Source: Paraglomus brasilianum (lineage: Eukaryota). From it: DNA of 20,000 nt. Below are positions 1-20,000 of the stretch, piece by piece. Below the pieces are notes generated by a model, which had not been told where the DNA came from, did not search any database, and saw only the letters and a list, made by a program, of their open reading frames with translations. Position numbers and translations under genes: made by a program. The DNA lies in NCBI GenBank assembly GCA_910592345.1, contig CAJVPI010000037.1, forward strand, positions 52,500 to 72,499, in the 5' to 3' direction. The number at the start of each line of letters is the position of its first letter. Within the stretch, counting starts at the first letter, position 1.

Positions 1-722
1 GCGATCCAGTTAACTAGGCTAATGCCGTCCTTTATCCGACAAACGTCCAAATCCTATGATTTGCTCCAAACAGCCTGCCGAACTGCTAATAGAAGACGTT
101 AAAGCACGAACAAAATAACCATAGACAGCCCTCTCTTCACGAACCAGATATTCAATGGTATTCTTCAAGCTTTTCTCGGAATATTTTAATTTCAGTTGAC
201 TTGATTGTAAACCCATTGACTTCAAAGGTATCGCACACCAATCTTTTCTGATACTTTTTTGCGCCTTTCAGGTTGATAGTTTAACAGTAGGTGTTTCTTG
301 AACCTAAATAGAGAGTATACAAAGTCAAGCTGAGTTTCTCCGTTATTAATACAAGACTAGTTAGCTGATCAAGGGTTGACAAGAACCAAATATCAAAATG
401 TGTTCCGAATTAATATCTATATTGCAAAGATACGAACGACAAAACTGACAATGATTGGAAATGGTTATGTTCTAGCGCACTTACTAAAAACAATCGATTG
501 GGGATGTGAGACGAAAGATAAACATCCAAAGTCAGATATACTCGCTGGAAGCAAAGAATACAGGAAGGCACAGAAAGTTTCTATATATAAATACTTTAGT
601 AGTATATATTCTTGACATAAAAGTGCACACAGGTATATCCCTACTTACAGCTTATAAGCGCCGAACTCAAAATAAATACTGCGACAAAAAGAATCAACGG
701 ACGAAATAGTTAAAAAAATTCA

Positions 723-2960
723 TTACTTATCGATAAACCCATCTCTTACAACACAAATATTATTATTAACGCTTGAAGCTCTATCAATATTTGCTATCAC
801 CGGCTTTCCATTCCTATTATCATCAACAATAACAGCTTCTCCCTCAAGCCACTCTAAAATTCCAGAACCCATACTCTCAATCTCTTCAACAAGTTCGTCT
901 AGATGAGCCTCGTTAACAGAAGGGGCATTTACAACTACCCTAAAGAACAAAGGCAACTCTAAACGTCCTAGTGTCAAAGGAGCGTAATCAAATAGAAACT
1001 TGCCCCTTTGCACTATTCTTCGATGAATTTCCTTTGTAATCTCAGACAGTTTTGTCTTATACTGATTGTAATCTCTCTTTTCGAGTTCCGCAGGTAATCC
1101 CTCGGGTATGTACCAAAAACATATCTGAAGACTAGGTGGCTCTATGATTAGTTGGAATCGCGGATGATTGGATACTAGTTTAGCAAGGTACTTTGCCATC
1201 TTTAATGCATGCTCGATGCGTGCTCCATAGCCTCTAATTCCGAAAACCTTCCATCCTAGAAAGAATTTCACAGAATCCGATCTTCTACCGCAGCCAACTG
1301 TGCCGTTTCCCAAGTCATACTCGTTTCCATGGAACAGGTATCCGGCACCCAGACTATTTGAACGAGCAAAAATGCGATGATCACGAGCTAATAGAAAGGA
1401 ACATTGTTGAGGTGCACCGAGCATCTTGTGAGGATTCAGAGTGAATGTGTCGGCCTGCAAATAGACGATTCATTGCAAAAGGACATTAGTATCTCCCCGG
1501 TTTAGCTTCATTCTATTCAGGATAGACACCAAGTTAATATCAACGTCAACGGCAATTGTCAAAATTAAAGGAAATATGTTGGTACCATTTCGCTGCCGTC
1601 TACCAAGTGCTTTTTGTTCTCGGAAAATATCAGACTACCGCCCCAGGAGCCGTCTATATGATACCATATATTATATCGCTTTGCTATTTCTCCAATAGAG
1701 CGTAATGGATCAAATGCACCCTGAAGAACCGGAAGGGACGAGGGAAAAGAGTGTTTGCTAGTGAATACAGGAGAAAGAACATATAAAAAGAAACCGTATT
1801 GTCACATACAAGCACCGTGGTTCCAGCGGTAGCATTTATGAAAAATGGTGTCTCTTCTAAACTGATCGATCGATTTATCAACCGCACTAAAGACCACCAA
1901 AAGGATTCAATTGGAGCGAAAGGTTACGTTTCGACAATCACACACTTGAATGATTTACATACCCAGATCGTCTATCCTCATTCTACCCTCATCATCGCAT
2001 GGAACTTTGACAACATTGTCAGAACCTAATCCGAGAGCCATTGCAGTCTTGACAATTGAATAATGGCCAGCCGAAGATGTGTAAACTATTAACTTTTTGC
2101 CAAACTGATTATATCCTTGTGCTTTGATTTCTGGGAACATATGGTTACGTGCTGTTATCATTGCCAATTGGTTGGAGAATGATCCACCAGCGCAAGTAAT
2201 TCCTCCGCTGTTCTGATAAATGACAAAAGAAAAGTAAATTTAAAGAATCGAGGGCTAGAATCGGAAAATCACAAATCCTATTGACAGTCACTGTCTTGAC
2301 GTTTGTTTCGAATTCCGCAATGACATAAAAATTGTACCTCTCCTAAACCCAGCATCTTTGCCAACCTTGCAGAGACTGCATACTCCATCAGAGTGAGCAC
2401 AGGAGATACATGATACACATGCGAATTAGCATTAAGTAACGCGATCAACATCTCTGATATGACTCCAACAGGATTGGTTCCAGCATATAGCTTATCCATG
2501 AACCGCGGATTCCAGGTGTTTACACTGTAACGCAACACAGTTTGCAACAATGGCATGAGGCCTGATGTTGTTGAGTAATTTGGACAAGAGATGTTGCAAC
2601 AAGACGCAAAAGGAATTCTTGACAATAATTACCATCGATTCCGATGCCTTCCTCGGATAACTCGAGATCCACCAGTTTTTTCAATTCTTCAGGAGATTTG
2701 TAGTCAACTACTAAAGCGCCGGGTTTTCTACTATTGTCTACATCTATATAATAAACCAAATTAGAACAAGGACGCCGTGTTTTCTGATCTATTAGCGATA
2801 AACCGGGAAAGAGTCAAAGTATCGTACGTTCGACCATAAGGTCTTTCATTGTCGAGACCAAAGCATCAAGTTCTGTAGCATCTTGACAGAGGATGGGTTT
2901 CTCATGCAATTCCTGGGAAGTGCAGCAAACACGAGGAAAATTGGCCGAATTCTCTTGCAT
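723..2960 (-). CDS. Group II PLP-dependent amino-acid decarboxylase (glutamate/cysteine-sulfinate/aspartate decarboxylase-like), 7 exons, ~553 aa
   Basis: Manually spliced exons 2960-2828, 2743-2633, 2561-2338, 2212-1963, 1886-1810, 1720-1586, 1454-723. All introns are GT-AG and the total is 1662 nt in frame. Family motifs: NPRFMDKLYAG, GGSFSN, HYS, ATAGTTVLGAFD, HIDGSWGG, NPHK (PLP lysine), GYLF, CGRR, FFRVV. Confidence 0.93.
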
Positions 2961-3815
2961 ATTGCGTTCTTACACTTATGCTTGAGCGTTAAAAATTTTT
3001 TTTTTAGGTAACCAACTTAGGTTATCGTTATATTAACACGATATATATGGTAGGCAGAACACCATAAATGGAACTAACGTATTTTAATCGGCATGTGAAA
3101 CTCATGCAGGGTGGTTGACGGATTTTAATATTACATGACATCGTGACCTGTATTTCCATTCTTGGTGCGAGTTTCTTTAACTACGGATATGTGATGTTCA
3201 ATTGTAGAGGAAGGGGGATTTTTCTATAGGGAATGATATGTCAACATTGAGGATTTGAAGAATCTAGTCTCTGGTTGGCGCATCAATGAAATCAGGGAGA
3301 TTTTTATTCTATTATTGAAAACGTTGCCTGCGTCACTATTTGTCAATATTCCATGGACACACTGACAGTTGTTAAGGAAATTCTTAATCATAGACGATAC
3401 TGGAAACAAACCGCTTTTAGCTTTCCGATTCGCTAGAGTCCACTAGCAAGCAATCATTAGCTCGATCAATTCTTTCTATGGACCTTTGAACGAAAGCTTG
3501 CTACATTGATACAATCTCAATTTCAAGCTCATGTCACTTTCCGTGATCAAAGTTCACGTTTCCCTATTTAAGCAGAGGCTTGTAAAAATGAATCCCATAA
3601 CTTTAATAAGAAATAAGACGTCGTATTACTGATACTTTGTACATTGTTACATTACATTTGTTAAGTTAACCGCCAGTATCCATTTAAACTGTTCATAGTC
3701 TTGTGGTCATAGAGACATTGACAGTAAATGACAACAGCAACAAGAAAATTGCTATAGCTATTATAGCTATTAATTAATTCATCCATACAGCTTGCCGCAC
3801 GTTGTAAGAGCATTG

Positions 3816-6379
3816 TCATTTGTATCGCCATATGTTGTCAGATACTTTAACGACATCAACCATTTCCTTCACATCATGAACCCTCAATAAGTCAGCACCT
3901 CCAGAAATACAAGCAGTACAAGCAGCAGCAGTACCCATTACACGCGTCTCGGCGTCTGGTTTTTGAGTAACTGTTCCAATAAAGGTCTTCCTTGATGGTC
4001 CAACTAGACAAGGAAATCCCTCAAAAGGGCTATTTTCTCCTGTTATATCACGTAAACGACGCAATATTTCAAAATTTTGCTGCGCATTTTTAGCAAACCC
4101 AATACCTGGATCAATGATAATATTCCATCTCTTAACTCCTGCGCGAATCGCTCGTTCAACACGTTCACAGAGTTCATAACAGATATCTTCTATAAGATCA
4201 TCATATTGGGTCAATTCCCTCATGGTCTTTGGTGTTCCTCGAGTATGTTGAATACAAACAGGAACGTCCATACGTGCCATGACATCGTACATCCGAGGAT
4301 CCATCAGGCCGCCAGATATATCATTAATCATATCTGCTCCAGCAGCAATAGCAGCTTCGGCAACCGCTGCACGGAAGGTATCAATGGAAATAATCATATC
4401 CTTGTGTCCTTTTTCACGTATAGCCCGAATGACAGGGATAACCCGTTTTAATTCTTCATCCACTTGTACCTCGTCAGCATTCGGGCGCGTAGAATACCCA
4501 CCAATATCAATTATATCTGCTCCATCCAACGCAAGTTTCTCTGCATGAGCAATAGCAGTCTCAACAGTATTGAACAATCCGCCATCACTAAAACTGTCGG
4601 GTGTAACATTTAGCACACCCATAATAAATGTCTTATTACCCCAGGACCATTTGCTGTTTCTAATCGGCATGAACTTTTGCACCCCGTCTTCATTTGCCTC
4701 GTAATCAGGCGAGCCTACAAGCTGCGAGAGAAGTTGGTTACAAGTTCTGAATAATATTGGATGTTCAATGTCCCGAGCAATGCTATATGCAACAAAAAAT
4801 TGTCAAATATGTCGACATCTATGGAAGAGGATTACACTCGAAATAAGAATCATTAATAAGCTTACTCGTTCAATGGACGCAATACAAATTCGCGCTCACT
4901 TATACGAGGATGTGGAATAGTCAATGTTTCCGAGGTGTACTCGATGTTATCATAAAAGAGTATGTCAAGATCGATTATACGCGGACCATTTCTTATTAAT
5001 TCGACGCTGGACCGACCCATATCTCTCTCTATAGATTTCAGCCACTTAAGTAAACCCTCTGCGGACAGGCTTGTTGTTACCTGGTAAGATAATGTATGCA
5101 ATTCTTGTAAGACGACAAAGGCTTCTTGAAGATAAAGCGTTAGCGTATTGCGATTGTATTAAAAGTAATTCCTACGATAGAAAACAATGTCATGTGGGCT
5201 TTACCTTACATGCCGCGTTTACGAATCTGGGCTGATCTACATTATACATGGGCGAAGTATCATACAAAAATGAGGTATCTAGTACTTTACAGTTGTTGTC
5301 CTTCTCCAATAGTTGCAAGCTCTCCTTAATATTTGCTATACTATCACCTATATTAGATCCAAGGGCAAGAAAGGCGATGTGACCATCTTCCTCTGATAGC
5401 TTAGCATCATCAACAGAAACAGTGCAAGCAGACGCTCCATCGACTCTTTTCTTTAATTCAAAGCTTGCGCGATTCAGATACGGTAATACGAGATGTCGCA
5501 TCTTGTCTTCTAGCGAAAATGTAGTTCGGGTAATCTCTACTCCTGCAGAGCTAGCAAAAGTTATTGCATTAGGTTTCTCAACACGAACGGTTATCTTGTT
5601 AACATGGCATTCTGTCAAGGCTATATGTGCAGCTGCCGTGGTGCATGCCTCAATTGTCAAGTATTTAGACTCCTCAACGTGCTAAGTTCATTATAAATAA
5701 ATTCACTGTCAATAATGTGTTAGCGTTCTTCTCGAGCATAAATTCATCCTGATGATTTTTTACATTTTACCTGCGATATTTTTCGCGCGACCGTCTGATA
5801 GTCATATGGATTCGCGGTACCATCATTCTGGAGCGATTTCACACGAAATTGAGGATAAATTGTCAAGTTTAACACGACAACCTGCTTTTCCTCACGTTCC
5901 CATGGTCTCACACCTATTATCGTACTAAGCCTCAAGTCTTTCACAAACACAGTGTCATGATTCCTATGGATAGAGACGGGTAGCGCATCCAAATTGAAAC
6001 CAAGGGAAACATAATCCTCGGCACTTCGAGTTATTTCTACACCAGCTAACGCAGCATGAAGCAATGCTTGTAGTTTCTCGACGCGAACAGTAACTTTCGG
6101 AGCGTTGCAATCCTTAATGGATATCTTAGCAATACCTTCAGCTAATGCTTCAGCTGATTCATGAGATGTTTTTTCAGCAAATGCAGTGACCTCTTTACAT
6201 ACAGTAGAATAATTGATTGAAAATGGTAGACGATCAGTCTGACCAGCTTGACTAATATCCTTGTACAAAGCCAGATTAATAGTGACAGATTGCTTTTTTA
6301 CACGTCCCCAATAATCAGCCCCCAGTATAGTCCGTACGATCAAATCCTTAATTATTATCTTGTCATGCGAGGAATCCAT
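3816..6379 (-). CDS. FOL1: Trifunctional folate synthesis protein (2x dihydroneopterin aldolase + HPPK + dihydropteroate synthase), 4 exons, ~755 aa
   Basis: Exons 6379-5771, 5681-5205, 5080-4866, 4782-3816 (2268 nt, GT-AG introns). Two FolB repeats (DKIIIKDL..VEK, DTVFVKDL..VEKP), HPPK motifs (LALGSNIG, GPRIIDLDIL, LTIPHPRI) and DHPS motifs (MGVLNVTPDSFSDGG, IDIGGYSTRP, SIDTF, DPGIGF, GPSRK, LRVHDV). Confidence 0.96.
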
Positions 6380-6790
6380 GTTTGCTCAAAACGCGATTAT
6401 CTATTATCGTTTAAAATTTTTTAATCGGTTGATGGGTGGTACAACCTGACAGGTGTTACAACGACTATTACTACCAAAACTAGGAACTTCAGCAGATCAA
6501 CAAATATACGCCATGTCATCCAGAGAGGCATATTTGAATGTATCAACCCTTTTCGAAATCAGGTGCCTACCATCTCGATAGGATTGAACAACCATTTTCT
6601 GTTGGTAACCCGTAGTCGCAAATGATGCCCTTCAATCATTTTGTTCAACGAATAGTTCCATAAATAAGCACCTTATATGTACTGCGAACGGATGCTCTTT
6701 GAACGTTGTGTTACAGGAAACGTCATCATTTTATATTAATATATTAATATTGGTTGTTGCGCCATGTATTTTCCGTGTCAAGCAATTATT
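6380..6790. promoter_or_regulatory. Probable bidirectional promoter between FOL1 and the Bin3-family methyltransferase
   Basis: Only ~410 bp separates two divergent start codons. No specific element identified. Confidence 0.5.
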
Positions 6791-7942
6791 ATGGATTCGT
6801 CAACTTCGAAAGCTGTCAGACCGACAATAGAACGCAAAAGGGCACGCAAAGCTCTGCAGCATAGACAACCATACTTTTGTGGTAACTACCACGGATACTA
6901 TAATAAACGAAAGAAGACAGCGACAAACGACGATTCACGGCTTGCTCTGTTTAAGAGAGATTGGCTTGAAGGAAGGAATATATTGGATATTGGATGTAAT
7001 TCGGGCGATTTGACTATCGCCATTGGTAAGTATTTAGAAATTGCGTGAATTAGGTATCTTGTTTGTATAAAGCATTAGTTGACATCCACTTGTTTGACTA
7101 GCCAGGAAGTTTCAACCCAAGACGACATTGGGAATAGATATTGATCCTGTATTGATTAGAAGAGCAAACGAGAGAATAAAAAAAGATGTAGAGACGAAGG
7201 ATTATGAAAACATTAGATTTGAGACTGAAGACTGGATGGCTGAGACAGATGTGGGACAGAAGTTTGATACTATATGTCTGTGAGTTATTAAGTTATTGTA
7301 AAAACATGGTTAGATCATTAAGAACCGTTGATATGCATAATTCTAACTATCCTATTTCGCTATCGATCTCATTATCTAGTCGTTGTTTAATTACTACTGG
7401 CATTAGCATCTAATTCCATCCAACTATTTGATCTTTTGATGTCATTGCAATCAAAATTAGTTTTTCTGTTTCAAAGTGGATTCACCTACATCATGGAGAT
7501 GAAGGAATTAAACGATGCTTCCGCAAAATATACGAATGTCTGAACGACAATGGGATATTTCTATTCGAACCGCAGGAATACAAGTCTTATAAGAAATACA
7601 AGAAAATATCAGAGGTAGGAGAAGAAAATAGTAAAATAAAGGGTGCATACATTGAAGCATATGCACTCATATCCCTTTATTCGCATTCTTGATTTTAGAC
7701 AACGTTGGAAAATTACAATAACATCAAATTTAGACCAGAACATTTTCACAAGTATCTAATGAATGAGCTTGGATTTCGGATATTTCAGAAACTAGGACGT
7801 AGTGAGTCGTCAACAGAAGGTAAGAACACTTGTGTTCCTGATGAATAAGACATGTATGTGTCGGGGACAATATATAGAATTGATGAATGATATGTTTGTG
7901 TTTATAGGATTTAAACGTCTGATTTATATGTATAGGAAATGA
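6791..7942 (+). CDS. Bin3/MePCE (Bmc1-like) family SAM-dependent RNA 5'-phosphate methyltransferase, 5 exons, ~240 aa
   Basis: Exons 6791-7025, 7102-7279, 7461-7614, 7699-7819, 7908-7942 (723 nt, in frame; an alternative in-frame ATG lies at 6764). Bin3 motifs: GNYHGYY..R, DSRL, LDIGCNSG, GIDID, SVSKWIHLHHGDEG, EPQ..KSY, KFRP, GFKR.IY. Confidence 0.92.
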
Positions 7943-8201
7943 TTCCAGTATAAGTCACGTAGGAATAAAAAACAATAAATAAAACGAAAGGTTCCAACCT
8001 ACAGCACGAAATATCGTATTAGTATAATTTTAGTGTAAGGCAGTAGTTGGAATAAGCTATGAAAACAATCAAATTTAATTAGACAAACGCGAATTTTTGC
8101 GTATGGATTATCATTGGTCACATTCTGCATTCTGCATATAGTTACATTGTGAAAAAGTCTAGAAAGTTCCTAATAATACGTTATTAATTAAGCCAACTGA
8201 T

Positions 8202-8396
8202 CAGCGTTGGTATTACTATCGCGAGGAACTTTTATTCGCAGCGACAGCGTTGGTATTACAAGTGGCTCGCGATATAAGAAAGTGATCGGGACATAGTAAA
8301 AAATCTTAGAATCTTTCTTATACCGAGAGTTTATTAGAATCTTTCTTATATAGAGATAGTTTCATATAGACTATTTTTTAGATCAACTTTCTTATA
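8202..8396. repeat. Cluster of short direct repeats at the left edge of the accessory island
   Basis: CAGCGTTGGTATTAC at 8202-8216 and 8245-8259. TTAGAATCTTTCTTATA at 8306-8322 and 8334-8350, with a partial third copy CTTTCTTATA at 8387-8396. Confidence 0.75.
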
Positions 8397-8425
8397 TCAA
8401 ATTTTAATTAGTGTTTCTTCTTTTC

Positions 8426-9211
8426 AGCGAAACAGAAGATCCAACATTAGCAGTGTCCCACTTTTTTCGTGTGGTAGTATCGAACCATCGCAAGAAGTGT
8501 TTAAAAATCTCATGCTAGAGTCAAATTCACGACTCGACATCACTCCAATAAATCTGATATCAATCGAAGCCACGAAATCTATATACGTCTATTCATACCT
8601 CTGCTTGCTGGAGCGAATAATTTCAAAGATGTATTCGAGGTCCGCCCTCAAAAAAATCTTTCTGGTCCGAATGGACATGGTCCTGTTGATTTCGCAGGCG
8701 TTGTTTTATGCATGTGTTTTACCGGTTTTACGCGTGTGTTTTATGCCGTTCGTTTTATGCGTTCCTTTTTTTCTTTAACTGGAATTCGGTTTGGTAAATT
8801 TTGTAGCGAAAGCCCCCCGGCAACATCGACTTGCGTCGAACGGCAAAAACTGTGGGAGTCGCTGAGGTTAAGAAGGATAATTTCGTCAAGGGAGTTACCC
8901 AATGTGCGGTCCAGCTCGAGTCATCCTTGTCGAATCGTAAACGCAAGGCCAATGAGTTAGAAGAGAATCCGACAGTTGGAAAAGTTTTTGGGATAGTTAC
9001 CGACGCTGGGAAATTTTATTTCATGGAATGCTCGCTAGATGAACAGGAACGGCCCGCATTCAAGTTATCGAAACCGGTGATCGTTGCGTATGATGATGTT
9101 GACATGGAAGACAAGATAAAAAGGGTGTTTTCTCACATCGTATGGTTACTAGAAGAGATCCAAAAAGCGGACGAATTGGAAGGTGGAAATAAGAGAGTTA
9201 AGGTGAATTAG
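8426..9211 (+). pseudogene. 5'-truncated, frameshifted Crinkler-type (CR-REase, PD-(D/E)xK fold) gene remnant
   Basis: Pieces in shifting frames read ..PLFSCGS..VFKNLM..EATKSIYVYSYL / LAGANNFKDVFEVRPQKNLSGPNGHGPVDFA / IDLRRTAKTVGVAEVKKDNFVKGVTQCAVQLESSLSNRKRK..VFGIVTDAGKFYF..HIVWLLEE. GPVD..EVK..Q is a PD-(D/E)xK motif typical of Glomeromycota CRN-like proteins (recognised from memory). Frameshifts near 8456 and 8602, plus a 128-bp insertion. Confidence 0.82.
8697..8824. mobile_element. 128-bp insertion with five GTTTTAYNC-type repeats interrupting the nuclease motif
   Basis: Separates contiguous coding sequence (..GAT TTC GCA | ATC GAC TTG..) and shifts the frame. Contains gttttatgc, gttttacc, gttttacgc, gttttatgc, gttttatgc. 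Confidence 0.6.
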
Positions 9212-9717
9212 CTTGTTGTGACTTGATTTTGTAATTACTCTATTTACTGTATTATTAATAAATCACTCTGCGCTGACGCAGATCCGGAAAGGTCAATCGT
9301 GTTATTGTGTGTTTCATTACCAGTATATTGATTATCTTCCGCGTACAAAAAAGCAACTAATGGGCGAGTTACATCCCGACCCTTAATAATTTGCCCAACA
9401 TGAATGATGTTTTGCGTTTGAATTCATAATGAAGCGACAAATTAGTTACTTAGGATTTCAGTACAGATAAACCGACTCATAATTGGATTCATTTTCGCTG
9501 GTTATTGTGATCGACACATGAGCGACAATTTTCGCATTCGCTAATGTTACATGTCATATTCTGTGTTTGTCTATAAAAAACGCGCTATAGAGCGAGCCGT
9601 AACTTTATGTTCATCCTTTTGCCAATAAGCGCGAAATTACTCACAAATCTCTTTACAAACACTTCGCTACTATTCTATCAACGCAAAATCGCGAAAAAAT
9701 CCTGCATTACATTCAAA

Positions 9718-10044
9718 ATGTTCTCATTCAAAGATATCTTACTACTCGTCGGAATCATGTTCTTCCAGACGATTTTTCTCTACTTTATTACCAGAAATAA
9801 TTCGCAAGAAGCCCAAAATCAAATTAATACAAAGATGACTTCCACCCTCAAAAAGCAACAAAAAAGTATCTCTGATCCATCCGAGACTGTGAAGCATCTT
9901 GGGTATGACATTCGTGAAGTCCGAGATGGGGTTGCGAGAAGTAGTAATGCCGGATCTGGCACGTCAAACCTCCATGCTCGTTTAACTGTTTTACTCTTCA
10001 AGGCCAACCATTTCAATCTGCACAATTATCTAGTTCTTGTTTGA
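9718..10044 (+). CDS. Putative small N-terminally membrane-anchored protein (~108 aa), unknown family
   Basis: ATG in AAAATG context, hydrophobic stretch ILLLVGIMFFQTIFLYFI, then a polar, coiled-coil-like segment. TATAAAA at 9572-9578. No recognised homology. Confidence 0.35.
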   Translation: MFSFKDILLLVGIMFFQTIFLYFITRNNSQEAQNQINTKMTSTLKKQQKSISDPSETVKHLGYDIREVRDGVARSSNAGSGTSNLHARLTVLLFKANHFNLHNYLVLV

Positions 10045-10367
10045 CCATATTTTGTGCACAATCTCAACAATAAAATTTGTTGGTTTTTTCTTCAGTGTTA
10101 GGTACTGGAACTGAAAATTTACTTTCTTCTTTTGTATTTAGTCATGATTATTTTTTAAAATTTATTATTTTATTAAAAAAAGCAAAATAACTGTTTTAAA
10201 AAAATTTTTTAAATTATGATGAGAGCAGAGCATTAATATTGTGTTCAGAAATCTCATTAACAAGCTGAAATAGACAGTCAATTGTTTGTATTAAATTTTT
10301 CTGCCCAGATATATTTGCCTTTTGTTTTGTAATGGTACATCTTAATATTTATTATTTTTTGTTCTTC

Positions 10368-10783
10368 TTGATAAATTTAATAAGTGATTTTTTCTTTATG
10401 TAGATATTCCTCGAAAATTTTGGTATCATTGATTTTAAAACCATATGGAGCAGTTTTTCCTCCTTGAGCTTTCTTTAAAATGCTTCTAATAGTGCTGTAA
10501 TTCTTGGGTTCCATAGTGGATTTAGTAATTAGTTTCATATATTTATTTTTATAGACATGATCCTATATCGATATTAACATGGTCTTCACCGAGTTGAATG
10601 TTACTCATCATTACATTGTCATGACATAGTTCATGGGTTGTGCATGAGCCACAGCTGTGCCACTCTAGCAAAGCCTTCTCAAGACATCATCCACTACTTT
10701 ACATTTAGTGTCTGCTCAGCCACATCAGCCTCTTTTAGTTCACATGATCAAATGTTCACTTTGTCTGCAGTCTGCCCCAATTA
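10368..10783 (+). repeat. Unclassified dispersed element, copy 1 of 3 (ends TGCAGTCTGCCCCAATTA)
   Basis: Shares blocks with 13983-14283 (TCTTGGGTT..GTGGATTTA..AATTAGTTTCATAT, CAGCCACATCA, ATGTTCACTTTGTCTG) and with 17036-17202 (TTGATAAATTT..AAGTGATTTTTTCTT..TTTGGTATCATTGATTT). Strand is arbitrary. Confidence 0.8.
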
Positions 10784-11558
10784 CAGTCGAACCTCGTTAT
10801 ACCGAAGTGTCAGGGGAGGCATCCACGATTCGGTATAACGAGACATTCGGTATAGTGAGGTACCTCTATGTAACGAAGTTATGCCTAAGGTCAAGCAATA
10901 TTCGGTATAATGAGACTTATGTGAATAATATCTTTACTTCAATTTACAATCAATAATACGTGAATATAATAAAACAGTTATACTGATCAGTAACAAATGA
11001 ATCTATTAGAGTTTGTTTTTGCTTTGCAGGACTATGCAATTCCGCCTTTCTCTTTAACGCACGAAAGGCTTTAAATCATCATAATTAATTTCTATGTTAC
11101 CTTGTTGAAGAAAATATGGAAACTCACGTTGTAATTTGTTAATAAATTTCCAATTATATTTACGTCTCAACATTAAACGTATGACCGAAAATTACATGAT
11201 TGAACAATATGTGCGAATATCATAAACATGTTTACTGAATTTAAAAAGATGACAGCTGATATCATACGATCAAAATATTGGCACACAAATATGACGGCTA
11301 AATCGTACGATTAATATCAAATATCAGCGATTGCGAAATCGTATGATCCTCATCTGCTACAGCCAATCACTATTCTACATTTTTTATCACGTGATAAAAC
11401 TTCGGTATAACGCGATTAGTGCAATATGTAAAAATCCAGCATCGCACTTCGGTAACGGTATAAAGCGATTTTACTATTAAATTCGTTATAAAGAGGGAAT
11501 TTTACTATTTAGAAAACGGGGGGAGCCAGAATTCCTTCGGTATAACGAGGTTTGACTG
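10784..11558 (-). mobile_element. Non-autonomous pogo/Tigger-like (Tc1/mariner superfamily) DNA transposon, 775 bp
   Basis: 24-bp TIRs CAGTCGAACCTCGTTATACCGAAG (10784-10807) and 11535-11558 with one mismatch. TA duplication at 10782-10783 and 11559-11560. Subterminal TTCGGTATAA-type repeats at 10829, 10846, 10901, 11401, 11482. Minus-strand transposase C-terminal relic ..KQKQTLIDSFV at ~10990-11070. Confidence 0.92.
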
Positions 11559-11683
11559 TATATATCAAAATCACATTTTGCGGAGTAGTGGGTACATTGC
11601 TATTGTTCACCTGCTTTTATGCACGCAGCTAGAAAAGTATGCCTTGCATGATATTTAAAAAAAAAGTATCTATGCTTAGTTAA

Positions 11684-13320
11684 TCATTCAAGTTCCATAT
11701 CTGCGGGTAACCTCAGCACATCGCGAACAGTTTTTCCTTCTGTCCGTAGCACCTCACGATCCATTTCTTTCAATAATGCTTCTTGATTAGTCATCTCGGC
11801 CTGGTGGAAAACCAAGATTTGTTTGTAAAAAGAAGCATTTGAATATCAAAAATTGCCACATGTTTTAACCTAAAACTTACATGAAAGATGGACATCATTC
11901 GCAGAATGGCATTATACTTGCCACGACTACTGAACGTAAATGGCAGAACAGCCGTGGCGAGTTCAGTTGCAAGGAAGCGGCCATCTTCGAGCATATTCAT
12001 AGCATACAAGGTCATACGCGTCTCTGAAAGAGGGGAAAGAATGAGCAATCTAATAATATACATGATTCTGTATTCAGTCTCTTTATTAACAAAATTACAC
12101 ACCAATTACTTGAGTCGTGAAAACTTTCAAACGTGTTCCCAACTCAACTTTGCAGTCCAGATGGTCACGAAGAAGCATTACAAGGTTGAATATGTCAGTT
12201 CTGATTGTCTTTTTAGAGTCCCCGCAAGCGTGACGAGATGTGGAATTCCACGGTGGACCCGCTACTTCCATATGCCACACCTCACGATTATCTGAGAAGC
12301 GGGTACCCTTTGCGTCTAACTTTACGATGCCAGAATTTGATGAGGTCTTCATAATTTTTGGTGCACGGGCATGTGACTCTATCCACTCGAAAGACATTGT
12401 TGCAAAAGTTGTCTCGTAATATTTAAACAAGGGAGCGATATGATATGTAATGACGTGCGTTCACCGATATTCCTCGGCCTCGATGGACTGATGTCCACAA
12501 GATAGAAACTGTTATTTTTAAACACTTATAAGTATGTCACCTTATATTGTTGGCAGACTTTCAGCACAACTAGCAAAAAAAAACTAAAAGAAACCTACAA
12601 ATCAAGAAGCCAGCTGCCTTCCCACTGTCTCCTCGAGCTGCTGGATGGTCATGCCAAAAGCACAAATTAAAGGCAGCTTGTCTGTGAATCTGAGAGACAT
12701 GTACAATGGAAGGTTGAGTATCCATATTAATATTCAACATAGAATGCAAAACAATGCAACATAATGATGTACCGTTGGACGTTCTCATTCTCAAGTGGCC
12801 TTTTGTGAGGAGTTGTTAGTAGCACTTCTGTGGCCAACGGAATTGGGGGTGGTGTTGTCTCCCGTGATTTCTGTGCACTTTCATGGCAAAGTGGCCCGTG
12901 GTCTTCTTGAACTGTAGTTTCCACATTCTGTGAATAATTCTATGAATTGAAAGGTCAATTCAAGCTTGATAAAACAGAAATAGATAACAAATCAAATGAC
13001 AGTAGCACTTACAGCAGCAAATTTACGACCTCAGAATATTTAAGGTCTTGCGATTCAAAGATCTGCTTGATCTCAGGTCGCCTTTCAAATATTGTCTTGA
13101 TAGATGTAAAAAGTTTAAACGCTTTCCTGCGGGCGGCTTGAAGAGCGTTTGGGTCGTCAGCAATCATTCGTAACTTTTGCGTTATATGATCTTCTATTTC
13201 CGTTGCGCTTTCGCTGGAGAATTCGATATTCTCTGACAGATATCTCAGAATGTCCTCGACGTTCCATTTTGAATGGTTAACCGTTTGCAAATAATGTGCG
13301 ATCTCTTTTTCGAAATCCAT
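11684..13320 (-). pseudogene. Intron-containing PD-(D/E)xK nuclease-fold gene of a Glomeromycota-type uncharacterised family, probably pseudogenised
   Basis: N-terminus MDFEKEIAHYL.. (13320-~13025), TPPP/TPHKR linker (12924-12775), C-terminal domain ..FEWIESH..KLDAKG..D.REVWHMEVAGPP..GDSKK.. followed by clean spliced exons 12023-11881 and 11800-11684. The middle has in-frame stops at 12727, 12667, 12649 and 12595 and an apparent frameshift near 12452. Exon structure in 12500-12770 is ambiguous. Confidence 0.72.
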
Positions 13321-13416
13321 CTGTAAAATGTATATATTAGTAGAGAACACATTGGTTAGAGATATCTCAAAATGTAACGCCCCCCTCAAAGAGAAACTAA
13401 ATCTGAGTGAACTGGC

Positions 13417-13764
13417 TTGACATAGTGCTTTCTGGTAAATACTGGAAGGAGTATGCTACAGTGAGGATGTTTGTCGCAGGACAAACATGCGTCAAAGAGG
13501 GTATCCTCGCAATATCTACCAAGCATCGGCTGCATGGGGTCATCGCAAAACATTATTGTTTAGCTCGGCCAATGCAGAGGTAGGAAACACTATGTCCAAT
13601 ATACTAAAGACAAGACGGAGAGGTATGCTACAGTGAGGATGTTTGTCGCAGGACAAACATGCGTCAAAGAGGGTACTCTCGCACTCTTGTCTCTAAACAG
13701 CGAGCCGCAGGGGTCATCACTAAGCATGAATGCCTAGCTGTGCCATACGGTAAGCCGGATATTG
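13417..13764 (-). ncRNA. Tandem pair of ~172-nt structured RNA-like units of unknown class
   Basis: Identical 53-nt cores at 13451-13503 and 13623-13675. The flanking helices differ in sequence between copies but both pair. Several apparent A-C mismatches on + are G-U pairs on -. Expression is not shown. Confidence 0.65.
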
Positions 13765-13982
13765 TGTGCCGCCAGAAATAATCAGAGTTTTTTAACTTTC
13801 CTTCGTATACTGGTCGTGTACGTGAAGCCAGGAATGCGTCACACGGAAATGAACGCGAATTTTTTGACCATTACACAATCAGAATAATCTTGCCGATCAG
13901 TCGACCGCTGCTCCAAATATCGACATCACAATCTTTCTCGACAAAGCGACGCACAAATGAATCTGATGCGATGAGCTGTTAG

Positions 13983-14283
13983 TTTAAAAACATAAGGCAA
14001 TTTTCTCTTGGGTTTCATGGTGGATTTAATGTAAATTAGTTTCATATTAATATTTTTTATATAGAGGTAGTCCTATATTAATCACATTATGGTTTATATT
14101 TTTCACATTCTGGTATGATAAAGTGAAAATTAAAATTAAGTTATGAATGCACCATTATTGCTTTTCAAAAACGCCATCAGTCACACCTGGTCAATTTTAC
14201 AGCCACATCATAATCAGCAACTCATTTATGTCACATAATAAGATGTTCACTTTGTCTGGTTTTGTTGCAGTCTGCCCCAATTA
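13983..14283 (+). repeat. Unclassified dispersed element, copy 2 of 3
   Basis: Colinear similarity to 10434-10783 with indels. Same right boundary TGCAGTCTGCCCCAATTA (14266-14283). Confidence 0.8.
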
Positions 14284-14325
14284 ATTATCCAATAATTTTG
14301 CTTCATGGTTTTCGTCATTTTGCTG

Positions 14326-14577
14326 CAGTACAAGAAGTACGGAAGAAGAAGAAGAAAGAAAAGAGGGAGAAGAAACCATAAGCAATACGGTTGTTTTGGA
14401 TAGCATCAAAATATAAGTGGACAGTAATCTCGAGAATGAATGACCTAAAACATCAAATTGGAAGAAAGCGAAATGCATGATTATTATTGCTTATTAAATA
14501 AAAGGGGGGGTTTATTTAAAAATTACGAAATTCGATAAGTCGGATCTCTCGATAAGTCGGACAAAATCTCCGGCCCT
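14326..14577 (+). mobile_element. Truncated remnant of a second pogo/Tigger-like element (acidic tail relic plus subterminal repeats)
   Basis: Decayed acidic ORF STEEEEERKEGEETISNTVVLDSIK, followed by TCGATAAGTCGGA x2 (14532-14544, 14549-14561) and CAAAATCTCCGGCCC. This layout resembles pogo-type subterminal regions. No terminal TIR found. Confidence 0.5.
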
Positions 14578-14599
14578 GCCCATATGCAAGCCTTATCAT

Positions 14600-17020
14600 A
14601 TGCACAAATGACGACTGCCGAGAAATCATGCCAATTTAATCATGTGATAAACATCAGGATGCTGATTAATTGTGTAGTACCAGGTTTAAACAGATCGAGG
14701 CTCTTTCATATGAATTTCTAGCTGCGCCCTGCAGGATGGATACAATAAATGTCTGAATGGATATTTTTTCTAAATAAGGGTTGAGAATAACTGAGCATAC
14801 GCAATGTGTACAAAATTCCCAAGACCTTTTTGGAATTACAAGACATGAAAACGGGTTCGATCAACCATTGCATATGCGATCATTTGGTTTCGCTCTATGT
14901 TTTATGGCAGCCAGTACTGGAAAGATCTGTCCGGACACAAAAAGTTGTTTCTGGAATGCAACATAGCTTTCTCATACTTGTTGTCAGGTGTAACATGAAA
15001 ACCACGCCCAACGAATTGATCATCGGATGATTCGCACGGTCATAATTACCCGCATTCTCCCAGTATTGTTTGCTCCCTTTTAGAAGTTATGCAACTGTAA
15101 ATATATATGACAATACAATCAATTTGGTTGGGCCGCTATATTGATTAATTGATTACTAATCCTTTCTTTAGGACGCTCACCGAGTTTTCTAAATCCGAAT
15201 CTCAACTGAACATGAACATGCTCATTTATAGCTTATGCTGCAAAATGTTGTTTGCAATGACCCCCCAATAATGACATAATATGGCCATTAGAGTCGAAAA
15301 CGTTGCAGTGCAACAGTATATAAGATAATATTTTTTAAATGAATCTGAAGAACTAATAACGTCCACAGATATGTTGGGTATTATAAAATTAAGCCACGCA
15401 ATTGACGCATTTGGTTGCGCTTACTAAAAACAATTTTTTTCTCCTTTGACCTTGAAACAGTATTAATTTGGTTTAGTGGATATTATTTCATTCCTTGTTT
15501 TGAACCAGTTAATAGGATCTCGCCGAAGGCTAGAATTCATCGAGTATTTGACAATCAGTATAACATGGGAGGCAATCATTTCACTCGAAGTTATCCTTTT
15601 TAGGTAGTCGGTGAAATGATACGGACCCGTATAATATAATTATTAAAAAGATAGCGGATTAATTCGCAGCTGGTTTTAATCAGGCTAGGAAATTAGCTAC
15701 AAATACTACACTTGGCCCATACCATGATAATTGATGCAAACTCTTAGTCAAGCTAATGTCGCGAAAGATGGGAGAATATTATCTCATCCAATTACGAAAC
15801 AATCCAGAGGTCACGCCTACTATAAAAGTTATTGTGAAATGTGAAGTTCTAATTTATAAAAATGGCGACAAAGTATTAGTTATATGTAATGCTTCCGGTA
15901 AAAGACGCGGCAATATACGACAATTGATATACTCTTATTCGAAATTTCCTATCTCCTGATAGTAACTTCTTCATTGGCGCCTGTGGCAAGGTTTACCATC
16001 TCGCTATCAATCTTGCTAAGGATGGTTTAAACAATACACGTTTGGGCCATTGTCTGTAGTGAGGGATTCTTCAGTATTTTGAACGCTTCCAACTGTGCCT
16101 TTATCTAACAACTAAAATAACGAAAACAGTCGATTTGGTAGAATATTTCGATTAATCGCAATTTACCTATAATTATTATTTCATCGTCTACATTATGATT
16201 GAAGCCTAGCTGGAATTGATTTCCGATGTACTTTTGGTCTCTTTCTAACACGCACATGGAATCCAGTCGCTTTTTGGTAAGCCAGCTAAAGACCGTTCTT
16301 ATTTTCAACCCACCAAAAAGTAAAACTGCAAATTCAGTCTCGTGTGCTTCATAATTTAAATAATGAGATTCAACAGGTTTACATAATTTGGTTCGTTTTG
16401 GAGACATTTCCTTGCGTTTAACCATGCCGAGGCAATATCCGTTGAACGTTAATTATTTTTGACTTAAAGTTATGTCCTGTTTATTTATTTGCGTTGGCTT
16501 TTTTTAGCCATCCCATATTTGCCGTGTCTGCTCCAACGCCAGTAAACGTTAACCTCTTTTTTTCTGAGAAACGATTCAACATAAGCGTCGACATGACGCA
16601 ATATTTGAATGTGACGTCAATTGAATGTCTAGCTTACGAAACGCAACGTCTGCTATTTTCCAAGACTATGGTTAACATTGTTGAGATTGAATATTTCTGT
16701 ATATTGTATGCAGCGTTGGGATGTTAACTTGCTTCAGAAATCAATAAATATCGTTGAAACAATACATCATAAAAGCAAATCTGTCAACTTTCACCAATAA
16801 CATTCTGCTTACGTATTCCTGTTTGGAGTATTGGCTTCATTCTCGGCCTATTGCTAAATGGCATAATTGCAATGGTCGGCTTAATAATATGAGCCTTAAT
16901 TCAAACGATGAAGTTACAACCCATAACCAGATATCGAACGATTTGAGACGAATCCAAAATTTTAACCATTGTTGCATCTACAATAAGAAATTTTTATCTT
17001 GGTTCATCCTAAGGTGGCAT
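14600..17020 (-). pseudogene. Possible heavily decayed coding relic(s) of unidentified family
   Basis: Protein-like minus-strand stretches broken by stops and frameshifts (ORF 16105-16425; YRQWPKRVLFKPSLARLIARW; YQEIGNFE*EYINCRILPRLLPEALH; AFQKQLFVSGQIFPVLAAIKH). No motif recognised and boundaries are approximate. Confidence 0.3.
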
Positions 17021-17035
17021 TAATGCTCGTTTATT

Positions 17036-17202
17036 TTGATAAATTTCACAAGTGATTTTTTCTTATCTAGATACTCCTCAAGGATTTGGTATCATTGATT
17101 TAAACATGAACATTTTTTTCATATCATTTTTAATCCTATAATGTCATCAGTCACTTTTGGTTTTTATCAAATGTTCGGCTTTGTTGCAGTCTGCCCCATT
17201 TA
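17036..17202 (+). repeat. Unclassified dispersed element, copy 3 of 3 (internally deleted)
   Basis: 17036-17105 matches 10368-10443. Ends TTTGTTGCAGTCTGCCCCATTTA like copies 1 and 2. Confidence 0.78.
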
Positions 17203-17421
17203 ATATTTATTAAAAATCGTTTAACTATCATCAGCTTATTTGACTGTGATATAGCATTTATTTTTATCGACAAATATTTATTACTCTACATATATAATCG
17301 TATTTGTACTTGTATTAATAGAGATTTTGTTTTTTGGTGCGAAAAGTTTCCATGTAATGTGAAGTATATATATAAGTAGTCGTCCAACAGTAGGCGGTGG
17401 TGGGGTGGGAGGATGCCAAGC

Positions 17422-17685
17422 CCGATAGAGGCTGAGATCTCTCGTGAGAGATTTAGGCAAGAGATATATGAAAGAGACCGATATTGAGGCTGAGACCTCG
17501 TGAGAGATTTATAATAAAATTGAGTGAAGATGATCAGCAGAAAATCGGACCATAATTTTAAAAGTCTTAGTTAGCGCGGATGCGATTTAGCGTTAGTGCA
17601 AAGCAAAAAGGGGAAAAAGTTGTAATGTGTGAAAGATGTGAGAATCACAAGGCCTAATGCGGCAATATGTGAGAATCACGAGGCC
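17422..17685. repeat. Two pairs of short direct repeats at and downstream of the 3' end of the La-motif gene
   Basis: CCGATA..GAGGCTGAGA..CTCGTGAGAGATTTA at 17422-17455 and 17478-17511. ATGTGAGAATCAC(A/G)AGGCC at 17636-17654 and 17667-17685. Confidence 0.75.
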
Positions 17686-19819
17686 CGTTGGATCTGAAAG
17701 AGAGGTTAACAAACAGGAAAGAATTCAAGTTAGTGAGCTTTATATTGTTGTTGATTAGCACAGAATTGCCAATTTACCTGCTTCGATAATAACCAAAAGT
17801 CCCAGCCCTCTCTCTTTCTGACTTTATCCCCATTGACTTCCAATATATGACTATAAAGCAAAGCCTACGTGTACATATACGTTACTTAGTAGACGTACGA
17901 TTATTATTGTTGCTGACTGTTTTTCACTGAAATACCTCACGAACGAGAGCCTCATCTGTCGTCAGATTCTTTACTCTATTGAATCCCGCTAATAACGATA
18001 CATCGACGTATCCTTCTAAATCCATCTATCAGGAGAATGTCACAGTTATTATTAGTAGGTTATAACCATCAACTAGCCGATGTTAAAACAATACAAGCAG
18101 CAGCAACAGCATGACGATCAAAATAACACTCGTGACTCATACATTATTCCGTAAGAATATATCTTTACAAAGGTTCTCTATGCTGAAATAATATTCCCTA
18201 CAAAACACCGATAAAGTCGCTCATTAATATAATCTTAGTCTTCCATTGTCATTTACCATTCCGCTCTCCAAAACCAACGAAGAAAGTTCTAAACACAAGC
18301 GCATAGTTAAATACAAACAAACTCGAACATCGGCTGTACAATAACAACAGCAAACATAGAATACTAAATTCATTATCCTTACACTTGTTGGACAATGTAG
18401 TATTTCAACACATCAACATCAATCACGACAGGCATTTTGGCGTTGGGAAAGACACTGTATGTCTGAGTATACCCGGGAGAATAGATAGCGCTAGCGGAGC
18501 GCGGTGGGCCACGGGATCCGTATGAACGGCCTATTAATTAATGTATAAGCAAATAGATGAGAAACAAGCGCTTATTAAGAAACTACATTGTTTAGCCTAC
18601 TTGTATCACAACATCCTATCTCACTAGATAACAAGCACTCGATACACTCTAATTTAATCCATTACATGACAAAAAAATAATAACCAACCTCGACCAGTTC
18701 TCCGACCACGATACATATTATTATTGACATGGCCAGAAACTTGCCCATTTCCGTCCGAATTATGCATATATCTCCTGCCATACTGTCCGCTCGCGGGTGG
18801 TGGTACTGAGGCTCGTCTTCTATGACCTGTCGTTGTACCATGTCCATGCCCATTTCCATTTCCGTTCCCTTCTCTACTGTTCCCTTCTCTTCCATTCTCT
18901 CTTCCGCTCTCTCGTCCACTGCTTTCTCCTCCTTCTCCTCTTCCTCTTCGTCCCTCTCTATCCCAGCCTCTTCCTTCCTTTCCCTCTTTATCCCATCTAC
19001 CCTCTCGACCATCTCGGCCATTAACATCGTCATATTGTGAATATCTATCACGTCTATTGTGCGAAAGTGTGATTGTATCTTCGCTACGGCGTCGATGCTT
19101 GTATCCGTGATGGTGATTGGGAAGCGGAGTTGTATGAGTAATCGTTGCTGGAATTGGAATCCATTTGCCTTTGCCTAGTGATGGGGTAATTGGAAAAGGA
19201 GTGTAAATGTGAGAAATTTGTGCAAGTAATAGGAATTTTGTAGTTGTCGCCCAGTAAGAATGTCGGTAAGAATGTCGGTAAGAATGTCGGGAGCACGCTT
19301 GTAGATGTAATTGTAGCAATTGCAGCAGTTGCCCGTCAGTAAAGTTTGTGTCGTTATTATAACTTTTATCATTGTTATTGCACCTGCTGCTGCGCGTGAA
19401 CTACCTGCAATCACCACCTCTATATAGCGTACGTCCGCACTGTTTAGCGCATTCTCCTATTGTTATATGAAATTACCTTCACCTCCTAAACTCCGATTCC
19501 ATCTATTAGTTCTTTCTTGACACCTTTTTTCCCATAAATTCTCAATCTATCTCGATTTCGTTATATGGCCTAATCCTATCTTTTCCTTCTCATCTCCCCT
19601 CATTCACGCTGTCTACTGTAAACTCACCCCTTTTCGGACTGCTCCCTTCCTCTTTCTTTCCGGTATCATTCTTTTTCTCCGCTTGCTCACTTGCTTCTTT
19701 TGCTTTATCTTTAATCAATACCTCAGCCGGGGCAGGCCAACTAGTTTGATCCTCTAACGGTGGTAATATAGGAGCTGGTTTTGATTTTTTAGAGTTTTTC
19801 TTGGGGAATCGTTTTGTTT
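17676..19819 (-). CDS. La-motif RNA-binding protein, LARP1/Sro9/Slf1-like; 5' end lies beyond the window
   Basis: Phase-consistent exons 19819-19628, 19174-18689, 18530-18383, 18197-18143, 18025-17936, 17864-17778 and tentatively 17693-17676. La motif IVQQVEYYFSIENLCKDIFLRNNMDLEGYVDVSLLAGFNRVKNLT..VRKREGWDFW. LARP1-type LEDQTSWP and KGKWIPIP motifs, RG-rich disordered region. Confidence 0.9.
19254..19289. repeat. Intronic 12-bp tandem repeat (GTAAGAATGTCG)x3
   Basis: Three exact copies inside the 19627-19175 intron. This explains the repeated peptides in spurious overlapping ORFs. Confidence 0.9.
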
Positions 19820-20000
19820 CTGTTGTCGGATGGATATTTATGGCCACAATAGAAATTAGAAAAAGGGAGAAAAAGTGACAAGATGAGAACAAAATCCAGA
19901 AAGCGACGGTTGAATGACATTTCTTGTATGCCATATAAACACAAAACGCTACGACATATAGCCGATAAGCGTTATTTGCTTATGTGAAACGTAAGCCAAC

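Follow-up and report, generated by a model that had tools for sequence, protein, structure and literature searches.

A tandem structured RNA array beside a broken, predicted nuclease-fold gene of an arbuscular mycorrhizal fungus: a possible new class of self-cleaving RNA

Results

The locus and its nuclease-fold gene

We analysed a 20,000-nucleotide stretch of fungal DNA with introns (the window). Two ordinary host genes lie on its minus strand, one for a pyridoxal-dependent decarboxylase (723–2813; PF00282), the other for folate synthesis, its product having a pterin-binding domain (3816–6385; PF00809). A non-coding repeat of very high copy number, probably a non-autonomous transposon, is represented by three diverged pieces, at 14006–14283, 10502–10783 and 17036–17204. 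In addition, a MITE-like segment of 780 bp (10782–11560) is inserted at a TA; its terminal inverted repeats are 26 nt long and 96% complementary, and it contains internal copies of the repeat end. The features of main concern here, a tandem array of two structured units and the gene beside it, are listed in Table 1.

Table 1. Coordinates of the array, its parts and the neighbouring gene in the window.
Feature	Position	Strand	Description
Intron-containing gene of a Glomeromycotina family, predicted restriction-endonuclease fold	11684–13320	−	Homologue mapping and structure model; broken copy
Unit 2	13597–13764	−	5′ unit in minus reading; outer stem, arm B and arm A meet in a three-way junction
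Unit 1	13419–13596	−	3′ unit in minus reading; architecture as unit 2
Arm A core, copy 2	13623–13675	−	15+16-nt internal loop, 9-bp apical stem, 4-nt loop; 53/53 bases as copy 1
Arm A core, copy 1	13451–13503	−	Identical to copy 2
Arm B, unit 2	13705–13750	−	Basal helix of 5 bp, conserved internal loop, apical stem of 8 bp
Arm B, unit 1	13531–13576	−	5/5 basal pairs differ from unit 2 on both sides
Candidate whole RNA	13402–13786	−	Two predicted 5-bp helices enclosing both units, pair probability about 0.6
RNA-library contig span	13434–13842		Strand unassigned; near-identical contigs

The ATG of the gene lies at 13320, 97 nt downstream of the array. The original prediction, made from the sequence alone, had placed a co-oriented nuclease-fold gene about 100 nt from the array, and this agrees with our data in distance, in the fold predicted for the family and in the array's likely minus strand. 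Homologues align to exons between 13320 and 11696 on the minus strand, and the nearest named relatives (18 proteins, 47–62% identity) come from Racocetra, Diversispora, Ambispora, Funneliformis, Gigaspora, Paraglomus and Glomus. Exon 1 alone as the query found no homologue among the longer proteins; it was linked to the family via homologue P0064 (E = 4 × 10−9, among 165 proteins). At a cutoff of E up to 0.001, the family as a whole comprises 373 representatives. The copy in the window is broken: where the homologues have about 60 residues, it has only about 95 bases, interrupted by stops in every frame, and a frameshift lies near 12455.

Neither the nuclease exon nor five homologues had a Pfam match, and Foldseek with the homologue model found nothing at E up to 0.001. 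The fold was deduced from the structure model of homologue P0003 (pLDDT 86.6), which matched DrdV (Z 9.4, rmsd 3.7, 142 aligned), BpuSI (Z 9.3, rmsd 3.5, 156 aligned) and many further restriction-fold proteins, as well as a mitoribosomal protein (Z 10.1, rmsd 4.9, 210 aligned) that was tied with type IIG restriction enzymes. From this model, the family is predicted to have the PD-(D/E)xK, or restriction-endonuclease, core fold. Residues E28, D49, E65 and K84 (P0001 numbering) are invariant, and these acidic and lysine residues would fit nuclease activity, a match that is suggestive only. According to the available part of PMC5289972, Crinkler-related REase proteins are expanded in early-diverging fungi and linked to transposable elements. 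The gene described here is like them in its predicted REase-superfamily fold and its expanded fungal family, but has no Crinkler N-terminus, kinase or NTPase, and that part of PMC5289972 mentions no upstream structured RNA.

Architecture of the array

Two adjacent units of about 170 nt, each with an outer stem closing two internal-loop arms, had been proposed, and this architecture was borne out on the minus strand by folding and by a helix check. In the minus reading, the outer stems paired where predicted (9/9 in unit 1, 13419–13427 with 13588–13596; 6/6 in unit 2, 13597–13602 with 13759–13764), the lower helix and apical stem of arm A paired in each unit (12/12 and 9/9, respectively), and the two helices of arm B paired at 5/5 and 7/8 positions in unit 1 and at 5/5 and 8/8 in unit 2. 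The arm A cores, 172 nt apart, were indeed identical at every one of their 53 bases, and their apical stem is a perfect DNA palindrome. Both strands folded well, and the minus strand folded better in each unit: compared with 200 dinucleotide shuffles, z was −6.7 on the minus and −5.9 on the plus strand for unit 1, and −4.8 and −3.3, respectively, for unit 2. In a tiling scan of the window (113 tiles, 226 tile-strands), the two units took ranks 1 to 3, and one further tile equalled unit 2 at z −3.8.

The folding z for 13394–13793 was −6.8. In the predicted fold, two outermost 5-bp helices (13786–13782 with 13406–13402 and 13775–13771 with 13416–13412) may close both units into a single RNA of about 390 nt. 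A scan of the window with a covariance model built from both units found no third unit, and a tRNA search found none.

Compensatory changes and sense strand

The covariation set consisted of three variable helices (18 pairs) that stand in gap-free register with the conserved motifs in the unit-to-unit alignment; the 12-bp lower helices and the outer stems, which are fully paired in both units and out of register, were left out of the count. Eight of the 18 pairs were changed on both sides, three were changed on one side yet still paired, one was unpaired in one unit, and six were invariant. Pairing was kept at 17/18 in one unit and 18/18 in the other, though 20 of the 36 stem positions differ. 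When the partner strands were slid by 1–3 columns, pairing fell from 98% to 31–48%. In a neutral simulation with 20 of 36 positions randomly changed, the probability of keeping at least 17 pairs was 5 × 10−6, 1 × 10−4 and 1.6 × 10−3 at transition biases of 1, 4 and 10, respectively, values that somewhat overstate significance because the helices were chosen from the same two sequences. Arm B was said to keep its loops while its stems are swapped, and this is what we found: its loop strands are identical at 8/10 and 10/12 positions, and its basal helix is identical at 0/10 and fully paired.

The compensatory changes and the simulation, which rest on two paralogous units in one lineage, support the earlier claim of selection on RNA structure over neutral duplication, and it is highly probable that the fold is genuine and was formerly selected. 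Repeat-mediated exchange may account for the identity of the cores, and not every core base need matter. It is very unlikely that the array is a neutrally duplicated, self-complementary stretch, or a DNA hairpin or palindromic binding site that is incidentally transcribed. This reading would suit the good folding of both strands, the palindromic apical stem, the unconstrained look of the present-day alleles (see below) and a covariation drawn from two sequences only, but the number of pairs kept, the loss of pairing on sliding and the G–U pairs described next all speak against it.

In the variable helices, seven pairs are G–U on the minus strand and A–C on the plus strand, and the reverse case did not occur (0 pairs); note that the minus reading served to select these helices. 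In the plus fold, the conserved loops have U–G pairs at their edges, three of five stem alleles pair on the plus strand only, and a T6 run lies on the plus strand at 13788–13793, just past the outermost helix. Taken together, the sense strand is probably the minus strand. Pairing among the conserved strands does not exceed 4 bp, and no match of theirs elsewhere in the window is longer than 9 nt, which indicates neither a pseudoknot nor a local guide. Loops that stay conserved between freely replaced helices suggest a binding surface or tertiary core and are not what a programmable guide would show.

Searches for homologues and known RNA classes

Rfam 15 gave 0 matches in the window at the gathering threshold and 0 matches in 13390–13800 at E up to 10, so that the earlier observation, that the array could not be matched to the consensus of several known RNA classes, stood up. 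The hammerhead core consists of CUGANGA and GAAA around three stems; CUGANGA was absent from both strands of 13380–13870. An unbenchmarked descriptor of our own for the HDV-like nested double pseudoknot P1–P4 had 0 matches on either strand. Among the loop words of twister, twister-sister and pistol ribozymes, only GAGGG was present, on the plus strand, and the L4 words were absent. A pre-miRNA reading of arm A was rejected, given about 6 unpaired bases per 21-nt window of the predicted fold and an arm B left unexplained, as were resemblances to U2, U6, LSU rRNA, IRE, SECIS and K-turn elements, which were short or not kept in both units.

On neither strand did the two units share an H box or ACA box at equivalent positions. 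A C-box-like word is present in arm B at 13720 and 13546 on the minus strand (exact in unit 2), and the sole minus-strand CUGA that could serve as a box D partner is at 13785, outside the units. The array is thus like snoRNA clusters in its tandem paralogues, two internal-loop hairpins, abundant RNA and C-box-like word, but unlike H/ACA and C/D snoRNAs it has no D, H or ACA boxes at matching places, and an outer stem closes each unit. The available part of a fungal motif survey that includes an atypical snoRNA motif (PMC5640933) contains nothing resembling the array.

Exact-pattern searches, which miss diverged relatives, found no diverged homologue of the array RNA. Specifically, a three-motif pattern had 14 matches in metagenome contigs, namely 13 GC-rich chance matches and one near-copy (contig L035), and four patterns had 0, 27, 3 and 0 matches in viral contigs, none above 11 bits with the two-unit model. 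The nuclease protein matched nothing in the viral contigs, prokaryote genomes gave 0 matches for both the RNA pattern and the protein, and blastn against plasmids and phages returned short matches only (E 0.1–0.4). In open-access full texts, we found no published description of such an RNA in arbuscular mycorrhizal fungi.

Presence in RNA libraries

Sequencing runs were picked by words from 13000–13900. Of 24 runs listed, 20 contain part of this region, six of them being RNA runs, and we examined four of the six RNA and four of the 14 non-RNA runs. Note that the contigs carry no strand, ends or level. Near-identical contigs within 13434–13842 were present in all four soil metatranscriptome runs examined, which come from four studies. 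Six of the nine RNA-run records fell within this span, each with 0–1 differences; the other three comprised two short partial matches and a 159-nt nuclease-exon piece (one substitution, one gap). To control for DNA carry-over, we used the repeat at 14006–14283, whose summed depth was 34–2050 versus 3–8 for the array in DNA run X3, and 56–2300 versus about 10 in DNA run X5. In the RNA runs, this repeat gave a single 53-nt partial match. Given that such a high-depth repeat is nearly absent from the RNA runs, DNA carry-over is an unlikely source of the array contigs. The array is therefore very likely transcribed, as had been anticipated, on the evidence of strandless contigs in 4/4 RNA runs.

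In the four RNA runs, no contig lay over exon 1 or 13320–13433 and none bridged the array and exon 1, which is weak evidence as it concerns contig cover only. The missing bridge counts, to that extent, against a cis-acting 5′ leader, that is, a tandem ligand- or protein-binding switch that would control splicing, translation or decay of the nuclease mRNA and of which the RNA seen would be a stable fragment. Such a leader would accord with an array on the gene's likely strand, 97 nt from its ATG, and with an alternative 8-bp helix in unit 1 (13575–13568 with 13530–13523, probability 0.89) that competes with the covarying helix of arm B. However, the alternative helix is absent from unit 2 and no TPP or other riboswitch matched, and we consider a leader quite unlikely.

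The RNA contigs span arm A and arm B of both units unbroken (X15, 13446–13596 and 13651–13801; X17, 13594–13806; X18, 13434–13658), and this integrity across every arm speaks against fast cleavage. They extend beyond the T6 run in three of the four runs. In X16, one 169-nt RNA contig of depth 3 reads 13540–13451 and then 13622–13544. It joins 13622 to 13451, a distance of one 172-nt period, and its length is the period less 3 bases. Since a 151-nt read from the linear locus cannot yield this contig without a branch, it plausibly reflects a non-collinear molecule. Such a molecule could be a circle, a three-unit allele or a template switch, and an assembly path through the 53-nt repeat would explain the joint equally well. 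The reciprocal one-unit form, with mismatched stems, exists in the DNA of contig L035 and points to recombination or misassembly via the identical core. A 172-nt circle folds at −38.5 kcal/mol on the minus strand, far more poorly than either unit.

Copies of the locus and strain alleles

The depth of the array equalled that of exon 1 in DNA runs X5 and X6, indicating a low-copy locus. Run X2 contained a second copy of exon 1, about 90% identical, and a second contig over the array start at equal depth; the array start and exon 1 were thus duplicated jointly. Contig L035, a 99% identical copy, holds the array and exon 1, followed by unrelated sequence in place of the nuclease exons. On its opposite strand, this replacing stretch (L035 1–585) contains pieces of another open reading frame (ORF), with no Pfam match. 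All other loci found, L035 and the second X2 copy, are recent copies and none is independent. Where exon 1 ends (13028–13029), the window allele is shorter than that of run X6, in which about 130 further bases are present, and than L035, which has a similar extra stretch.

Among the differences listed, X6 had 5 in 348 array positions versus 5–7 in about 500 flanking positions, and X5 had 3 in 348 versus 2 in about 230. Array alleles are about as dense as flanking ones, and three of five stem alleles break a minus-strand pair. The strain alleles thus give no sign of present constraint on the array, which fits a decaying copy of a formerly selected element.

These data also bear on the reading that the array is an independent, abundant host ncRNA, either one of about 390 nt or two clustered ones of about 170 nt, whose loops would bind a protein or a conserved RNA, the nuclease gene being an unrelated insertion. 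Its presence in 4/4 RNA runs despite a low-copy locus, the uncut contigs and predicted helices closing both units, the plus-strand T6 run past the closing helix, as at a Pol III end, and the L035 array without nuclease exons would all agree with a host ncRNA. We nevertheless regard it as rather unlikely. The two units share no correspondingly placed H, ACA or C-plus-D boxes, the array has strain alleles that disrupt stem pairs and an allele density like that of the flanks, contigs from three of the four RNA runs continue past T6, and the array and exon 1 were duplicated together.

Discussion

The explanation that we favour, with a probability of about 0.3, is that the array belongs to a new self-cleaving class, as a tandem RNA with two docking loops per unit, and that the nuclease gene at whose 5′ end it lies is selfish and decaying. 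It ranks ahead of an independent host ncRNA, a nuclease-binding RNA, a regulatory leader and a neutral or DNA-level feature, in this order. In each unit, the two conserved internal loops would dock and so build a catalytic core, which would slowly cut its own transcript in the manner of ribozymes known from the 5′ ends of mobile elements. The array and the gene would then be one selfish element, of which the window holds a decaying copy. To our knowledge, new classes of self-cleaving ribozyme are rare.

Conserved loops amid replaced, still-paired helices are what is expected of a catalytic or binding core. As described in the available part of PMC8216279, the hairpin ribozyme has two loop-bearing arms on one junction and an invariant A22-A23-A24-C25 in its loop B, and hairpin ribozymes were found in RNA only, not DNA. 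The array units are similar in that two conserved internal loops sit on the arms of one junction with covarying stems, a likeness that favours self-cleavage; unlike in the hairpin ribozyme, AAAC is absent from the conserved loop strands on both strands, the word being present inside stems only. One plus-strand loop strand of the array agrees at 7/9 bases with the 3′ strand of hairpin loop B, with the partner strand missing.

As far as the available parts of PMC6765202 and PMC4209133 describe, ribozymes are common at the 5′ ends of endonuclease-encoding retroelements and in tandem there, some with very low cleavage rates; HDV-like ribozymes are found in the 5′ UTRs of R2 and L1Tc, and hammerheads in Penelope-like elements and retrozymes. 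The array matches these contexts as a tandem structured RNA 5′ of an endonuclease-fold gene, with possible monomer circles and, as in some of these ribozymes, a putative low activity, and this, too, argues for self-cleavage. It differs in having no hammerhead core or HDV-type fold, and its copies abut instead of flanking the element. By eye, no reverse transcriptase gene was found among the ORFs of the window, and no LTRs or target-site duplication of the array element were seen; the repeats at 10502–10783, 14006–14283 and 17036–17204 were considered as its LTRs and rejected as a separate, very high-copy repeat.

Self-cleavage within a mobile element is further favoured by the joint duplication of the array start and exon 1 in X2, and by the flank-like allele density and broken stem pairs, which suit a decaying mobile copy, not a housekeeping gene. 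The joint in X16 is what would be expected of a circle cut and joined within both cores. On the other hand, that joint is a single depth-3 contig and is equally explained otherwise, given the reciprocal one-unit DNA form in L035, and the 172-nt circle folds much worse than the units. The contigs of X15, X17 and X18 cross both arms of both units intact, and the array has no catalytic motif of a known class. In addition, with no reverse transcriptase ORF and with introns in the gene, the usual purpose of ribozymes in retroelements is missing.

Another reading is that the RNA binds the nuclease as an antitoxin of type III-like character, a scaffold or a guide, its two domains serving a dimeric enzyme. 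Type III toxin-antitoxin systems (ToxIN, AbiQ) are bacterial and combine short pseudoknotted repeats of 34–46 nt with an endoribonuclease toxin. The array is like them as a tandem structured RNA directly 5′ of a nuclease-fold gene; its conserved loops would suit a protein surface, and the mitoribosomal protein among the best fold matches suggests that the fold occurs RNA-bound. However, units of about 170 nt far exceed those antitoxin repeats and form junctions without a pseudoknot of the conserved strands, and the gene has a predicted restriction-type fold whose closest nuclease matches are DNA restriction enzymes. Constant loops with variable stems are the opposite of a programmable guide, and no target longer than 9 nt is present in the window. 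A nuclease-binding RNA is accordingly unlikely.

We tentatively consider that arbuscular mycorrhizal fungi may have a selfish element composed of a restriction-type nuclease and its own undescribed RNA, which would be either a ribozyme releasing a 172-nt circle or an antitoxin or scaffold. The antitoxin or scaffold version, if true, would be a type-III-like RNA–nuclease system in a eukaryote, and any RNA that works with a restriction-type nuclease would be interesting as a control element or guide. Even if non-catalytic, the array represents an RNA motif that Rfam 15 lacks and that a mycorrhizal fungus very likely transcribes, and its two divergent natural copies already flag nucleotides that matter.

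Two further places in the window may be mentioned. At 15520–15694 on the minus strand, where Rfam had no match at E up to 1, a tile folded with z −3.8, falling to −2.1 on a wider span. On the plus strand, 8505–9211 is a second nuclease-like gene fragment, judged by its resemblance to nucleases and with no Pfam match; upstream of it, 8170–8344, which did not match the array model, contains short repeats and a hairpin with z of about −3.2.
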